A stretch of 64,000 nt of DNA from Patescibacteria group bacterium (GTDB lineage Bacteria > Patescibacteriota > Patescibacteriia > Patescibacteriales > UBA12465): positions 34,017 through 98,016 of the forward strand of contig JBAZBP010000003.1 in assembly GCA_041671365.1 (NCBI GenBank), given 5' to 3'. Positions 1 through 64,000 of the stretch are shown here, piece after piece. Under the pieces are notes generated by a model. It saw only the letters and a list, made by a program, of their open reading frames with translations. It did no database searches and had not been told where the DNA came from. The position numbers were made by a program, and so were the translations under genes. The number at the start of each line of letters is the position of its first letter. Positions within the stretch are counted from its first letter, which is position 1.

Positions 1-1
1 T

Positions 2-256
2 ATAAATATTAATGAAGAAATAAAGCCGCACGCCGTCTACACAACCGGCGAGACGGAAAAGATTTTGAAGATCAGTAATAGCACTCTGAAACGTCTTTTA
101 AAGAAAGGCTTATTAAAGGCGAATAAGGTTGGAAAACAGTATCGTATTCTCGGGTTAGAGATTTTAAAACTAGTGTCTCCGGCAGTCGAACAGAAAGCTG
201 TGGAAGCTTATCTGGATTTAAAAAAGAAGGTGATAGACAAGACCAGCGACTGGTAA
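2..256 (+). CDS. Excisionase/MerR-type helix-turn-helix DNA-binding protein (5' end probably outside window)
   Basis: The ORF-track entry 65..256 begins at TTG, but the same frame stays open back to nt 2, so the true start is probably upstream of the window. Residues TGETEKILKISNSTLKRLLKKGLLKANKVGKQYRI fit the short excisionase-family HTH pattern. Confidence 0.5.
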   Translation: MNINEEIKPHAVYTTGETEKILKISNSTLKRLLKKGLLKANKVGKQYRILGLEILKLVSPAVEQKAVEAYLDLKKKVIDKTSDW

Positions 257-272
257 TAAGGTTGGTTGGTTT

Positions 273-1586
273 TTGGTAATTATTAATATTTTGATATTCA
301 TGTTGGATAAATTTTTTAAATTTATTGAGAAATTAGTACCGGAGAAATACCGTTGGATTTTAAGTCATGGCGGTTTTAAACGCTATCTGGCCAATACCGG
401 TTGGATGTTTTTTGGACAGATGTTTTCACTCCTCGTGTCTTTTTTTATCGGCGCTTGGCTGGCGCGTTATTTAGGGCCGGAGAATTACGGGGTTTTGAGT
501 TATGCCATAGCTTTTGTCGGACTTTTTATTTTTATATCTTCGCTGGGCATAGACGGAATACTTAGCAGAGAATTAGTGAGATTTCCCGAAAAAAGGGACG
601 AGTTGCTAGGAACGGCCTTTCGTTTAAAATTAATTGGTAGTTTAATTGCCTTTTTTTTAGTTGTAATAAGTGCGTTATTATTTCAAGCTAGCCCGCTAAT
701 TAAATTACTGATAATCTTATTTTCTTTCTCTTTTATTTTGCAGACAATAAATGTTATTAGTACTTATTTTCAGGCCGAGGTTAAGTCAAAAAATAACGTT
801 AAAGCCTTGCTATTTGCGACTATAATTTCTTCTGTTTTGAAAGTCGCGGTTATTTTATTGGATAAAGGAGTAATTTGGATTACGATTGTTTATGTTTTAG
901 ATTCTTTGTGGCAGGGCATTGGTTTTGTTATAGCCTATAAGCGGGGTGGTCTAAAAATACAAAATTGGTGTTTTAATAAAAATTTAGCGCGGGAAATATT
1001 AAAAAGTTCTTGGCCATTAATGCTCGCCTCGGCGGCTGGATATATTTATTTAAAAATTGATCAGGTGATGATTGGCGCTTTACTCGGTAATCGCGAGGTT
1101 GGGCTTTACGCCGCGGCGGTGAAGCTTGTCGAAGTTTGGTATTTTATTCCGAGCATTATTTGTGGATCGTTATTTCCAGCAATTATAAACGCTAAAAAAA
1201 CTGATTCAAAAATGTATGGCCGCCGCCTAAAAAATCTTTATATTTTAATGGTAATAATTTCAATCATAATAGCAATTCCGATGACACTGTTAGCTAAACC
1301 GATAATTTATATTTTATTTGGTTCTGGTTATTTAGAGTCGATTAATATTTTAAGAATTTATATTTGGTCAAGCTTAGGTTTATTTTTGGGAACGGCCACT
1401 TATCAGTATTTGATGTCGGAAAATTTAGTAAAAACTATTTTTTGGTTAAATTTTTTAGCAATGATAGTTAATGTTGTTTTAAATCTAATATTTATTCCGA
1501 CCTTGGGGTTATCGGGAGCTGCGTGGGCGACACTGATTTCATGTTTAGTGGTGCCGGCAGGGACGTGGATAGTGAAAAAAAATTAG
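273..1586 (+). CDS. Wzx/MOP-family polysaccharide (oligosaccharide) flippase
   Basis: 437-aa polytopic membrane protein with many hydrophobic helices along its whole length. It sits at the head of a glycosyltransferase cluster. The track start is TTG 273 and the first ATG is at 300, so the exact start is uncertain. Confidence 0.7.
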   Translation: MVIINILIFMLDKFFKFIEKLVPEKYRWILSHGGFKRYLANTGWMFFGQMFSLLVSFFIGAWLARYLGPENYGVLSYAIAFVGLFIFISSLGIDGILSRELVRFPEKRDELLGTAFRLKLIGSLIAFFLVVISALLFQASPLIKLLIILFSFSFILQTINVISTYFQAEVKSKNNVKALLFATIISSVLKVAVILLDKGVIWITIVYVLDSLWQGIGFVIAYKRGGLKIQNWCFNKNLAREILKSSWPLMLASAAGYIYLKIDQVMIGALLGNREVGLYAAAVKLVEVWYFIPSIICGSLFPAIINAKKTDSKMYGRRLKNLYILMVIISIIIAIPMTLLAKPIIYILFGSGYLESINILRIYIWSSLGLFLGTATYQYLMSENLVKTIFWLNFLAMIVNVVLNLIFIPTLGLSGAAWATLISCLVVPAGTWIVKKN

Positions 1587-1645
1587 ATTTAATTTATTTG
1601 TTTATAGAAATAGATTTTCCTTAATTAATAAATTTATTAACCACC

Positions 1646-2272
1646 ATGTTTAAAGAAAAAATACAAAAGTTGATTAGTTTAAGTGGCTATGAGCTAAAAA
1701 AAATTCATCCAGATTTAAGTTCGGCGCAAGAAAATAATTTTGAAGTCCCTTATGACAAAATTCATTATGGCGCTGGACTTAGTTTGTTAAAAGGTTGGGT
1801 TAATGCAGACTTTTTTGTCTACTGGGATGATAATAATTTTCCCGATCAAATTAAAATAGATTTATCAAAAAGACATCCATTTGCCGATGCTACTTTTAAT
1901 TTTGGTTATTCGCAAGATTTTTTGGAACATTTGACACAGGCCGATCAAATTATTTTTCTGGAAGAAGTATTTCGTACCTTTAAACCCGGCGGAGTATTAA
2001 GACTGTCATTCCCCGGACTGGAAGGTTCTCTAAAAAAATATTTTAGCGACAAGAATTATTCGGGTTGTGTGGCCGGAAAAAGGGCAGCCTTTACCGATCA
2101 TCTTCATTTCCATTTGCCCAGTTTCGAAGAGTTAGTGTTTATTTGTCGATATTTAGGCTTTTCCGAAATAAAAAAAGTTAATTACGGCCATTCGATTCAT
2201 TCGGAGTTGTGTAATCTGGACACGAGAGAAGGACAAGTTGAATTAAATACTTTCGTCGAGATCATAAAATGA
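1646..2272 (+). CDS. Class I SAM-dependent methyltransferase (Methyltransf_11-like)
   Basis: 208 aa. The motif FKPGGVLRLSFP after a DFLEH segment is typical of the post-I/II region of small SAM methyltransferases. The stop overlaps the next start (ATGA). Confidence 0.55.
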   Translation: MFKEKIQKLISLSGYELKKIHPDLSSAQENNFEVPYDKIHYGAGLSLLKGWVNADFFVYWDDNNFPDQIKIDLSKRHPFADATFNFGYSQDFLEHLTQADQIIFLEEVFRTFKPGGVLRLSFPGLEGSLKKYFSDKNYSGCVAGKRAAFTDHLHFHLPSFEELVFICRYLGFSEIKKVNYGHSIHSELCNLDTREGQVELNTFVEIIK

Positions 2273-3240
2273 TTAATTTTCAAACTCCAATTTTATTTTT
2301 AATTTATAATCGCTTGGAAACCACCCAGCGAGTTTTTGAGGCTATTCGTCGGGCGCAGCCAAAACAGCTATTTGTTGCGGCCGACGGTCCGCGCTTAGAC
2401 AGAGAAGGGGATAAGGAGAAGTGCGGAGCAACAAGAAGAATTATTGAACAAATTGATTGGGACTGCGAAGTAAAGACTTTATTTAGAGAAGAAAATCTTG
2501 GTTGTAAAACAGGAGTAAGTTCCGCCATTAATTGGTTTTTTGAAAATGTAGAAGAAGGAATTATTTTGGAGGACGACTGTTTACCGATTGATAGTTTTTT
2601 CCCTTTTTGCCAGTTGATGTTGGAAAAATATAGAAACAATAGCAGTATTGGCATGATAGCGGGAACTAATTATTTATTCAGTTATAATGATTTTCAATAT
2701 TCTTATTATCTTTCTAAGCATTGTTACGTTTGGGGTTGGGCGACCTGGAAAAGGGCTTGGAGTTTATATGATTTATCTATCTCTCATTTTCCCGAAAACC
2801 TATTTTTACGAAATTATTTACAGGATAGCTTATCAAGCAATTATTATTTAGATCAGTTTGATTATTTTAAATTTAATAAAATTGATACCTGGGATATCCA
2901 GTGGAGCGCGACTCTGATGAAAAATAAGTTATATTCTATTGTTCCCGTGAATAATCAGATTTCAAATATAGGTCTTGCCGGCACTCACACCGAGAAAAAA
3001 GTTTCTTTATCAATAAATATGCCAAGTAAAGCTATGGATATAGACGAAATTAAACACCCCCCTACAGTAGTATATGATAATGTTTTAGATTTAGTTTCTA
3101 TGAAAAATATTGTCTATAAAGTTATTAAAACTCCAGTTTTAAAAACTTTGTTGATAAAAATAATAAATAGAAAAAATATCAATTTTCTTAAAAAAATATG
3201 GCCTTTTAAATTATATTACTATGTCGGGAGTAAAAAATAA
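2269..3240 (+). CDS. GT-A fold nucleotide-diphospho-sugar glycosyltransferase (GNT-I-like)
   Basis: The N-terminus PILFLIYNRLETTQRVFEAI...LFVAADGPR followed by an ILEDDCLP acidic motif (DXD-like) resembles GT-A transferases. There is a 4-nt overlap with the upstream gene. Confidence 0.5.
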   Translation: MINFQTPILFLIYNRLETTQRVFEAIRRAQPKQLFVAADGPRLDREGDKEKCGATRRIIEQIDWDCEVKTLFREENLGCKTGVSSAINWFFENVEEGIILEDDCLPIDSFFPFCQLMLEKYRNNSSIGMIAGTNYLFSYNDFQYSYYLSKHCYVWGWATWKRAWSLYDLSISHFPENLFLRNYLQDSLSSNYYLDQFDYFKFNKIDTWDIQWSATLMKNKLYSIVPVNNQISNIGLAGTHTEKKVSLSINMPSKAMDIDEIKHPPTVVYDNVLDLVSMKNIVYKVIKTPVLKTLLIKIINRKNINFLKKIWPFKLYYYVGSKK

Positions 3241-4405
3241 ATTAAAAAAAATATTGTCTGTTTTTGGGTTAAAAATAACTAAAGATTTTAAAATAATTCC
3301 GTTGTTGAGGCTCAATGTTTTTAATACAAATTGTTTAAAAAAAGTCTTGATTTCATATATAACCGAGCCGTTTTTTAAAAAAAATGATTTTTCCCATACA
3401 AATCTGCAGGAATGCCACGCCGCAGCTGAAATATTCAAAGAGCAGGGTTATAATGTTGATGTCGTTGATCATTTTGCCGATATTACAATCGATTATAGTC
3501 AATACGAAATTGTTTATGGAATGGGTAAAGTATTGGAAAAATCTTTTCATTATAATAATGTGGCAATAAAACGAATTTTTTATGCTACCGGATGCAGTCC
3601 GATTTATTCAAACGAAAGGACACTTGTTCGAGTACGTAATTTTTATGATTTGCATGAAGTTAACTTGCTTTCCTCCTCGAGATTCGTAGCAGACAGTTTT
3701 TATTTACAAACATTTTTATCAAACGGAGTTATAGTTCTCGGTAATGACTTAGTTTTAAATACTTATAAAAATTATGATAAGCAGGGGGCAGATAGATATA
3801 AAAATTTGTCGGCATTTTTTTACGACGTTTACGATATAGATCTTGCGGAAAAGGACTTTTCTAAGGCCAGAAAACATTTTTTATGGTTTGGCAGCTCGGG
3901 ACTTCTTCATAAGGGATTGGACTTGCTTTTAGACATTTTTTCTGAACGTCCGGATATTTGTTTGCATATTTGCGGGGCGGCAAAAAACGAAAAAGAGTTT
4001 TTTGATTGTTATAAATCGACGTTATCAAAATCCAATAATATAATTAATCACGGATTTGTTGATATTAGGTCAGATGAATTTAAAAAATTAATGGATCAAT
4101 GTGCGTTTGTTTTGTCTCCGTCGGTTAGTGAGGGTGGATCGCCAGCAGTTCTAAATACAATTGCCAATGGTGGTTTAATTCCGATTATTACCAGGGCCTC
4201 TGGTTTAGACATTAATAATTTTGGTGTTATCATAGAAGAGCCTGAGTTTGAGTCTGTTAGAATTGCGATTGATAAGGCGCTATTATTAGATAATGATCAG
4301 TTACTAAATATGGCAATAACCGCCAAAAATAATATTAGAACCGAGTATACTTATGAAAAATACAAAGAGAGTCTTAAAAATTTAATTAAAAATATTATTA
4401 ATTAA
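3221..4405 (+). CDS. Glycosyltransferase family 1 (GT4-like, GT-B fold)
   Basis: The C-terminal half contains SPSVSEGGSPAVLNTIANGGLIPIITRASG, which matches the E-x7-E / nucleotide-sugar binding region of GT-B enzymes. It overlaps the upstream gene by 20 nt. Confidence 0.6.
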   Translation: MSGVKNKLKKILSVFGLKITKDFKIIPLLRLNVFNTNCLKKVLISYITEPFFKKNDFSHTNLQECHAAAEIFKEQGYNVDVVDHFADITIDYSQYEIVYGMGKVLEKSFHYNNVAIKRIFYATGCSPIYSNERTLVRVRNFYDLHEVNLLSSSRFVADSFYLQTFLSNGVIVLGNDLVLNTYKNYDKQGADRYKNLSAFFYDVYDIDLAEKDFSKARKHFLWFGSSGLLHKGLDLLLDIFSERPDICLHICGAAKNEKEFFDCYKSTLSKSNNIINHGFVDIRSDEFKKLMDQCAFVLSPSVSEGGSPAVLNTIANGGLIPIITRASGLDINNFGVIIEEPEFESVRIAIDKALLLDNDQLLNMAITAKNNIRTEYTYEKYKESLKNLIKNIIN

Positions 4406-4414
4406 AAACCAGAT

Positions 4415-5191
4415 ATGCTTTGTAAAATTTGCCGAAGCGAAACAAAAAATTTTTTTACCGCTAAAATTTTAAATAAATATGATGTTCATTATTTTAATTG
4501 CGATAATTGTGGATTTATTTGTACAGAAGAGCCGTATTGGTTGGAGGAAGCTTACTCTTCTCCAATAAATATTTCGGATACCGGAGTAATGAAGAGAAAT
4601 ATATTTTTTTCGGCCGTAACTCTTAATATTATTTATTATTTTTTTAATAGTAATAATATTTTTTTAGACTATGCCGGCGGATATGGTATTTTCGTGCGAC
4701 TAATGCGCGATATCGGGCTCGATTTCAGATGGCAAGATAATTATTCCCAAAATTTGCTGGCCAGAGGATTTGAGTATTGTGATAACGACAGAAAGACAGA
4801 GCTTGTTACGGCTTTTGAAGTTTTTGAACATTTTGTGAATCCAATAGAGGAGATAGAAAAAATTTTGAAAATATCGGAAAACATTCTATTCTCAACCACG
4901 CTTTTGCCAGAGAAAATACCTCAGCCGGGAGATTGGTGGTACTATGGCTTTGACCACGGACAACATCTTTCATTTTATTCAAAAAAAACTTTTGAGTTTA
5001 TTGCTCAAAAATATGGACTAAATTATTATACGGATGGACGCTCCATACATTTGTTGACAGTTAAAAAAATTAATTATTTTATTTTTAAAATTTTATTAAG
5101 TCGCAAAAAAAGTATATTGGCCTGGGTTTGGGCCAAAATACATTTTCATAGTAAGACCTGGTCGGACCATTTATTGCTCGATAAAAAATAA
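4415..5191 (+). CDS. SAM-dependent methyltransferase with N-terminal CxxC...CxxC zinc ribbon
   Basis: CKICRSE...CDNCGF forms a zinc-ribbon motif. It is followed by LDYAGGYGIF (a glycine-rich SAM motif I) and AFEVFEHF (motif IV-like). Confidence 0.55.
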   Translation: MLCKICRSETKNFFTAKILNKYDVHYFNCDNCGFICTEEPYWLEEAYSSPINISDTGVMKRNIFFSAVTLNIIYYFFNSNNIFLDYAGGYGIFVRLMRDIGLDFRWQDNYSQNLLARGFEYCDNDRKTELVTAFEVFEHFVNPIEEIEKILKISENILFSTTLLPEKIPQPGDWWYYGFDHGQHLSFYSKKTFEFIAQKYGLNYYTDGRSIHLLTVKKINYFIFKILLSRKKSILAWVWAKIHFHSKTWSDHLLLDKK

Positions 5192-5200
5192 TTTAAGTTA

Positions 5201-6352
5201 ATGTTTAAAAAAAAGGCGGAAAAAATACTAAAAATTTATTTAATTAGGTTAATATACGTATTGGCAAACATTAGGTTCGGTTTTAGAAGGTGGGGCAAGG
5301 TCAGCGGAAAATCCTTATTAATTGTTAAGCTTGATGCTATCGGTGATTATGTTTTATTTCGGAATTTTTTGGAAGAAATTAAAAAGAGCGCATTTTATAA
5401 AGATTATAGTATAACATTTCTAGGAAATAATTCAGTTAGAGATTTGGCGGAAACTTTAGATAAAGACTTCGTGGATAAATTTATTTGGATTGATAAAAAA
5501 CATATTTTAAAGAGGCCCTTGGTTTTCTTTAACTTAATTAACCTTATTTATAAAAAATTCAGCGTTGTTATTCAGCCTACTTTTTCTCGCGAATTAATCG
5601 GAGATTTATTGGTTAGGTTGTCAGGCGCGAGCATCAGGATCGGCATTAATGGGGATACTAATAATATTTTGTCGCAAGAAAAAAAAGTAAGCGATAAATG
5701 GTATACGCAATTGATCGATATTAAATCAGAAATTAATTTTGAATTTTATAAAAATCGGGACTTTTTTAGTCAAATTTTAAAAAGGGGCTTGCTTATCAAG
5801 CAGCCGGTTATTAAAAGTATAAATATTTCTAGCACCATCCGATTACCCGATCATTTTGTTGTATTATATCCGGGAGCGCAACAGGACTTCAGAAAATGGC
5901 CGGCCGACAACTTTAGATTGATTGCCGGATATTTAATTGAAAAATATAATATTGATGTCGTTATTTGCGGCTCTAGCTCGGATAATGACTCGGGACGGAT
6001 AATTAATTCCGGTAGTAGTAAAAGAATTTTCGATCTAACAGGGAAGACTAACTTGATTCAACTGATTTATATTATTTCCCGAGCGAAATTAATAATTTCT
6101 AATGATACCAGCGGTGCCCATATTGGCGCTGCTTTGGATATCCCAACAATAATTCTATCGCAATTTAATTATTATTCTCGTTTTGTTCCGTATCCTCCAG
6201 AAATTAGTGATAACTTGATTTGCTTATTGCCTCATATTGCTGATAATGTTTCAGAAAGCGAGTTAATAAATAAATTCAAACACGGTTCTAGTGTCGACAT
6301 TTCTTTAATTCCCGTTGATGAGGTTAAGCAAGCAATCAATAAATTTCTATGA
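5201..6352 (+). CDS. Glycosyltransferase family 9 (heptosyltransferase-like)
   Basis: LLIVKLDAIGDYVLFRNF near the N-terminus and LIISNDTSGAHIGAALDIPTI near the C-terminus are the two hallmark GT9 motifs. Confidence 0.7.
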   Translation: MFKKKAEKILKIYLIRLIYVLANIRFGFRRWGKVSGKSLLIVKLDAIGDYVLFRNFLEEIKKSAFYKDYSITFLGNNSVRDLAETLDKDFVDKFIWIDKKHILKRPLVFFNLINLIYKKFSVVIQPTFSRELIGDLLVRLSGASIRIGINGDTNNILSQEKKVSDKWYTQLIDIKSEINFEFYKNRDFFSQILKRGLLIKQPVIKSINISSTIRLPDHFVVLYPGAQQDFRKWPADNFRLIAGYLIEKYNIDVVICGSSSDNDSGRIINSGSSKRIFDLTGKTNLIQLIYIISRAKLIISNDTSGAHIGAALDIPTIILSQFNYYSRFVPYPPEISDNLICLLPHIADNVSESELINKFKHGSSVDISLIPVDEVKQAINKFL

Positions 6353-7125
6353 AAATTTCCGTTATTACAATTTCTTATAATTCCGCTAAAACTATCGCGC
6401 GGACGATTGAAAGTGTAATTTCTCAAAATTATTCGGATTTAGAGTATATTATAATTGATGGCGGTTCAACCGATGGAACCTTAGATATTATTAAAAAATA
6501 TGGATCTCGGATTACTCATATCGTGAGTGAGCCGGATAGCGGTATTAGCGACGCTTTTAATAAAGGTCTAAAACTGGCGAGCGGGGAAGTTACGGGAATA
6601 CTCAATAGCGACGACTGGTATGAGCCGGAAACCCTCAAGATTGTCGTGTCGAAGTTAGCTGATCCAACCGCCGATTTTATGGTCGGAGCTTTACGTTATT
6701 GGGATGAAAAAGGAAATAATTTTATAGTATATCCAGACAAGAATTATCAAAAAAGAATCAGTTATAAAATGCCCCATTTAAATCATCCCACCGTTTTTTT
6801 TAAAACCGAAGTTTATCGTTCGGTAGGATTGTTTAATCCGAAATATCATTATGCCATGGACTATGATTTTTTTCTGCGGGTTTTTTTAGCGGGGAAGAGG
6901 GTATTTTTTGTCGATTCGGTTTTAGCTAATATGAGTTTTTCCGGCGCTTCCGATAAGCACGCTATTCGAGCCTATCTTGAGAGTTTTAACATTGCTACTA
7001 ATAAATTTTTGGCGGGTATATACTTTATATATTCGGCCAGTAAATATTATTTGCGTCAATTATTAATTTTATTTAAGTTGGATCATTTTTTACTTTCGAT
7101 AAGACGTTCCAAATATAAGAATTAA
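6349..7125 (+). CDS. Glycosyltransferase family 2
   Basis: MKISVITISYNSAKTIARTIESVISQNYSDLEYIIIDGGSTDGT and a downstream NSDD motif are classic GT2 features. There is a 4-nt overlap with the upstream gene. Confidence 0.85.
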   Translation: MKISVITISYNSAKTIARTIESVISQNYSDLEYIIIDGGSTDGTLDIIKKYGSRITHIVSEPDSGISDAFNKGLKLASGEVTGILNSDDWYEPETLKIVVSKLADPTADFMVGALRYWDEKGNNFIVYPDKNYQKRISYKMPHLNHPTVFFKTEVYRSVGLFNPKYHYAMDYDFFLRVFLAGKRVFFVDSVLANMSFSGASDKHAIRAYLESFNIATNKFLAGIYFIYSASKYYLRQLLILFKLDHFLLSIRRSKYKN

Positions 7126-7137
7126 TCGAAAATAGTT

Positions 7138-8229
7138 ATGAAAATAGGCATTAATTTAATCCAATATACCGATGTGCAGGGAATAGAAATATTTGCCCGA
7201 AATTTATTAGTTAGCCTGATTAAGCAGGCGCCTGATGACGAATTTATTTTTTTTGTTAATCAAGAGTCGGCTAAGATTTTTTATTTTGAGACGGGGAATG
7301 TTAAGACCGTTATTAAAAAATTTAAAAAATTATCGCGGATCAATCTTATCGCCTATCAGCAGTTCGGTCTTATCAGAGAATTGAACAAAGAAAATATTGA
7401 TCTGCTTTATTGCCCCTCAATCGCCGCCCCGATTTTTTATAAGAAAAAAATCGTTACTATTCATGACTGCGCGAGCCTGCGCTTTTTGGAAGAGTCCGGA
7501 TTTTTTTCCAGAATTTACTTAAGATTATCTTTTTGGTCGGCTAAATATTATTCGTTTCTGGTCGTGACAGTTTCAAATTTTTCTCGGCGGGAAATAAAGG
7601 ATCTACTCCATATTCCGGAGAAGAGAATAATCGTCATTTCCGAGGGTGTGCCAGTTTTACCGGCTGTTGGCGACTCGACGGTAAATTCCTTAATAACTAA
7701 GTTCGGGCTGGACGGCCGGCCTTATTTTTTCTATATTAGTAATTTGCGGCCGCGGAAGAATGTTCTTCGACTTTTGGAAGCTTGGGCTGATTTTTATTCG
7801 CGCCATCCCGAATATTTCTTAGTGATTGCCGGAAAGGATGAGCGCCGCCGTTTTAATAATAATCCTGCCCATCAGGTGTTTTTTTTAGGAATTATCAGCG
7901 AAGAAGAGAAGGTGGCTTTATATAAAAAATCTTTGGCCTTAGTTTTTCCTTCTTTATATGAAGGTTTTGGCTTACCTATTTTAGAGGCGCAAAGTTTAGG
8001 CGTCCCGGTTTTAGCGTCTAGTACTAGTTCTTTGCCGGAAATTGCCGGAGATAGCGCCTTATTTATAGATCCTAACGACACTAAAGCAATGGCCGCCGGC
8101 TTGGAGAGGATAATTAGTCCGCAATTTTTTAAGGATGATTTACTTAAAAAGGCTTATAAAAATTTAGAACGATTTTCTTGGGATAAGTCCGCTGATATTT
8201 TGCTGGAAGCTATTTGTAATTTTAAATAA
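7138..8229 (+). CDS. Glycosyltransferase family 1 (GT4)
   Basis: PSLYEGFGLPILEAQSLGVPVLASSTSSLPEIAGDSALFIDP is the canonical GT4 EX7E region. Confidence 0.85.
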   Translation: MKIGINLIQYTDVQGIEIFARNLLVSLIKQAPDDEFIFFVNQESAKIFYFETGNVKTVIKKFKKLSRINLIAYQQFGLIRELNKENIDLLYCPSIAAPIFYKKKIVTIHDCASLRFLEESGFFSRIYLRLSFWSAKYYSFLVVTVSNFSRREIKDLLHIPEKRIIVISEGVPVLPAVGDSTVNSLITKFGLDGRPYFFYISNLRPRKNVLRLLEAWADFYSRHPEYFLVIAGKDERRRFNNNPAHQVFFLGIISEEEKVALYKKSLALVFPSLYEGFGLPILEAQSLGVPVLASSTSSLPEIAGDSALFIDPNDTKAMAAGLERIISPQFFKDDLLKKAYKNLERFSWDKSADILLEAICNFK

Positions 8230-8234
8230 TTCCT

Positions 8235-9338
8235 ATGAAACTTCTGCAAACTAATAAACTATATCCTCCGCATTTAGGAGGAATTGAAAATGTAATTCGC
8301 GATATCGCCGAAAACTTAGCGGCTGATAATAATTTTCAGTCTGATGTTTTAGTCTGTCAGGAAAAAGGGAAGAGGACGGTTGAAAATATAAATAAGGTTA
8401 AGGTTTGTCGGACGGCTAGCTTTGGTCGTTTATTCAGTTTGCCGATTTCTTTTGATTATTTTCGTTTATTTAAAAAAGTGGTTAACGATTATGATTTATT
8501 ATTAATTCATCATCCATATCCGCTGGCTTCGCTCGCTCGCTTCTTATTTTTAAATAAAAAGAAGCCGGTAGCCGTTTGGTATCATAGCGATATAGTCCGT
8601 CAGAAGTTATTTTATTTATTAGTTTATCCTTTTTTATATTTAGATTTAAAAGCGGCTAAAATTATTTTTGTTTCTAGCCGGCGTTTGGCCGAGAAATCAA
8701 AATTACTAAGTAAGTTTTTAGATAAATGCCGAGTTATTCCTTTTGGAGTCGATCTTAATTTATATAAAGTTGATTATAGTTTGAAGGTTTCTGATCTTAA
8801 AAATAAATATGGCCGTTTTATGCTCGCGGTCGGACGCCTAGTTTATTATAAAGGCTATGAAGATTTATTAGAGGCCCTGAAGTTCGTTTCCGGAAAATTA
8901 CTAATAATCGGCACCGGACCACTGGAGGCTGAATTGCGAAGGATAATTAAAGTAAATAGTTTAGAAAGTAGAGTAATAATAATATCCGATCGGCCGGATA
9001 ATCTAGTTCCATATTATCAAGCTTGTGAATTTTTGGTCTTTCCTTCCCGTGCCCGGAGCGAAGCGTTCGGCTTAGTGCAAATTGAAGCTATGGCTTGCGG
9101 CCGGCCGGTTATAAATACTGATTTGCCGACGGGAGTGCCGGAAGTAAGCCTAGACGGTATAACTGGCCTGACTGTTCCGGTTGGTGATTGCGCAAAATTA
9201 TCCCAAGCGATTAAATCTTTGTGGGAAGACGATGAACTGCGCTTAAAGTTAGGGAAAGGTGCTTTAGAGAGGGCGCAGGATAAATATTCTAAAGAAAAAT
9301 TTGAGGTAGATTTAAAAAAGGTTTTATTAGAGATTTAA
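8235..9338 (+). CDS. Glycosyltransferase family 1 (GT4)
   Basis: The N-terminal PPHLGGIENV motif and the C-terminal PSRARSEAFGLVQIEAMACGRPVINTDLPTGVPEV region are GT4 hallmarks. Confidence 0.85.
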   Translation: MKLLQTNKLYPPHLGGIENVIRDIAENLAADNNFQSDVLVCQEKGKRTVENINKVKVCRTASFGRLFSLPISFDYFRLFKKVVNDYDLLLIHHPYPLASLARFLFLNKKKPVAVWYHSDIVRQKLFYLLVYPFLYLDLKAAKIIFVSSRRLAEKSKLLSKFLDKCRVIPFGVDLNLYKVDYSLKVSDLKNKYGRFMLAVGRLVYYKGYEDLLEALKFVSGKLLIIGTGPLEAELRRIIKVNSLESRVIIISDRPDNLVPYYQACEFLVFPSRARSEAFGLVQIEAMACGRPVINTDLPTGVPEVSLDGITGLTVPVGDCAKLSQAIKSLWEDDELRLKLGKGALERAQDKYSKEKFEVDLKKVLLEI

Positions 9339-9374
9339 TTTGCTGATAAATAAGCGCCATATTTAAACTAAATT

Positions 9375-9409
9375 AGAGCTCTTTGATAACTAATCAAGAG
9401 CTCTTTTTT
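9375..9409 (+). terminator. Rho-independent terminator closing the + strand glycosyltransferase operon
   Basis: AGAGCTCTTTGAT / ATCAAGAGCTCT stem (12 bp with one bulged T), a 5-nt loop, then a T6 run, 37 nt after the GT4 stop. Confidence 0.6.
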
Positions 9410-9566
9410 AGTTTAAGGCTTAACTTCGTTTAAAAAGTGCCAGCTAAGTTTTATAAATATTTTATCTATAATTTATTAATATTTTATCTAAGATTAGCGG
9501 TTATTAGGCTTGATTGAAGTTAGCGGAAGTGCTATTATAAATATGTAACTATTAGAGTTTAAATTT

Positions 9567-10412
9567 ATGGCTATTAAAAATGTCGAAAAAAAATTAATTA
9601 ATGACCCCGCGCTTTTTAAGGGGCAAAAAATTCGGCGCGTTATTTTTAATAATGAATGGTGGTTTTCGGTGGTTGATGTTTGCGGGGTATTAACTAATAG
9701 TTCTGATGCCGGCGCTTATTGGCGTAAATTGAAACAAAGGTTAAAGGACGAAGCCAATGAAGCCGTGACATTTTGTCACGGGTTGAAATTAGAAGCTCCG
9801 GATGGGAAAATGCATGAAACCGACTGTGCTAATACCGAGGGCATATTTCGCATTATTCAATCTGTTCCGTCGCCTAAAGCGGAACCTTTCAAGCGTTGGC
9901 TGGCGAAAGTGGGTTATGAACGCGTCCAGGAAATTGCCGACCCAGAACTGGCTACTAAAAGAACAAGAAAACTTTATAAATTAAAGGGTTATAGCGATTC
10001 TTGGATTGAGAAGCGGATGCGCGGTATCGCTATTCGGGAAGAATTGACTGATGAATGGAAAAATAGAGGGGCGCGAGAAAAAAAAGATTATGAAATTTTA
10101 ATGGCTGAAATATCAAAAGCAACTTTTGGCTTAACGCCGACCCAATATAAAAAAGTTAAAGGTTTAGAAAAAGAAAATTTGCGCGATCATATGGACGATC
10201 TCGAACTTATTTTTAACATGTTGGGTGAACGGTCCACTACCGAAATTCATCGAGTTGAAAATTCGCAGGGCTTCAGCAAATTAAAAGACGACTCTAATGC
10301 GGGTGGCGATATTGCCGGAGATGCCCGAAAAAATTTAGAGAAGCGTCTTAAGCGGTCGGTTATAAATAAAAGAAATTTTTTAACGAATCAGGAGAATAAA
10401 AAAAATCTTTAA
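9567..10412 (+). CDS. BRO-N domain DNA-binding protein (prophage antirepressor-like)
   Basis: The N-terminus FKGQKIRRVIFNNEWWFSVVDVCGVLTNSSDAGAYWRKLKQRL matches the BRO-N pattern (phage/virus-associated DNA-binding domain). It is preceded by its own AT-rich upstream region after a terminator. Confidence 0.6.
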   Translation: MAIKNVEKKLINDPALFKGQKIRRVIFNNEWWFSVVDVCGVLTNSSDAGAYWRKLKQRLKDEANEAVTFCHGLKLEAPDGKMHETDCANTEGIFRIIQSVPSPKAEPFKRWLAKVGYERVQEIADPELATKRTRKLYKLKGYSDSWIEKRMRGIAIREELTDEWKNRGAREKKDYEILMAEISKATFGLTPTQYKKVKGLEKENLRDHMDDLELIFNMLGERSTTEIHRVENSQGFSKLKDDSNAGGDIAGDARKNLEKRLKRSVINKRNFLTNQENKKNL

Positions 10413-10420
10413 CTTAATCC

Positions 10421-11746
10421 CTATCTCCCCCCTCGCGACATCATCGTCGCCAGCGTTTTTAGAGTAATCGAGATATCTAAATAAATTGAGCGATGACGAA
10501 GATAATATAAATCGTACTGTAATTTTTCTAAACTGTCTTCCAGGGAGGGGGAATGATAATGGCCGGAGATTTGATCCCAGCCGGTTAAGCCCGGTTTAAT
10601 TAAGAGCCGGGTTTTATAAAAGGGAATTTGTTTTTCCAGTTCGGCAATAATTTCCGGTCGTTCCGGGCGCGGTCCGATAAAACTCATTTCACCTTTTAGA
10701 ATATTAAGGACTTGGGGAATTTCGTCCAGGCGGGTGCGGCGCAGAAACGAGCCGAAACGGGTAATCCGTTTATCGCCTTCGAGCGTTAGGGAACGATCGT
10801 TGTTTTCTTCCCGCATAGTTCGGAATTTTAGAATATTAAAAATTTTTTCATTTTTTCCGCTGCGCGCTTGGCGGAAAAAAACCGAGCCGCGGCTTGTGAG
10901 TTTTATAATCCCGGCGATTAGCGGCCAAACGGGCAGAGAAATAATGAGAATAATCAGAGCGAGTAAAAAATCCAGTAATTGTTTAATAAAATTAAAATAA
11001 TTTTTTTGGCCTTCCTGTAAATTTTTTAAGAACCAATTCTGGTCAATCGCTTCAACCGGTATTTTACCGGTAATAAGTTCATAGAAGTCGGGATAGTTAA
11101 AAAAATTAATATTATAAGCTAAACAATTAAAGAGAGTGTCGCTTAAATCCGCGCCCAGTCCAAAATCATCACAGACAACTATTGTATGGATATTTTTATT
11201 TTTTATATTTTCGACCAGAGACGCAATTTCCTCTTCGGATTTAAAAATTAAAGCGGTTTGATAACCGGCGCCGGGATTATTTTGCAGTTCGGCTAAGAGT
11301 TTTTCGGTTTTGGCGTTAAAGCCGATAAGCGCCAGATTTTCTTTAAGCTTAGAGGAGTGAATTATCGCTTGAAAGGCGGCGCGAAATATAAAGAATATAA
11401 CTAGAAAAATAACGCTAAAAATGGCTAAATTAGTTTTTGGAGTGATAGTCGAAGAAACTTTTAGATAAAAATAGATAATCGCCAGTAAGCTGCTAACGAT
11501 AGTCGTATTACTCAAACGTCCGAGAAATTGACGGCTGGCCACTTTTAGATTTAAGTTATAAAGATCATTAATATATAAAATTAAAAGCCAAATAATAAAA
11601 ACAGGTAAAAAATTAAACCAGTGGTTTTGCCAATTATTAGCCCAAAGTGCCTGTGGATAACGAATAATTAAGGTTAATAATAAGGCCAAATGCAAACCGG
11701 TCAGATCACCGAGAAAAAGGATAAATTTTTTCCAAGAGTTAAACAT
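10421..11746 (-). CDS. Polyprenyl-phosphate glycosyl-1-phosphate transferase (WbaP/exopolysaccharide priming sugar transferase family)
   Basis: Several N-terminal TM helices are followed by the C-terminal catalytic domain, FRQARSGKNEKIFNILKFRTM...DEIPQVLNILKGEMSFIGPRPERPE. This is the bacterial sugar transferase signature. Confidence 0.85.
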   Translation of the reverse strand: MFNSWKKFILFLGDLTGLHLALLLTLIIRYPQALWANNWQNHWFNFLPVFIIWLLILYINDLYNLNLKVASRQFLGRLSNTTIVSSLLAIIYFYLKVSSTITPKTNLAIFSVIFLVIFFIFRAAFQAIIHSSKLKENLALIGFNAKTEKLLAELQNNPGAGYQTALIFKSEEEIASLVENIKNKNIHTIVVCDDFGLGADLSDTLFNCLAYNINFFNYPDFYELITGKIPVEAIDQNWFLKNLQEGQKNYFNFIKQLLDFLLALIILIISLPVWPLIAGIIKLTSRGSVFFRQARSGKNEKIFNILKFRTMREENNDRSLTLEGDKRITRFGSFLRRTRLDEIPQVLNILKGEMSFIGPRPERPEIIAELEKQIPFYKTRLLIKPGLTGWDQISGHYHSPSLEDSLEKLQYDLYYLRHRSIYLDISITLKTLATMMSRGGR

Positions 11747-11841
11747 AATAGATAAATATATAATCTATGTTTAATATAACAGCTTAAGTCTTAAAAATCA
11801 ATAAACTATGCAGAAAAATCGGTTTGTTATTTTAAAAAATA

Positions 11842-11850
11842 TGCTATAAT
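11842..11850 (+). promoter_or_regulatory. Candidate extended -10 promoter (TGcTATAAT) for the 857-aa secreted protein gene
   Basis: TGCTATAAT lies 62 nt upstream of the ATG at 11912 in a divergent intergenic region. No strong -35 element was seen. Confidence 0.3.
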
Positions 11851-11911
11851 AAAATTAAAGCTCGGAGTGCTGGTTGCCCGTGCTATTATTAGACTAAATA
11901 GTTAAATTATT

Positions 11912-14485
11912 ATGTTGATTTTAAAACGTTTTTATTTTTATCTGTTTTTTGTTTTGTTGCTTTCGGGTGCCGTTTTGTTAGGATTGCCGGCTCGAGCGGC
12001 CGAAGAGACTTGCAAACTTAATAATAAGGTAAATTTTACGGCGCGTGATCCGAACGGTACCTATATTCTTAATGCTCGGGTTGATGTTTATAAGCAGGCG
12101 CCGGATGCCGATGGAAATCCGCGGCCGGGAACGAAAGTGGGCGGAGCCACCATCAACACTTTAACCGGTATTGCGCCGGTCAGCTGGCGTAATTCAGCCA
12201 TGGCTGATACTTACGCGATCCGCGTCCAGAATGTCAGTAATGATGATGCTAGTTTTTGGTATTATGGTTTTAATTGGTCTTGCGGCGAAGAGATTTCTTT
12301 AGAGGAAACTCTCAGCGGTTTAAGTCTTGATTTGCGCGACGAGGAAAATAATATTTTAAGTAACGTGACTTTTAAGATTTATACTCAGCTTTATGACGAA
12401 AATGGATCAACTAAACCGATAAAAAATAAATTATTAGGCAGTTTTAATTCCGGTTCTTCCGGCAAAGCCTCTATTTATTTGCCTCAAGGCAGTGTGCGCG
12501 GTCTGGCTCAAATTAGAAGTGATTATTATGTTTTGGAAGTGAATAGCGGCGGTAAAAGTTTTTATCTCTATGATATACACATGACCGATGGCCAGATGAA
12601 TAATATCCAGTATTCTTTAAGCGCCGTTAAACTGTATCTTAAAGAATTTGACGGTCGTAATGCCATCGGTAAGAAGGTTGAGGTTTATAAGCAAGAAAGC
12701 GATATAAATTTTAATTACAGTAAGGGCGTAAAAATCGGCGATATTACGATTGGCTCTAATGGTTATGGCGTGCTAGTGATGCCGGCCGGTGAATATGTTT
12801 TTTCCTATAAAGATGATGCCGGAAAGATTCATGATTTTTGGAGTCGTAGTGTTTTAAACGATGAAGTCAATAATCAGAGTCTGACTTTAGAAGAAGGTAT
12901 TTCCGTGGGTGCTTGTCCTGATAATTTAGATTTTACTTTAATCGCTAAAGATATTACCGGCGGATCGGTGCCGGGTTTAAAGTTTGAAATTTATGAACAG
13001 GTAGTTAATGCTAACGGTCTGCCTTTAGCCGGAACTAAATTAGGGGGCGGAACAATTGCCGGTAACGGTAAAGCGGTTGTCAGCCTTAAACCGGATCCTA
13101 AAAAGTTATACGCTTTAAAGATTTGGGATAAGCGTGCGGATCTGGGTGAATTCTGGTTTTTTGACGCGATTAAATTCGTTTGCGGTTATAATCGCCAAGT
13201 GATTAAAAATTTACCGTCCTTAAGGGTTATTATTCGCGACGCCGCCGGTAATCTTCAAAAAAATAAATCTTTTTCGGTACTGGCTCAGCAATATGATGTT
13301 GATCACAACCCTATCGTGGCCGATAATGGATTAATTGCCGATTTAAAAACCGACGGTCAGGGCCAGGCCGTGATTTATGTTTCCCCCGGTAATCCTTATC
13401 AAACCAATCAGACCGGTTCTTATATTGTCCGCGTTAAAGACGCCGGCGGGTCTACTCATGATTTTTCTAATATTAATATTTCGGCGGATAAAAATTATTC
13501 TTTAGTGGCTGATTTAAGCGGTTTAAGCGGAACTTTGCAGGATGCCGGCGGCCATCTTTTAGCAGACAAGAGTTTAAAATTATATAGCTTTAGCGGCACG
13601 GGATCCGAGCGCCGACTCGGTTCGGTTCTATTAACCGTTAAAACCGGTAGTAAGGGTAGTTTTAGTTTTGAATATGCCGATGGCACTTATGCTCTGGGTG
13701 TTACGGACGAATATAATCAGGAAAATATTTTTTGGGATGCGACGATTAAATCGGGAGCGGCCAAACAAAAATTTGTTTTTAATTTAACGGAATTTGTTTT
13801 ATCCGGTTTGGATGTATCCGTTAAATCGCCGTCTCTCAAGCTTTTTGCCTTGGCGGCTAACAGTAATGGCACATATGTGCGCGGTCGGGATCTTGGTTCT
13901 ATATCTTTAAAGAACGGTCTGGCCTCTAAATATCTGGCGGTCGGACAATATCTGGCTGTATATCAAGGGGTCAAAGATAAAGAATACGGTTTAGCTTTTT
14001 ATGTTACAAATGGGTCTAAATTCCGGGTTAGTATCGGTCTTTCTTCGAAATATTTAGTTAGTTCCGATCAGTCGTTTAGCTTGCAGTCAGCCCCTGCTAA
14101 TGACAATCAGTCTCTCAGTTCCGGTCTTAAGGGTCGAATTTTATTGCAAGTTGAAGATAAAGGTCAGGCCTGGTATGTTAATCCGACGGACGGAAAAAAA
14201 TATGCGCTCGGCCGTCCGCAAGACGCTTTTAATTTGATGCGCCGTTTTGCCTTAGGAATTTCCAATAGTAATTTTGCGGCGATTGAAAATAATCCTTCCG
14301 CTTGGCGGCGTTTAGCCGGCAAAATTTTGTTAAAAACCCAAGATAGTGGCCGAGCTTATTATTTTGATCCGGTTAACTTACAGCTCTATTCTCTCGGCCG
14401 GCCGACGGATGCTTTCCAAATTATGCGTCTGCGGGGTTTGGGAATTACAAATAATAATTTAGGGGTTATTGATAGCGGGAATTAG
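11912..14485 (+). CDS. Large secreted modular protein (Ig/prealbumin-like repeats, C-terminal tandem repeat domain)
   Basis: The signal peptide is MLILKRFYFYLFFVLLLSGAVLLGLPARAAEE. There are repeated ~90-100 aa beta-rich modules and two C-terminal ~55-aa repeats. I recognise no catalytic motif. Confidence 0.6.
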   Translation: MLILKRFYFYLFFVLLLSGAVLLGLPARAAEETCKLNNKVNFTARDPNGTYILNARVDVYKQAPDADGNPRPGTKVGGATINTLTGIAPVSWRNSAMADTYAIRVQNVSNDDASFWYYGFNWSCGEEISLEETLSGLSLDLRDEENNILSNVTFKIYTQLYDENGSTKPIKNKLLGSFNSGSSGKASIYLPQGSVRGLAQIRSDYYVLEVNSGGKSFYLYDIHMTDGQMNNIQYSLSAVKLYLKEFDGRNAIGKKVEVYKQESDINFNYSKGVKIGDITIGSNGYGVLVMPAGEYVFSYKDDAGKIHDFWSRSVLNDEVNNQSLTLEEGISVGACPDNLDFTLIAKDITGGSVPGLKFEIYEQVVNANGLPLAGTKLGGGTIAGNGKAVVSLKPDPKKLYALKIWDKRADLGEFWFFDAIKFVCGYNRQVIKNLPSLRVIIRDAAGNLQKNKSFSVLAQQYDVDHNPIVADNGLIADLKTDGQGQAVIYVSPGNPYQTNQTGSYIVRVKDAGGSTHDFSNINISADKNYSLVADLSGLSGTLQDAGGHLLADKSLKLYSFSGTGSERRLGSVLLTVKTGSKGSFSFEYADGTYALGVTDEYNQENIFWDATIKSGAAKQKFVFNLTEFVLSGLDVSVKSPSLKLFALAANSNGTYVRGRDLGSISLKNGLASKYLAVGQYLAVYQGVKDKEYGLAFYVTNGSKFRVSIGLSSKYLVSSDQSFSLQSAPANDNQSLSSGLKGRILLQVEDKGQAWYVNPTDGKKYALGRPQDAFNLMRRFALGISNSNFAAIENNPSAWRRLAGKILLKTQDSGRAYYFDPVNLQLYSLGRPTDAFQIMRLRGLGITNNNLGVIDSGN

Positions 14486-14500
14486 ATTATCTTTAAATTT

Positions 14501-15484
14501 ATGGCTAAAACCGCGGAATATGTTTGGCCGGAAATTGGCAATCAGGGAGTGATTGAATTTTTAGAGCGCAGTTTGCGCAGTGATAAAGTCGCGCAAACTT
14601 ATATTTTTGCCGGTTTAGGCGATTTAGGAAAATTTACCATGGCTCTGGCTTTTGCCCGCAGCTTGCAAGGTAACACCGAGGGATTCAATAGTGATTTACA
14701 TATCTTAGAGCTCGCCGAAGGGCAAAAAAGCATTTCTATTGAAGCCACCAGACAGTTTATTAAAACTTTAAATTTGAGTTCTTTCTTAAATTCCTATAAG
14801 ATAGGGATTGTCAAAGAAGCGGATTTGCTTAGCGCCGAAGCGAAAAGTGCGTTGTTAAAAACCTTAGAAGAACCGCAAGATAAGGTTATTATTATCCTTT
14901 TGGCCACCGATGAAAATAATTTACCGGCTACGATTTTGTCTCGGGCGCAAGTTCTTTATTTTTATCCGGTACCGCCGGTGGTAATTTATGATTATTTAAT
15001 CGCTACTTACGGCACAAATCGTTCGTTCGCTAAAGATTTGGCGAATTTAGCTTTAGGACGTCCGCTCTTAGCTCTAAAATTATTGGATAAACCCGAGGAA
15101 TATCGAGCTTACTTAGAAATGGCGGAAACCTGGTTAACTTTACCGGCTCAAGATATCAATGCCCGCCTATTAGCCTTGGATTATATTTTTAAAGATAAAA
15201 CTTGGAGTAAGCAAGCCGTCGATTCGGCCGGAGCCATATTATTTATGGCCGAGGGCCTAGCGCGTGATTTATTATTGTTAAGTTTAGGACAACAGGAACG
15301 CTTACAACATTCCGCTTTAGTGCCGTCGTTACAAAAAACTTTATTATTTTTAAATGAAGAGAGCGGCCAGGATAGCGTGCCTTTAATTTTACGACAACTA
15401 AAATTAATCGCTCAAGCTAAAGAATATTTGGCCGCTAACGTTAATCCTCGTTTAATTTTAGAACAAGTAGTCGTTAATTTTTAA
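14501..15484 (+). CDS. holB: DNA polymerase III subunit delta prime
   Basis: A degenerate P-loop AQTYIFAGLGDLGKFTMALAFA, the LKTLEEP box and the ATILSRAQ (SRC-like) motif are typical of clamp-loader delta prime. Confidence 0.75.
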   Translation: MAKTAEYVWPEIGNQGVIEFLERSLRSDKVAQTYIFAGLGDLGKFTMALAFARSLQGNTEGFNSDLHILELAEGQKSISIEATRQFIKTLNLSSFLNSYKIGIVKEADLLSAEAKSALLKTLEEPQDKVIIILLATDENNLPATILSRAQVLYFYPVPPVVIYDYLIATYGTNRSFAKDLANLALGRPLLALKLLDKPEEYRAYLEMAETWLTLPAQDINARLLALDYIFKDKTWSKQAVDSAGAILFMAEGLARDLLLLSLGQQERLQHSALVPSLQKTLLFLNEESGQDSVPLILRQLKLIAQAKEYLAANVNPRLILEQVVVNF

Positions 15485-15494
15485 TTAAACTTTT

Positions 15495-16613
15495 ATGTCG
15501 ATAAAAAACTTAAAGTTATTAATAATCCTTTTGGCCTTAATGTTATTGACGTCTGCCTGTTCGGTGGCCACTTTTAATAATGCCGGCAGCCCTGTTGTTA
15601 ATAATAGTAGTGTATTTTTCTCGGCGAATGGTGGAGGGAATTGGCGCCCAATGAACGCCGTACCCATGGTAAACGGTCAGTCTTCCAGCCTTAACGGTCT
15701 AGATGTTAACGTTATGCGTTTAGATCCGGAAGATAGTTCGGCGGTTTATTTGGCTAGTGTCGGTAACGGCCTGTATTATACTTATAATATTGTTAACGGC
15801 TGGAATCAAGTTGGCGGCTTGCCGCTCTCGACTATTAACGATGTTCAAGTCGATCCGCAGAATAAATGCGTTCTTTACGCGGCTCTGGCTAATAGCCTGT
15901 ACCGTTCGGCGGATTGCGCCAGAACTTGGGTGCAAATTTATTCCGATAGCAGCGCCAGCATTAGTCTTAATACTATTGCGATTGATCATGTCAATTCTCG
16001 TAATGTTTATATCGGTAATTCGCGCGGTGATATTATAAAAAGTATCGACGCCGGCGGTTCTTGGCGGACGATTAATCGTCTGGATAATGGCATTGCCCGG
16101 CTAATTATTTCGCCTCTGGATAGCAGTTCGTTATTTGTGGCAACGGTAAAAAATAAAATTTTCAGTTTTAATTCTAATAGCCTAACCGATACCGGCGACG
16201 CGACTAACATCGATCAAAACTTTTCCGTGAATAATTGGACCGATTTAAATGTTGTTTTGGAAGATTATAAATTGGGAGCGAATTTTAGAGATATTATTGT
16301 CAGCCCTAAGGATGGTACGATTTTTTTAGCGACCGATAAATTAATTTTGCGTTCGCCCGATAAGGGTATAACCTGGGAAAATATTAAATTGATTCCTTCG
16401 ACTGCCGATACCGCTATTAATGCGGTGGCGGTTAATCCGCAAAATTCCGCCGATATTTATTATGTCAGCAGTACCATCTTTTTTCATTCCATCGACGGCG
16501 GAGTAACTTGGAAGACCCAGAGTCTGCCGGCCGGACGTCTCGGAAAAACCCTGATCATCGATTTTAAAAATCCTAATAATATTTATTTGGGAACCATAAA
16601 ATTAAATAAATAA
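15495..16613 (+). CDS. Secreted lipoprotein with BNR/Asp-box repeats (beta-propeller, Ycf48/sialidase-like fold)
   Basis: The lipobox-like signal is LALMLLTSAC. Repeated S-x-D-x-G-x-T/S-W motifs are present (SANGGGNW, SADCARTW, SIDAGGSW, SPDKGITW, SIDGGVTW). Confidence 0.65.
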   Translation: MSIKNLKLLIILLALMLLTSACSVATFNNAGSPVVNNSSVFFSANGGGNWRPMNAVPMVNGQSSSLNGLDVNVMRLDPEDSSAVYLASVGNGLYYTYNIVNGWNQVGGLPLSTINDVQVDPQNKCVLYAALANSLYRSADCARTWVQIYSDSSASISLNTIAIDHVNSRNVYIGNSRGDIIKSIDAGGSWRTINRLDNGIARLIISPLDSSSLFVATVKNKIFSFNSNSLTDTGDATNIDQNFSVNNWTDLNVVLEDYKLGANFRDIIVSPKDGTIFLATDKLILRSPDKGITWENIKLIPSTADTAINAVAVNPQNSADIYYVSSTIFFHSIDGGVTWKTQSLPAGRLGKTLIIDFKNPNNIYLGTIKLNK

Positions 16614-16623
16614 TTAAAATAAT

Positions 16624-17178
16624 ATGAATCAATATTTACAGGCCAAACAGACGGACTTTGCCAATGCTCTGGATTTTTTTAAAAAAGAAATCGGTAATCT
16701 GCGTACCGGTCGGGTTAATCCGGCCGTGCTCGACAACGTTCAGGTCGAAGCTTACGGAATTCTTAATCCGCTAAACGCTGTCAGCAATATTGCCGTCAGC
16801 GATTCGCGCAGCATTTTAATCGCCCCTTGGGACAAAGGAGTAATTAAAAGTATAGAAAAAGCGATAATTGAAGCGAATTTAGGTTTAGGAGTGGTTAACG
16901 AGGGCGATAAAATTCGTTTGACGGTCGCGCCTTTAACCGAAGAAAATCGTAAAGAGCTGGTCAAGAAATTAAACGAAAGAATGGAAAAGGTGCGGATTAT
17001 TTTGCGCGGTGCCCGCGATAATATTAAAAATACGATTGAAAAAGCTTTTGCCGAAAAAGAGATTAGTGAAGATGATAAGTTCCGATTTATCAAAGAGTTG
17101 GACGAGCACTCCGCTCAAAAAAATGAAGAATTGAAAAACGTTCGTGATCGCAAAGAGAAAGATATTATGGAAATTTAA
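16624..17178 (+). CDS. frr: Ribosome recycling factor
   Basis: 184 aa. LRTGRVNPAVLDNVQVEAYG...PLTEENRKELVK is a full-length RRF pattern. Confidence 0.95.
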   Translation: MNQYLQAKQTDFANALDFFKKEIGNLRTGRVNPAVLDNVQVEAYGILNPLNAVSNIAVSDSRSILIAPWDKGVIKSIEKAIIEANLGLGVVNEGDKIRLTVAPLTEENRKELVKKLNERMEKVRIILRGARDNIKNTIEKAFAEKEISEDDKFRFIKELDEHSAQKNEELKNVRDRKEKDIMEI

Positions 17179-17195
17179 AATCTAATCTATTTTTT

Positions 17196-18356
17196 ATGTT
17201 GCTAACCCTGGTTATATTTATTTTAGTTCTGTCGGTTCTGGTTTTTGCCCATGAATTCGGTCATTTTTTTACCGCGCGACGTTTCGGCGTTAAAGCGGAA
17301 GAATTTGGTTTCGGTTTTCCGCCGCGGGCGATCGGTTGGTATAAAAATCGTTATGGGCACTGGCGCCGCATTATTGGCGATCGAAGCGTGGAAAGTTTAA
17401 CGGCTAGCGAAGATGAAAATTTACATCCGGCCAGCCACGCCACGATTTATTCTTTAAATTGGTTGCCGATTGGCGGTTTTGTTAAAATTAAGGGTGAGAA
17501 TGGAGAGGGAAAAAATGACGATGATAGTTTCGCGGCTAAAAGCATCTGGAAACGAATTATAATTTTAGCGGCCGGAGTTATCATGAATATTATTTTGGCT
17601 TGGTTTTTATTTTCTCTCGGTTATTTAATCGGTTTACCGCAATCGACCGATACTGTTGGCAGTAATGCTCGAATTAGTGAATCGCAGGTTATTGTCGCTC
17701 AGGTTATGGCTAACTCAGCCGCTCTGCAAGCTGGACTTAAAGAAGGTGATATAATTAAGCGTATTAACTCTATAGATATTAGTACCGAGAAATCTTTGCA
17801 GGATACAATAGCGGCTAACGCCAACCGGGAAATTAATTTGGTGATTAAACGCGGTGAGGCCGAACAAACCGTTAAAGTTACGCCGGTATCTAAAGACGGC
17901 GGCCGCGCGACTATCGGTGTCGGAATTTTTTCTTCCGGCTTGGTCAGTTATCCTTTTTTCTCCGCTCTCTGGGAAGGGGTAAAAACGGAAGTCTGGGTTA
18001 TCGGTCAGATTTTTACTTCTCTGGGCGGTTTATTTTCAGAGATTTTTCACGGCAAAAATGTTAGCGACCAATTCGCCGGTCCGATTGGTATCGCCAATAT
18101 TACCGGTCAGGCCGCGCGTCTCGGTTTTACCTATTTATTGCAGTTTACGGCGCTGTTATCTTTGAATTTAGCAGTAATTAACATTTTACCGTTTCCGGCA
18201 CTGGACGGCGGCCGTATTTTATTTCTGTTGATTGAAAAAGCTAAAGGTAAGCCGGTGCGCCAGGAACTCGAGGCTTTAATCCATAATATTGGTTTTCTCT
18301 TGCTGATTGCTTTAGTTTTGTTTATTACTTATAAAGATATAGTTAAGTTATTTTAA
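17196..18356 (+). CDS. rseP: RIP metalloprotease RseP (site-2 protease, M50 family, with PDZ domain)
   Basis: HEFGHFFTARRFG (HExxH in TM1), a central PDZ-like segment, and NLAVINILPFPALDGGRI (the LDG motif). Confidence 0.9.
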   Translation: MLLTLVIFILVLSVLVFAHEFGHFFTARRFGVKAEEFGFGFPPRAIGWYKNRYGHWRRIIGDRSVESLTASEDENLHPASHATIYSLNWLPIGGFVKIKGENGEGKNDDDSFAAKSIWKRIIILAAGVIMNIILAWFLFSLGYLIGLPQSTDTVGSNARISESQVIVAQVMANSAALQAGLKEGDIIKRINSIDISTEKSLQDTIAANANREINLVIKRGEAEQTVKVTPVSKDGGRATIGVGIFSSGLVSYPFFSALWEGVKTEVWVIGQIFTSLGGLFSEIFHGKNVSDQFAGPIGIANITGQAARLGFTYLLQFTALLSLNLAVINILPFPALDGGRILFLLIEKAKGKPVRQELEALIHNIGFLLLIALVLFITYKDIVKLF

Positions 18357-18367
18357 GTAAATTTTAT

Positions 18368-18479
18368 GGCTTTAACGGCGATACTTTCGGGCGCCTGTAA
18401 TTTCGTAGAGTAAAAACGAGCCTTAGCGAGTTTTTGCCACAGAAATTACCGAAGCCAAGAAAGTGTTGCCGGTAAAGCC
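18368..18479 (+). repeat. Hairpin element copy A (112 nt), member of a three-copy structured intergenic family and candidate ncRNA
   Basis: The basal 21-bp helix is GGCTTTAACGGCGATACTTTC / GAAAGTGTTGCCGGTAAAGCC (1 mismatch, 2 G-T wobbles). The conserved core is GCGCCTGTAATTTCGTAGAGTAAAAA ... TTTTTGCCACAGAAATTACCGAAGCC and is shared with the copies at 35564 and 43572. Confidence 0.6.
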
Positions 18480-18496
18480 AGAGTCACAAAAATTTT

Positions 18497-18820
18497 ATGA
18501 AAATCACTATAAAGTCGACTAAATTAGAACTAACCAAAGCCATTTCCGCTTATTTTCAGGCCAAAATGGATGCGGTTGAAAAATTTCTTGGAGATGTTAA
18601 AGTGATTAATTGCGACGTGGAGATTGAAAAGACTGTTGGCGGTCGGCATAAGGGGGAGATTTTTCGAGCCGAAGTAAATCTGGAAGTACCGCGTCAGTTA
18701 TTGCGGGTGGAAAAGACCGAAAAAGATTTATATAAAGCGATTGATAAAGTAAAAGATCACTTAGAACTGGTAATTAAGAAATATAAAGAAAAAATGATTG
18801 ATAAGAAACGAGGAAAATAA
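18497..18820 (+). CDS. hpf: Ribosome hibernation promoting factor / RaiA family (short form)
   Basis: 107 aa. MKITIKSTKLELTKAISAYFQAKMDAVEKFL and the ...FRAEVNLEV... beta-alpha-beta layout are typical of S30EA/HPF proteins. Confidence 0.85.
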   Translation: MKITIKSTKLELTKAISAYFQAKMDAVEKFLGDVKVINCDVEIEKTVGGRHKGEIFRAEVNLEVPRQLLRVEKTEKDLYKAIDKVKDHLELVIKKYKEKMIDKKRGK

Positions 18821-18829
18821 AAAATATAT

Positions 18830-21550
18830 ATGAATATTCTTGATATCTTTGGCGATGCTAATGAAAAAATAATTAAAGATATGAAGCCGCTGATTGCTAA
18901 GATCGGCGGTTTTGAACCGGATCTGCAGAAATTATCGGACTCGGAATTAAAAGAAAAAACTGAAAAGTTTAAGGAACGATTAATTAAAGGCGAAACTTTG
19001 GACGATCTTTTGCCCGAGGCTTATGCGACTATTCGTGAAGCGTCCCGTCGAGTTTTAAATCTGCGGCATTTTGACGTCCAACTGGTCGGCGGTATTGTTT
19101 TACATCGGGGACAAATCGCCGAAATGAAAACCGGAGAAGGGAAGACCTTAGTCGCGACCTTGCCTTTATATCTAAACGCCTTGGAAGGCCAGGGTGCGCA
19201 TTTAATTACGGTTAACGATTATTTAGCCCGTTTGGGCGCTGGCTGGATGGCGCCGGTCTTTTTTGCTTTAGGAATTTCAACCGGAGTGATTGTCCACGAA
19301 AACGCTTATGTTTATGATCCGGAGTATATAGATGAGAGCCAGTATGATGAGCGATTACAACACTTTAAACGTATTCCTCGCCGTGAGGCCTATAATTGCG
19401 ATATTACTTATGGGACTAACAATGAGTTTGGTTTTGATTATTTACGCGATAATATGGTTTATGCGCTTGATCAGGCCGTCCAGCGCTCCTTGCACTACGC
19501 CATTGTCGACGAAATAGATTCAATTTTGATTGATGAAGCGCGAACGCCTTTGATTATTAGTGCGGCCGCGGAAGAATCGACCGATAAATATTTTAAATTT
19601 TCTCAGATTGTTTCTCAGTTGGAAGAAAATGAAGATTACAATGTCGACGAAAAAATGCGCGCGGCCACTTTAACGGAAAATGGAATTAATAAAGTAGAAA
19701 AAATTTTAGGTCTTGGCAATATTTATGTCACGGGCGGAGTAAAAGAAGTTCATCATTTAGACCAGGCCTTAAAAGCGCGGGTACTCTTTAAACGTGACAA
19801 GGATTATGTGGTTAAAGACGACGAAATCATTATTGTTGATGAATTTACCGGCCGTTTAATGCCGGGGCGGCGCTATAGTGAAGGCTTACATCAAGCGATT
19901 GAAGCTAAAGAGGGCGTGAAAGTTCAGAAAGAATCGCAGACGATGGCGACGATTACCTTTCAGAATTTATTTCGCTTGTATCAGAAATTATCCGGTATGA
20001 CCGGGACGGCCGCGACGGAGGCGGAGGAATTTCATAAAATTTATAATTTAGACACGATCGTTATTCCGACCAATAAACCTAATATCCGAAAAGATTTAAA
20101 TGATTTAATTTATCGAACCGAAATGGACAAGTTTCAGGCGGTGATTAGAGATATTAAAGCGCGGAATATACTCGGCCAGCCGGTTTTGATTGGCACGATT
20201 TCTATTGAAAAAAATGAAGTATTGGCGGAGCTGATGGAGCGCGAAGGCTTGCATCCGAGCATGTTAAACGCCAAGAATCATCAAAAAGAAGCGGAAGTTA
20301 TCGCTCAAGCCGGCCGCAAGGGAGCCATTACTTTAGCCACTAACATGGCCGGACGCGGCGTCGATATTATTTTGGGAGGAAATCCGCCGGTAGAGGCGGA
20401 GCAAGAAGAAATTCGGAGTCTGGGCGGCCTGCACGTGATTGGCACCGAGCGCCATGAATCGCGGCGGATTGATAATCAGTTGCGCGGCCGAGCCGGTCGT
20501 CAGGGCGATTCCGGTTCTTCACAATTTTATGTTTCTACCGAAGACGATTTAATGCGTATTTTCGGCGGCGATCGGATGCGCGGTTTAATGGCTACTTTGA
20601 AAGTTCCGGCTGATATGCCGATTGAAAATAAAATGATTTCTAAATCCATTGAAAGCGCTCAAAAGAAAGTGGAAGGAAATAATTTTGATATCCGTAAAAA
20701 TTTAGTGGAGTACGATGACGTCATTAATAAACATCGCACCGCTATTTATAAACGGCGACGAGAAATTTTAGAAATTTTTGATAAAATAAAAACTGGAGCC
20801 GAAGCGGCCTCCGATCGGACTTTGGGTCAAATTATTTCAGAAATAGTGCGGGCAGAAATAAATAGTGTCGTCAATTTTCACACTAGCGCGGATAATGTTG
20901 CGGACTGGGACGTTAAGGAAATTTATGAAACCATGCGGACAATTTGGACGGCCGGCGAGGAAGTCCAATCGAAATTGACCGAATTGACTAGAAAATCAGA
21001 AGCTAAAGATTTAATCAGAGAAGAAATTATTACTTATTTACAGGCTGAAGCGGAGACTAGATACGCCGCCTTAAAACAAGATTTTGCCGCCGTTAATTTA
21101 GAATTTATTGAAGTTGAAAAAGGCGTTTTAATCCGATCAATCGATGAAATGTGGGTGGAGCATTTAGAAATCGTGGACTACTTGCGGCGCGGCATCGGTT
21201 TGCGGGGATATGGCCAGCGCGATCCACTGGTGGAATATAAAAAAGAAGCCTGGCGTTTATATCAGGAATTGAATGCTTTAATTAACAAGCAAGTCGCTTA
21301 TTCTATTTATAGGACCGGCGACGGTTTGCGCTTGACGGCCGCTTCGGAAATTAAATTATTCGCCGATCAAGAGGAGAAGAAATTAAATTTTACCGGCGCC
21401 GCCAAAGAAATGCATAAAGCCGCGGAAAAACGCAATACGATAGATTTGGTTCATGAAAAAACTAAAAATGATGAGGGAGAAAAAATTGGACGCAACGATC
21501 TTTGCCCCTGCGGCAGCGGGAAAAAATATAAGAAATGCCATGGGAGATAA
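18830..21550 (+). CDS. secA: Preprotein translocase ATPase SecA
   Basis: Full-length SecA motifs are present: MKTGEGKTLVATLP (Walker A), DEIDSILIDEARTPLIIS (DEAD-like), TNMAGRGVDI, and the C-terminal zinc motif CPCGSGKKYKKCHGR. Confidence 0.97.
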   Translation: MNILDIFGDANEKIIKDMKPLIAKIGGFEPDLQKLSDSELKEKTEKFKERLIKGETLDDLLPEAYATIREASRRVLNLRHFDVQLVGGIVLHRGQIAEMKTGEGKTLVATLPLYLNALEGQGAHLITVNDYLARLGAGWMAPVFFALGISTGVIVHENAYVYDPEYIDESQYDERLQHFKRIPRREAYNCDITYGTNNEFGFDYLRDNMVYALDQAVQRSLHYAIVDEIDSILIDEARTPLIISAAAEESTDKYFKFSQIVSQLEENEDYNVDEKMRAATLTENGINKVEKILGLGNIYVTGGVKEVHHLDQALKARVLFKRDKDYVVKDDEIIIVDEFTGRLMPGRRYSEGLHQAIEAKEGVKVQKESQTMATITFQNLFRLYQKLSGMTGTAATEAEEFHKIYNLDTIVIPTNKPNIRKDLNDLIYRTEMDKFQAVIRDIKARNILGQPVLIGTISIEKNEVLAELMEREGLHPSMLNAKNHQKEAEVIAQAGRKGAITLATNMAGRGVDIILGGNPPVEAEQEEIRSLGGLHVIGTERHESRRIDNQLRGRAGRQGDSGSSQFYVSTEDDLMRIFGGDRMRGLMATLKVPADMPIENKMISKSIESAQKKVEGNNFDIRKNLVEYDDVINKHRTAIYKRRREILEIFDKIKTGAEAASDRTLGQIISEIVRAEINSVVNFHTSADNVADWDVKEIYETMRTIWTAGEEVQSKLTELTRKSEAKDLIREEIITYLQAEAETRYAALKQDFAAVNLEFIEVEKGVLIRSIDEMWVEHLEIVDYLRRGIGLRGYGQRDPLVEYKKEAWRLYQELNALINKQVAYSIYRTGDGLRLTAASEIKLFADQEEKKLNFTGAAKEMHKAAEKRNTIDLVHEKTKNDEGEKIGRNDLCPCGSGKKYKKCHGR

Positions 21551-21551
21551 A
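21524..21551 (+). repeat. Direct repeat 1: authentic 3' end of secA (codons KYKKCHGR + stop)
   Basis: AAATATAAGAAATGCCATGGGAGATAAA recurs at 22345..22372, with 26 of 28 positions identical by my alignment. Confidence 0.8.
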
Positions 21552-21552
21552 T

Positions 21553-22371
21553 ATGAAAAAAATAAATCTGACACCATCAAAAACAGCAGAGAAAATGGCT
21601 GTTCAATACTTACAGCATGAATTTCGTAAAATTTTATCTGGGATAAAAAATTCTATTATTTGGAATTCGATTGATAGAGAATTGAGTCGTTTTATCAAGG
21701 TTCAAGGCGAAGCCTCATTTTGGAATCTAGTAGCGGCAATTGCTGAAGATTGGAAATTAAAGGCGGTTTATCGTTTGCTAACCGATACAAAATTTGAATG
21801 GACAAAGCAGCAGGTTCCGATAAAAAAAATTATTCTAACCGGCATGTCTCCCGCCATTGATAGTTTTATTATTAGTAAGTTTGAGCGCAATCCTTTACGT
21901 TTTCAGGCGGCTTGGGAAAAAGACAAAGAGATGAGAAGGATTTTTCAGCAGACCGGATTCGCTCGCCATAAAGAGCGTGATGATTTTCCAATTTTTCTTT
22001 TTCAGGCGTCAGAAGGGTATAGAGTATTTGATGGTATGCGCCGATCTTTGTTGACCATTATAGATCATAAGAAAACTATTAATGCCTGGGTCGGCAAGCC
22101 GGTTAACGAAAAAGGCCAGCCGTTAATTAGTGACGGAGCCGCTTACGTTTTATCACAGGTTTATAATCATGCGACTAAGAAAAGTAAAAGTTTGGATAAC
22201 TCTATGTTGCAAATCGGCGCGGTGATTTCGGATGATTATAGAAACGGACAGAAATTATTACAGGAAAGAATTGCCGGCTGGAGTCATGACAAGAAATTAA
22301 AGCAGCTTTTTCTTAATATGGCTAAAACATCTCGTCAAAATAGTAAATATAAAAAATGCCATGGGAAATAA
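21553..22371 (+). CDS. Hypothetical protein with ParB/sulfiredoxin-like DGxxR segment, C-terminus fused to a duplicated SecA tail
   Basis: The most plausible start is ATG 21553 (MKKINL), 3 nt after the secA stop. The track start 21535 lies inside secA. PIFLFQASEGYRVFDGMRRSLLTI resembles the ParB-N/Srx core (..DGhHR..). The ORF ends in KYKKCHGK, copied from the SecA zinc-motif tail. Confidence 0.4.
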   Translation: MKKINLTPSKTAEKMAVQYLQHEFRKILSGIKNSIIWNSIDRELSRFIKVQGEASFWNLVAAIAEDWKLKAVYRLLTDTKFEWTKQQVPIKKIILTGMSPAIDSFIISKFERNPLRFQAAWEKDKEMRRIFQQTGFARHKERDDFPIFLFQASEGYRVFDGMRRSLLTIIDHKKTINAWVGKPVNEKGQPLISDGAAYVLSQVYNHATKKSKSLDNSMLQIGAVISDDYRNGQKLLQERIAGWSHDKKLKQLFLNMAKTSRQNSKYKKCHGK

Positions 22372-22372
22372 A
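22345..22372 (+). repeat. Direct repeat 2: second copy of the secA 3' end
   Basis: AAATATAAAAAATGCCATGGGAAATAAA differs from the copy at 21524..21551 by two G-to-A changes. Confidence 0.8.
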
Positions 22373-22382
22373 ATATTAAAAT

Positions 22383-22709
22383 ATGCAATTACAAGACCTA
22401 ATAAAATTTATCAAGAAAGAGGATAAACGGTTAAGAGAGTGTTACGGTAATTATAAGGATGAGGAAAAGCGTATACTGGCAAGAACGGTAAAACTTACTG
22501 AAGAATTAGGTGAACTATGTGATGAAGTGTTGAGTTTTAATGCCATGCAACGAAAAGACAAATTAGATAACTATGATGCAAATAATTTACCCGAGGAATT
22601 CGCAGATGTCATAATAACAACTTTACTGCTCGCAGAAGTTATGAAAGTTGATATAGGAAAGGCATTGAAGGGAAAGATTAAAAAAATTGATAAGAGATAT
22701 ACGAAATAA
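22383..22709 (+). CDS. MazG-like all-alpha nucleoside triphosphate pyrophosphohydrolase
   Basis: 108 aa. The EELGELCDEV and EEFADVIITTLLLAE motifs (paired EExxE/D metal-binding helices) are typical of the small MazG-like family. Confidence 0.7.
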   Translation: MQLQDLIKFIKKEDKRLRECYGNYKDEEKRILARTVKLTEELGELCDEVLSFNAMQRKDKLDNYDANNLPEEFADVIITTLLLAEVMKVDIGKALKGKIKKIDKRYTK

Positions 22710-22760
22710 CTTCTGCGGTATGGTATTAAAGATCAAAAAATGTTATAGCGTTCAAAATAT

Positions 22761-23201
22761 ATGCATCACGTTGCTATTATGAATAAATCCTGGAAACTAA
22801 TACCAAAAGTTCTAAGCGGAGAAAAGACGGTTGAATCTCGTTGGTATCAGACCAGACGAACGCCGTGGGATAAAATAGCGACTGGCGACACAATATTTTT
22901 TAAAAATTCTAGTGAAGCGGTCACTGCGGAAGCCCGGGTGCTTAGTGTTAAACAGTTTGAAGTTAAAAATATCGTTGACGCTAAAGACATAATCGAGAAG
23001 TATGGCCAGGAAATTTGTTTGGTTGATGATAATCCGGCTAAATGGCGTAAGTTACCGAAATATTGTATTTTAATTTGGCTGGTTAATCCTAAATCGGTCG
23101 AACCGCCATTTCTAGTTAATAAAAAAAGATTTGGTAGTGCGACCGCCTGGATAACGGTTGATAATATTAAGAAATTAAAAATAAATATAAAAGTGCAATA
23201 A
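22761..23201 (+). CDS. ASCH domain (PUA-like fold) protein
   Basis: The N-terminus KLIPKVLSGEKTVESRW...GDTIFFK fits the ASCH pattern (..I.sGeKtvE.R....GD.i...). Confidence 0.55.
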   Translation: MHHVAIMNKSWKLIPKVLSGEKTVESRWYQTRRTPWDKIATGDTIFFKNSSEAVTAEARVLSVKQFEVKNIVDAKDIIEKYGQEICLVDDNPAKWRKLPKYCILIWLVNPKSVEPPFLVNKKRFGSATAWITVDNIKKLKINIKVQ

Positions 23202-23206
23202 GGATT

Positions 23207-23671
23207 ATGAAAAAATTATTAACCTTAGTCATAATTCATCAACACCCCAGAATATTGCTCGGAATGAAAAAGCGGGGGTTTGGCGTGGGAAAATGGAATG
23301 GTCTCGGCGGTAAAGTTGAGGCCAACGAAACTATTGAAGAAGCGGCCAGAAGAGAAGTGCAAGAAGAAGCCGGCATAGAAGTAGGGAACTTAAATCAGCT
23401 GGGAATACTAGATTTTGAATTTTCGGGCGACCCGGAAGACTGGCAAGTTCACATTTTTAAGTCAGACAATTTTACGGGAGAACCGACGGAAAGCGAAGAA
23501 ATGAAACCGCAGTGGTTTAATATTGGGGATATTCCTTATAACGAGATGTGGCCGGATGATAAATATTGGCTACCGCTGTTCTTAAACGGAAAAAAATTTA
23601 AAGGAAAATTTATTTTTGATAAGTCGGATGTTATATCGGAAAAAGAATTAATCGAGGTCGAAAAGCTATAG
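23207..23671 (+). CDS. NUDIX hydrolase, MutT/MTH1-like (oxidised purine NTP pyrophosphatase type)
   Basis: The Nudix box is GGKVEANETIEEAARREVQEEAGI, preceded by GKWNGLGG as in MTH1/NUDT1-like enzymes. Confidence 0.85.
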   Translation: MKKLLTLVIIHQHPRILLGMKKRGFGVGKWNGLGGKVEANETIEEAARREVQEEAGIEVGNLNQLGILDFEFSGDPEDWQVHIFKSDNFTGEPTESEEMKPQWFNIGDIPYNEMWPDDKYWLPLFLNGKKFKGKFIFDKSDVISEKELIEVEKL

Positions 23672-24652
23672 TTATTTATGCGCTCGTCCGTCCACTTCAT
23701 AATTAGTATTTTGAGTTTCAAAGAAATTAACTAACTCGAGAGTGTCAGTTGCCGCCGCCATCCATTTAGCCGGATTGGTAACTCTAAAATGTGGCTCAAA
23801 GCCTAATTCTTCTAAACGCCGGTCGGCGACATATCGGACATATTGATTAACATAATTGGCGTTAACGCCTAAAATTCCGCGGGGGAACATGTCATTATTA
23901 TAAGCGGTTTCCAAATTAACTCCGTCAATAATGATTTTTTGTATTTCAGCATTAAATTCCGAAGTAACGATTTCAGGATTTTCTTCTAAAATCGTCAGAA
24001 TTAGATTTAAGCCGAATTTTAGGTGTAAACTTTCATCACGCAAAACCCAGTCAATCAAAGAACCGAAATTGCGCAACTGGTGCCTTTGACGAAAACTTAG
24101 TGCGACCATAAAGCCGCTATAAAACCAGATACCCTCCATGACAATATTATAGGCGGTTAAATTACGAATAAAATCTTTTTTGCCGGCGGTAGTTTCAATA
24201 TCTAGCCTGGTTTCGCTCGTGCGAATTAAAAAATGAGTGACCCAGTCCTCCTTAGATTTAATTGAGGGTTTGTCCGAGTGTTGTTTGAAAATTTTAGTTC
24301 TATCGAGCGGAAAAGTTTCTAAAACATACTCAAACGCTAAACAATGATTTGCCTCTTCCCACATTTGCTTGGCTAGATATAAGTGAGCTTCCGGTGCTTT
24401 TAAATAGGGATAAACGCCGAGCGCTAGAGTTCGGTTAACGATTAGTTCGGCCGGGTTAAAAAAACTCATCAGAAAGCTCACAGCATGCCGTTCGTCTTCC
24501 GTCATTTTCTTCCAATCTTCCAAATCCTCGCCTAAAGCGATTTCATGCGGGAACCAGGTATTGGCGACAGCTTGATTATATAAATCGTAAGCCCATTGGT
24601 ATTTAATCGGTCGAAGCTGCATGTCGGAATTTAAAGGTTTTCCTAAGATCAT
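23672..24652 (-). CDS. nrdB: Ribonucleotide reductase small subunit, class I, R2c-like (Phe at radical-Tyr position)
   Basis: The ferritin-like metal motifs are FFNPAELIV, EEANHCLAF, MEGIWFYSGF and RDESLHLKF. The residue 4 positions after the first ligand His is Phe, not Tyr, and the first carboxylate ligand is Glu. Confidence 0.9.
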   Translation of the reverse strand: MILGKPLNSDMQLRPIKYQWAYDLYNQAVANTWFPHEIALGEDLEDWKKMTEDERHAVSFLMSFFNPAELIVNRTLALGVYPYLKAPEAHLYLAKQMWEEANHCLAFEYVLETFPLDRTKIFKQHSDKPSIKSKEDWVTHFLIRTSETRLDIETTAGKKDFIRNLTAYNIVMEGIWFYSGFMVALSFRQRHQLRNFGSLIDWVLRDESLHLKFGLNLILTILEENPEIVTSEFNAEIQKIIIDGVNLETAYNNDMFPRGILGVNANYVNQYVRYVADRRLEELGFEPHFRVTNPAKWMAAATDTLELVNFFETQNTNYEVDGRAHK

Positions 24653-24705
24653 ATAGTTATAGTTATTATAGTTAGAATGTTTTATGTTAATAATTAGATT
24701 TTAAT

Positions 24706-27150
24706 TTACTGGCAACTGTCGCACAATAGTCTCTCTTGCGGATCAATCGGGCAAGCGGCATTTTTTTCGGCGAGAATCGCTCCAAATCCTTTCTTGCCGG
24801 TGGCTGTTGATTTATTTACCTTGACCGTGCTTTGTTCGGCCGTATGACGTGGTTTCATGTGTAAATAATAAGTAGTTTTCAAGCCTTTTTCCCAGGCCAG
24901 AATATAAAGTTGGCTTATTTTTTCAGTATCGCGCGTTGTTAAATACATATTGCGACTAATTGCCTGATCGACCCATTTTTGGGCGCGAGCGGCGATTTCA
25001 ATCAAGGCTTCCGGCGCCACCGAAAAGGAATCTTTATAGATAGTTTTTAATTCATTCGGTATCTCTTCAATGTTGGTCAGATCGCCTTGAGCGATTAAGA
25101 TTTTTTCGCTGGTAAGCTCCCAGAGGTTTAATTCTTTTAATTTTTTAACTAAATTAAAATTTAATTCTAAATATTTTCCGGATAAGGTATTGCGGCTAAA
25201 AATCTGGGCAAAACGCGGGTCGATGCCGGTCGAGGTGCCGGCAATCAATCCAATATTGGCGGTTGGGGCAATCGCCATCAAAGTAGAATTACGCATCCCT
25301 CTTCTAACTTTGGATCGCAACAACTCCCAGTCGGCCCTGTTTATTTGTTTGTTAATTTTTTTAGTTAGGTTTAATTTTCGGTCGCGACTTTCTTCTAAAA
25401 AATTTAAAGTGTCATAAGGAACGTAACCCTTGGACCAGCCGGAACCGTTAAAATTATCATAGCTGCCCTTTTCTGCCGCTAAATCGGCGCTGGTTTCGAT
25501 CGCATGATAACTGATAAATTCCATCAGTTCGTCGCTTAATTCATAAGCCGCCGGACTATCATAAGCTAAATCCATTTTTTCCAATAAATCGGCCAGGCCC
25601 ATCACGCCTAATCCGACGGCTCGATTATGATGATCAAAATTTATTGCCTCAGTTATCGGTGGTTGGTTAATATCGACTAGATTGTCCAGTTGGCGAAGGC
25701 CGAGCTTAACACTGTCCCGTAAGCGCGACCAATCAATATTTGATTGAGCATTAAGATGTCGTGCTAAATTAATTGACAATAGGTTGCACACGGCAACATT
25801 ATTTTTATCAGCTGGTAAAGTGATTTCCGTACAGAGGTTAGAGCTATGAATCGTCCCGGTATTATTATTTAAGGCGCGGACATTAACGGCGTCTTTCCAG
25901 GTTAGCCAGGGATGCGAAGCTCCTTGGAGAGCCACGATAATATTATTGAATTGTTCGGTAGCGGGAATTTTTTTAAAAATTCTCATTTGGCCGGCTTCGG
26001 CTTGTTGAATATATTCTCGGTAACGGGAACTGAAAGCCGGGCCGTATAAATCTACCAGATCCGGAGTTTCTTGCGGGTCAAATAAGTACCAAGCGTCATT
26101 ATTTTTAACGCGTTCCATAAATTCATCGGAAATCCAAACAGCAGTGTCGGCGGTGCGAGTGCGACGATAATCATCTCCGGCATTCTGTTTTAAATCTAAA
26201 AAATCCTGAAAATCAAGATGCCAGTTTTCCATATAGAAGCAGAGAGCGCCCATTTTTTTACCAGCGCGAGAAATTGCCCGAATTGTAGAATCGATAATGT
26301 GCAGAAAAGGAATCGGGCCGGACGAAAAAGTATTATTAGTGCTGATTGGCGAACCGTTGGCGCGTAACTTGGTTACCGACAACCCGATTCCCCCAGTGGC
26401 TTTAGACAGTTTCATTATATCGGCGACGGTTTTACCGATGTGGTCGATATTGTCCTCCAAATCTAAAATAAAGCAGTTGCTTAGTCGCGGAGAAAGCGCG
26501 CCGGCGTTAATATTGGTTGAGCCGCCGGCAATATATTCTAAACTGGACATTTTATGATAGAATTTTTGTGCCATGACGGTTGGATTATTTTCTTTAAAGG
26601 CCAAGCCCATGGCGACGCGCATCCAGAAATATTGCGGCGTTTCGCGTAATTTTTGGTCCGACCCTTTGTTTAAGTAACGATTTTTCATGGTGGCTAAACC
26701 GGTATAAGTCAGAAGACTGTCGCGCCCTAAATCCAGAGCTGAAGCTAATTTTTTTAAATCAAAAACTCGAAGATCGGATGATAATAGTCCCTCGCTCCAA
26801 CCGCGCTGAACGTAAGTCGGAAAATCTTCACGATGTCGCCGTTCTAAAGAATCAGTATCGACAAAATCTCCTAGAACTTCCTTATAAATTGTTTTTAGTA
26901 ACAGTCGGGCGGCGATGATGTCAAAATCGGGATCGTCTTTAATATTTTGAACGGCGGCATTGATAACTGCCTGGTTAAGTTCGGCAGTTGTAATCCCATT
27001 ATAGAGGGTTAACTGAGCTTCGGCGGCAATTTGTGTTGCCCGAGACGAACAATAGAGCAAACCTCGGCAAGCGACTTCGATAGAGTGCTTGATCTTGTTG
27101 GCATTAATATCCTCTCTAGTGCCATCAATCTTGGTGATATATAAAGACAT
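24706..27150 (-). CDS. nrdA: Ribonucleotide reductase large subunit, class I, with one N-terminal ATP-cone
   Basis: 814 aa. It has an ATP-cone (ITKIDGTREDINANKIKHSI), the catalytic region SNLCTEI, and a C-terminal Cys pair CDSC. Confidence 0.95.
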   Translation of the reverse strand: MSLYITKIDGTREDINANKIKHSIEVACRGLLYCSSRATQIAAEAQLTLYNGITTAELNQAVINAAVQNIKDDPDFDIIAARLLLKTIYKEVLGDFVDTDSLERRHREDFPTYVQRGWSEGLLSSDLRVFDLKKLASALDLGRDSLLTYTGLATMKNRYLNKGSDQKLRETPQYFWMRVAMGLAFKENNPTVMAQKFYHKMSSLEYIAGGSTNINAGALSPRLSNCFILDLEDNIDHIGKTVADIMKLSKATGGIGLSVTKLRANGSPISTNNTFSSGPIPFLHIIDSTIRAISRAGKKMGALCFYMENWHLDFQDFLDLKQNAGDDYRRTRTADTAVWISDEFMERVKNNDAWYLFDPQETPDLVDLYGPAFSSRYREYIQQAEAGQMRIFKKIPATEQFNNIIVALQGASHPWLTWKDAVNVRALNNNTGTIHSSNLCTEITLPADKNNVAVCNLLSINLARHLNAQSNIDWSRLRDSVKLGLRQLDNLVDINQPPITEAINFDHHNRAVGLGVMGLADLLEKMDLAYDSPAAYELSDELMEFISYHAIETSADLAAEKGSYDNFNGSGWSKGYVPYDTLNFLEESRDRKLNLTKKINKQINRADWELLRSKVRRGMRNSTLMAIAPTANIGLIAGTSTGIDPRFAQIFSRNTLSGKYLELNFNLVKKLKELNLWELTSEKILIAQGDLTNIEEIPNELKTIYKDSFSVAPEALIEIAARAQKWVDQAISRNMYLTTRDTEKISQLYILAWEKGLKTTYYLHMKPRHTAEQSTVKVNKSTATGKKGFGAILAEKNAACPIDPQERLLCDSCQ

Positions 27151-27186
27151 AAATAAATTAAGAAATGACTGAGAGTAAGCTCAGTA

Positions 27187-27235
27187 TTTCTATATATAGT
27201 GTATAATGTACTACTTAATATACCATATATTGTAT
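27187..27235 (-). promoter_or_regulatory. Two putative NrdR boxes upstream of nrdA
   Basis: Read on the minus strand, ATACAATATATGGTAT (27220..27235) and ACACTATATATAGAAA (27187..27202) both resemble the 16-bp NrdR-box palindrome acaCwAtATaTwGtgt. Their centres are 33 bp apart, and they lie 37-85 nt upstream of the nrdA start. Confidence 0.45.
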
Positions 27236-27300
27236 AGCGTGCCTAGTCTCGAAAAATAAGGGATTTTTAGTTATTTGGCGATTGGTCGATAATTTTTATC

Positions 27301-27329
27301 TTGATTTTCCCCAGGCAGTATGGTAGATT
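27301..27329 (+). promoter_or_regulatory. Candidate sigma-70-type promoter for ileS
   Basis: TTGATT (-35), a 17-nt spacer ending in TGG (extended -10-like TGn), then TAGATT (-10), about 45 nt upstream of the ileS ATG. Confidence 0.3.
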
Positions 27330-27373
27330 GGAAGTATAAGATTAGAGAAATTACTTAATTATCGCCTTAATTT

Positions 27374-30337
27374 ATGTCTGATGAACAAAAAATTCTCGCC
27401 ACGAGCGCTTTTCCTCAAATGGAGGAGGAAGTTTTAAAATTTTGGGCAGCGGCTGATATTTTTAATAAAACTTTACAGAAAGATGCGCCGCACGGCGAGT
27501 ATGTTTTTTACGACGGTCCGCCGTTTGCTACCGGAACGCCGCATTATGGCCATATTGTCGCCAGTATTATGAAAGATGTGGTGCCGCGCTACCAAACTAT
27601 GCGCGGTTATCGGGTAGAACGAAAATGGGGTTGGGATTGCCACGGTTTACCGGTAGAAAATATTGTCGAAAAAGAGCTGGGCACTAAAAGTAAAAAAGAT
27701 ATTGAAGATTTGGGCGTCGAAAAATTTAATGATCTTTGCCGCTCTAAAGTTCTGACTTATGTCGACGAATGGAAGAAAGTGATTACTCGCCTTGGTCGCT
27801 GGGCGGATATGGAAAATGCCTATAAAACTATGGATCTGGATTTTATGGATTCTATCTGGTGGGCTTTTAAGCGTTTGTGGGATGAGGGTTTAATTTATAA
27901 AGATTATCGGTCAATGCATATTTGTCCTCGTTGCGAAACGACTTTGTCGCAATCCGAAGTGACTGAAGGTTATCGTGATATTAAAGATTTATCGGTTATT
28001 GCCAAGTTTCAATTAATTGACGAGCCGAATACTTTTGTTTTAGCCTGGACGACGACGCCCTGGACTTTGATCGGTAATGTCGCTTTAGCGGTCGGAGGAG
28101 AGATTAAATATGTGAAAATTAAGTGCGCGGAGACTAATTATATTTTGGCTAAAGCGCGCTTGAATGATGTCTTTAAAGATCAGCCTTATGAGATAATAGA
28201 TGAATTTGATGGTGACGATTTGGTCGGCCGGGCTTATCAGCCGCTATTTGATTATTATTCGGTAGACAAAACTTTAGTTAATCGTGAGAATGGTTGGAAA
28301 ATTTATGAAGCTAATTTTGTAACGACAACAGACGGTACCGGTGTGGTACATATTGCGCCGGCTTTCGGTGAGGACGATATGAATTTAGGTAAAGCTAAAA
28401 ATTTACCTTTTATTCAGCATGTGGGTCTGGACGGAGTTTTTAAATCGGAAGTAAAAGATTTTCCCGGTTTGCATGTTAAGCCGAAAGTTGATCATACGGC
28501 GACAGACATCGAAATAATTAAATATTTGGCAGCTCACGGCACTTTATTTCAAAAAGCTAAATATGAACATAGCTATCCCCATTGTTGGCGTTGCGATACT
28601 CCATTAATTAACTACGCGACTTCTTCTTGGTTTGTGGCTGTCACTAAAATTAAAGATCGATTGTTAAAAAATGCTAAGAATATTAATTGGTCGCCGGATT
28701 ATATTAAAGAAGGAAGGTTCGGTAATTGGCTCGAAGGAGCGCGCGATTGGTCAATTTCTCGCCAGCGTTTTTGGGCCAGTGCCATTCCGATTTGGGAGTG
28801 CGCTTGCGGCGAGCGGCAAGTAGTCGGCAGCGTGGTCGAGTTAGAGAAATTAACCGGCACCAAGATTACCGATATTCATAAAGATAAAGTCGATTTATTG
28901 ACTTTTAAATGTTCGAAATGTAGCGGGGAGATGAAACGCGTCAGTGATGTGATTGATTGTTGGTTTGAGTCCGGCTCCATGCCTTTCGCTCAGTTGCATT
29001 ATCCGATAGATAACAAGGATAAGTTTGAACATAATTTCCCGGCCCAGTTTATCGCCGAAGGCGTGGATCAGACTCGCGCCTGGTTTTATTATTTGCATGT
29101 CATTGCCGGCGGTATTTTCCAGGAAAGAGCTTTTAATAATGTTATCGTTAATGGAATTGTTTTGGCCGAGGATGGTAAAAAAATGTCAAAACGTCTGCAT
29201 AATTATCCCGACCCGCTGGTAGTTATGGAAAAATATGGGTCGGATGCTTTACGTGCTTATTTAGCGGCTTCGCCCGTGATGCAAGCGGAGAATTTGAATT
29301 TTTCCGAGCGCGGCGTTCAGGAATCTTTGCGTAAAAATATCATGATTTTATGGAATGTTTATAAATTTTATGAAATGTTTGCAGCCGAATCATCCGAGGA
29401 ATTAAAAGAAAATAAGAAAGTAAGCGAGAATATTTTAGATCAATGGATTTTAGCGAAGCTAAAAACGCTGGTTAGCGATACGACCGAAGCGTTGGAGTCC
29501 TATAATTTACCGAAAGCCCTACGACCAATTACGGAATTTATCGACGAATTATCGACTTGGTATTTGCGTCGCAGCCGTGATCGCTTTAAATCGGCTGACG
29601 TTCTGGATAAGCAGATGGCCTTGGCGACCACTAAATATGTCTTGACGGTTATCGCGAAATTAATGGCGCCGTTTACGCCGTTTATCGCGGAAAATCTCTG
29701 GCAAAAGGTTAGCGGTTTTAATTTTAAAGATGATAATCGATCAGTTCATTTAGAGGCGTGGCCGGTAGTTTCTTTAAAAAAACCCTCGATTATCGGTCGA
29801 GCGTTAGAGATGATTAAACATAGTAAAGAAGATCAACAAGTTCTAGATAACATGTTATTGGTGCGTCGTATTGTTGAATTGGGTTTAGCTAAGCGTGATG
29901 AGGCCGGGATTAAAATCAGGCAGATGCTGGCCGGGCTAGAAGTCCGAGGAGTGGCGGAACTTTCCTTAGAGTATGCTGGTTTAATTAAAGAGGAATTAAA
30001 TATCAAAGAATTAGTTTTTACCGATTTGACTGCCGATAAATTAACCGTGAAACTAGATACAGTCCTTACTCCGGAACTTAAATTAGAGGGCATTAAGCGT
30101 GAATTAATTCGTTCTATTAATTTACTCCGTAAGGAAAATAATTTAAGCCTGAATGATCGCGTTTCGGTTTATTATCAGGCGCCGGCGGAATTAGCCGAGG
30201 CGTTGGCGTCGGTTCGGGCGGAAGTTATTAAAGACACCTTATCCCTTGATTTTTCAAATGGCGTATCGACCGATAATATTGCGCAAAAAGAAATTAAAAT
30301 TGACGGTTTTTCGATATTTTTAAGTTTACAAAAATAA
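27374..30337 (+). CDS. ileS: Isoleucyl-tRNA synthetase (type 2, eukaryote-like)
   Basis: FYDGPPFATGTPHYGH (the HIGH region in the type-2 form), KMSKRL (KMSKS) and the CP1 editing region. The protein is 987 aa long. Confidence 0.97.
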   Translation: MSDEQKILATSAFPQMEEEVLKFWAAADIFNKTLQKDAPHGEYVFYDGPPFATGTPHYGHIVASIMKDVVPRYQTMRGYRVERKWGWDCHGLPVENIVEKELGTKSKKDIEDLGVEKFNDLCRSKVLTYVDEWKKVITRLGRWADMENAYKTMDLDFMDSIWWAFKRLWDEGLIYKDYRSMHICPRCETTLSQSEVTEGYRDIKDLSVIAKFQLIDEPNTFVLAWTTTPWTLIGNVALAVGGEIKYVKIKCAETNYILAKARLNDVFKDQPYEIIDEFDGDDLVGRAYQPLFDYYSVDKTLVNRENGWKIYEANFVTTTDGTGVVHIAPAFGEDDMNLGKAKNLPFIQHVGLDGVFKSEVKDFPGLHVKPKVDHTATDIEIIKYLAAHGTLFQKAKYEHSYPHCWRCDTPLINYATSSWFVAVTKIKDRLLKNAKNINWSPDYIKEGRFGNWLEGARDWSISRQRFWASAIPIWECACGERQVVGSVVELEKLTGTKITDIHKDKVDLLTFKCSKCSGEMKRVSDVIDCWFESGSMPFAQLHYPIDNKDKFEHNFPAQFIAEGVDQTRAWFYYLHVIAGGIFQERAFNNVIVNGIVLAEDGKKMSKRLHNYPDPLVVMEKYGSDALRAYLAASPVMQAENLNFSERGVQESLRKNIMILWNVYKFYEMFAAESSEELKENKKVSENILDQWILAKLKTLVSDTTEALESYNLPKALRPITEFIDELSTWYLRRSRDRFKSADVLDKQMALATTKYVLTVIAKLMAPFTPFIAENLWQKVSGFNFKDDNRSVHLEAWPVVSLKKPSIIGRALEMIKHSKEDQQVLDNMLLVRRIVELGLAKRDEAGIKIRQMLAGLEVRGVAELSLEYAGLIKEELNIKELVFTDLTADKLTVKLDTVLTPELKLEGIKRELIRSINLLRKENNLSLNDRVSVYYQAPAELAEALASVRAEVIKDTLSLDFSNGVSTDNIAQKEIKIDGFSIFLSLQK

Positions 30338-30395
30338 TTTAACAATTAACGGCGTATTACTATTTAAGAGTTAATACTCAGTTAATTACAAAAAT

Positions 30396-30953
30396 ATGAC
30401 TACTTGGGTTATTTTGGCGATTGTTGTCATTTTGCTTTTGGCGACTATCGCGATGTACAACGGTTTAATTCGTCTAAAAAATCGGGTAGCGGAGAGCTAT
30501 AGCGATATGGACGTCCAAATGAAGCGTCGTTATGATTTAATTCCTAATTTAGTGGAGACAGTAAAAGGTTATGCCGCTCATGAACAGGGAACGTTTGAAA
30601 AGGTAGTCGCTGCCCGTAATTTAGCCATGGCCACCGGCGGTGATGATGTTGCTAAAAAATTGGCGGCCGAGAATGCTCTGTCCTCGACCTTAAAATCTCT
30701 ATTCGCTTTGGCGGAAAATTATCCGGACTTAAAAGCCAGTCAAAATTTTTTAGGACTACAACAAGAGCTATCCGATACTGAAAATAAAATTATGGCTTCT
30801 CGCCGTTTTTATAACGGCAACGTGCGCGACTTTAATACTAAATTACAGGTTTTTCCGACTAACATTTTTGGCCAAATGCTAGGCTTTAAGGAACAAAAGT
30901 TTTTTGAAGTAGCGAACGAGGCGGAGAAAGCCCCGGTGAACGTTAAATTCTAA
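30396..30953 (+). CDS. lemA: LemA family membrane protein
   Basis: An N-terminal TM helix is followed by YNGLIRLKNRVAESYSDMDVQMKRRYDLIPNLVETVKGYA, the LemA signature. Confidence 0.9.
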   Translation: MTTWVILAIVVILLLATIAMYNGLIRLKNRVAESYSDMDVQMKRRYDLIPNLVETVKGYAAHEQGTFEKVVAARNLAMATGGDDVAKKLAAENALSSTLKSLFALAENYPDLKASQNFLGLQQELSDTENKIMASRRFYNGNVRDFNTKLQVFPTNIFGQMLGFKEQKFFEVANEAEKAPVNVKF

Positions 30954-30982
30954 TATTTCCATTTTAGATTTAAATAATTTGT

Positions 30983-31906
30983 ATGGCTTCCTTATATACT
31001 CAAAGTGATTCTAATCGCCGTAAAACGTGGTGGCTACTCTCAGTCTTTTTTGTCGTCATTATATTAATCGGCTACGTCTTTAGTTATGAGTTTCAAAGTT
31101 CGGCCGTTTTATACGGAGCGGTTATTTTTAGTTTTGTTTTCAGTTTTTTTAGTTATTGGTATAGCGATAAAATGGTTCTAGTCATGAGTAAGGCCAGAGA
31201 AGTTGATCGTGGCAGCGCGCGTGAGCTTTATCAATTAGTAGAAAATCTCTGTATTACCGCCGGTTTGCCGCTTCCTAAAATTTATTTGATCGATGACACC
31301 GCACCTAATGCTTTCGCCACCGGTCGCGATCAAGAACACGCGGTTATTGCCGTGACTACCGGTTTAGTGCAAAAACTGGAAAAATCGGAATTAGAGGGAG
31401 TTATCGCTCATGAATTATCGCACATCGGTAACCGCGATATTTTATTAGCGACTCTCGTTACGGTTTTGGTCGGTATTATTGTTCTCTTGGCGGATTGGTT
31501 TCGCCATTGGTCATTTTTTGGCGGCGGACGACGACGCAGTAGCGACGGAGAAGGAAGTAGCCAGCTTAGTTTAATTATTGGGATCGCGGCGATCGTTTTA
31601 TCAATTTTAGCGCCAATTTTTGCTTATCTAATGCAATTTGCTATTTCCCGTAAACGGGAATTTTTAGCGGATGCCGATGGCGCATTATTAACTCGTTATC
31701 CCGAGGGATTGGCTAGCGCTTTGGAGAAAATTTCTCGAGATCAAGAGCCGTTAGAAGTCGCCAATCGAGCGACCGCTCATCTCTTTATCGCTTCACCCTT
31801 TAAAGATGACGCGCCGGGCAAAGTCAAGACTAATTGGTTAGCGCGGGCGTTCGCGACTCATCCGCCGATTGAGGAAAGAATTAAAAGATTAAGAGCGCTA
31901 GAGTAA
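30983..31906 (+). CDS. htpX: Zinc metalloprotease HtpX (M48 family)
   Basis: NAFATG...HELSHIGNRD (HExxH), four TM segments, and the C-terminal THPPIEERIKRL motif. Confidence 0.9.
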   Translation: MASLYTQSDSNRRKTWWLLSVFFVVIILIGYVFSYEFQSSAVLYGAVIFSFVFSFFSYWYSDKMVLVMSKAREVDRGSARELYQLVENLCITAGLPLPKIYLIDDTAPNAFATGRDQEHAVIAVTTGLVQKLEKSELEGVIAHELSHIGNRDILLATLVTVLVGIIVLLADWFRHWSFFGGGRRRSSDGEGSSQLSLIIGIAAIVLSILAPIFAYLMQFAISRKREFLADADGALLTRYPEGLASALEKISRDQEPLEVANRATAHLFIASPFKDDAPGKVKTNWLARAFATHPPIEERIKRLRALE

Positions 31907-31911
31907 AATAA

Positions 31912-31942
31912 AAACCCATTTTGTGTCCAACAAAATGGGTTT
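31912..31942. terminator. Bidirectional Rho-independent terminator between convergent htpX and the flotillin-like gene
   Basis: A perfect 13-bp stem AAACCCATTTTGT / ACAAAATGGGTTT with a 5-nt loop. Read on the minus strand it is followed by TTTTATTTT. The A/T-rich flanks allow function in both directions. Confidence 0.65.
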
Positions 31943-31968
31943 GAGAAAAGTTAAATTTAAATTTTGTG

Positions 31969-34050
31969 TTATTTAATTATCTCTGTTTCATTTGCAACAG
32001 GAGTTTTTTCTTTAAGAGATCCTCCAAGCTTTTGGACTAAAAGCCCAGAAAGAATTGGAAGTAGACCTGAACCATCAGAATTACCACCCTGGATTACGAT
32101 ATCCGGTGTAATCTTGATATTACCGATGGCAATCTGTTTTGAAATTTCAATTGCTACGATTCCTTCAGAGGTAAGGGCTTTTTTCTGTTCTTCGTAACCT
32201 TCCGCAATACCTTTTCCTTCGGCGGCAGCGGCAACGCCTTTAGCCTTACCAAGTAGTTCTGTTCCTTCGGCTTCGCCGGACATTTCTGCTTTTTTGGCTC
32301 CGCCCTTTCCTTCGGCATCAAGAATTGTTTTCTTCTTCAGGTTTTCAGCAATCTGAACATCGATGGACGACTGAACAAGAACGCCTTGCTTTTCTGCTTC
32401 GGCTTTCTTTGCTTCCATGGCGATACGGCCGTTTTGGGCTTCTGTTTCCTTACCGTACATATCTAATTGCTGTTCGGCAATAACTCGTGCTGTTTGAGTG
32501 GCCATTAAATCTGCGGGAAGATCAATTTGGCAAATAAGAACCGAAACCAATTCAACATGATATTTCGCGAGTTCTTCTCTGGTATGATCTTCTGCCTTTT
32601 TCTGCTCATCATGACGATCCTTCATGAAATTCATGGCCGATGTCGCTGAAGCTTGATTTCTGAAACTAGAATCAATCATCGGATGAATCACATGATTTAT
32701 GAGATTTTCAATAGAACCAATCTTTGCAATCATGTGAGGCGCCTGATCCGGTCGAATTCTGATAATTACTTTTACCGAGACATTCATCTGAAAAGCGTCT
32801 CCAGAAACTATTGCTAACGGATTGAATTGAGTTTTATCTCCTTCATCCCAATCAATTGTGATGTTTGTTGTATCAACAATATGAGGAATAAATGCCATAG
32901 TATTTAAATAATAAACACCGGGGCCGGAGACTTCTTCTTGAATACCGCGATATCCGTGAGCAACCACATACCGCTCAATTCCAACATCTAATCTTTTCTC
33001 AAGTTCCACAGCATCATCGGTGTTGGCGCCGATTTTTTCTTTAAGCTGTTGGATGGAAAGAGGTTCTTTCCCGACATTCGAAATGATAACGGCAACCTGA
33101 CCCCGTTGTACTTCGGCTACATTAGTATAATTGACTTCGAACATTAAAGGATTGATGTAGTAAGTTCCGGGTTTTAGAATATCAAGCTGCGGTCCTCTTT
33201 GACCGTGTTGATTGAGAAACGCTTGAGCATCCTGGAAGTTGCTATGACCTTCAACAGAGATAGCAATTAATTCATCCGGAGGAAGCGGTTCGCCGTCTTT
33301 GGCGGTTATCAAACCAACTTGTTTGGAAGTTACAATTGTGGCATCAACAATTTTGTAATTGAAAAGCCAAGTATTTATTCGGTGAGTTCCCGGTTGAAGA
33401 ATGTCAATCTGTGGTCCCTTTTGACCACCATTTTTAAGAAAAATATCTCCATTTGAGAAATTCTCATGACCTTCAATTCTTTTTCCCAATAATCTCCCAG
33501 GATCAAGTGGTTTTCCGTCAGTGGCAGTTACTATAGCTAATTGTCCTTTGGGGATTTCAATTTCATCAACCCCCACTTCGTTATTAACTTTCACTACTTC
33601 AAAAAGATAAGGATTAATCATGTATTGACCGGGAGGAAGAAATGCAACCTGTGGTCCTTTTTGTCCGCCGTTTTTAATAAAACCTTCGCCGTCTTGGAAA
33701 TTGTCACATTCTACGACTTTGGCAAATATTTGTCCGCTGGGAATTGTTGCCCCAGCCAATGCTCGGACCAGCCCTATTTTCCCCTCGTTAATGACCGTGA
33801 ATGGTTCCTTTTTGGTTTTGTATATAAAAGGAGGAAGTAACCAATGAAAGCCTGGACCGAGAGTTCTCGCCTGAAGACCAACTTCATCGCGAAGAGCTAC
33901 TGTACGCCCCACCATTTCTTTCCCTACATACTTTCTCTCAAGCAAGCATATATTTTCTCCTCTAACATTTACGCTAGCGTTGAGAGTTATTACTAAGATA
34001 AATATGCCTAGCAAAGCTAATAGCACACCCATGACAATAGTACTTTCCAT
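31969..34050 (-). CDS. SPFH/Band-7 flotillin-like membrane protein with tandem internal repeats
   Basis: It has an N-terminal TM helix and three ~75-80 aa repeats carrying NGGQKGPQ...L.PG.Y.INP..FEV. The C-terminal Ala/Glu/Lys-rich coiled-coil and flotillin-type tail is AEAEKQGVLVQS...AEGKGIAEGYEEQKKAL. Confidence 0.7.
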   Translation of the reverse strand: MESTIVMGVLLALLGIFILVITLNASVNVRGENICLLERKYVGKEMVGRTVALRDEVGLQARTLGPGFHWLLPPFIYKTKKEPFTVINEGKIGLVRALAGATIPSGQIFAKVVECDNFQDGEGFIKNGGQKGPQVAFLPPGQYMINPYLFEVVKVNNEVGVDEIEIPKGQLAIVTATDGKPLDPGRLLGKRIEGHENFSNGDIFLKNGGQKGPQIDILQPGTHRINTWLFNYKIVDATIVTSKQVGLITAKDGEPLPPDELIAISVEGHSNFQDAQAFLNQHGQRGPQLDILKPGTYYINPLMFEVNYTNVAEVQRGQVAVIISNVGKEPLSIQQLKEKIGANTDDAVELEKRLDVGIERYVVAHGYRGIQEEVSGPGVYYLNTMAFIPHIVDTTNITIDWDEGDKTQFNPLAIVSGDAFQMNVSVKVIIRIRPDQAPHMIAKIGSIENLINHVIHPMIDSSFRNQASATSAMNFMKDRHDEQKKAEDHTREELAKYHVELVSVLICQIDLPADLMATQTARVIAEQQLDMYGKETEAQNGRIAMEAKKAEAEKQGVLVQSSIDVQIAENLKKKTILDAEGKGGAKKAEMSGEAEGTELLGKAKGVAAAAEGKGIAEGYEEQKKALTSEGIVAIEISKQIAIGNIKITPDIVIQGGNSDGSGLLPILSGLLVQKLGGSLKEKTPVANETEIIK

Positions 34051-34275
34051 ATTTTACTCCTATAGATTGATTTTGCTTACTCTTTTTAGGATTTTCAGCA
34101 TTCTCCGTTAGTTTGTTAAAGATCTAACTAAAAAATATAGCATACTATCTATATTTATGTCAAGACCATGAAAATATTGGGAAAATTAATAATTTGTATT
34201 TTTAAATTGTAAAGCCTATTTATTTAAATCTTAAAATAGTTTATAATTTACATAATAATAAAATTAGCTAATGTT

Positions 34276-35577
34276 ATGAAAAAACTAGAACTTCTCGCTC
34301 CCGCCGGCAATAAATTAAAAATGAAAACTGCTTTCGCTTACGGTGCGGATGCGGTTTATTTAGGTATTCCGGATTTTTCTTTACGGGTTAGGATTAATGA
34401 TTTTGACTTAGCGGGCGTTAAAGACGCCGTCCAATATGCTCACCAAAATAAAAAAAAGGTTTATGTGACGGTTAATATTTTTGCCCATAATAAACATTTA
34501 AAAAAATTACCGGCTTATTTAAAACAACTCAGGGTTATGAAGGTAGATGCTTTAATTGCGTCTGACCCCGGAATTATTGCTCTGATTAAAAAGGCTTGGC
34601 CAAAAGCAGAAATTCATTTATCCACTCAGGCTAATTGTACTAATCTAGAGGCGGTGAAGTTTTGGGCGAATCAAGGACTAAAGCGTATTATTTTAGGACG
34701 GGAAGTAACCTTGGCTGAAATAAAAGAAATTCATCGGGCCGCACCGAAAGTAGAATTAGAATATTTTGTTCACGGAGCGATGTGTATGGCTTATTCCGGC
34801 CGCTGTTTTTTGTCTAAATTATTCGTGGGCCGCAGCGCTAATCTGGGCGACTGTGCTCAGCCTTGCCGCTGGCCCTATGAGGTTCAGAAATTTAAATTAA
34901 AAACCGGTGAGCACGAAGAAGAATTAGAATTGGTTGAAGAAACGCACGGCACTTATCTTTTAAATTCTAAGGATTTATGTTTAATTAAGTATTTAAAAGA
35001 ACTGGCCGCCGCCGGCATTACCAGTTTTAAGATTGAAGGCCGGGCGAAAAGTGTTTACTATCAGGCCACCGTTGTCGGAGTTTACCGCCGCGCTTTAGAT
35101 TTATTAAATAAAAAATTGCCGGCGGTAAAATTAAAAGCAGAATTAAATTATTTATACTCGGAGCTGGAAACAAAACTAGTGCAGCGCGGCTATACCACGG
35201 GATTTTTATTGGGCGAGAAGGCCGACCAAAATATTATAAATTCTCATAACAAAAGTGAGTGGGAATTTTGCGGCCAAGTTATCGCGCCGCTTCGGAGTTT
35301 AAAAAAAATTAACGTTACGCCCGGCTACCAGTTAATTTATTTTCAAGTTCATAATACTGTTAGAATCAAGGAAGAATTGGAGATTATTCGGCCTGATTAT
35401 GATATAATTAAAATACGCCCCCTAATGTTATGGAATGCCAAGACCGGGGAAAAAATAACCGAAGCGCATGGCGGCGGAGGCGGGCAGATTGGAGTTTTGG
35501 AAGTGCCAGTCACGGTCGGAAAGATTCCGATTTTAACAGTCGTTAGAAGACTTATTTCTAGTCGGAAGCGACAATAA
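34276..35577 (+). CDS. Peptidase U32 family protein
   Basis: MKKLELLAPAGN...AFAYGADAVYLG and the E.FVHGAMCMAYSGRCFLS cysteine-rich motif are U32 (collagenase-like/RlhA-type) hallmarks. Confidence 0.85.
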   Translation: MKKLELLAPAGNKLKMKTAFAYGADAVYLGIPDFSLRVRINDFDLAGVKDAVQYAHQNKKKVYVTVNIFAHNKHLKKLPAYLKQLRVMKVDALIASDPGIIALIKKAWPKAEIHLSTQANCTNLEAVKFWANQGLKRIILGREVTLAEIKEIHRAAPKVELEYFVHGAMCMAYSGRCFLSKLFVGRSANLGDCAQPCRWPYEVQKFKLKTGEHEEELELVEETHGTYLLNSKDLCLIKYLKELAAAGITSFKIEGRAKSVYYQATVVGVYRRALDLLNKKLPAVKLKAELNYLYSELETKLVQRGYTTGFLLGEKADQNIINSHNKSEWEFCGQVIAPLRSLKKINVTPGYQLIYFQVHNTVRIKEELEIIRPDYDIIKIRPLMLWNAKTGEKITEAHGGGGGQIGVLEVPVTVGKIPILTVVRRLISSRKRQ

Positions 35578-35674
35578 TATTTCTTCGCTTCGGTCATTTC
35601 TGTGGCAAAAATTAGCTGAAGCTAATTTTTACTCTACGAAATGACAGGCGCTCAGAAACATCATTGTCGCTTCC
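35564..35674 (-). repeat. Hairpin element copy B (111 nt), with the conserved core on the minus strand
   Basis: The reverse complement reads GAGCGCCTGTCATTTCGTAGAGTAAAAATTAGC TTCA GCTAATTTTTGCCACAGAAATGACCGAAGCGAAGAAA. The basal helix is GGAAGCGACAAT / ATTGTCGCTTCC, and its 5' arm is the last codons plus the stop of the U32 gene. Confidence 0.6.
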
Positions 35675-35704
35675 TCCTTTTCATAATTAATTAGCAGTCG
35701 CAAT

Positions 35705-36283
35705 ATGATTTCATTTCTACGCGGACGAGTAATCAACAAAGGACTTAATTATGCAATCATTGAAACCGGCAATATCGGTTACCAAGTTTTTGCCGGTGAA
35801 AATTTTTTGAATGATCTAAAAATCGATAATGAAGTAGAAATTTATACTCATCATCAGGTTCGAGAAGAAGCCAGCGATTTATACGGTTTTAAAACTTTAG
35901 AAGATTTAGAATTATTTGAATTATTATTAACCGTTTCCGGCGTCGGACCAAAATCGGCTTTAGGCGTTTTAACCATAGCTTCGGCCAGCGATATTAAAGA
36001 GGCGATTATTCGCGGTGACGCTAATTTACTGACTAAAGTATCCGGTATCGGTAAAAAAACGGCGGAACGTTTAGTTTTGGAATTAAAAACCAAAATTTTA
36101 CGCTTTAGTTCGACCGCGACAACCGACAACTCTTCCTTGGTCGGCAGCGATGAAATTGAAGCCTTAATGTCTTTAGGCTATTCTTTTTCTGAGGCGCGGT
36201 CCGCCTTAAATTTAGTTGATTCGGCGATTATTGATAGCGGCGAGCGGGTTAAGGCGGCACTGCGGAAAATAGCCAAAAAATAG
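35705..36283 (+). CDS. ruvA: Holliday junction DNA helicase subunit RuvA
   Basis: MISFLRGRV...GYQVF (OB domain), LLTVSGVGPKSAL and KVSGIGKKTAERL (two HhH motifs), and a C-terminal domain III. Confidence 0.9.
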   Translation: MISFLRGRVINKGLNYAIIETGNIGYQVFAGENFLNDLKIDNEVEIYTHHQVREEASDLYGFKTLEDLELFELLLTVSGVGPKSALGVLTIASASDIKEAIIRGDANLLTKVSGIGKKTAERLVLELKTKILRFSSTATTDNSSLVGSDEIEALMSLGYSFSEARSALNLVDSAIIDSGERVKAALRKIAKK

Positions 36284-36290
36284 AAACTAT

Positions 36291-37142
36291 ATGAAAAGTT
36301 TTGAACATTATAAAAAACAAATTAATCGGGTTACGGAAAGTGCTCTAGGCGGAGAAGCCGTTAAAGATGTTGATGTTCGTGAATATCTAAGTACATTTTT
36401 TCGTCGAGGTGAATCTAAACTTGATCGGGCGATAGCCTTTTTAAGTCTAGTTCGATCATTAGCGCCTTGCGACTTAAGATATAACTACCGGACAGAACAT
36501 TTGCCGATTAGTCCGGAAAGCTACGAATTTAAGGGCGGGACAATCGGCCGAGGCGGCGAAAATGATGTCTATCTGTTGGAAGCTAGAAAGGAGAATCTTT
36601 CTTCTTGGGTATTAAAAATAAATCATGTAGACAAAGGCGACACGACGCAACTCGTAGCGCGAGCCAAAGAAATAAAAAATGATTATGAACAAATAAAAAA
36701 TTGGTTTCAAGATATGCCTGGACTGATACCCGAAGAATGCACGGTAATTATGGAAGATCCGCGCGACCGCCAACCGGCTATTATCACGTTGCAGCAATAT
36801 TATGGCCGAGAAATTAGAGACGTATTTAAAGATATTGATTTAGAAAATAGAGAAAAAATCTTTCAAGATAGTCCGGAATTTAAGGAAGAAATTCAAAAAT
36901 TCCTTAAGATTAATGAAGACAAATTGCAAGAGACGGGGAATATGATTGATTTGATTGGAGCTAAAAATCTATCTTTTGTTAAAGTCGACGATCAAGACAA
37001 GTTGCTAGTCCTCGATCCTCATCTAATCAGTAACCCTTTTAGATCTGAGGATAGTACAAAAAAGAAACAGCGAGAGCGCTTAGATTATTTACATACCCTA
37101 GTTGACGGCGTGGCCGTTAAAGAGAAAGAGATTTTTGTTTAA
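36291..37142 (+). CDS. Hypothetical protein, possibly an atypical protein-kinase-like fold
   Basis: GGTIGRGGENDVY (a Gly-rich loop-like segment), VLKI (a candidate VAIK-type Lys), IDLIGAKNL (a catalytic-loop-like D..N) and VLDPH. This is weak, motif-level evidence only. Confidence 0.3.
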   Translation: MKSFEHYKKQINRVTESALGGEAVKDVDVREYLSTFFRRGESKLDRAIAFLSLVRSLAPCDLRYNYRTEHLPISPESYEFKGGTIGRGGENDVYLLEARKENLSSWVLKINHVDKGDTTQLVARAKEIKNDYEQIKNWFQDMPGLIPEECTVIMEDPRDRQPAIITLQQYYGREIRDVFKDIDLENREKIFQDSPEFKEEIQKFLKINEDKLQETGNMIDLIGAKNLSFVKVDDQDKLLVLDPHLISNPFRSEDSTKKKQRERLDYLHTLVDGVAVKEKEIFV

Positions 37143-37149
37143 AAATTTC

Positions 37150-38343
37150 ATGACCATTACTGAGTTAAATTTTTTAAAATCGGCGGCGGGCAAATCATTA
37201 TTGGAGCGGTACGGCGATTATGACGAGGCCGCTCTATTTCGTTTGCTTTTAAAATCTAATAAAAAAGAAAAGATTTTATTTTTAGCCGCTATAGTAACTC
37301 TTATTAAATTAAGGCGAAAAGCGACGGAAAAATTTAGTCGGAGTTCCGAAATGTTTTTTACTACTTTAGGGCTGGAGCAGTCTACCGGTGAAAAAATTGC
37401 CCGTTATATTTCTTCGCGGTTTAGAACTTATTGGAAAGTAGTCGACTTAAGTAGTGGTATTGGCGGGAACTTAATTTTTTTAGCCGAGCATTGTCGACAG
37501 GTTACCGCCGTTGATAAAAATGAGACTAATTTGACTTGTGCGCAGTATAATTGCGAGGTCTATGGAGTAGGAGAAAAAATAAAATTTATCAACGGTGAAG
37601 CTCAAAAAAATATTAATTCTGACGCTGATGCTTTTTTTCTGGATCCGGCGCGTGATCGGGAGGGGAAGAGTAAGACCCGTTCTATTTTAAATTCTCAACC
37701 GCCGCTTTTAGAAATTTTATCGCAGATTTTTTTAGTGACCCGAAACGTCGGAGTAAAAATTTCTCCTGCCTTTGATTATCAAGAATTGGAATTATTGCCG
37801 GATAAGCCGGAAGTGGAAATTATTTCTGAAGATAATACTAATAAGGTAGCGATGCTGTGGTTCGGCGATTTAAAAATCGCCGCGCGACGGGCGACTATTT
37901 TAAGCGGTGACAGTTTATATAGCTATAACGATCAAGAGCAAAACAATCCGGATTTTAGCTCAACCCCCTTGGCCTATTTATATGAACCGAATAAAGCGAT
38001 TATTAAAGCGCATTTAATTGACGAATTAGCGGTCGAGTATGGCTTAGCTAAAATTAATTCGCAATTATCTCTGTTAACCGGTGACCGGATTGTCGGCAGC
38101 GATCGACCGGGTTTATGGCGTATTTTTAAAGTGTTAGTCTGTGAGCCGTTTTCTTGGGCGAAACTCCAAAATTTTTTACAAAATCGTCAGATTGAACGGA
38201 TTAATATATTAACTAAAAGATTTCCGCTCAAACCGGAAGAATTGTATAAAAAATTAAAAATTAAAGAAGGTGGGAATCTGTTTTTGATTTTAACGGTTCT
38301 GAGTGACGAAAAAAGATATTATGTTCTAGCGGAAAAGGCTTAA
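37150..38343 (+). CDS. Class I SAM-dependent methyltransferase with C-terminal THUMP-like region (RNA cap guanine-N2 MTase-like core)
   Basis: I prefer the ATG at 37150 (MTITEL), 8 nt after the upstream stop, because the track start 37102 overlaps the previous gene. VVDLSSGIGGNLIFLA (motif I), VTAVDKN (motif II) and FFLDPAR (motif IV) are present. Confidence 0.55.
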   Translation: MTITELNFLKSAAGKSLLERYGDYDEAALFRLLLKSNKKEKILFLAAIVTLIKLRRKATEKFSRSSEMFFTTLGLEQSTGEKIARYISSRFRTYWKVVDLSSGIGGNLIFLAEHCRQVTAVDKNETNLTCAQYNCEVYGVGEKIKFINGEAQKNINSDADAFFLDPARDREGKSKTRSILNSQPPLLEILSQIFLVTRNVGVKISPAFDYQELELLPDKPEVEIISEDNTNKVAMLWFGDLKIAARRATILSGDSLYSYNDQEQNNPDFSSTPLAYLYEPNKAIIKAHLIDELAVEYGLAKINSQLSLLTGDRIVGSDRPGLWRIFKVLVCEPFSWAKLQNFLQNRQIERINILTKRFPLKPEELYKKLKIKEGGNLFLILTVLSDEKRYYVLAEKA

Positions 38344-38420
38344 GTTATAATTTTTCTCCGGCTTTACAAGCCCCGATTTTTTGGGTAAGATGAAGATAAA
38401 TTAATCACTTTTAATATTTT

Positions 38421-39647
38421 ATGCGTCAATCCCAACTTTTTACCAGAACCGTCAAAGAATTGCCGAAAGACGAAACTAGTTATAACGCTCAAGCCCTAAT
38501 TCGAGCCGGTTTTGTCGATAAGGTCGCTGCGGGAATATATTCATATTTACCGCTAGGATTAAAGGTGTTTAATAAGATTGTTGGAATTATTCGTGAAGAA
38601 ATGGATGCAATCGGCGGTCAAGAAATTTTGATGCCCGCTTTGATACCGAAAGAAAATTGGGTCACGACTAATCGTTGGGATAACTTTGACGCTCTCTTTA
38701 GATTAGTGGCAACGGACAAAAAAGAATACGCTTTAGGAGCGACGCATGAAGAAGTAGTCACGCCGCTGGCCAAGAAATTTATTTTTTCCTATCGAGAATT
38801 GCCTTTGGCTGTTTATCAAATCCAAACTAAATTTCGTAACGAAAAAAGAGCTAAGGCCGGTTTAATGCGCGGTCGGGAATTTTCGATGAAGGATTTATAT
38901 TCTTTTCATGCTAATCAAATTGATTTGGATCGTTATTATGAAATGGTGAAAGAAGCTTATTTTAAAATTTATACGCGTCTAGGTTTAGGCGATCAAACTT
39001 ATTTTACTTATGCCTCCGGCGGCGCTTTTTCTAAATATTCTCACGAATTTCAGACTATAACCGCGACGGGCGAAGATAACGTTTTTATTTGTGACAAATG
39101 TCGCGTGGCTGTTAATCGTGAAATTATAAAAGAACAACCGTTTTGTCCGGTTTGCGGCTTAAAAGAGTTACGCGAAGCTAAAGCGGTGGAAGTGGGCAAT
39201 ATTTTTAAGTTAGGTGATAAGTTCTCAGCTCCCTTTGATTTATGCTATAAAGATCAAGAAGGAATAGATCGTTCGGTGGTGATGGGTTGTTATGGAATTG
39301 GCCCGAGCAGAATTCTAGGAACAATTGTCGAGGTTTGTCATGACGAGAAAGGAATTATTTGGCCGGAAAACATCGCGCCGTTTAAAGTTCATCTGTTGTC
39401 GTTAAAAGAAGATGAAGCCGCCGACAAGATTTATCAGGAGTTGATCAAAAATAAAATTGAAGTACTTTATGATGATCGCGATTTGTCGGCCGGTGAAAAA
39501 TTTGCGGACGCCGATTTGATTGGTTGTCCGTACCGAGTAATTATTAGTCGTAAAACTTTAGCCGCCGATAGCGTCGAATTAAAAAAACGGTCACTGGCCA
39601 CCAGTGAATTAATTAAAATTGATAATCTGATTTCTAAATTACAATAA
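38421..39647 (+). CDS. proS: Prolyl-tRNA synthetase, bacterial type lacking the INS editing domain
   Basis: MRQSQLF..., the class II motifs (FRNEKRAKAGLMRGREFSMKD, GCYGIGPSR) and the anticodon-binding C-terminus. It is only 408 aa, and a CxxC...CxxC element occupies the INS position. Confidence 0.9.
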   Translation: MRQSQLFTRTVKELPKDETSYNAQALIRAGFVDKVAAGIYSYLPLGLKVFNKIVGIIREEMDAIGGQEILMPALIPKENWVTTNRWDNFDALFRLVATDKKEYALGATHEEVVTPLAKKFIFSYRELPLAVYQIQTKFRNEKRAKAGLMRGREFSMKDLYSFHANQIDLDRYYEMVKEAYFKIYTRLGLGDQTYFTYASGGAFSKYSHEFQTITATGEDNVFICDKCRVAVNREIIKEQPFCPVCGLKELREAKAVEVGNIFKLGDKFSAPFDLCYKDQEGIDRSVVMGCYGIGPSRILGTIVEVCHDEKGIIWPENIAPFKVHLLSLKEDEAADKIYQELIKNKIEVLYDDRDLSAGEKFADADLIGCPYRVIISRKTLAADSVELKKRSLATSELIKIDNLISKLQ

Positions 39648-39649
39648 AT

Positions 39650-40690
39650 ATGTTCGCTAATCTCTTAGGAAAATTTAGTCATGATTTAGGTATTGATTTA
39701 GGTACGAAAAATACTCTGGTTTATGTCGCCGATAAGGGGATTGTCATTAATGAACCGAGCGTAGTCGCGATTAATAAACGAACTAATGAAATTTTGGAAG
39801 TCGGAGAGGCGGCTAAAAAAATGGTGGGTAAAACTCCCGGACATATCGAAGCGATTAAACCCCTGGTTGACGGAGTTATTTCTGATTTTGAAATAACGGA
39901 AAAAATGTTGAAATATTTTATTAATAAAGTCCATAGCGAAAATTTTACTCTTATTTCTCGGCCGCGAGTAGTTATCGGTATTCCTTTGGATCTGACAGAA
40001 GTAGAAAAAAAAGCGGTTGAAGACGCGGCTAAGTCCGCCGGCGCCCGCAGTGTTTACTTAATAGATGAGGCCATGGCGGCGGCTATCGGCGCGCGTTTGC
40101 CGGTGACGGAAGCAACCGCTACTATGATAGTTGATATAGGCGGCGGTACGACCGAGATTGCGGTTATTTCTTTGGGCGGAGTGGTAACCTGGAAATCATT
40201 AAAAGCCGCCGGTAATGAATTTGATAATAATATTATCGAATATGTTCGAGAAGAGTTTAATATTTTAATCGGTGAACAGCTGGCAGAAAGTATTAAAATA
40301 GCGATTGGTTCCGCCGTGCCGCTAGATGCGCCGCAAGAAATTGAAGTGCGCGGGCGCGACTTATTAACCGGTCTGCCCAAAGCCTTATTGGCTAGCGATA
40401 AACAGATTAGAGAAGCGCTGAGCCGAACGGTTACCAGGATTATTGATAACATCAAAACAATTTTAGAAACCACGCCGCCGGAGCTGGTTTCCGATATTTA
40501 TGAACGCGGTCTATTTTTATCGGGGGGCGGCGCCTTGTTGCGCGGACTGGATAAAGCGATTTCGGCCGCCACTAAGATTCCCGTTAAAATAGTGGACGAT
40601 CCTTTAACTTGTGTCGCTCGGGGGACAGGAATTTTATTGGACAATAAGGAGTTGCTTGATAAAGTAATGATGCCAACCAGACAGAATTAA
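39650..40690 (+). CDS. mreB: Rod shape-determining actin homologue MreB
   Basis: LGIDLGTKNTLVY, EPSVVAI and DIGGGTTEIAVISLGG. It is followed by mreC and mreD. Confidence 0.93.
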   Translation: MFANLLGKFSHDLGIDLGTKNTLVYVADKGIVINEPSVVAINKRTNEILEVGEAAKKMVGKTPGHIEAIKPLVDGVISDFEITEKMLKYFINKVHSENFTLISRPRVVIGIPLDLTEVEKKAVEDAAKSAGARSVYLIDEAMAAAIGARLPVTEATATMIVDIGGGTTEIAVISLGGVVTWKSLKAAGNEFDNNIIEYVREEFNILIGEQLAESIKIAIGSAVPLDAPQEIEVRGRDLLTGLPKALLASDKQIREALSRTVTRIIDNIKTILETTPPELVSDIYERGLFLSGGGALLRGLDKAISAATKIPVKIVDDPLTCVARGTGILLDNKELLDKVMMPTRQN

Positions 40691-40717
40691 ATTTAGACCG
40701 AAATCTAGGGGATTAGT

Positions 40718-41521
40718 ATGGTGAAAATTAAGACCAATAGCCCGATAGTTATTTTTTTAGTAGTGGCCATTCTACTAATTTTTTTACATGCTGTCGGTCT
40801 TTTGTCTCCCTTAGAAAATTTTTTGTCGACTTTAACTAAACCGCTAAGCGTTCATTTGTACGGCTGGAGTTCGTCCCTGAACAGTTCCTATAACGCTAAT
40901 CAGGATGTCGAAGCTTTACAAGGGCAGATTAATCGGTTGACTAAAGAAGTTTCCGCCTTAACGGTAGCCAATTCCGGTTATTTAGAGACAGCGGCCGAGA
41001 ACCAAAAGTTACGCTCCACTTTAAAATTTTTAAGTGTCAATAATTTTCAAGCCGTTGTTGCCGGAATAATCGCCAAACAATCCCCGGCTGACGATACCGG
41101 AGATCTAATTATTAATCGCGGTCGTCTTGACGGTTTACGCCCCGGACTGGGGGTTGTTAGTGAAGAGGGAGTTATTATTGGAAAAGTTATCAGTGTTAAA
41201 GATACTAGCGCCACGGTTTGTCTTACCACCAACTCTAACTGTCAGTTACCGGCGACAATTCAAAACGAACTTAAAACCCAGGGGATTACTGTCGGTGATT
41301 TGGGTTTAACCATTAAGATGAGTTATATTCCCCAGGGCGAAAAAATTTCAATCGGCGATATGATTATAACCTCCGGTTTGGGCGGAAATATTCCTCGAGG
41401 GTTGTTAATCGGAAAAGTAGCTCAAGTTTATAATGCCAGCAACGAAGTTTGGCAGTCGGCGACGATTGAGCCTTTATTAAATTTTGATAATTTAACAATC
41501 GTTTCGGTTATTATTCCTTAG
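40718..41521 (+). CDS. mreC: Rod shape-determining protein MreC
   Basis: An N-terminal TM helix, a coiled-coil (LQGQINRLTKEVSAL...ENQKLR) and beta-rich domains with ITSGLGGNIPRGLLIGKV. Confidence 0.85.
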   Translation: MVKIKTNSPIVIFLVVAILLIFLHAVGLLSPLENFLSTLTKPLSVHLYGWSSSLNSSYNANQDVEALQGQINRLTKEVSALTVANSGYLETAAENQKLRSTLKFLSVNNFQAVVAGIIAKQSPADDTGDLIINRGRLDGLRPGLGVVSEEGVIIGKVISVKDTSATVCLTTNSNCQLPATIQNELKTQGITVGDLGLTIKMSYIPQGEKISIGDMIITSGLGGNIPRGLLIGKVAQVYNASNEVWQSATIEPLLNFDNLTIVSVIIP

Positions 41522-41575
41522 CGGACTTATGTTTAAAAAATCAGGACAAATTATTTTTTTACTTTTTTACTCTCG

Positions 41576-42061
41576 TTGGCGGCTATAATTCAATTTTCCG
41601 CCATTTACGCTCTGCCTTCTTTTTTTCGAGATATTAATTTACTTTTGATTATATTAGTTTTTACGCTATTTTTTTATGACTTTCGATCTGCCCTCGGCGT
41701 AGCGATCATTGGCGGTTTTTGCTTGGATGTTTTATCTTTTAATTTTTTTGGTTTTTATTTAATTAGTTTTTTTTTAACTTTAATTTTTACCGAGTGGATT
41801 TTAAAAAGTTGGTTAACTAATCGTTCTTTGTATTCTTTTTGGCTTTTAATTTTATTGGCCACCTTGGCTAATAATATTATCGTGAGATTTTTTTCTTATT
41901 TTTCGGCCGATGGTCAAATAACTTTTTTTATGTTTCGCCGGTCTTTCTGGTTAATTCTTGCCGGCCAAATAGCTTGGAGCGAAATTTTTGCCTTGTTGAT
42001 GTTTAGCGCGGCCAGCGCGGTCACCCGACGTTTTCAGCCATTTTTTTTGGAAAAGAAATAA
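41576..42061 (+). CDS. mreD: Rod shape-determining protein MreD (start uncertain)
   Basis: A small polytopic membrane protein directly after mreC. The track start is TTG 41576. See the finding on the upstream ATG 41529 and the T7 run. Confidence 0.6.
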   Translation: MAAIIQFSAIYALPSFFRDINLLLIILVFTLFFYDFRSALGVAIIGGFCLDVLSFNFFGFYLISFFLTLIFTEWILKSWLTNRSLYSFWLLILLATLANNIIVRFFSYFSADGQITFFMFRRSFWLILAGQIAWSEIFALLMFSAASAVTRRFQPFFLEKK

Positions 42062-42081
42062 TTTTATGTTATTATAAACGT

Positions 42082-43065
42082 ATGATTTATGATTTTATTA
42101 CTATCGGCGGAACAACACGCGACATCTCATTTTTTACCGATCAGGGAGTTTTGATTAATAATTATCGAGATATATTGCGTCAAAAAGTATTGGCCTTTGA
42201 ATCCGGGGCTAAGATTAAAGTTGATAAATTTTATTATTCCTATGGCGGCGGCGCCGCCAATACTGCTGTCTGTCTGGCAAATTTAGGTTTTAAAACTGCT
42301 TGTTTGACGTCGGTCGGCAACGATGAGGACGGACAGTTGATTGTGAAAAATTTGCGCAAGCGGCAAGTGTCTACTCGTTTAATCCAAAGAATTAAAGACG
42401 CCGACAGCGGAGCTTCTTTTATTTTAATTTCTCCAACCGGTGAAAGAATTATCTTTGCGCAACGCGGCGCCAACAATAAACTGCACATTAACGCTAATCA
42501 ATTGGCGGTTCTTCGTCGAACTAGGAATATTTATATTGCTTCTTTAGCCGGTAATTGGGCGGGAGAGCTTAAAAAAATTTTTTCGCTGGTCGGAGCGAGC
42601 GGTCCGCGAATTTTTTGGAACCCGGGCATGACTCAATATTTGCAGGGAGTGAAAAAAATTGCCCCATATCTTAAAAAAGTTAGTGTTTTGGCTTCTAATA
42701 AAGACGAAGCGATAGAACTGGTTATGACTTCGTCTTCACATAGACATTTGGGACATAAATTTTTGAATAACCCAGAAAATTTAATTAAAATTATGCATAG
42801 CTTCGGTCCGCAGGTTGTAGTGATTACTTTGGGCTCCGCCGGCGTAATCGCTTATGATGGTCAAAAAATTTACCATCGGGCGATTATTAATGGGCGGAAA
42901 CCGGTGGATACTACCGGCGTCGGTGATATTTTTAATTCTTCTTTTGCGGCTGGAATGGTTTTATTTACCAATGATATTAATAAATCATTAGAACTTGGCC
43001 TCCTTAATACCGCGGCCAAAGTCGCCCATATTGGCGCCCAAAACGGTTTGATGAAGTATCGTTAA
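42082..43065 (+). CDS. PfkB-family carbohydrate kinase (ribokinase-like)
   Basis: GGGAANTAVCLANLG near the N-terminus and DTTGVGDIFNSSFAAG (the PfkB signature 2 region) near the C-terminus. Confidence 0.8.
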   Translation: MIYDFITIGGTTRDISFFTDQGVLINNYRDILRQKVLAFESGAKIKVDKFYYSYGGGAANTAVCLANLGFKTACLTSVGNDEDGQLIVKNLRKRQVSTRLIQRIKDADSGASFILISPTGERIIFAQRGANNKLHINANQLAVLRRTRNIYIASLAGNWAGELKKIFSLVGASGPRIFWNPGMTQYLQGVKKIAPYLKKVSVLASNKDEAIELVMTSSSHRHLGHKFLNNPENLIKIMHSFGPQVVVITLGSAGVIAYDGQKIYHRAIINGRKPVDTTGVGDIFNSSFAAGMVLFTNDINKSLELGLLNTAAKVAHIGAQNGLMKYR

Positions 43066-43104
43066 TAGTTTGATAAATCCACTAATAAATTTAAATAGTA
43101 TTTT

Positions 43105-43557
43105 ATGCTTCAAGACGTGATTATCAAAAAAATTGATAAATATACAGACGAACGCGGTTGGTTAATGGAAATCTTTCGTCGCGATGAATTAAATTTTACG
43201 CCGGCCATGTCTTATGTTAGTCTGACTAATCCGGGCGTAACTCGTGGACCGCACGAACATAAGACACAGAGCGATTGTTTTGTCTTTTTAGGTCCGGGCA
43301 GTTTTCGTCTCTTTCTTTGGGATCGTCGTAAAGACTCAACTACTGTCGGCGAGTCGATAGAAATAGAAGTTGGGGAAAATAATCCGAGTTTAGTGATTGT
43401 TCCGCCGGGAGTGGTCCATGGTTATAAATGTATTTCCGATGTTCCGGCTTTGAGTATTAATTTACCGGATAAATTATATAAGGGCGAGGGGAAGAAAGAA
43501 GAAATAGATGAAATTAGGTGGGAAAAGGATCCGGAGTCGCCATATAAGATAAGTTAA
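43105..43557 (+). CDS. dTDP-4-dehydrorhamnose 3,5-epimerase-like cupin (RmlC family, short form)
   Basis: DERGWLMEIFR...RGPHEH...VPPGVVHGY matches the RmlC/cupin catalytic strand pattern. At 150 aa it is shorter than canonical RmlC. Confidence 0.65.
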   Translation: MLQDVIIKKIDKYTDERGWLMEIFRRDELNFTPAMSYVSLTNPGVTRGPHEHKTQSDCFVFLGPGSFRLFLWDRRKDSTTVGESIEIEVGENNPSLVIVPPGVVHGYKCISDVPALSINLPDKLYKGEGKKEEIDEIRWEKDPESPYKIS

Positions 43558-43571
43558 ATTTTAGATTTGAA

Positions 43572-43685
43572 GTAATTCGAAATTATATTTTAGAGAGCGA
43601 TTGTTTTTTTCGTAGAGCAAAAATGAATTTTAATTCATTTTTGCCCCAGAAAATAACTAGCGAACAAAATATAATTTCGAATTAC
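43572..43685 (+). repeat. Hairpin element copy C (114 nt), a diverged member of the family
   Basis: A perfect 20-bp basal helix GTAATTCGAAATTATATTTT / AAAATATAATTTCGAATTAC. The core is GAGCGATTGTTTTTTTCGTAGAGCAAAAATGAAT TTTA ATTCATTTTTGCCCCAGAAAATAACTAGCGAAC. Confidence 0.5.
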
Positions 43686-43696
43686 CGGTCAACCAT

Positions 43697-44092
43697 ATGT
43701 GTATTTTTTGTAAAATCATTGCCGGAGAGATTCCGGCCTATAAGGTTTACGAAGATGATTCTGTTTTAGCTTTTTTGGATATTCAGCCGGTCAATCCGGG
43801 GCATGTTTTAGTTGTTTCTAAAAAACATTATAAGAACTTAGAAGAGATACCCGAAGATGATTTAAAAATTTTAATTGTGGCCGTTAAAACAATCGGTCGT
43901 CTGTTGAAAGATAAATTAGGGATAGACGGCTATAACGCCTCGACTAACAATGATCCGGCGGCCGGACAGATTATTCCGCATATTCATTTTCATGTTATTC
44001 CGCGTCACGCCGGCGATGGCCACGAATCTTGGTCGCGCGGCGAATATGCTCCAGGAGAACCAGAAGAGATAGTTAAAAAATTATTATCCTAA
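43697..44092 (+). CDS. HIT family (histidine triad) nucleotide-binding protein
   Basis: CIFCKII...AFLDIQPVNPGHVLVV...IPHIHFHVIPR (the HxHxHxx motif). Confidence 0.9.
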   Translation: MCIFCKIIAGEIPAYKVYEDDSVLAFLDIQPVNPGHVLVVSKKHYKNLEEIPEDDLKILIVAVKTIGRLLKDKLGIDGYNASTNNDPAAGQIIPHIHFHVIPRHAGDGHESWSRGEYAPGEPEEIVKKLLS

Positions 44093-44095
44093 ATT

Positions 44096-45061
44096 ATGAA
44101 ATTACTCGTTACCGGCGGGGCCGGTTTTATCGGCTCTAACTTTATTCATTATTGGTTAAAAAATTATCCGACCGATTCTGTAATCAATCTCGATCTTTTA
44201 ACTTATGCCGGTAATTTAGAAAATCTAAAAGATATTGAAAACCAGACGAACTATAAGTTTGTGAAAGGTGATATCTGCGATGCCGCTTTGGTCAATGAGC
44301 TAGTTACGGAGGTTGATTTAATCGTTCACTTTGCGGCCGAAAGCCACGTTGATCGTTCCATTAAAAACAGTGCTGATTTTATTAAAACTAACGTGGAGGG
44401 AACGCGCGTTCTTTTAGAGGCGGCTAAAAATAATAGTGGTTTACGCTTTCATCATATTTCCACCGATGAAGTTTTCGGCGCCCTGGAGTTTGATACTTTA
44501 AAATTTTCTGAAACCAGTTCTTATAATCCACATTCGCCTTACAGCGCCTCGAAAGCCGCTTCCGATCATTTAGTTCGAGCCTACTTCCATACCTATGGTT
44601 TACCAATAACAATTTCTAATTGTTCTAATAATTATGGGCCGTATCAATATCCGGAGAAATTAATTCCTTTATTTATTACGAATTTATTGGAAGGAAAGAC
44701 AGTCCCGATCTATGGACGCGGGGAGAATATCCGCGATTGGATTCAGGTTGATGACCATAATCGCGGCGTTGATTTAATTATTAAAAAAGGAAGGATTGGA
44801 GAAACTTATTGCCTGGGCGGTAATAATGAAACCAGTAATTTAGAACTTACCAAATTGATTTTAGAGTTGATGGGACAGCCGACGACTAAGATGGAATATG
44901 TGGCCGATCGCCTCGGGCATGATCGTCGTTATGCTATTGATTATACCAAGGCGCAGACAGAATTGAGTTGGCAGCCGCAGATTAATTTTTTAGACGGTTT
45001 AAAGAATACTATCAAGTGGTACCAGGATAATGAAGCCTGGTGGAAAAAAATAAAAAAATAA
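44096..45061 (+). CDS. rfbB: dTDP-glucose 4,6-dehydratase
   Basis: LVTGGAGFIGSNF, HFAAESHVDRS, YSASKAASDHLV (the YxxxK motif) and GHDRRYAID are the full RmlB pattern. Confidence 0.92.
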   Translation: MKLLVTGGAGFIGSNFIHYWLKNYPTDSVINLDLLTYAGNLENLKDIENQTNYKFVKGDICDAALVNELVTEVDLIVHFAAESHVDRSIKNSADFIKTNVEGTRVLLEAAKNNSGLRFHHISTDEVFGALEFDTLKFSETSSYNPHSPYSASKAASDHLVRAYFHTYGLPITISNCSNNYGPYQYPEKLIPLFITNLLEGKTVPIYGRGENIRDWIQVDDHNRGVDLIIKKGRIGETYCLGGNNETSNLELTKLILELMGQPTTKMEYVADRLGHDRRYAIDYTKAQTELSWQPQINFLDGLKNTIKWYQDNEAWWKKIKK

Positions 45062-45100
45062 ATTCTCCTCCGCTAGACAACGGCAGGCGTAATAAATAAT

Positions 45101-45517
45101 ATGAAACAGAAAAAAATTTTTATCATTGAAGACGATGCCGATATTTTATACGGCCTAGAGTCGCAATTTGCCGCCGGCGAATTTACGGTGGAGGTCAGTT
45201 CCGGCGATGAAGAATTGGAGGAACTAATGGATCGTCTGCATGATTTTGCCCCCGCTTATATTGTTTTAGATTTAATTTTGCCGAAAGTGGATGGTTTTGA
45301 AATTATTAAGAAAATTAAAGCCGACGATGAGTTAGGCGATAAACAGATTTTTATTTTTACCGATTTGAGCGATGAGGACGGTCGTAGCCGCAGCTTAGAA
45401 TTAGGAGCGGATTATGTTTTTTTCAAAGAAGAATTTGATACTTTTGAATTCGCGGAAAAAGTAAAAAAAATTGTGGCTAATCAAGACAAGGTTAAGGACA
45501 ACGAGGAGATTGACTAA
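45101..45517 (+). CDS. Single-domain response regulator (CheY-like receiver only)
   Basis: IIEDD (acidic pocket), VLDLILPKVDG (phospho-acceptor Asp), FIFTDLS (conserved Thr) and FFKEE (conserved Lys). There is no output domain. Confidence 0.8.
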   Translation: MKQKKIFIIEDDADILYGLESQFAAGEFTVEVSSGDEELEELMDRLHDFAPAYIVLDLILPKVDGFEIIKKIKADDELGDKQIFIFTDLSDEDGRSRSLELGADYVFFKEEFDTFEFAEKVKKIVANQDKVKDNEEID

Positions 45518-45565
45518 TGATTGGCAAAATACTAAGATAGACTAGTCTTTAATAAGGTTATTTTT

Positions 45566-46573
45566 ATGTTTATTAAACGAATCGGGATCGATCTCGGAAC
45601 AACTTATACTTTAATTTACGTGCCAAAACGCGGAATTGTTATTAATGAACCAAGCGTGGTAGCGGTATCCGTTGATGACCAGAAAATATTGGCGGTGGGT
45701 AATGAAGCTAAAGACATGATTGGCCGAACGCCGGATACGATTACCGCCGTTCGTCCGTTGAAAGATGGAGTGATCGCCGATTATCGGGCGACGGAAGCGA
45801 TGATTCGTTATTTTATCAATAAAACTTTAGGCGGTGTTAGATTATTTCGTCCGGAAGTAATGGTGGCTGTTCCGGCCGGAATTTCTTCGACCGAGCGTCG
45901 AGCGGTAATCGAGGCGACAATCGCGGCCGGAGCTAAAGCGGCTTATATCATTAAGGAGCCGGTAGCCGCGGCCATTGGTGCCGATATTCCCATCGGTTCG
46001 GCGACCGGCCACATGGTGATTGATATCGGCGGGGGAACGGCGGAAATGGCGGTTATTTCTTTAGGCGGAATTGTGGCCTCAACTTCAGTCCGAGTTGGCG
46101 GTAATAAGTTCGATGCCGCGATTTTAGAATTTGTCCGTAAAAAATATAATTTAGCTATTGGTGAGCGGACAGCCGAAGAAATAAAAATTAATATCGGCTC
46201 GGCTTTGTATATTGAGGATAAATTATATATGGAAGTTCGTGGTCGAGATATTGTGACCGGTTTGCCGCGTAGTATTACCGTTTCCAGCGATGATGTGACC
46301 GAAGCGATTCAAAACGAATTAGAAGCGATTATTTCAGTCGCTAAAAAAGTTTTGCAGAAAACGCCGCCGGAACTGTCGGCCGATATTATGGACAAGGGCA
46401 TTGTGTTGACGGGGGGAAGTTCTCTGCTGCGTAATATTGATCAATTGATTGCCAGAACAACCGGCGTATCGGCTTATGTCGCCGATGATGCGATGCTCTG
46501 CGTAGCCAAAGGAACGGGGATTGCTTTGGACAATTTAGATTCTTATAAACGCAGTATCCTGGCCACCAAATAA
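45566..46573 (+). CDS. mreB: Second MreB-like actin homologue
   Basis: IGIDLGTTYTLIY, EPSVVAV and DIGGGTAEMAVISLGG. It aligns end to end with the MreB at 39650..40690. Confidence 0.9.
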   Translation: MFIKRIGIDLGTTYTLIYVPKRGIVINEPSVVAVSVDDQKILAVGNEAKDMIGRTPDTITAVRPLKDGVIADYRATEAMIRYFINKTLGGVRLFRPEVMVAVPAGISSTERRAVIEATIAAGAKAAYIIKEPVAAAIGADIPIGSATGHMVIDIGGGTAEMAVISLGGIVASTSVRVGGNKFDAAILEFVRKKYNLAIGERTAEEIKINIGSALYIEDKLYMEVRGRDIVTGLPRSITVSSDDVTEAIQNELEAIISVAKKVLQKTPPELSADIMDKGIVLTGGSSLLRNIDQLIARTTGVSAYVADDAMLCVAKGTGIALDNLDSYKRSILATK

Positions 46574-46609
46574 TTAGCGGACTATTAAACAGTCGGCTTT
46601 TTTTATTAT

Positions 46610-47821
46610 ATGATTATTGGCATCGACGCTTCCCGCGCCAATCTACAACATAAAACTGGAACGGAGTGGTATTCCTTTTATCTGATTAAAAATTTAGCGG
46701 AAATTGATAAAGTTAATAAGTATTGGTTATATATCAATAAACCGCCGCGGTTAGAACTGGTTGAAGCAGTCAAAAATAACCCTAATTTCTCTTTTAAACT
46801 TTTAAATTGGCCCTTCCGTTATTTTTGGACTTTAGGGCGCTTGACCTTGGAAATGTTGTGGCGCCGTCCCGATGTTTTGTTTGTGCCGGCTCACGCCCTG
46901 CCTTTATTCGGGCCGCTTAAAACCGTTAATACTATTCATGATGTCGCTTTTTGGCATGAACATAATTTATATCGTTCTAATAAAATTAAAACGCCGAGAA
47001 GTTTATTAAATAGCTTAATAAATTTTTTTGTTAAAATTTTAACCCTGGGTCGTTATCGATCCGAGTCGGTTGACTATTTATATTGGTCAACCGCTTTTGC
47101 GTTGCATCATGCCAAAAAAATAATTACTGTTTCACAAGCGACCAAAACAGAAATTTTAAATATTTATTCGTCGACTAAACCTGCTAAAATTGAGGTTATC
47201 TCCAATGGTTATCCGGCTGATTCCTATCCGCCTTTAGATTCGGTAAAAAAAAATCCAGAAATTTTAGCTAAATACGATTTAACCGCCCCCTATTTTTTAT
47301 ATGTCGGTCGCTTAGAGAAAAAAAAGAATACCGCCGCTCTGGTTGAAGCCTTTGCTTTGCTAATGGAGAATCAACCGCAGATTAGCATTAATTTAGTTTT
47401 AGTCGGCGATGCCGGTTTTGGTTATGATGAAGTTAAATATATTATTCAAGAATTTAATTTAGAAAAAAAAGTTTTTTTACCAGGTTGGGTGAGCGAAGAA
47501 GATCTGCCTTATATTTTTAGCGCTGCCAGCGCCTTTATTTTTCCTTCCAAGTATGAAGGTTTTGGTATTCCGATTCTTCAGGCTTTGGCTTGCGGCGTGC
47601 CCACCGCTGTTTCCAACTTGTCGGTATTAAAGGAGGTGGCGGCCGGAGCTGTTTTATACTTTGATCAAAATGATAAATATTCGATCTACGAGTCCATGGT
47701 GAGAATTATTCAGGATGAACGTCTGCGGGAAGAATTAGTTGCTAAAGGAAAAGAGCGGGTTAAAGAATTTAGCTGGCGAAAGTGCGCGGCGGAAACCTTA
47801 AATGTTTTGGAAAATTTGTAA
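46610..47821 (+). CDS. Glycosyltransferase family 1 (GT4)
   Basis: [36 protein letters not shown]-like EX7E region, with a GT4-type N-terminal domain. Confidence 0.85.
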   Translation: [403 protein letters not shown]

Positions 47822-47881
47822 GCCATAAATTCGCGGCTTTTTTGGAAAAAACTTTGAACTGTGATACTATTAAGGTGTTGT

Positions 47882-49906
47882 ATGAATAAATTACTAACAT
47901 CTTTTTTTATATTTATATTACTGGCGGTCCCGTCGGTTTCAGCGGCCGTTAAGCCGAACGATTTTTATTATGGAAATCAGTGGTATTTGTCTAAAATTAA
48001 AGCGGACAGTGCCTGGGATATAATTTCTGCCAGTCCGAATATTATTGTGGCGGTAATTGATGGTCGGATTCAGATTAATCATCCGGATTTGCGTGACAAT
48101 ATTTGGGTTAACCATAAGGAGGCGGCTAATAATAAACTGGATGATGATCGTAATGGTTTTATTAATGATATTAGCGGTTGGGATTTTGTCGATAATAGTC
48201 CCGAGCCGTCAGTTCAGTTTGACTCTGGTTGGAATGAAGCCGGAGTGACGCACGGCACAATGATTGCCGGTATTATCGCCGCCAGCGGTAACAATGAACA
48301 GGGTGTATCCGGCGTTACTTGGAGGGCAAAGATTATGCCGCTTCGAGTTTTAAATGACCGAGGTGAAGGAAGGGTGAGCGATGTGGTGCGGGCGATTGAT
48401 TATGCTATTAATAACGGGGCGAATATTATTAATTTAAGTTTTGTGTCTTTTAATTATAGTGAAGCTTTACAGGAAGCAGTTAGCCGTGCTCATAAAGCGG
48501 GAGTAATTGTCGTGGCGGCCGCCGGCAATGAACAAGCGAGCGGTGCCGGTTACGATATCGATCAGACCCCGATTTATCCGGCTTGTTATGACGGGCCATT
48601 TGGCGAGAACATGGTTATCGGTGTGGCGGCTACAGACGCTCTTGATCAAAAAGCTAAATTTTCCAGTTATGGTTCACGCTGCGTGGATATCGCCGCCCCC
48701 GGTATAAGTTTCTTCAGTACCGTGACGGCCGGCGGAGATATTAACGATCCCGGGAAAATATATGACGGTTATTGGTCAGGAACTTCAATGGCCGCACCTT
48801 TAGTTTCGGCGACTCTAGCGTTGATTGAGGAAGTTAATCCGGAATTAAGTCCGCGGGAAGTTGTTAATATTTTATTTGCTTCCACGGATAATATCAGTCG
48901 TCTGAATCCGGATTATCCCGGAGAACTTGGTAATGGTCGTCTTAATGTTTTTAAAGCTGTCGCCATGGCTAAGGGAGAATTATATAGTCGTTCAGGGCGT
49001 TTAGTGTTAGCAACGGGCCAAGGCGTTAAAACCCCGAAATTAGCGGCGGCCAACGGCGATCTCGTTAGCTCATTGTCGGTTAGTACTTTTCCTAGCGGTT
49101 CTAATTTTGCCGCCGGAGATATTAATGACGATGGCTTAGAGGAGTTAGCGGTCGCATCCGGCCCGGGGCGGGAACCGCAGGTTAAAATTTTAAATTCCGC
49201 CGGCAAGTTGTTAAAACAATTTTTAGTATTTGATTCTAAATTTCGCGGTGGAGTTAATGTGGCGCTTAGCGATTTAAACGGCGACGGCCGGGCGGAAATT
49301 ATTGCGACGGCCGCCTCGAGCGGCAATGGCCAGGTTCGTATTTTTAATTCCCAGGGCAAGTTGTTAAAACAATTTTTAGTAGACAATAAAGCTTGGCGTG
49401 GCGGTTTAAGTTTGGCCGTCGGTGATTTGGACGGCCGAGGCCAGAAAGAAATTGTTGTCGGCTACGGCCAGGGGGCGGCGCCGATAGTGAAAATATTTAC
49501 GCCCGAAGGCCGCATATTAAGCTCTTTTTATGTTTATGAAAAAAAATTTCGGGGCGGGGTAAAAGTGGCCGTGGCCAATATCGATGGCCGCCGAGATTAT
49601 AATAAAGCGGAAATTATTGTCGCTCCGGGGCCAGGACGAGAATCGCAAATTAAGATTTTTGATAATCGGGCCGTTTTAAAAAAACAGTTTTTAGGTTTTC
49701 GTTCCAATTGGCAGGGCGGAGTTAATCTCACGGCCGGCGATATTAATAACGACGGAATCGGTGAAATTGTAGTCGGGGCGGCGGCGGGTGCGAGTCCCCA
49801 TGTTCGTATTTTTGATAACGAGGGGTTATTGTTAGAATCTTTTTACGCTTGGGAAGAAAGCTGGAGTGGCGGAGTGAATGTTGGTATAATAAATATAAAT
49901 AATTAA
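47882..49906 (+). CDS. Secreted subtilisin-like serine protease (S8) with C-terminal FG-GAP/VCBS-type repeats
   Basis: I prefer ATG 47882 (MNKLLTSFFIFILLAVPSVSA signal peptide) over the track GTG 47861. The catalytic triad contexts are AVIDGRI (Asp), THGTMIAGIIAA (His) and GTSMAAPLVSA (Ser). They are followed by at least 5 repeats of ..GD[IL]NxDGxxEI[IV]V...P.V+IF. Confidence 0.85.
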   Translation: MNKLLTSFFIFILLAVPSVSAAVKPNDFYYGNQWYLSKIKADSAWDIISASPNIIVAVIDGRIQINHPDLRDNIWVNHKEAANNKLDDDRNGFINDISGWDFVDNSPEPSVQFDSGWNEAGVTHGTMIAGIIAASGNNEQGVSGVTWRAKIMPLRVLNDRGEGRVSDVVRAIDYAINNGANIINLSFVSFNYSEALQEAVSRAHKAGVIVVAAAGNEQASGAGYDIDQTPIYPACYDGPFGENMVIGVAATDALDQKAKFSSYGSRCVDIAAPGISFFSTVTAGGDINDPGKIYDGYWSGTSMAAPLVSATLALIEEVNPELSPREVVNILFASTDNISRLNPDYPGELGNGRLNVFKAVAMAKGELYSRSGRLVLATGQGVKTPKLAAANGDLVSSLSVSTFPSGSNFAAGDINDDGLEELAVASGPGREPQVKILNSAGKLLKQFLVFDSKFRGGVNVALSDLNGDGRAEIIATAASSGNGQVRIFNSQGKLLKQFLVDNKAWRGGLSLAVGDLDGRGQKEIVVGYGQGAAPIVKIFTPEGRILSSFYVYEKKFRGGVKVAVANIDGRRDYNKAEIIVAPGPGRESQIKIFDNRAVLKKQFLGFRSNWQGGVNLTAGDINNDGIGEIVVGAAAGASPHVRIFDNEGLLLESFYAWEESWSGGVNVGIININN

Positions 49907-49930
49907 TTCGCCCGAGGCGAATACAAATAT

Positions 49931-50953
49931 ATGCCCAAACAAGTAATTTTTGATAAAAAAAATGTGCTCGTTGCCGGCGGAGCCGGCTTTATCGGATCGC
50001 ATTTATGCGATGAGCTTATAAAAACTAACAAGGTTATTTGTGTGGATAATTTTATTTCCGGCACCGAACGCAACATCGACCATTTGTTAGCCCATCCTGA
50101 TTTTGTCTTTATTAACCACGACTTGAATTTACCCCTAGACCTGGAAAGTATAGAAGATTTAAAGAAATTTAAAGTAGAATTTCAGGGCCTGCAGGAAATT
50201 TATAATTTAGCTTGCCCGATGTCGCCCAAAAATTTTTTAGCTAATCGCTTGTCAACGCTTTTAGCTAATTCCGTGGTTGTGAAAAATTTATTGGATTTGT
50301 CCGTTAAATATCAGGCTAAATTTTTACAGTTTTCTTCGGCAGTGGTTTACGGTCCGCGTAATAATGCTAATCCGGAATTAAAGTTTAAAGAAGACGAATT
50401 AGGTCTGGTTGATCAACTGTCGGAACGGTCGTCCTATGACGAGGGCAAACGTTTTTCCGAAACCGTGGTCGCTAACTATCGATCGATCTATAATATTGAT
50501 GCCAGAATAATCAGGCTATTCAGGGTATATGGGCCGCGCATGGCCGCCGGAGACGATCAGATAATCCCCGATTATATAAACAGCGCCCTGGAAAATAAAG
50601 ACATTGTTATTAATGGTGATGCTAATTTTTCTTCCTCTTTTTGCTATATTGACGATGTTATCGATGCTGTTTTTAAACTCATGAACTCTGAGTTGGCCGG
50701 TCCGGTTAATGTTGGTTCGGATGTGGATACTAATTTAACCGATTTAGTAAATTTAATTAAACAAGAGGCCAAAGCGCAGTCGAACATTGTTTATGCCGAT
50801 TCCAAATTATTTATCAGTGAGCTGATCCTGCCTGATATTAATTTAGCTAAAAATGAATTAGGCTGGATGCCGGTAGTTACTCTGAGTAACGGCTTAAAGA
50901 AAACTATTTTTGATTTGCAGGCCAATAAAAGATTGCAGGGCTTCGGATCTTAA
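49931..50953 (+). CDS. NAD-dependent epimerase/dehydratase (UDP-glucuronate decarboxylase-like SDR)
   Basis: VLVAGGAGFIGSHLCDEL (Rossmann GxxGxxG) and YDEGKRFSE (a YxxxK-type catalytic motif). Confidence 0.8.
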   Translation: MPKQVIFDKKNVLVAGGAGFIGSHLCDELIKTNKVICVDNFISGTERNIDHLLAHPDFVFINHDLNLPLDLESIEDLKKFKVEFQGLQEIYNLACPMSPKNFLANRLSTLLANSVVVKNLLDLSVKYQAKFLQFSSAVVYGPRNNANPELKFKEDELGLVDQLSERSSYDEGKRFSETVVANYRSIYNIDARIIRLFRVYGPRMAAGDDQIIPDYINSALENKDIVINGDANFSSSFCYIDDVIDAVFKLMNSELAGPVNVGSDVDTNLTDLVNLIKQEAKAQSNIVYADSKLFISELILPDINLAKNELGWMPVVTLSNGLKKTIFDLQANKRLQGFGS

Positions 50954-50960
50954 TTGGTGA

Positions 50961-52034
50961 TTATTTTTTTTGAGTTATTACTTTTTGTAATTTTTGTTTT
51001 AAGTCTTCTTCGTTACCCGGAGCAAACAAAAAATCTTTCGAGTCGCATATTTCCGGAATCCCGCCAATTTCTGCGGCGATGACCGGTAAATTTAAAGCGT
51101 GGGCTTCGTAAATTACCGTGGGCGAATTTTCATAGCAAAGAGACGGGACGATTAAATAATCGCTGATGGCCATTATTTTTTTAATATCTTCGGGATTTAG
51201 GCGTCCGCGTAATTCCAAGCGTCGGTCATTTTTAGCTATTTCTTGAGCCGCCGCCATTTTTTGTCCATCGCCGACGATTATTAAACTGATTGATTGGTCG
51301 TCTAATTTTTTAAAAATACTCATTAGCCATAAAATCCCTTTATGGCTTTCTATTTGTCCGACAAATAAGAATTTTTTAGGGGAAAAATCATCGTTTTTAT
51401 TTTTTGTCGGCTGGTCGCCGAGCGGTAGTGGAAAGTTGAAAAGTTTGACTTCTTTAAGGCTGTCGGGAAAGAAGCCGCGCCGCGTATGTTCGGTTAAAAG
51501 CCAATGAGACGGAGAAACAACTTTAAACGGCGAAGCGAACAAGAGACGAGTCAAAAATTGATAAATTTTCGCCGTCGCGCTGTTAATTTTTTGTTCTTGT
51601 CCGAAAAGTATTAAACCGGAAGGGTGAAGCAGCTGAACGTCATGTAAAACATGTTCATGGCGAATTTTTAATTGTCTAATCGCCAGAGGAATTAAAAATC
51701 CTAAACCCAGGAGATTATGGGTTATTACGAGATTGGGTTTGGTGTCAATCAATATTTTTTTAATTTTCTGATATTTTCGAAGGGAAAGGATATTGCTTAG
51801 ATGCCAAAAAAACCTAAAGGCAAAAGGAATTTTATTTAAATTATAGAAATATGATTCCAAATAATATATTTTTAATTTGTCCGTCGGCGAAGCGGCAATT
51901 TTTGATGGTTTAGTGGAAATTAAAAAAACTTCATGGCCGGCGGTCATAAATTCAGTAATCATTTTCTGGACTACCTGTTCGGCCCCGCCACGATTAAAGG
52001 GGAAATATAAATTATTGATCACCGCTATTTTCAT
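50961..52034 (-). CDS. Glycosyltransferase family 1 (GT4)
   Basis: The N-terminus NNLYFPFNRGGAEQV and the C-terminal PSLCYENSPTVIYEAHALNLPVIAAEIGGIPEI region. Confidence 0.75.
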   Translation of the reverse strand: MKIAVINNLYFPFNRGGAEQVVQKMITEFMTAGHEVFLISTKPSKIAASPTDKLKIYYLESYFYNLNKIPFAFRFFWHLSNILSLRKYQKIKKILIDTKPNLVITHNLLGLGFLIPLAIRQLKIRHEHVLHDVQLLHPSGLILFGQEQKINSATAKIYQFLTRLLFASPFKVVSPSHWLLTEHTRRGFFPDSLKEVKLFNFPLPLGDQPTKNKNDDFSPKKFLFVGQIESHKGILWLMSIFKKLDDQSISLIIVGDGQKMAAAQEIAKNDRRLELRGRLNPEDIKKIMAISDYLIVPSLCYENSPTVIYEAHALNLPVIAAEIGGIPEICDSKDFLFAPGNEEDLKQKLQKVITQKK

Positions 52035-52037
52035 AGA

Positions 52038-53171
52038 CTATTCATTAAATAATTTTTCCAAATTTTCTTTCATTTTATCTTTATCATATTTTCTGACGGC
52101 CAACTGTCTGGCGGCTAAAGCCATTTTTTGTCGTAAATCTTCGTGGTCGAGAATGAACTCTAGTTTATTTTTTAAATCGTTGACGCTTCCCGGAGTCACC
52201 AATAATCCTTCCTGCCAATTATTGAAAACCCGGCGAACCCCAGGCAAATCAGAAGCGATAACCGGTACCCCGCAAGCAAGCGCTTCGATCAAAACCAGGC
52301 CGAAAGCTTCGTTGTTATTAATTGACGGTAGCAGCAACAAGTCCGCTTCTTGATAAGAGCGAAGCAAATCAGCATCACTCATCTTTCCGACAAACCGTAT
52401 TTTTGCGGTTAACTGTAGTTCCTGGGTTAGTTTTTCGTATTCCTGGCGCTTTGAGCCGTCGCCGATAATAGTTAGGCGCCAATCCGAAGATTTGACGACC
52501 GCCAAAGCGTGCAGTAAAACATCTATTCCTTTAAAATAATGAGCCTGATCTAAACCGCCGACAAAAAGAAATTCCCGCCGATTTTTTTTAATGAATTTAT
52601 CATTAATGTAATGAACAATTTCTTGAGCGTAAGCAATAACTTTATTTTCAGCCAGTTGATGTAAATTTTTGGGTTTAAATTTGGTTAGATTCAGGCCGAA
52701 AGGAATTTCTTGGAATTTCTCGGGGTGAGCAAAATAATATTTTTTAATTTGGCTGTTTTTTATATAATCCAGACTGGCCGTAACGATAATTTCCGCTTGC
52801 TTTAATAAGGCGTGGCGCAAGCCTAAGCTCGGAAGACTTAAAATTTTAGTTATCAACCTCTGGCTTTTAACATCCATATGATAATGAATGATTAATTTTG
52901 GTTTATTTTTATGCAGTAATTTAAAGAGCCAGATTACTTCGCTGGTTCCGAAAAACGGGTAATGAAAATAAATATAATCAAATTTATTTAAACGCCAGAG
53001 CAGTTGCGGCAAAAAAGCACCGTGACCTTTTTTTAGCCAGGGGCTTAAAGTTGTCGGCGTAAAGTTGGTTACTTCGTGCTGTTCTCCCAGCAGTTGGCTG
53101 ATTTGATAAGCGCTATTGGCCATACCGCCGACATAAGGCGGCCAGGCGCAAACAACGGCAGCGATTTTCAT
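52038..53171 (-). CDS. Glycosyltransferase family 1 (GT4)
   Basis: PSINNNEAFGLVLIEALACGVPVIASDLPGVRRV is the EX7E region. Confidence 0.8.
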   Translation of the reverse strand: MKIAAVVCAWPPYVGGMANSAYQISQLLGEQHEVTNFTPTTLSPWLKKGHGAFLPQLLWRLNKFDYIYFHYPFFGTSEVIWLFKLLHKNKPKLIIHYHMDVKSQRLITKILSLPSLGLRHALLKQAEIIVTASLDYIKNSQIKKYYFAHPEKFQEIPFGLNLTKFKPKNLHQLAENKVIAYAQEIVHYINDKFIKKNRREFLFVGGLDQAHYFKGIDVLLHALAVVKSSDWRLTIIGDGSKRQEYEKLTQELQLTAKIRFVGKMSDADLLRSYQEADLLLLPSINNNEAFGLVLIEALACGVPVIASDLPGVRRVFNNWQEGLLVTPGSVNDLKNKLEFILDHEDLRQKMALAARQLAVRKYDKDKMKENLEKLFNE

Positions 53172-53173
53172 AA

Positions 53174-53500
53174 TTATTTTTTATCATTTAAACTCAAGTG
53201 GCGGACAATATCGGTTAAATTTCTATCCAATTTAGCCAGATTAAGCTGCAGGTGAAAAACTAAATAAAACAAAATAAGAACCGCTAAATAAATTAAAAAA
53301 TTAATACTGCCGCCGGAGAAGCCGAGCCAAGCGACCAAGCGATCCAGTTCTTTAATGAAGATAATGGCGACGGCCGCTAATAGCCAGAAAATTAGCCACA
53401 AAACTAATTCTTTGTTATTGATGTCCTTTTTCTTTTTTTGTTCGCTTAGTCTGAAAACAAAAAACAGGATGATAATAATAGCGATAACTTGCTGTAGCAT
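53174..53500 (-). CDS. Small membrane protein, DUF2304-like (typical GT2 partner)
   Basis: 108 aa with hydrophobic helices plus a C-terminal amphipathic tail (LAKLDRNLTDIVRHLSL). It lies immediately downstream of a GT2 gene, the usual context of this family as I recall it. Confidence 0.45.
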   Translation of the reverse strand: MLQQVIAIIIILFFVFRLSEQKKKKDINNKELVLWLIFWLLAAVAIIFIKELDRLVAWLGFSGGSINFLIYLAVLILFYLVFHLQLNLAKLDRNLTDIVRHLSLNDKK

Positions 53501-53504
53501 ATAT

Positions 53505-54167
53505 TTATTTGATTATTTTATGGATTAATAAATCTTTGGCAATTTGCAGTCCGCCGCTCAATTTTTGACCGAATTCATGATAAATAACGGTAACTGGCAC
53601 TTCGACTACTCTTAATTTTTGTTGAAAGGCTTTGGACTGGATTTCGCTGGCGTGCGCCATGGCGCGATTATCAATCTGAATTACTTGAGCAGCTTGGCGG
53701 CTTAAAGCTCGGAAACCATTTTGGGAGTCGCTAAGCTTTATGCCTAGAAAAAATCTAGTAAAAATTTGCGCCAGGGGATTAATTATATATTTTTTTATCG
53801 GAGGAAAATTAGCTTTTTTTCCTAAAAAGCGTGAGCCAAAAACTATATCCGCCCGCGCCTCAACTAACGGTTGGATCATGTCCGGTATTTCACTGGCCAA
53901 GAATTGATCGTCGGCGTCAAAATGAACAATGATATCGGCGCCGTGCCGGAGAGCGTAATCGTTCCCGGTTTGCAGAGCGGCGCCTTGGCCGCGGTTAATA
54001 TGGTGATGCAAAACCGTGGCGCCGGCGGCCGCCGCTAGCACAGCGGTACTGTCCCGAGAATTATCGTCCACGACCACTATTTCCTGGACATAGGGGCGAA
54101 CGCCGGCAATTACTCGAGTAATATTGGCCTCTTCATTAAAGGCGGGAATAACGCAGACTATGTTCAT
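53505..54167 (-). CDS. Glycosyltransferase family 2 (polyprenyl-phosphate glycosyltransferase-like)
   Basis: CVIPAFNEEANI...VVVDDNSRDST...FDADDQF are classic GT2 DxD features. At 220 aa it resembles the soluble-type Dpm1/GtrB catalytic core. Confidence 0.85.
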   Translation of the reverse strand: MNIVCVIPAFNEEANITRVIAGVRPYVQEIVVVDDNSRDSTAVLAAAAGATVLHHHINRGQGAALQTGNDYALRHGADIIVHFDADDQFLASEIPDMIQPLVEARADIVFGSRFLGKKANFPPIKKYIINPLAQIFTRFFLGIKLSDSQNGFRALSRQAAQVIQIDNRAMAHASEIQSKAFQQKLRVVEVPVTVIYHEFGQKLSGGLQIAKDLLIHKIIK

Positions 54168-55030
54168 AATTTTAAAATTCCAAATTGCCCGATAATTTGG
54201 CGGGTTAAATGAGAAGAGGTGGCCGTGGCCTGCTTAAGAGGAATCAAGCGTTGGTTAATAATCATTCGCAAACTATCAGCTTTTAATTTTTGGGGGAGGG
54301 GAAGCTTTTTTATTTTATCCATTATTTCCGTGGAATTAGCGGCGGTTAATGTGCCGATTACTAAACGACCGCTGGCGGCGGTTAAGAGAGCCTCGGATAG
54401 CGCCCAATCCTCATCTAAACTATCGGCCAAAATTATATCCGAATCGTGACGTCTAATTTTTTCCCAGTTAGTTTTTGTTGGTTTTAATAGGTTAACTCCC
54501 GGAATTGATTCGAGCGGCCTCAGTCCTAAAAAATATAAGTTTAGCGAGGGTTTGTTAAGCATAACGAGCAAAGCGTGAAGTGTGGTGCTTTTGCCGCCAC
54601 CGGGAAGGGAACCAATAATAATTAAGCCGGAGCGGCGAATTAAAATTTTTTTGACCGCTCGTAAATCTTCGGTTCGCAAACCCAGTTGATTAAGGCGCCA
54701 AACTTTTTTTGGCTGTTTAATCAGATTAATAATAATTTTTTCCTGATCTTTTTCGGGTAGAATCGTTAAATAGATCGGCAGGTAACTATTTTTATGAGGA
54801 ATTTTGTGATATTTTTTTGTTACGAGTTCGCCGGCACCGATAGATAAAATAGAATTCAGGGCGATAAAAAAACTAGCTTCTAATTTTTTAGGTAAGGTTA
54901 AACGGCGCAATTCACCGTCCGGCAAATAACAGTCTAGAGAAACTTGCTGTGGTTGCCGGGAAATTACTAAATGTTCCGCTCCTTCCTGAACGGCGTAATT
55001 GAATAAATTGGTGATGATTTTTTTACTCAT
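54164..55030 (-). CDS. Truncated, motif-degenerate GspE/PilB-type secretion ATPase homologue
   Basis: The N2-like start is AVQEGAEHLVIS. The P-loop is variant (GSLPGGGKSTT), the Walker B/Asp-box region reads DSDIILADSLDE instead of DPDxIMVGEIRD, and the His-box region reads GRLVIGTLTAAN, lacking both His. There is a 4-nt overlap with the downstream GT2. Confidence 0.6.
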   Translation of the reverse strand: MSKKIITNLFNYAVQEGAEHLVISRQPQQVSLDCYLPDGELRRLTLPKKLEASFFIALNSILSIGAGELVTKKYHKIPHKNSYLPIYLTILPEKDQEKIIINLIKQPKKVWRLNQLGLRTEDLRAVKKILIRRSGLIIIGSLPGGGKSTTLHALLVMLNKPSLNLYFLGLRPLESIPGVNLLKPTKTNWEKIRRHDSDIILADSLDEDWALSEALLTAASGRLVIGTLTAANSTEIMDKIKKLPLPQKLKADSLRMIINQRLIPLKQATATSSHLTRQIIGQFGILKL

Positions 55031-55108
55031 ATTATTTTAATTATAGCATGGTTTTGTATTATTTTAAAATATGATAAACTAACAGTAATAGATTATTTGT
55101 TTACTTTT

Positions 55109-55522
55109 ATGGCTTATTCTAATTTTTATGCTCGTTTTTATGATTTGAATCAACGGATTGGTTCGTCTTTTGCCGCGGTTTGGCGTTTTCGTCCCAGTCG
55201 TTTTTATTTATTAACTTGGGGATTATTACATATAATCGTCTGGTGGCAGGCTATTTTTATTTTTCGTAATTTGATCGGTAATTTTTTGGTCTTGCATTAT
55301 AATGTTGATTTTGGCGTTGATTTAGTCGGCGATCCGGTGCAAATTCTTTATTATCCCCTCTACGCTTTAGGTATCGGAATAATTAATTTAATTATTGTGG
55401 CCGCTTTGAATCAAAATAAAGATTTTCGTATTTTTGTTCATCTCTTATTGGCCACGGCGGTTTTGTTCGCTTTATTTTTAAATTTAGTTTTACTTTTTAT
55501 TTATTTGATTAATTTTAAATAA
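55109..55522 (+). CDS. Small polytopic membrane protein of unknown function
   Basis: There are four hydrophobic segments and no motif I recognise. I prefer ATG 55109 over the track TTG 55097. It lies directly upstream of mraY. Confidence 0.4.
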   Translation: MAYSNFYARFYDLNQRIGSSFAAVWRFRPSRFYLLTWGLLHIIVWWQAIFIFRNLIGNFLVLHYNVDFGVDLVGDPVQILYYPLYALGIGIINLIIVAALNQNKDFRIFVHLLLATAVLFALFLNLVLLFIYLINFK

Positions 55523-55530
55523 GATAATTT

Positions 55531-56580
55531 ATGCTGGAATTCCCGATCGTTAAAATTTTATTTTTTGCGACCCTAGCTTTTATTTTTGCCGTTTCTTTGA
55601 CTCCGCTTTTGAGTCACTTTTTGTATAAATATAAATTAGGCAAGAAAATTCGCAATAATGGTTCGACGCCGATATTTACCGAATTGCATGCCCATAAGGA
55701 CGGCACCCCGACCATGGGCGGTATATTAATTTGGGGAACGGTATTAAGTTTTGTTTTGGTGTTTTCTATTTTTAGCAGTTTATGGCCGGATAGTTTTTGG
55801 ACGCAGTTAAATTTTCTGTCTAGACAGGAAACTTTACTTCCGCTGGGCGCTTTAATTATCACCGCTCTTATCGGTTTGTTTGATGATTGGTTGGATGTGC
55901 GCGGTAAAGGAGTGGCTGGCGGCGGCGGTCTTAAATTAAGACATCGCCTGCTGATTTATACTCTCATTGCCGTAGTCGGCTCTTTGTGGTTTTACTATAA
56001 ATTAAGTTGGACGGTTTTTCATGTCCCATTCTTTGGCAATTTTGAAATTGGCGCTTGGTATATCCCGATTTTTATTTTTATGATTGTGGCCACCGCTTTT
56101 TCGGTCAATGAAACCGACGGTTTGGACGGTTTGGCCGGAGGGACCCTGTTGACTGCTTTTTCTGCCTACGGAGTAATTTCCTATACTCTCGGTCGTTATA
56201 ATTTAGCGATTTTTTGTGCCATAATTATTGGTTCTTTATTGGCTTTTTTATGGTTTAATATTCCGCCGGCACGTTTTTATTTGGGTGATACCGGCGCCAT
56301 GAGTCTGGGCGTTACCCTGGGCATAATTGCGATGCTAACGAATAGTTCGTTGCTCTTAATATTTATCGGTTTTATCTTTTTAGCGGAATCATTGTCGGTT
56401 ATCATTCAAATTTTATCTAAAAAACTACGAGGAAAAAAAATCTGGTTATCATCGCCGATTCATCATCATTTTCAAGCTATCGGTTGGCCGGAGGCTAAAG
56501 TGGTTATGCGTTTTTGGGTTATTTCGGCGGTCGGTGCGGCAATCGGTTTAATTATTTTTTTAGTGGATCGTAAAATTTAG
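55531..56580 (+). CDS. mraY: Phospho-N-acetylmuramoyl-pentapeptide transferase
   Basis: HAHKDGTPTMGGILIW, DDWLDV, NETDGLDGLAGG and the SSPIHHHF motif. Confidence 0.95.
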   Translation: MLEFPIVKILFFATLAFIFAVSLTPLLSHFLYKYKLGKKIRNNGSTPIFTELHAHKDGTPTMGGILIWGTVLSFVLVFSIFSSLWPDSFWTQLNFLSRQETLLPLGALIITALIGLFDDWLDVRGKGVAGGGGLKLRHRLLIYTLIAVVGSLWFYYKLSWTVFHVPFFGNFEIGAWYIPIFIFMIVATAFSVNETDGLDGLAGGTLLTAFSAYGVISYTLGRYNLAIFCAIIIGSLLAFLWFNIPPARFYLGDTGAMSLGVTLGIIAMLTNSSLLLIFIGFIFLAESLSVIIQILSKKLRGKKIWLSSPIHHHFQAIGWPEAKVVMRFWVISAVGAAIGLIIFLVDRKI

Positions 56581-56590
56581 TTTTTTATTT

Positions 56591-57724
56591 ATGTGGCGAC
56601 GTCTGAAGAAAAAATTATTAATGGTGAGATCGGGCGAACATGAGCCGGACACTAGCTTGTTGACGGCTTTAGGTTTGTTGATTGTTTTTGGCTTAGTGAT
56701 GCTTTTTAGCGCCTCATCGGTTGTTTCTTATACTAAATTTGGCAATACTTATCATTATTTCGTATCCCAACTCTTTAGTTTAGGAGTCGGCTTGGTTGCT
56801 TTTTTGGTTACCATGCGGGTAGATTACCACCGGTGGAAGAAATTTGCCGGCTTTTTTCTAGGTTTTTCTATTTTTCTTTTATTTTTAGTCTTTGTGCCGG
56901 GTTTACGCGCTGATTATGGCACGGCACGCAGCTGGATTGTTATTTTCGGTTATTCATTTCAGACTTCGGAATTGGTTAAAATTTTCTTTTTGATTTATTT
57001 GGCCACTTGGTTGGAAGCCAGACAGTCGGATTTAGGGAATTTTATGAATAGCGTCGTACCCTTTTTAACTACGCTAAGTGTTATTGGCCTACTCATGATT
57101 GCTCAACCTAATTTGGGAACTTTATTTATTATTACTTTTACTTCCTTGGTGGTTTTTTTTGTCGGCGGCGGCCGCCTAACTCATTTAATTTTCATTATTT
57201 TGTTAGGAGCCGCGGCTTTATCATTGATGCTTGTGCTAAGACCTTCTTACCAGACTGATCGCTTTAAATGTTTGCAAGATTTAAGTTTTAGTCCTCAAGA
57301 CAAATGTTATCAAGTTAGTCAGTCGCTGATTGCGGTCGGGTCCGGGGGCCTTTTCGGCCGCGGCCTGGGTGCCAGTCGTCAAAAATTTTTATATTTGCCG
57401 GAAGTTTGGGCCGATTCTATTTTTCCTATTATCGCCGAGGAAACCGGTTTTGTGTTCAGCGCCCTATTAATTCTTTTGTATTTGTTTATTTTTTATCGCG
57501 GTTTGTTAATCGCTCGGGCGGCGCCCGATTTGTATGGCAGCATGTTGTCCATAGGTATAATCGTCTGGTTTGCCACTCAGAGTTTTATGAATATCGGCGG
57601 AATGATTAATTTAATTCCGATGACCGGCGTGCCGCTGCCTTTTATCTCCGCGGGCGGATCGGCCGCTCTTTCTTCTTTGATTGCCTTTGGTATTTTAATT
57701 AATATCAGCAAACAGACCAAATAA
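56591..57724 (+). CDS. ftsW: FtsW/RodA/SpoVE (SEDS) family peptidoglycan polymerase
   Basis: A polytopic protein with FQTSELVKIF..., LPEVWADSIFPIIAEETGF and the PMTGVPLPFISAGGSA C-terminal signature. It sits between mraY and murG. Confidence 0.9.
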   Translation: MWRRLKKKLLMVRSGEHEPDTSLLTALGLLIVFGLVMLFSASSVVSYTKFGNTYHYFVSQLFSLGVGLVAFLVTMRVDYHRWKKFAGFFLGFSIFLLFLVFVPGLRADYGTARSWIVIFGYSFQTSELVKIFFLIYLATWLEARQSDLGNFMNSVVPFLTTLSVIGLLMIAQPNLGTLFIITFTSLVVFFVGGGRLTHLIFIILLGAAALSLMLVLRPSYQTDRFKCLQDLSFSPQDKCYQVSQSLIAVGSGGLFGRGLGASRQKFLYLPEVWADSIFPIIAEETGFVFSALLILLYLFIFYRGLLIARAAPDLYGSMLSIGIIVWFATQSFMNIGGMINLIPMTGVPLPFISAGGSAALSSLIAFGILINISKQTK

Positions 57725-57727
57725 AGT

Positions 57728-58852
57728 ATGAATAAGACTCTTAAAATTGGTAAAAATATTTTATTTTGCGGCGGTGGCACCGGCGGGTCAGTCACGCCGC
57801 TTTTAGCAGTGGCTGAAGAATTATGGCATGAAAATCAAGGTTTTGATCAAAAATTAATTTTTGTTGGCAATTATGATGGTCCAGAAAGGGAAATGGTTGC
57901 CGCCTTTAATGCGAATATCGGGAAAATGAAATATATTCCGCTTATTAGCGGTAAGTGGCGCCGTTATTTTTCATTGCAAAATTTTTTTGATATTTTTAAA
58001 ATTATTATCGCTTATTTCCAGTCGTTTTCTTTACTGCGCCGAGAGCAGCCGGGTTTAATTGTTAGCGCTGGCGGTTTTATTAGCGTCCCGCTAGTTTGGG
58101 CTGCTGCAACAAAAAAAATTCCGATTTTAATTCATCAACAAGACGTCCGTGCTGGTCTGGCTAATAAATTAATGGCACCATTTGCTCGAGTTGTTACAGT
58201 TACTTTTGAAAAATCTTTACTTGACTATGGAATTAAAGCGATTTGGATTGGTAATCCGGTGAAACAATTGTCATTAGCCGATCAAGAATTAAAAATAGAA
58301 GCAATTAAAAATAAGTATAGTTTGCTAGAATCGAAACCGTTGGTACTGGTCGTTGGCGGTGGAACCGGATCGGCTGCAATTAATAATTTAATTTTTAGGG
58401 CCGCCTCGGAGTTAAGCGAATTTTGTCAGTTACTGCATTTAACCGGGTCGGGTAAATTACCATCTAATATAAATGGTTCGGATTATTATCGGATCAGAGA
58501 AATTGTAACGCATCAAGACATCTTAGAATTAATGATGGCGGCCGAAGTGGTTGTTTCTCGTTGCGGATTAGCTTCTTTAACGGAACTGTCGGCGTTGAAT
58601 AAGCCGGCAATTTTAATACCGATTCCGAAGTCTCATCAGGAAGACAATGCGGCCGTTTTTTCTCGAGCCGAGGCCGCCATAGTTTTGAATCAAAACGAAT
58701 TAACATCGGAGAAATTAACGGTAGAAATTAAACGAATATTGAATGATGCCACCTTAAAAGAAAAGCTAAAAAATAATATTTCTAAAGTTATTAAAAAAGG
58801 AGCTACCCAAAATTTAACCGGAATAATTGAAGAAATATTAAGTCGAAATTAA
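57728..58852 (+). CDS. murG: UDP-N-acetylglucosamine--N-acetylmuramyl-(pentapeptide) pyrophosphoryl-undecaprenol GlcNAc transferase
   Basis: FCGGGTGGSVTPLLAVAEEL (G-loop 1), VVGGGTGSAAIN, and ...RCGLASLTELSALNKPAILIP...HQEDNA. Confidence 0.9.
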   Translation: MNKTLKIGKNILFCGGGTGGSVTPLLAVAEELWHENQGFDQKLIFVGNYDGPEREMVAAFNANIGKMKYIPLISGKWRRYFSLQNFFDIFKIIIAYFQSFSLLRREQPGLIVSAGGFISVPLVWAAATKKIPILIHQQDVRAGLANKLMAPFARVVTVTFEKSLLDYGIKAIWIGNPVKQLSLADQELKIEAIKNKYSLLESKPLVLVVGGGTGSAAINNLIFRAASELSEFCQLLHLTGSGKLPSNINGSDYYRIREIVTHQDILELMMAAEVVVSRCGLASLTELSALNKPAILIPIPKSHQEDNAAVFSRAEAAIVLNQNELTSEKLTVEIKRILNDATLKEKLKNNISKVIKKGATQNLTGIIEEILSRN

Positions 58853-58854
58853 TT

Positions 58855-60285
58855 ATGTCTAAAAGTTTTCAAAAAAATAAGGTTATTTATTTTTTAGGCG
58901 TTAAAGGCGTGGGTATGACGATGCTGGCGCAATTTTTAGCCAAACAAGGTAATTTTGTTTCCGGTTCGGATATTTCCGACATTTTTTTAACCGATAAGGT
59001 TTTACGCCGCGCGAATATAAAAGTTACTACTCCTTTCGCCGCGCAAAATATTCCCGCTACGGTTGATTTAATAATTTATTCTTCCGCTTATAATGTTGGC
59101 AATAATTCGGAAATGCTTTTTATTAAAAATAACCCCGAACGTTTTAAAAATATTCCGGTTTTATCTTATGCCGCCGCTTTAGGGGCAGTTTTTAATCAAT
59201 ATTATGGCTTAGCGGTCTGTGGCAGCCACGGTAAAACTACAACGTCCGCTTGGCTCGGTTATGTCTTATGGCAAGCCGGAAAACGGCCGAATGTTTTGGT
59301 CGGTTCGGCTGTGCCGCAATTCGGCGGTAGCGGTCTGCAGGGTAGTTCCCGCTATCTTGTGGCCGAGGTCGATGAGTATCAAAATAAATTACAATATTTT
59401 TTTCCGCGGGGTGTTGTTTTAAATAATATTGATTATGATCATCCGGATTTTTTTAAAACCCCGGCGGACTATGTCAAAGTTTTCGCTGATTTTATTAAGA
59501 AGATTCCGCCGACGGGATTTTTAGTCCTGAACAACCATGATAAAAATATAAAAAAAATAAAAAAATATTGTCGCGCCTCAATCATCAGTTATGATTTGGC
59601 GGATAATGAATATGGCGCCGGCGCCGATTATCTGGCCTATGATTTAAAAGCTTATCAAGCTTATCAGATTTTTTCCGTCAGTTATCATGGTTATATTTTA
59701 GGTGAATTTAAAATAAGTCTGGGAGGAGAACATAATGTTTTTAATGCGCTGGCCGTCATTGCTGCCGCTCGTCGTCTGAAAGTTCCGCTGCCGAAAATTA
59801 AAAAACATCTAGCCGGTTTTCTGGGAACACGACGGCGGGCGGAAATTTTAGGTCGGTATCGCGGCGCCGTTATTATTGATGATTATGCCCATCATCCGAC
59901 GGAGATTAAGACGACTTTGCTCGGCTTGCGCGCGCGTTACGGTTCTCGCAATTTAATTACCGTTTTTCATCCCCATACCTTTACTCGGACTAAGGCTTTA
60001 TTTAAGAATTTTGTAGAAAGTTTTTCTGAAACTGATGAATTAATAATTTTAGATATTTATGGGTCGGCGCGTGAAAAACAAGGCGGAGTCTCCAGTCGAG
60101 AATTAGTGGCGGCTGTCAATAAATTTAATAAAATTCAGCGAGTGAAGCAAAGAGTTAAATATATCGCCACTACTGCTCAGGCGACGGTTTATTTACGAAA
60201 AAAGTTAAAAAATACTGATGTTTTGCTGCTCATGGGTGCCGGTGATGTTTTTCGGGTAGGCGAAGGATTATTAAAAAAAGTGTAA
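58855..60285 (+). CDS. murC: UDP-N-acetylmuramate--L-alanine ligase
   Basis: FLGVKGVGMTMLAQFL, the GSHGKTTTSAW P-loop, DDYAHHPTEI, and the Mur ligase C-domain. Confidence 0.92.
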   Translation: MSKSFQKNKVIYFLGVKGVGMTMLAQFLAKQGNFVSGSDISDIFLTDKVLRRANIKVTTPFAAQNIPATVDLIIYSSAYNVGNNSEMLFIKNNPERFKNIPVLSYAAALGAVFNQYYGLAVCGSHGKTTTSAWLGYVLWQAGKRPNVLVGSAVPQFGGSGLQGSSRYLVAEVDEYQNKLQYFFPRGVVLNNIDYDHPDFFKTPADYVKVFADFIKKIPPTGFLVLNNHDKNIKKIKKYCRASIISYDLADNEYGAGADYLAYDLKAYQAYQIFSVSYHGYILGEFKISLGGEHNVFNALAVIAAARRLKVPLPKIKKHLAGFLGTRRRAEILGRYRGAVIIDDYAHHPTEIKTTLLGLRARYGSRNLITVFHPHTFTRTKALFKNFVESFSETDELIILDIYGSAREKQGGVSSRELVAAVNKFNKIQRVKQRVKYIATTAQATVYLRKKLKNTDVLLLMGAGDVFRVGEGLLKKV

Positions 60286-60369
60286 CCTTAGACTAATTTT
60301 TCCGTATACTATTATAGTTATTACGTCGCCCAGGTTTAAAATTGGTGACTATTTGACGTTTATAATTTT

Positions 60370-62172
60370 ATGATTGTAAAAACTGGTTCACAAATAAACA
60401 GTAAGGAGAAAAAAGAAATTATACCTTGGAAGCGTTTTTGGGTAGAGTTTTGGCGGCTGCTTATTCCGTTTCAACATTATTTTTTGATGATCGCCGCGAC
60501 CACCGTCGTGTCGGCGGCTTTAAATTTAGTTAAACCGTATCTCTTAAAGTTATTAATTGACGGTTTAAACGGTTTTGACGCGGCCAATTTAATATTTTTG
60601 GGGCAGTTAATTGTTCTATATTTGGCCTCGGGCGAAGTTCTTTCCTTTATTCAGTATTTTAATGATCGCCGGATTCTTAAAATGTTAGTGGATATTGAAT
60701 ATTTTCTAGGCGTTAAAGCCCAAGGAAAACTAGTCGCCTTGAGCTTGGGTTATCACGAAAAGGAAAACACCGGCAGCAAGATTATAAAAATTGAACGCGG
60801 TGTCGATAAAATTTCGGATTTTTTAAACAATGTTTTTTATGAAGTTTTACCGACTTCATTACAGTTGAGTTTTACGCTGGGCGCTTTATTTTGGACGAAC
60901 TGGCGAATCGGCGCCTCGTTTTTGTTTTTCGCCACATTTTTTATTACCATTACCTATTGGTCGAATAAGCGGATGTATCCGATTCGAAAATCTATTTATC
61001 GCGATTACGAAATAGCTTCCGGTAAAATGGGGCAAGCAATCATTAATATTAATGCCGTTCAATCTTTTGTTCAGGAGAAGCGAGAATTGGCGGAGTTTGA
61101 TAAGATTAAAAACCAGATTCGCGATAACGAAAACAAGCAGTGGGGTTGGATGATGAAAGTTGGTTTAAGCCGCAACGTTATTGTCGACTTAGGACGAGCC
61201 GTGGTGCTGTTCCTGGGAGTCTATTTGGTTTATCAAAAAAGTATTAGTGTCGGGACTTTAATTTTTGCTTTTACACTTAGCGAAACGGCTTACGGTTCCT
61301 TATATCGTCTTTCGCGTTTTTATGATCGAATGGAAGAAGGACGCGAAGGAGTTAACCGTTTACTCGGTTTGTTTAATTCCGAGAGCGAGATTATTAATAA
61401 GCCGAAAGCTTACAAACCGAAAACAATTATCGGCGAGATTAAGTTCGAAAATGTAGCTTTCTATTATGGCGAGAATAAACGACCGGCGGTACAGACTCTT
61501 AATTTTAAAATTAATTCCGGCTGCGTCACCGCCCTGGTTGGTCCTTCGGGCGGCGGAAAAACTACGGTCGCCCGCTTACTTTATCGTCATTATGATCCCC
61601 AAAAGGGTCGGGTGATTTTGGACGGTAAGGATTTGCGAGATTATGATCTCCCTGGTTTTAGGAAGTTTTTAGCGATTGTACCGCAGGAAGTGGAAATTTT
61701 TGATTTAAGCGTCGCCGAGAATATTGCCTATGCCCGGCCCCAAGCGAGTAAAAAAGAAATTTCGGCCGCCGCCCGGACGGCTAATGCGGAAGAATTTATT
61801 AATAAATTAGAAAAAGGTTATAACACCATGGTCGGAGAACGAGGGATAAAGCTTTCCGGCGGCCAGCGCCAGCGTATCGGTATCGCTCGGGCGGTTTTAG
61901 CTAATCCGCGAATTTTAATTTTTGATGAAGCGACATCCAATTTAGACAGCCAGAGCGAAGTATTAATTCAGGATGCGATCGAAAAGATTAGCCACGGCCG
62001 GACGATGATTATTATTGCTCATCGTTTGAGCACGATAAAACGAGCGGATAAAATTATTGTTTTAGAAAATGGTCAAGTCGCCGAAGAAGGCAATCATGCC
62101 TCATTAGCTCGAGCCAATGGCGGTTTATATGCCAAACTCTTAAAATTACAGTCTTTGGGCGATATTGAATAA
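60370..62172 (+). CDS. ABC transporter, fused permease/ATPase exporter (MsbA-like type I exporter)
   Basis: A six-helix TMD is followed by an NBD with GPSGGGKTT (Walker A), LSGGQRQR (signature) and ILIFDEATSNLD (Walker B). Confidence 0.9.
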   Translation: MIVKTGSQINSKEKKEIIPWKRFWVEFWRLLIPFQHYFLMIAATTVVSAALNLVKPYLLKLLIDGLNGFDAANLIFLGQLIVLYLASGEVLSFIQYFNDRRILKMLVDIEYFLGVKAQGKLVALSLGYHEKENTGSKIIKIERGVDKISDFLNNVFYEVLPTSLQLSFTLGALFWTNWRIGASFLFFATFFITITYWSNKRMYPIRKSIYRDYEIASGKMGQAIININAVQSFVQEKRELAEFDKIKNQIRDNENKQWGWMMKVGLSRNVIVDLGRAVVLFLGVYLVYQKSISVGTLIFAFTLSETAYGSLYRLSRFYDRMEEGREGVNRLLGLFNSESEIINKPKAYKPKTIIGEIKFENVAFYYGENKRPAVQTLNFKINSGCVTALVGPSGGGKTTVARLLYRHYDPQKGRVILDGKDLRDYDLPGFRKFLAIVPQEVEIFDLSVAENIAYARPQASKKEISAAARTANAEEFINKLEKGYNTMVGERGIKLSGGQRQRIGIARAVLANPRILIFDEATSNLDSQSEVLIQDAIEKISHGRTMIIIAHRLSTIKRADKIIVLENGQVAEEGNHASLARANGGLYAKLLKLQSLGDIE

Positions 62173-62210
62173 TTTAGACTTTTAATAATTTTTTTATTAT
62201 AATATAAGTC

Positions 62211-63230
62211 ATGTTAAAGTTAGAAAAAAATAAATCCCTAGCTCTTTATACGACTTTAAAAATCGGTCCGGCGGCCGAGTTTTTTGCAGTGATTAGAAGC
62301 CGGGAAGACTTACAAGAGGCGATTAGCTGGGCAAATAAGAATAACCAAGCCATTTGGATTTTAGGCGGCGGTTCTAATGTCTTAATTTCTCGAAAAATTA
62401 AAGGCTTAGTTTTAAAAAATGAAATTAAAGGCTTGGAGATAGTAGAGCGTAATAAAAATTATGTTTTAGTCGAAGGGAAGTCGGGAGAGCCCTGGACTAA
62501 GTTAGTTAATTTTACCGTGCAGCGCAATTTTTATGGTTTAGAAAATTTATTTTTGATTTATGGTACAGTCGGCGCCGCCCCCCTTCAAAATATCGGCGCT
62601 TACGGCGTAGAATTGAAAGATGTTTTTTATCATTTGAAAGCCATTGATTTAAAAACCGGTCAAGAAAGAATTTTCTCGCTGTCCGATTGCCGTTTCGCTT
62701 ATCGCCAGAGTATTTTTAAGAATAAACTGAAGGGCCGCTACTTTATTTATTCCGTGACCGTTAAGTTAAAGATCAAAGGAGAGCTGAAGCTGGATTATGG
62801 TTCTATTCGCGAAGAGTTGTTGAAAAAAAAGATTAATAATCCTAAATTGCGTGATGTCATTAAGGTAATTGAAAATATCCGTAATAGTAAATTGCCGAAC
62901 CCGGCAGTGTTTCCCAACGCCGGATCTTTCTTTAAAAATATTGAGATTAGTACGGCTAAATTTAAGAAGATTTTAAAGAAATATCCCGATATTCCACATT
63001 TTCCGGCCGCTCATAATAAAATAAAGATTCCAGCCGGCTGGTTGATCGAGATGGCCGGATTTAAGGGGAAGAAAATCGGTCCGGTCGGTATGCATGACCA
63101 GCAGGCGCTTATTCTAGTTAATTATCGGAACGCGAGCCCCCGCCAGGTTTTGGATTTTATCAAAAAGATAAAGGCGGCCGTTAAAAAAAAGTTTGCCCTT
63201 GATTTAGAGGAGGAAGTTAATATAATATAA
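62211..63230 (+). CDS. murB: UDP-N-acetylenolpyruvoylglucosamine reductase
   Basis: An FAD-binding PCMH-type N-domain (LGGGSNVLI), NIGAYGVE, and C-terminal NAGSFFKN...IPAGWLIE motifs. Confidence 0.9.
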   Translation: MLKLEKNKSLALYTTLKIGPAAEFFAVIRSREDLQEAISWANKNNQAIWILGGGSNVLISRKIKGLVLKNEIKGLEIVERNKNYVLVEGKSGEPWTKLVNFTVQRNFYGLENLFLIYGTVGAAPLQNIGAYGVELKDVFYHLKAIDLKTGQERIFSLSDCRFAYRQSIFKNKLKGRYFIYSVTVKLKIKGELKLDYGSIREELLKKKINNPKLRDVIKVIENIRNSKLPNPAVFPNAGSFFKNIEISTAKFKKILKKYPDIPHFPAAHNKIKIPAGWLIEMAGFKGKKIGPVGMHDQQALILVNYRNASPRQVLDFIKKIKAAVKKKFALDLEEEVNII

Positions 63231-63235
63231 ATCTT

Positions 63236-64000
63236 ATGACCTCAACCGAATTGCGCCAAAAATATTTAGATTTTTTTAAAAGCAAGAATCATACCGTGAT
63301 TTCGAGCGCCTCTTTAATTCCGGAAAACGATTCGTCTCTATTATTTACTAATTCCGGCATGTCTCCCTTAATTCCTTATCTCTTGGGAGAAAAACATCCG
63401 GCCGGAGAACGCTTGGTCAATAGTCAGAAATGTTTTCGAACCGAGGATATCGAAGAAGTCGGCGACAGCCGGCACAATACTTTTTTTGAAATGCTGGGCA
63501 ATTGGTCTCTCGGTGATTATTTTAAGAAAGAACAATTAACTTGGTGGTTTGAATTTATTTTTTCCGAATTAAAACTAGATCCGGCCAAAATTTATCAGAC
63601 CGTCTATGTCGGCAGTTCTGATAGTAAAATTCAGTCCGACCAAGAAACTATTATAATTCTTCAGGATTTATTTAAAAAATATGGCGTGACCAATGATGTC
63701 GGGGCAGCAACAACCGGACAGGGGGAATTAGGCTCGGGGCAAGAAATTGATTTTATTAAACAAAGAATTTTTCCGTATCGCGATAAAAATTGGTGGAAGC
63801 GCGGTGACGCTATCGGCGAACTCGGCGGTCCGGATAGCGAAACTTTTTATGATACCGGCCAAGAGCATAATCCGAAGTTTGGAAAATATTGTCATGTAAA
63901 TTGCGATTGCGGTCGATTTTTAGAAATCGGCAATTCGGTTTTTATGCAATACAAGAAAACCGCCGTGGGCTGGGAGGAATTAAAGAATAAAAATGTTGAT
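63236..64000 (+). CDS. alaS: Alanyl-tRNA synthetase, N-terminal part (runs off the window)
   Basis: This ORF is not in the track because it has no stop. From ATG 63236 the frame is open for 255 codons to the window end. It reads MTSTELRQKYLDFFKSKNHTVISSASLIPENDSSLLFTNSGM...FEMLGNWSLGDYFK, the AlaRS catalytic-core signature. Confidence 0.9.
   Translation, partial: MTSTELRQKYLDFFKSKNHTVISSASLIPENDSSLLFTNSGMSPLIPYLLGEKHPAGERLVNSQKCFRTEDIEEVGDSRHNTFFEMLGNWSLGDYFKKEQLTWWFEFIFSELKLDPAKIYQTVYVGSSDSKIQSDQETIIILQDLFKKYGVTNDVGAATTGQGELGSGQEIDFIKQRIFPYRDKNWWKRGDAIGELGGPDSETFYDTGQEHNPKFGKYCHVNCDCGRFLEIGNSVFMQYKKTAVGWEELKNKNVD

Follow-up and report, generated by a model that had tools for sequence, protein, structure and literature searches.

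Interspersed hairpins with a conserved core and variable, paired stems at gene junctions in Patescibacteria

Introduction

The ends of IS200/IS605 elements are recognized strand-specifically as imperfect hairpins in which the unpaired bases matter, and these elements have neither terminal inverted repeats nor target-site duplications. REPINs are hairpin-forming REP doublets mobilized by RAYT tyrosine (HUH) transposases. Their conserved units are joined by a spacer whose sequence is different in every copy but which invariably folds into a hairpin (PMC3337134). TIGR systems are present in Patescibacteria; TIGR-Tas units contain two unpaired 8–12-nt spacers within box C/D motifs and are found in tandem arrays by a Tas (Nop-domain) gene (PMC12045711).

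Here, we describe a family of hairpins of which three copies, A, B and C, lie in a 64-kb stretch of Patescibacteria DNA, which was analyzed in full and is called the window below. Like REPINs, they are intergenic, imperfect palindromes of about 90–120 nt with many copies per genome.

Results

Three copies in the window

A previous sequence-only reading had placed copy A at 18368–18479 (+), copy B at 35564–35674 (-) and copy C at 43572–43685 (+), and both the coordinates and the conserved halves hold. The sequences TTTCGTAGAGYAAAAA and TTTTTGCCMCAGAAA each had three exact matches across the window, corresponding to A, B and C. When the window was searched with a covariance model with filters off, the three copies scored 90–115 bits and the next best match 18 bits; no further or diverged copies were detected in the 64 kb by this search, the low-scoring matches being plain hairpins or terminators. 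The features of the three copies are as follows:

18368..18479, +: copy A, whole hairpin, 112 nt (MFE -54.9, z -8.3, 99.6 bits), between an RseP-like M50 protease gene (17196-18356) and the HPF gene (18497-18820), sense to both
18389..18457, +: copy A, conserved core
18389-18394, +: copy A, GGGCGC module
18395-18397, +: copy A, CUG
18398-18404 with 18442-18448, +: copy A, middle helix
18405-18409, +: copy A, 5' loop GUAGA
18438-18441, +: copy A, 3' loop CACA
18410-18411 with 18436-18437, +: copy A, G-C and U·G pairs
18412-18416 with 18431-18435, +: copy A, A5 tract with U5 tract
18417-18421 with 18426-18430, +: copy A, apical stem
18422-18425, +: copy A, tetraloop CUUA
18449-18451, +: copy A, CCG
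18452-18457, +: copy A, AAGCCA module
35564..35674, - (folded strand): copy B, whole hairpin, 111 nt (MFE -59.4, z -12.7, 115.4 bits), between a U32 peptidase gene (34276-35577) and ruvA (35705-36283), antisense to both
35585..35653, -: copy B, conserved core (GAGCGC module through AAGCGA partner)
43572..43685, +: copy C, whole hairpin, 114 nt (MFE -40.5, z -10.7, 89.8 bits), between a dTDP-sugar-isomerase-like gene (43105-43557) and a HIT-family gene (43697-44092), sense to both
43572-43591 and 43666-43685, +: copy C, perfect 20-nt arms
43595..43665, +: copy C, conserved core (GAGCGA module through CUAGCGAAC); a more diverged subtype

The three copies have only the core in common: their stems are unrelated, and C has a different core subtype. 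The stop codon of the U32 peptidase gene lies inside an arm of the copy B hairpin, and B, the antisense copy, is the best-scoring of the three. Other parts of the window contain ordinary terminators, such as those at 9363-9416 and 31912-31942.

Searches against known families

With Rfam 15 at gathering thresholds, the only match in the whole window was DUF805b at 34074-34108. In E-value mode, A, B and C matched only generic miRNA-precursor hairpins, at 12–29 bits against thresholds of 50–230. That the sequence-only reading could not match the core to any RNA class agrees with Rfam 15, which has no matching family for any of the three copies. A blastn search with copy B gave no match in phage and plasmid collections, a pattern scan of viral contigs yielded 0 matches, and no description of the element was found in the literature. 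The hairpins are an undescribed repeat family, not in Rfam 15 and with no published description found. Two motif resemblances were considered and set aside: that to the 11-nt GNRA receptor (UAUGA/UCUAAG), whose register clashes with a covarying helix, and that to hairpin-ribozyme loops, which differ in loop sizes and purines.

Forty-five further distinct copies were recovered from related genomes and metagenomes, all on Patescibacteria-type contigs. The host range is one Patescibacteria group, and the relatives carry the Falkowbacteria label. The median length is 114 nt (range 85–125).

A single fold with conserved non-canonical modules

All three window copies fold as a single hairpin, as had been proposed, with z scores of -8.3 (A), -12.7 (B) and -10.7 (C) against dinucleotide shuffles. 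From the outside inward, the fold consists of an outer stem of locus-specific sequence (median 22 bp); a symmetric module, 5'-GAGCG(M)/(R)AGCGA-3', in which a covarying GC/CG step lies between sheared-type G·A pairs; a U·C mismatch that is conserved; a covarying helix of 7–8 bp; an asymmetric 5x4 loop with GUAGA on one side and CMCA on the other; a tract of A5 paired with U5; and, at the apex, a stem-loop that varies. Two inverted conserved halves, roughly 70% similar to each other, flank a variable, paired apex. The non-Watson-Crick modules noticed in the window copies are conserved across an alignment of 42 copies, with G·A in 42/42, A·G in 41/42 and the U·C mismatch in 37/42, and one non-Watson-Crick position covaries (C·A in 24 copies, A·G in 15).

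Several details of the sequence-only fold had to be revised. Its perfect 20-bp basal helix in C was correct, but the 12 bp given for B are really 21 bp, including two G·U pairs. The apical "CGAGC/GCGAG" of A, described as five pairs, is really C-G, G·A, A·G, G-C, C-G; this CGA...GAG form was seen again in many copies. The loop described as GUAGAGY opposite GCCMCA is asymmetric and conserved, as claimed, but its extent is smaller, the loop proper being the 5 nt GUAGA opposite the 4 nt CMCA. The G of GAG pairs with the C of GCC in all 42 copies, and the Y of GUAGAGY pairs with G (C-G in 34, U·G in 7; the remaining copy has U-A). The invariance of GUAGAG is itself an artefact, since the database search pattern demanded it; copies recovered by the covariance model alone have GUAAAG (L081, L084) or GUCAAG (L077:7456). 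The tetraloops CUUA, UUCA and UUUA were right, as was the compensatory change between A (UAAUUUC/GAAAUUA) and B (UCAUUUC/GAAAUGA).

Covariation and strand specificity

In the covariance-model alignment of 42 distinct copies, 92.4% of cells were paired, compared with 69.1% after shuffling, and 0/500 shuffles reached as high a value. Compensatory double changes were found in 29 of the 41 pairs, and the covariation score was 0.595, compared with 0.06–0.085 for slid registers. Covariation was heavy in every helix, which bears out the proposed selection on structure.

The sequence-only reading had argued from copy A that one strand folds. This can be widened to the family: G·U and U·G pairs together number 51 and A·C and C·A mismatches 8, showing that one specific strand folds. 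In the outer stem alone, the counts were 36 G·U pairs and 6 A·C mismatches. The top strand was the more stable in 28/42 copies with RNA parameters and in 29/42 with DNA parameters. The "GUAGAG" strand is under selection to form a single rod-like hairpin. A correlation with the replication strand was weak and confounded by orthology (26 cases with the top strand on the G-rich flank against 13 with it on the C-rich one).

These counts weigh on the idea that the hairpin is a functionless palindrome, whose arms stay complementary through templated (quasipalindrome) correction or arm-to-arm conversion. Template switching homogenizes palindromes, and the outer stems are what such a process might leave behind: they are often long and perfect, up to 28–29 bp, and diverge quickly between close relatives while remaining paired. 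However, asymmetric loops and mismatches would not survive templated correction, yet they are the best-conserved parts, and such correction predicts no asymmetry of the kind seen between G·U and A·C. Useless 140-bp inserts should also be lost from junctions that measure 1–4 nt when empty. The strand asymmetry and the loop conservation largely refute this explanation, and we consider it very improbable.

Gain, loss, copying and inversion

The same junction was occupied in some relatives and empty in others, the empty junctions being 1–4 nt long. Orthologues of copy A have the same orientation in L010:2577, L006 and L067 and are flipped in L051. The hairpin of copy B is sense in L077, L080 and L084 and antisense in L083, while the U32–ruvA junction has no hairpin in L081 and L085-L089. 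For copy C, the orthologue in L077:7456 is sense and those in L001 and L037 are flipped; the isomerase–HIT junction is empty in L085-L089. Relatives with 77–81% RuvA identity had zero copies over 82 kb of the same synteny block, and 20 kb of OW818634.1 likewise had 0 copies. The isomerase–HIT junction is filled in two separate clades, with different outer stems, and was colonized separately in each. Hairpins about 88% identical were present at unrelated junctions (unknown–YebC, RNase HII–BipA and ParA–ParB). L014 contains a tandem pair of copies, and at L023:930-1050 there is a degenerate copy, the sole decayed one seen.

The core of copy B is about 97% identical to those of L077 and L080 but faces the other way with respect to U32 and ruvA, and at the isomerase–HIT junction sister taxa differ in hairpin orientation. 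Close relatives differ by an inversion of the whole hairpin at its site; for one clade, one such event accounts for the orientation pattern. The hairpin unit behaves as a piece of DNA that is gained at tight gene junctions, is copied to unrelated ones, sometimes decays and can flip without moving.

It is not a classical MITE, as the sequence-only reading had concluded. No target-site duplication was found when filled and empty sites were compared at five junctions, flank composition was flat, and termini were not conserved, the outer 10–20 bp differing between copies of one genome. The contrast drawn between totally different stems here and the stems of MITEs was likewise correct. Insertion into pre-existing palindromes was rejected, as the empty junctions show no palindrome.

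In old orthologous copies, the cores were almost identical, while the flanks were 65–77% identical. Together with the single decayed copy, this suggests that every copy is under purifying selection, which would point to a function at the host level or to constant renewal of the copies.

In-place inversion between close relatives and sister taxa also raises the question of an invertible regulatory cassette, a phase-variation switch in which a flip of the core alters downstream expression via RNA or a DNA-bound protein. The perfect inverted repeats around the core and the position of copies directly upstream of start codons fit such a switch. On the other hand, no promoter- or terminator-like signal differs by orientation, the variable arms make a site-specific invertase unlikely, with none encoded nearby, and SecA, RuvA, ParB and tRNA are not typical phase-variable functions. 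Invertibility also leaves the covariation of the internal helices and the G·U asymmetry unaccounted for, and with one inversion sufficing within a clade, flipping is not obviously fast. We therefore regard such a switch as improbable.

Genomic setting and orientation

Copies were situated 0–40 nt from the adjacent ORFs, leaving no space for a promoter of their own. Scans revealed no promoter or terminator signal inside copies A, B and C, and no common sigma-70-like promoter was found among the copies. A candidate internal promoter, with TTGCCA as the -35 element and TATAAT-like runs in the arms, was rejected on account of inconsistent spacing and the negative scan. A small ORF in A and B (MALTAILSGACNFVE and MMFLSACHFVE, each followed by a stop, with AGGAGG upstream in B) was also discarded, since frame and stop are lost in GUAGAGC copies.

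The apical A5-N5-loop-N5-U5 arrangement resembles a bidirectional terminator, and the copies are intergenic, which would fit an A5-stem-U5 intrinsic terminator or attenuator that works in both directions and carries additional structure. We find this hardly credible: the terminator scan was negative for all three window copies, the short apical stem is weak, with frequent G·A pairs, the U-tract is base-paired as part of a much longer helix, and copies sit within operons, at junctions of 1–4 nt when empty.

Relative to co-directional flanking genes, orientation was near random, with 17 copies sense and 15 antisense, or 22 and 16 when later copies were included. About 40% of copies are antisense to both neighbors and are conserved as well as the sense copies. 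The neighbors, which include SecA, HPF, RuvA, ParA/B and tRNA-Thr, have unrelated housekeeping functions. At three orthologous loci, the hairpin is located 2–3 nt upstream of tRNA-Thr and on the tRNA's strand (3/3); in this position it would belong to the pre-tRNA leader.

This setting bears on whether the hairpin serves the host as a structured non-coding RNA module, carried in operon transcripts and read by a specific RNA-binding protein or RNase by way of the G·A/GC/G·A module and the asymmetric loop. It might then act as a processing or stability signal or as a protein sponge, "on" only if sense, with inversion a neutral by-product of the palindrome. The strong covariation, the tolerance of G·U on one strand and the conserved non-canonical modules are consistent with such a role, as are the cores of old orthologues, far better conserved than the flanking coding DNA, and the near absence of decayed copies. 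At tight operon junctions, copies must be co-transcribed; there is a slight sense excess (22:16), and the tRNA-Thr-adjacent copies all share the tRNA's strand. Against this, the roughly 40% of copies that are antisense are equally conserved, and one of them, B, scores best in the window. The hairpins have no promoter or terminator of their own, their neighbors are functionally unrelated, and occupancy is patchy, down to zero copies in 82 kb of relatives with 77–81% RuvA identity. Gain and copying between unrelated junctions are also unlike known bacterial RNA genes or cis-regulators. We consider a host RNA function the less likely reading, though a serious one. Of the "structured RNA" that the sequence-only reading had put forward, selection on structure and on one strand is supported, while an RNA gene or cis-acting RNA is not supported, orientation being mixed, the hairpins mobile and a promoter of their own lacking.

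Candidate partner proteins

Pfam scans of nearly all window ORFs identified only housekeeping and cell-envelope genes and no mobilizing enzyme; no integrase, Nop or Tas domain, or site-specific invertase was present among the window ORFs scanned. A phmmer search with E. coli RayT, a single distant query, gave no match in 514 kb of loci, which represent partial genomes.

Discussion

Patchy occupancy, inversion and near-identical hairpins at unrelated junctions are the behavior of a mobile, invertible palindromic DNA repeat. Our preferred reading, which we put forward tentatively, is that the hairpins are lineage-specific interspersed imperfect palindromes, REPIN-like, whose single-stranded hairpin is recognized by a putative trans-acting protein. 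The direction of transcription seems to make no difference to function, and we therefore favor single-stranded DNA over RNA as the recognized form; the copies may also be transcribed passively within operons, and some RNA role may have been co-opted. The folded single strand would serve as substrate for a trans-acting protein that has its gene elsewhere in the genome and is specific for both sequence and structure. Such a protein would read the conserved unpaired or non-canonical nucleotides and need the flanking helices merely as helices. The logic would be analogous to that of REP/REPIN hairpins and RAYT, or of IS200/IS605 ends and HUH tyrosine transposases.

Some observations do not sit easily with the REPIN-like reading. 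The center is conserved and the ends are variable, the reverse of REPINs, and the reading does not explain how new copies gain a locus-specific, still palindromic distal stem. A purely selfish repeat would also not benefit from the purifying selection that the copies seem to be under. RNA motifs classically show features such as the tandem G·A, the U·C and the C·A/A·G that look isosteric here, and the hairpins beside tRNA-Thr, on the tRNA's strand, are a further point against this reading. The hairpins might instead belong to a new system of host-maintained invertible cassettes, whose conserved G·A/GC/G·A module and asymmetric loop are presented as RNA or single-stranded DNA to a dedicated protein that is neither a RAYT, a Tas nor an integron integrase. 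We think this rather unlikely; if true, terminus-less hairpins would be mobilized in a new way, or else the orientation of the hairpin would control expression at operon junctions.

Patescibacteria have genomes of about 1 Mb, in which genes are often 1–4 nt apart. That such compact genomes nevertheless contain conserved hairpins of about 114 nt at many junctions implies that the elements either pay their way or replicate efficiently. Dozens of independent, covarying copies amount to a natural experiment on how non-canonical modules allow a single-stranded hairpin to be read. Should the partner prove to be an enzyme, HUH-type or other, REPIN-like "domesticated replicators" would extend to the candidate phyla radiation, with their architecture reversed; if the folded form is RNA, the hairpins would be a new, widespread RNA class absent from Rfam. 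In-place inversion further means that tests of orientation relative to genes can mislead when the elements are palindromic.

Among described systems, TIGR-Tas arrays share with these hairpins variable, consistently palindromic stems that flank short conserved motifs. Here, however, the unpaired parts are conserved, the copies are dispersed, and there is no Tas/Nop gene in the window. Rickettsia palindromic elements and Correia/ERIC-type repeats are likewise palindromes of about 100–150 bp that proliferate in compact genomes and are co-transcribed with their neighbors, with mobilization that is trans-acting or not established. They differ in having a consensus along the whole element, including the termini, and Correia elements have TIRs and a TA duplication. 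We know of no Rickettsia/Correia/ERIC-type family with conserved internal loops and freely covarying stems.

Integron attC sites are imperfect palindromes of similar size, variable in sequence and read by their structure, not their sequence, with one strand folding, and they too are placed tightly between ORFs. Their conserved R''/R' boxes are at the base and their center is variable, the reverse of the hairpins described here, which have no conserved bases, such as the attC R''/L''...L'/R' boxes (RYYYAAC / GTTRRRY), at or beside the hairpin base. In addition, attC sites form one-orientation cassette arrays beside intI, whereas here the neighbors are housekeeping genes, orientation is mixed and the window contains no integrase. 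IS200/IS605 elements and the MITEs derived from them (PATEs) are alike in the strand-specificity of the hairpin and in the lack of TIRs and target duplication. What sets them apart is a pair of distinct subterminal hairpins, together with conserved cleavage sites and a fixed target tetranucleotide; the elements described here consist of one hairpin, with no conserved flank and no TnpA.

The comparison with REPINs involves both differences and likenesses. In REPINs, the conserved REPs are terminal, whereas here the conserved units are central and the outermost 10–20 bp or so variable but paired. Copies within one genome are far more divergent here, unlike the similarity of a master sequence and its mutant cloud, the host phylum is different, and no RAYT was found among the window ORFs or, with the one distant RayT query, in the 514 kb of loci. 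To our knowledge, in-place inversion is not a described feature of REPINs. The likenesses are that both seem to have inverted conserved half-units joined by a copy-specific, always hairpin-forming segment, although the element here extends outward into variable paired stems, neither has TIR/TSD signatures, both are thought to fold single-stranded, and both are long-lived in their lineage. A GUAG-like tetranucleotide at the foot of the inner hairpin, found in most copies here, is a further resemblance. For stems that vary yet are always paired and are joined to conserved modules, REPINs provide a precedent (PMC3337134).

Copies, fold and strand

The sequence-only reading had described three copies of a hairpin in the window, and all three were found in place:

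Copies of the hairpin in the window
18368–18479, + strand: copy A, RseP/HPF-SecA junction
35564–35674, folded strand minus: copy B, U32 peptidase/RuvA junction
43572–43685, + strand: copy C, sugar isomerase/HIT junction

Two conserved 15–16-mers each have three exact matches in the window, one in each copy, and every copy folds as a single long hairpin; relative to dinucleotide shuffles, the z-scores range from −8 to −13. The covariance model of the family (R1), a search that had been proposed earlier, was run over the window with all filters off and scored the three copies at 90–115 bits, with nothing else above 18 bits. Some details of the fold were revised. The basal helix of copy B, described as a perfect 12 bp, is 21 bp including two G·U pairs, and the apical CGAGC/GCGAG of copy A was taken to be fully paired but includes a tandem G·A. 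An asymmetric internal loop is present, but the loop proper is only GUAGA opposite CMCA, flanked by paired G–C and Y–G; the Y–G position truly pairs (C–G 34, U·G 7, U–A 1).

For structure statistics, 42 distinct copies were aligned to the model. Standard pairs filled 92.4% of the pair cells, versus 69.1% after shuffling (none of 500 shuffles was as high), changes on both sides were seen in 29 of 41 pairs, and the covariation score was 0.595, compared to 0.06–0.085 with the partners slid by 1–3 columns. All four helices covaried, including the two-pair GC/CG step of the conserved module (G–C 38, A–U 4 and C–G 36, U–A 4). Near-invariant non-canonical pairs bracket this step (G·A in 42/42, A·G in 41/42), one non-Watson–Crick position covaries (C·A 24, A·G 15), and a U·C mismatch is retained in 37 of 42 copies. 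Total length is constrained (median 114 nt, range 85–125), with a median outer stem of 22 bp. The alignment backs the original proposal that selection maintains a folded structure whose loops are conserved.

The paired columns contained 51 G·U or U·G pairs versus 8 A·C or C·A mismatches; counting only the locus-specific outer stem gave 36 and 6. What is a G·U pair on one strand reads as an A·C mismatch on its complement, and transitions yield both equally. Because the elements also lie in both genomic orientations, this excess reflects selection for single-strand pairing of the strand carrying GUAGAG (the top strand); no such bias is expected of a symmetric cruciform or of a binding site in double-stranded DNA. 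The top strand had the more stable fold in 28 of 42 copies with RNA parameters and in 29 with DNA parameters. The argument that one specific strand folds, made previously from the G·U pairs of copy A, holds family-wide.

Family membership and hosts

A single pattern scan of GTDB species genomes yielded 14 true matches and a single scan of JGI metagenomes ≈30, all on low-GC contigs of Patescibacteria type; the scan of viral contigs yielded none, and blastn with copy B found no match in phage and plasmid collections. GUAGAG and GCCNCAG look invariant in part because the search pattern required them; copies found by the model alone read GUAAAG, GUCAAG, UCCACAG and ACCACAG. About ten metagenome contigs (L019, L035, L038, L041, L044, L050, L064, L066, L071 and L072) share a near-identical ≈140-nt stretch that matches the pattern by chance (GTAGAGCAAAGTTGGTACTGTTAGTTCACAATTTGCCACAGAA) and is unrelated to the family.

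The window belongs to a 105-kb Patescibacteria MAG, and a relative at 77% RuvA identity carries the name Falkowbacteria. Several match-bearing MAGs are titled "uncultured Gammaproteobacteria bacterium" in GTDB genome records (L002, L005–L008, L011, L013–L015). Since they share gene order and 65–80% identity with the window, this label looks wrong, and we consider it doubtful.

The hairpin matched no family in Rfam 15, where only generic miRNA-like hairpins scored, far below threshold, and our literature search found no paper describing the element. Elsewhere in the window, Rfam matched the DUF805b RNA motif at 34074–34108 (−; 40.2 bits, threshold 35.6), immediately 5′ of an SPFH/Band-7 domain gene on the minus strand (31969–34050).

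Genomic context

The copies occupy gene–gene junctions, usually 0–40 nt from either neighboring ORF, and the neighbors are unrelated housekeeping genes. Junctions outside the window include ParA/ParB, RNase HII/BipA and x/YebC. At three orthologous loci, a tRNA-Thr(GGU) starts 2–3 nt past the hairpin end on the same strand, so that the 5′ leader of the pre-tRNA would consist of the hairpin.

Features at loci from related genomes or metagenomes
L052:5040–5143 and L073:387–492: hairpin between parA (soj) and parB (spo0J)
L003:1972–2045: tRNA-Thr(GGU) downstream of hairpin
L060:1145–1218: tRNA-Thr(GGU) downstream of hairpin
L022:368–441: tRNA-Thr(GGU) downstream of hairpin

The copies share no common promoter, and none contains a terminator. 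Identification of the element as a terminator was rejected on the latter ground; we rate it the least probable of the alternatives, well below the RNA module discussed later. A separate, strong 21-bp hairpin followed by a T-run at 9363–9416 has the look of a standard terminator. Downstream of it, a BRO-N domain gene (9567–10412) borders a glycosyltransferase cluster, at a point where GC drops to 0.34. BRO-N domains are often phage-associated.

The top strands of copies A (18391–18413 region) and B (35617–35655, minus) could encode 15- and 11-residue peptides ending in F-V-E-stop, the latter with AGGAGG 9 nt upstream. This coding potential is lost in copies reading GUAGAGC and is therefore probably coincidental.

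Gain, loss and inversion

Three junctions that are empty in the window (16614–16623, 24653–24705 and ≈63231) are filled elsewhere, with one copy in L010 (643–764), one in L015 and L049, and a tandem pair in L014. The window and relatives at 84–96% RuvA identity carry a copy at the U32/RuvA junction, which is a 1–31-nt gap in six relatives at 77–82%; five of these six also have a 1–11-nt gap at isomerase/HIT. Four relatives had no copies across 82 kb of the syntenic block. In a tree of both flanking proteins, the isomerase/HIT junction had two separate filled clades with empty lineages between them, differing in outer stem and core subtype, a pattern of repeated gain at this site. Whole hairpins are ≈88% identical at three unrelated junctions, and L023 carries a half-decayed copy (930–1050, +) in which the 3′ half (UUUUUUCCACAGAAAUUAUCUAAGCG) is intact but the outer stem and 5′ half are degenerate; an intact copy lies ≈500 nt away.

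Comparison of filled and empty sites showed clean insertion between the stop codon and the next start codon, with no target duplication and no prior palindrome at the site; no bases adjoining the hairpin were conserved. With no terminal repeats either, the element is, as first suggested, not MITE-like. The junctions are also unstable in other respects. At U32/RuvA, insertion rewrote the peptidase C-terminus: the empty site gives ...RRKVK*, whereas the window has ...RRLISSRKRQ* and L080 (900–939) has ...RRKIKNKILKKQ*; the window stop codon now lies within the hairpin arm (35564–35577). In L077 (150–300), part of an arm of the window type (GGAACCGACAATAATATT) remains, and after it the last ≈25 nt of the U32 gene are duplicated, which suggests repeated rearrangement of this junction.

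At the same junction, the hairpin is antisense in the window and L083 and sense in L077, L080 and L084. Read along the element itself, the window B core is ≈97% identical to those of L077 and L080, and G·U positions in the proximal part of the outer stem move together with the flipped core. At isomerase/HIT, sister taxa differ in orientation twice and at least three inversions are needed in all; the RseP/HPF copy is flipped in L051. The whole hairpin thus turns over at its site. Such inversion accounts for the near-random orientation at co-directional junctions (17 sense, 15 antisense; 22 and 16 with later copies) and means that, over short timescales, orientation is no evidence either way on an RNA role. 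An invertible regulatory switch is improbable, and ranks below the RNA module.

Interpretation and comparison with known systems

The original inference of selection on the fold is right, but in its behavior the element resembles neither RNA genes nor cis-regulatory RNAs. Instead it behaves like a small mobile, invertible palindromic DNA unit without termini. The main rival is a genuine RNA module, transcribed with the operon and recognized by a dedicated protein, in which the palindrome would cause inversion as a side effect; we consider this somewhat unlikely.

The best explanation, which we hold tentatively and at slightly less than even confidence, is a REPIN-like element whose folded single strand, more probably DNA, would be recognized by a trans-acting protein. 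The element has no terminal repeats, no target duplication and strand-specific folding; its recognition features would lie in unpaired or non-canonical nucleotides, with helices needed only as helices. The same logic of features applies to the substrates of HUH tyrosine transposases (IS200/IS605 ends, REP/REPIN with RAYT), and this suggested the REPIN-like reading together with the likeness to REPINs described below. In old orthologous copies, conservation far exceeds that of the flanking DNA and decay is almost absent, which implies selection on every copy, through host function or continual refreshment, and counts against the REPIN-like reading. A functionless palindrome kept by templated correction is very improbable, again below the RNA module.

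On tested defining features, the element is not a MITE, an attC site, a TIGR-Tas unit, a terminator or a member of any Rfam family. REPINs contain a segment that varies from copy to copy but forms a hairpin in all of them (PMC3337134), and the hairpin family likewise has a hairpin-forming segment of its own sequence in each copy. Unlike REPINs, however, its architecture is reversed, with a conserved center and variable ends, and the within-genome similarity of copies required of REPINs was not found. The reversed architecture weakens the REPIN-like reading, as does the search for the trans-acting protein, which found none in the window or across 514 kb of DNA from relatives, a weak test. We have filed the element among the small palindromic interspersed repeats; it is unusual in its conserved center with freely covarying ends, its flipping in place and its ultra-compact CPR genome hosts.

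Follow-up and report, generated by a model that had tools for sequence, protein, structure and literature searches.

A strand-polar, invertible hairpin at a U32 peptidase-ruvA junction in Patescibacteria, a probable member of a dispersed family and the likely source of a C-terminal tail

The junction between a U32-family peptidase gene and ruvA in a 64-kb stretch of Patescibacteria DNA, the whole of which was analysed and is called the window here, holds a 111-nt hairpin (positions 35564-35674) that we refer to as copy B. It is very probably a member of an undescribed family of ∼111-nt dispersed hairpins found in Patescibacteria, in relatives of 'Falkowbacteria'. Comparison of orthologous junctions supports the conclusion that the RKRQ tail of the window U32 protein came from an arm of this element. 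The best overall explanation that we can offer joins family membership, this history and a function exercised by a folded strand, and we hold the combination at a little under an even chance.

Copy B has a 12-bp helix without mismatch at its base. Its proximal arm, GGAAGCGACAAT (35564..35575, plus strand), reads (C)GG AAG CGA CAA followed by the T of the U32 stop TAA, and its distal arm, ATTGTCGCTTCC (35663..35674, plus strand), completes the inverted repeat as a perfect complement 87 nt downstream. On re-reading the window sequence, the coordinates and letters that the earlier note had given for these arms proved exact. A simulated window of the same composition is expected to hold ∼2.3 perfect inverted repeats of 12 bp within 150 nt; the repeat of copy B alone is not significant, and the whole hairpin is. 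Folding gives −63.7 kcal/mol (z = −10.8) for the minus strand and −51.1 kcal/mol (z = −8.9) for the plus strand. The covariance model of the family scores copy B at 110.4 bits on the minus strand versus 45.5 bits on the plus strand, which bears out the earlier reading that its conserved core lies on the minus strand. In this polarity, the 5′ side of internal loop 1 is GAGCG (35649..35653, minus strand), aligned as a G.A/A.G tandem followed by G-C, C-G and G.A, and alignment and covariation place AGCGAA (35584..35589, minus strand) opposite it. Internal loop 2 has GUAGA on its 5′ side (35633..35637, minus strand), near-invariant across 44 aligned instances, and CACA on its 3′ side (35601..35604, minus strand), where the family consensus is CNCA. 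The apical hairpin P3 (35605..35632, minus strand) has, by folding and alignment, the conserved GYAAAAA/UUUUUGC stem, a variable tip and a UUCA loop. The start of ruvA (35705..36283, plus strand; PF01330, PF14520, PF07499) lies 30 nt past the end of the hairpin.

The window contains three copies, and the covariance model R1 finds exactly these. Copy A (18367..18480, plus strand, 101.4 bits) sits between the genes for an M50 (RseP-like) peptidase and a hibernation factor (S30AE), and copy C (43572..43685, plus strand, 88.8 bits) between a sugar epimerase-like gene and a HIT-family gene; model scores for the three range over 89-110 bits for the conserved strand, versus 28-45 bits for the reverse. 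All genes around them are on the plus strand, as are the conserved strands of copies A and C, so that only copy B is inverted, as the earlier note had it. The three share UUUUGAGCG...UUUC-GUAGA-GYAAAAA...UUUUUGC-CNCA-GAAA...AGCGAAAA. Nothing is common to their basal stems, the terminal 12-20 nt being completely different, and copies of the same genome are 67-70% identical to each other. Pattern scans returned 13 loci in Patescibacteria MAGs and 29 metagenome loci, and distinct hairpin instances in Patescibacteria contigs number 44; over the family, the model gives 75-111 bits on the conserved strand versus 23-50 bits on the reverse. Several of the element-bearing MAGs are labelled 'Gammaproteobacteria' in third-party assemblies. 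Fourteen further metagenome pattern matches, from termite gut and other sources, were discarded as unrelated sequences, and the pattern scan found no element in viral contigs. A search of the whole window against Rfam 15 at the gathering threshold gave no family for the element, the only match being DUF805b at 34074-34108, and copies A and B searched at E ≤ 10 gave only chance miRNA and snoRNA matches of 12-18 bits. Literature searches found no description of the hairpin family. SRP RNA, 6S RNA, Y RNA, the k-turn and loop E were set aside as well: their sequences do not fit, and the multiple copies argue against them.

The alignment of 44 sequences was fitted to the covariance model, and an independent MAFFT alignment of 16 copies read by RNAalifold agrees with it, giving 32 pairs, 16 of them with compensatory changes. 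In the larger alignment 97.4% of cells are paired and both sides change in 21 of 32 pairs, a level of covariation reached by none of 500 shuffles and far above that of slid registers. The basal stem, of 20-25 bp, is locus-specific apart from a conserved A/U-rich proximal part. Loop 1 follows, with the consensus GAGCG opposite AGCGAA, that is, tandem G.A pairs around GC/CG (G.A, A.G, G-C, C-G, G.A), and then a short stretch of covarying pairs and recurrent U.C and C.A oppositions; the pairs at alignment columns 29/113 and 30/112 of this loop covary. Helix P2 is 8-9 bp long, variable and covarying (columns 36-44 with 98-106, 97.4% paired, three pairs with double changes). Beyond it lies the near-invariant loop 2, C-GUAGA-G opposite C-CNCA-G, and then P3, in which the GYAAAAA/UUUUUGC stem leads into a variable tip where C-G, G.A, A.G alternates with U-A, U-A, A-U. 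The apical loop is mostly GUUA (13 copies) or GCUA (five copies) and otherwise a GNA triloop, with a preference for G-Y-U-A.

This anatomy also bears on whether the element is a stem-loop TIGR guide RNA (tigRNA) for a Tas (Nop-domain) protein, a kind of system common in CPR bacteria. There is a superficial match to CPR TasR clades in the variable palindromic outer stem, in the two variable segments of ∼9-11 nt beside short conserved motifs and in the extra hairpin in the loop. However, P2 is formed by the pairing of the two variable segments, which covary as TIGR spacers do not, and the conserved motifs form a dyad instead of a box C...box D pattern that occurs twice. Each copy stands alone at a dispersed site, with no array beside a tas gene, and the window encodes no Nop-domain protein. 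Because the would-be spacers covary and neither a tas gene nor an array accompanies them, we reject this identity and leave it only a minimal probability.

The wobble pairs of the alignment reveal which strand folds. Paired columns of the 44 sequences hold 50 G.U/U.G but only seven A.C/C.A oppositions. The same bias holds for copies that run against both flanking genes (25 G.U versus 3 A.C) and for co-oriented copies (17 versus 4). These counts show, at the level of aligned sequences, that one strand is selected to fold irrespective of the direction of the neighbouring genes. Across the family ∼17 copies are co-oriented with their flanking genes and ∼15 anti-oriented, with mean model scores of ∼97 and ∼96 bits in the two classes, although copies at one locus are nonindependent observations. 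The earlier suggestion that the element functions or persists independently of orientation is thus upheld by this ratio, by the equal conservation and strand polarity of the two classes, and by the occurrence of the same locus in either orientation across genomes. By GC skew, 22 loci have their sense strand on the G-rich strand and 11 have it on the C-rich one, a split neither clearly random nor clearly biased with respect to replication; the window itself is a single replichore, with copies A and C on the leading strand and copy B on the other.

A cis-acting mRNA hairpin between cistrons, serving as a 3′ exonuclease barrier, an attenuator or a processing site, would be expected to work in either orientation because any long hairpin suffices. 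The element is always intergenic, often abutting or overlapping a stop codon, its sites resemble boundaries between genes of unrelated function, and both strands of copy B fold stably (−51 and −64 kcal/mol), all of which fits such a role. The near-invariant asymmetric loops are left unexplained by it, however, and anti-oriented copies keep the non-mRNA strand paired (the 25 G.U versus 3 A.C above); a new G.U in the lineage of copy B arose on the minus strand, and ordinary short terminators are used elsewhere in the genome. We regard this role as improbable.

The copies occupy otherwise very short spacers within housekeeping operons, with 1-30 nt separating them from the gene on either side. 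Besides U32/ruvA, the host spacers include those between the M50 peptidase and hibernation factor genes, the epimerase and HIT genes, parA and parB, ruvX and recO, and a TPR protein gene and tRNA-Thr, as well as the spacer downstream of atpA; three orthologous copies share the strand of tRNA-Thr, which follows 0-4 nt downstream. Copies are mostly closest in sequence to those that occupy the same locus in other genomes. For orthologous pairs, element identity is 0.83, 0.92 and 0.86, versus 0.48, 0.58 and 0.38 at four-fold sites of the flanking genes, and this excess marks purifying selection rather than decay in place. Selection on the element is as strong as that on codon positions 1-2.

Orientation, in turn, changes within loci. 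At the epimerase-HIT locus the element is co-oriented in window copy C and in L011 and anti-oriented in L002, L001, L020 and L028; at the M50-S30AE locus it is co-oriented in window copy A, L050 and L008 and anti-oriented in L038. Between L002 and L011 the flanks are colinear, and the element is 92% identical yet inverted as a whole. These pairs, together with window/L057 versus L061 at the U32-ruvA junction, show by sequence comparison that the whole hairpin can turn over in place between relatives, presumably because its two arms recombine or switch templates with each other. The copies are likewise shown to stay at a locus across species, with occasional gain or loss.

A currently active miniature transposon of the MITE, ERIC or REPIN type that has spread recently would account for a dispersed ∼110-bp palindrome in both orientations and for its patchy presence at one junction (U32-ruvA), and a similar basal stem does occur at another locus, between fpg and an AI-2E transporter gene (L024). 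Against this stand the copies within a genome, which have no common terminal sequence and only 67-70% identity, and their nearest relatives, which are same-locus copies in other genomes. No flanking direct repeats were seen, no transposase is encoded in the window and no viral contig gave a match. Recent spread of an active transposon therefore seems highly improbable.

The U32 gene of the window (34276..35577, plus strand; 433 aa; PF01136 Peptidase_U32, precomputed for the identical database protein P0001) ends ...AGT CGG AAG CGA CAA TAA, with TAA at 35575-35577, so that by translation the hairpin arm takes in its last four codons and part of its stop. We read 12 orthologous U32-ruvA junctions, of which five carry the element and seven do not. 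An anti-oriented element covers the U32 stop in the window, L057 and L058 (the last cut by its contig end), and all three proteins end in SRKRQ. In L059 and L061 the element is co-oriented and follows the stop, and the tails are RRRINN and ...KYTEEDQK, respectively. The seven element-free orthologues (L060, L062, L011, L063, L064, L065 and L066) have unrelated tails, neither a hairpin nor a downstream complement of the arm at their junctions, and spacers of −4 to ∼40 nt, except L062, where 337 nt of other sequence intervene. An apparent insertion in L011 ruvA is a run of N and not an element. In all 120 U32 homologues the conserved domain ends ...RR(K/L)x, with tails of 0-9 aa that vary beyond it; SRKRQ is confined to the three proteins with a stop inside the arm. 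In the U32 tree, which is star-like, taxa with and without the element are interleaved. A reading of the basal stems as earlier terminators that a mobile core later invaded is rejected, because the element-free junctions have no hairpin.

The direction of the capture is given by L061. The basal stem GGAAGCGAYAATGATG, G.U positions included, is common to window/L057 and L061 at this junction in opposite orientation, and the element-sense 5′ arm GGAAGCGAYAATGATGTTTC, again with its G.U positions, is the same in L061, window copy B and L057. L061 has the element in reversed orientation, 6 nt past the U32 stop, so that the homologous arm is wholly outside the ORF. The arm is thus element sequence that an ORF entered, not pre-existing coding sequence that the distal arm came to match, and the restriction of SRKRQ to proteins with the element over the stop, set beside the seven element-free orthologues with unrelated tails, argues that the element supplied the tail. 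Copy B is accordingly shown to be a flipped copy, in whose lineage the U32 frame runs into the arm and stops there, yielding RKRQ. Of the two options that the earlier note had left standing, arrival of the element with a new C-terminus is the one borne out; the other, in which the distal arm was selected for its match to coding sequence, finds no support as an origin, given the L061 arm, but describes later evolution well. Between the window and L057 the stems differ by three double compensatory changes, one of which pairs a synonymous third-position change, CGA/CGG, in a U32 codon with a T/C change in the distal arm, and by one A-U to G.U change that is tolerated on the minus strand only. The U32 3′ codons and the opposite hairpin arm have thus coevolved after capture via synonymous sites. 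A second case of a stop codon inside a hairpin arm is found in L006.

The selected minus strand of copy B might be transcribed. The family could consist of structured small RNAs, protein-binding scaffolds or RNP components made in the conserved polarity, and copy B would then be antisense across U32-ruvA; we consider this a serious contender, at roughly one chance in three. Covarying variable stems around invariant loops are the architecture of a functional RNA, and to this can be added G.U far above A.C, tandem G.A at three sites with G.A/A.G interchanging with U-A/A-U in P3, purifying selection matching codon positions 1-2, the three same-strand copies immediately 5′ of tRNA-Thr, and −10-like hexamers (AATTAT and TATTAT) 7-8 nt upstream of copy B and of its L057 orthologue. 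The search for transcription signals, however, went the other way. A −10 weight matrix scores the upstream side the same as the mirror side over the family (p = 0.47), −35/−10-like sites lie upstream of five of the 44 copies versus seven on the mirror side, and promoter scans around A, B and C were negative, with no sigma70-like promoter called upstream of copy B on the minus strand. No terminator-like site was found at A, B or C and no U tract follows the element, whereas the same genome elsewhere has a canonical TTGACA promoter and an ordinary short terminator unlike the element. Small RNAs would also have to be made from copies wedged 1-30 nt from genes within operons, as at parA-parB and downstream of atpA, and half of the copies would require antisense transcription through housekeeping operons; their apical loops are G-Y-U-A and GNA rather than GNRA, and Rfam has no matching family. 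Transcription of copy B as an independent antisense RNA, which the earlier note had raised, is possible, but no signal supports it.

Since one strand is selected whatever the gene direction and no dedicated promoter is apparent, we tentatively infer that the element works in the form of a folded single strand, to which a trans-acting protein binds with specificity for sequence and structure, a reading that we place somewhat short of even. That the loops are read for their sequence is shown by their invariance in the face of saturating neutral divergence. By analogy with REP/RAYT and integron attC logic, the protein would recognise loops and bulges, and stems would need only to pair. The most economical form would be an extruded or transiently single-stranded DNA hairpin, its extrusion in vivo being assumed; co-oriented copies would also travel in the operon mRNA as very stable hairpins. 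We rank folded DNA first, as slightly more likely than RNA, because it requires no unobserved antisense transcription, and it also fits the gain, loss and inversion of copies and the GTAG beside a stem. Several observations weigh against this reading: purifying selection this strong on resident copies differs from accounts of REP or MITE families, structured RNAs are the more usual setting for tandem G.A modules and abundant G.U pairs, the three copies directly 5′ of tRNA-Thr on the same strand fit cotranscription, and among the ∼57 ORFs of the window we found no transposase, HUH, integrase or Nop-domain gene.

A further proposal, which we consider rather unlikely but worth stating, is that these hairpins are a new class of host-beneficial element confined to ultra-small CPR genomes. 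Each would be a single-stranded module, made of RNA or of extruded DNA, whose three G.A-rich recognition motifs a lineage-specific protein would bind. Dozens of fixed operon boundaries would retain such a module, and the candidate partners would be a domesticated HUH/REP-type system or a new abundant RNP. The element would be free to flip because its partner reads the folded strand and not the surrounding genes.

Although the genomes of Patescibacteria are among the most compact known, their spacers being only a few bases long, this lineage keeps ∼110-nt hairpins at conserved operon boundaries, under selection that matches the strength of that on protein-coding positions. The same element at the same locus in both orientations amounts to a natural experiment on RNA versus folded DNA for dispersed palindromic repeats, a question that is still open for REP and ERIC elements too. 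The U32 junction, in addition, documents a route by which a gene gains a C-terminal tail from a repeat arm and then coevolves with the opposite arm at synonymous sites.

Several known systems resemble the element in part. The ERIC (IRU) sequences of enterobacteria are imperfect palindromes of ∼127 bp that occupy transcribed spacers between genes in either orientation, are conserved across species to an unusual degree and are polymorphic for presence or absence; their whole sequence, termini included, is shared, and they have TA target duplications. Palindromy, location in spacers, both orientations, high conservation and presence/absence polymorphism are common to ERIC and to our element, but ERIC and MITEs have conserved terminal inverted repeats and target duplication, whereas our copies share only loops and proximal stem parts and show no direct repeats. 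The integron attC site is a recombination site read as a folded single DNA strand, conserving structure and a few unpaired bases while its stem sequence is free, and it often overlaps the 3′ end of the upstream ORF; it carries R″/R′ cores (RYYYAAC/GTTRRRY) at its base, lies in uniformly oriented cassette arrays and needs the integron integrase. Our element is like it in keeping structure and unpaired bases, in its free stems and in overlapping an upstream ORF; it differs in having no R″/R′ cores (the bases of copies are unrelated), in its mixed orientation and in the lack of an integrase in the window. Rickettsia palindromic elements (RPEs) and mycobacterial MIRUs are palindromic or intercistronic repeats of compact or reduced genomes that join reading frames or overlap stops and starts. 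RPEs are inserted in frame and translated throughout, whereas only four codons of one arm are read in the case of copy B.

REP and REPIN elements with their RAYT (Y1/HUH) proteins are extragenic palindromes between codirectional genes, in either orientation and sometimes running into genes (PMC3733652, PMC3116915, PMC3333891); like our element, they form ∼100-nt hairpins in ssDNA or mRNA with compensatory changes, persist for long and are recognised on one strand. The REP tag is a GTAG adjoining a short stem (PMC3733652), left unpaired at one end of a palindrome of 20-40 bp, and here a similar GTAG lies 1 nt 5′ of P3; GUAG-A precedes a P3 stem of 7-12 bp in 42 of the 44 instances, but inside a larger hairpin and with an A/U-rich stem. 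A REPIN consists of two inverted REPs with invariant ends and a varying spacer, whereas our element has a single GTAG, CNCA standing in its second half, together with ends unrelated between copies and invariant interior loops. Its copies within a genome are highly diverged, unlike those of REPINs, and no RAYT is among the ∼57 ORFs of the 64-kb window. The tigRNAs of TIGR systems are long hairpins, enriched in CPR, whose palindromic stems vary and whose short conserved motifs lie close to internal loops (PMC12045711; bioRxiv 10.64898/2026.09.09.750476). Their variable segments are unpaired, noncovarying spacers in arrays beside tas, where our element has helix P2 and solitary copies in housekeeping operons.

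The element has neither the promoter and terminator of its own that define an independent sRNA gene nor, at A, B and C, the short G+C-rich stem and U tract of an intrinsic terminator. Its closest kinds are REP/REPIN, ERIC-type palindromic repeats and attC-like folded-strand sites, and, the GTAG of REP elements aside, the defining features that we tested for each of these are absent from it. What sets it apart among dispersed palindromes is the combination of invariant asymmetric loops, free stems, strand polarity, purifying selection at fixed loci and flipping in place.

At the U32-ruvA junction of the relative locus L061, where the hairpin is co-oriented with its neighbors and follows the U32 stop, the 3′ end of the U32 gene is duplicated in tandem over 19 nt (TATACGGAGGAAGATTAAA / TATACGGAGGAAGATCAAA, 2760-2806), directly 5′ of the hairpin. 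The L061 U32 protein ends in the tail YTEEDQK because of this duplication, which may be a scar of the hairpin insertion event. In a second relative, L062, the U32-ruvA spacer spans 337 nt (2800-3136) without the hairpin and contains an inverted repeat of another kind, AAACCGCTATAG...CATATAGCGGT.

Copies of the hairpin are also seen at other contig loci of relatives. In L024, a copy at 2355-2465 separates the fpg gene from an AI-2E transporter gene, and its basal stem (GAAGCGGCCAUAUG...), the outermost helix, is similar to the stem of the U32-ruvA copies. This likeness hints at an earlier duplication to a new locus, in which the stem would have been carried along. An anti-oriented copy in L006 (~3024-3138) has a basal arm that contains the TAA stop of the upstream 692-aa gene, a second instance of overlap between the element and coding sequence. 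The hairpin occurs twice in tandem in L012 (3843-4050), in direct orientation with ~25 nt between the copies, the first of which is partly masked by N. In three genomes, a tRNA-Thr(GGU) gene lies 0-4 nt downstream of the hairpin on the same strand (L003, 1972-2157; L044, 1032-1220; L019, ~370-551), with a TPR-protein gene upstream of the hairpin at each site.

Elsewhere in the window, a 51-nt direct repeat (49178-49228 and 49331-49381, 153-nt spacing) falls inside the subtilase/FG-GAP gene at 47861-49906 and probably represents a repeated protein module. Within a glycosyltransferase cluster, the segment at 9338-11912 encodes a protein with a BRO-N domain (9567-10412) and, on the opposite strand, a sugar transferase, the two genes being flanked by unusually long spacers of 229 and 166 nt; a small phage-related insertion may account for this segment. 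Two mreB paralogues lie <6 kb apart (39650-40690 and 45566-46573); mreC and mreD come after the first of them.

A known RNA, DUF805b (RF02914), is present at 34074-34108 on the minus strand (40.2 bits vs a gathering score of 35.6). It is part of the SPFH/Band7 gene's 5′ leader (gene at 31969-34050), with a canonical TTGACA promoter upstream near 34160. Where the M48 peptidase and SPFH genes converge, an ordinary 13-bp terminator hairpin (AAACCCAUUUUGU...ACAAAAUGGGUUU, 31912-31942) provides an example of the normal terminator form for this genome.
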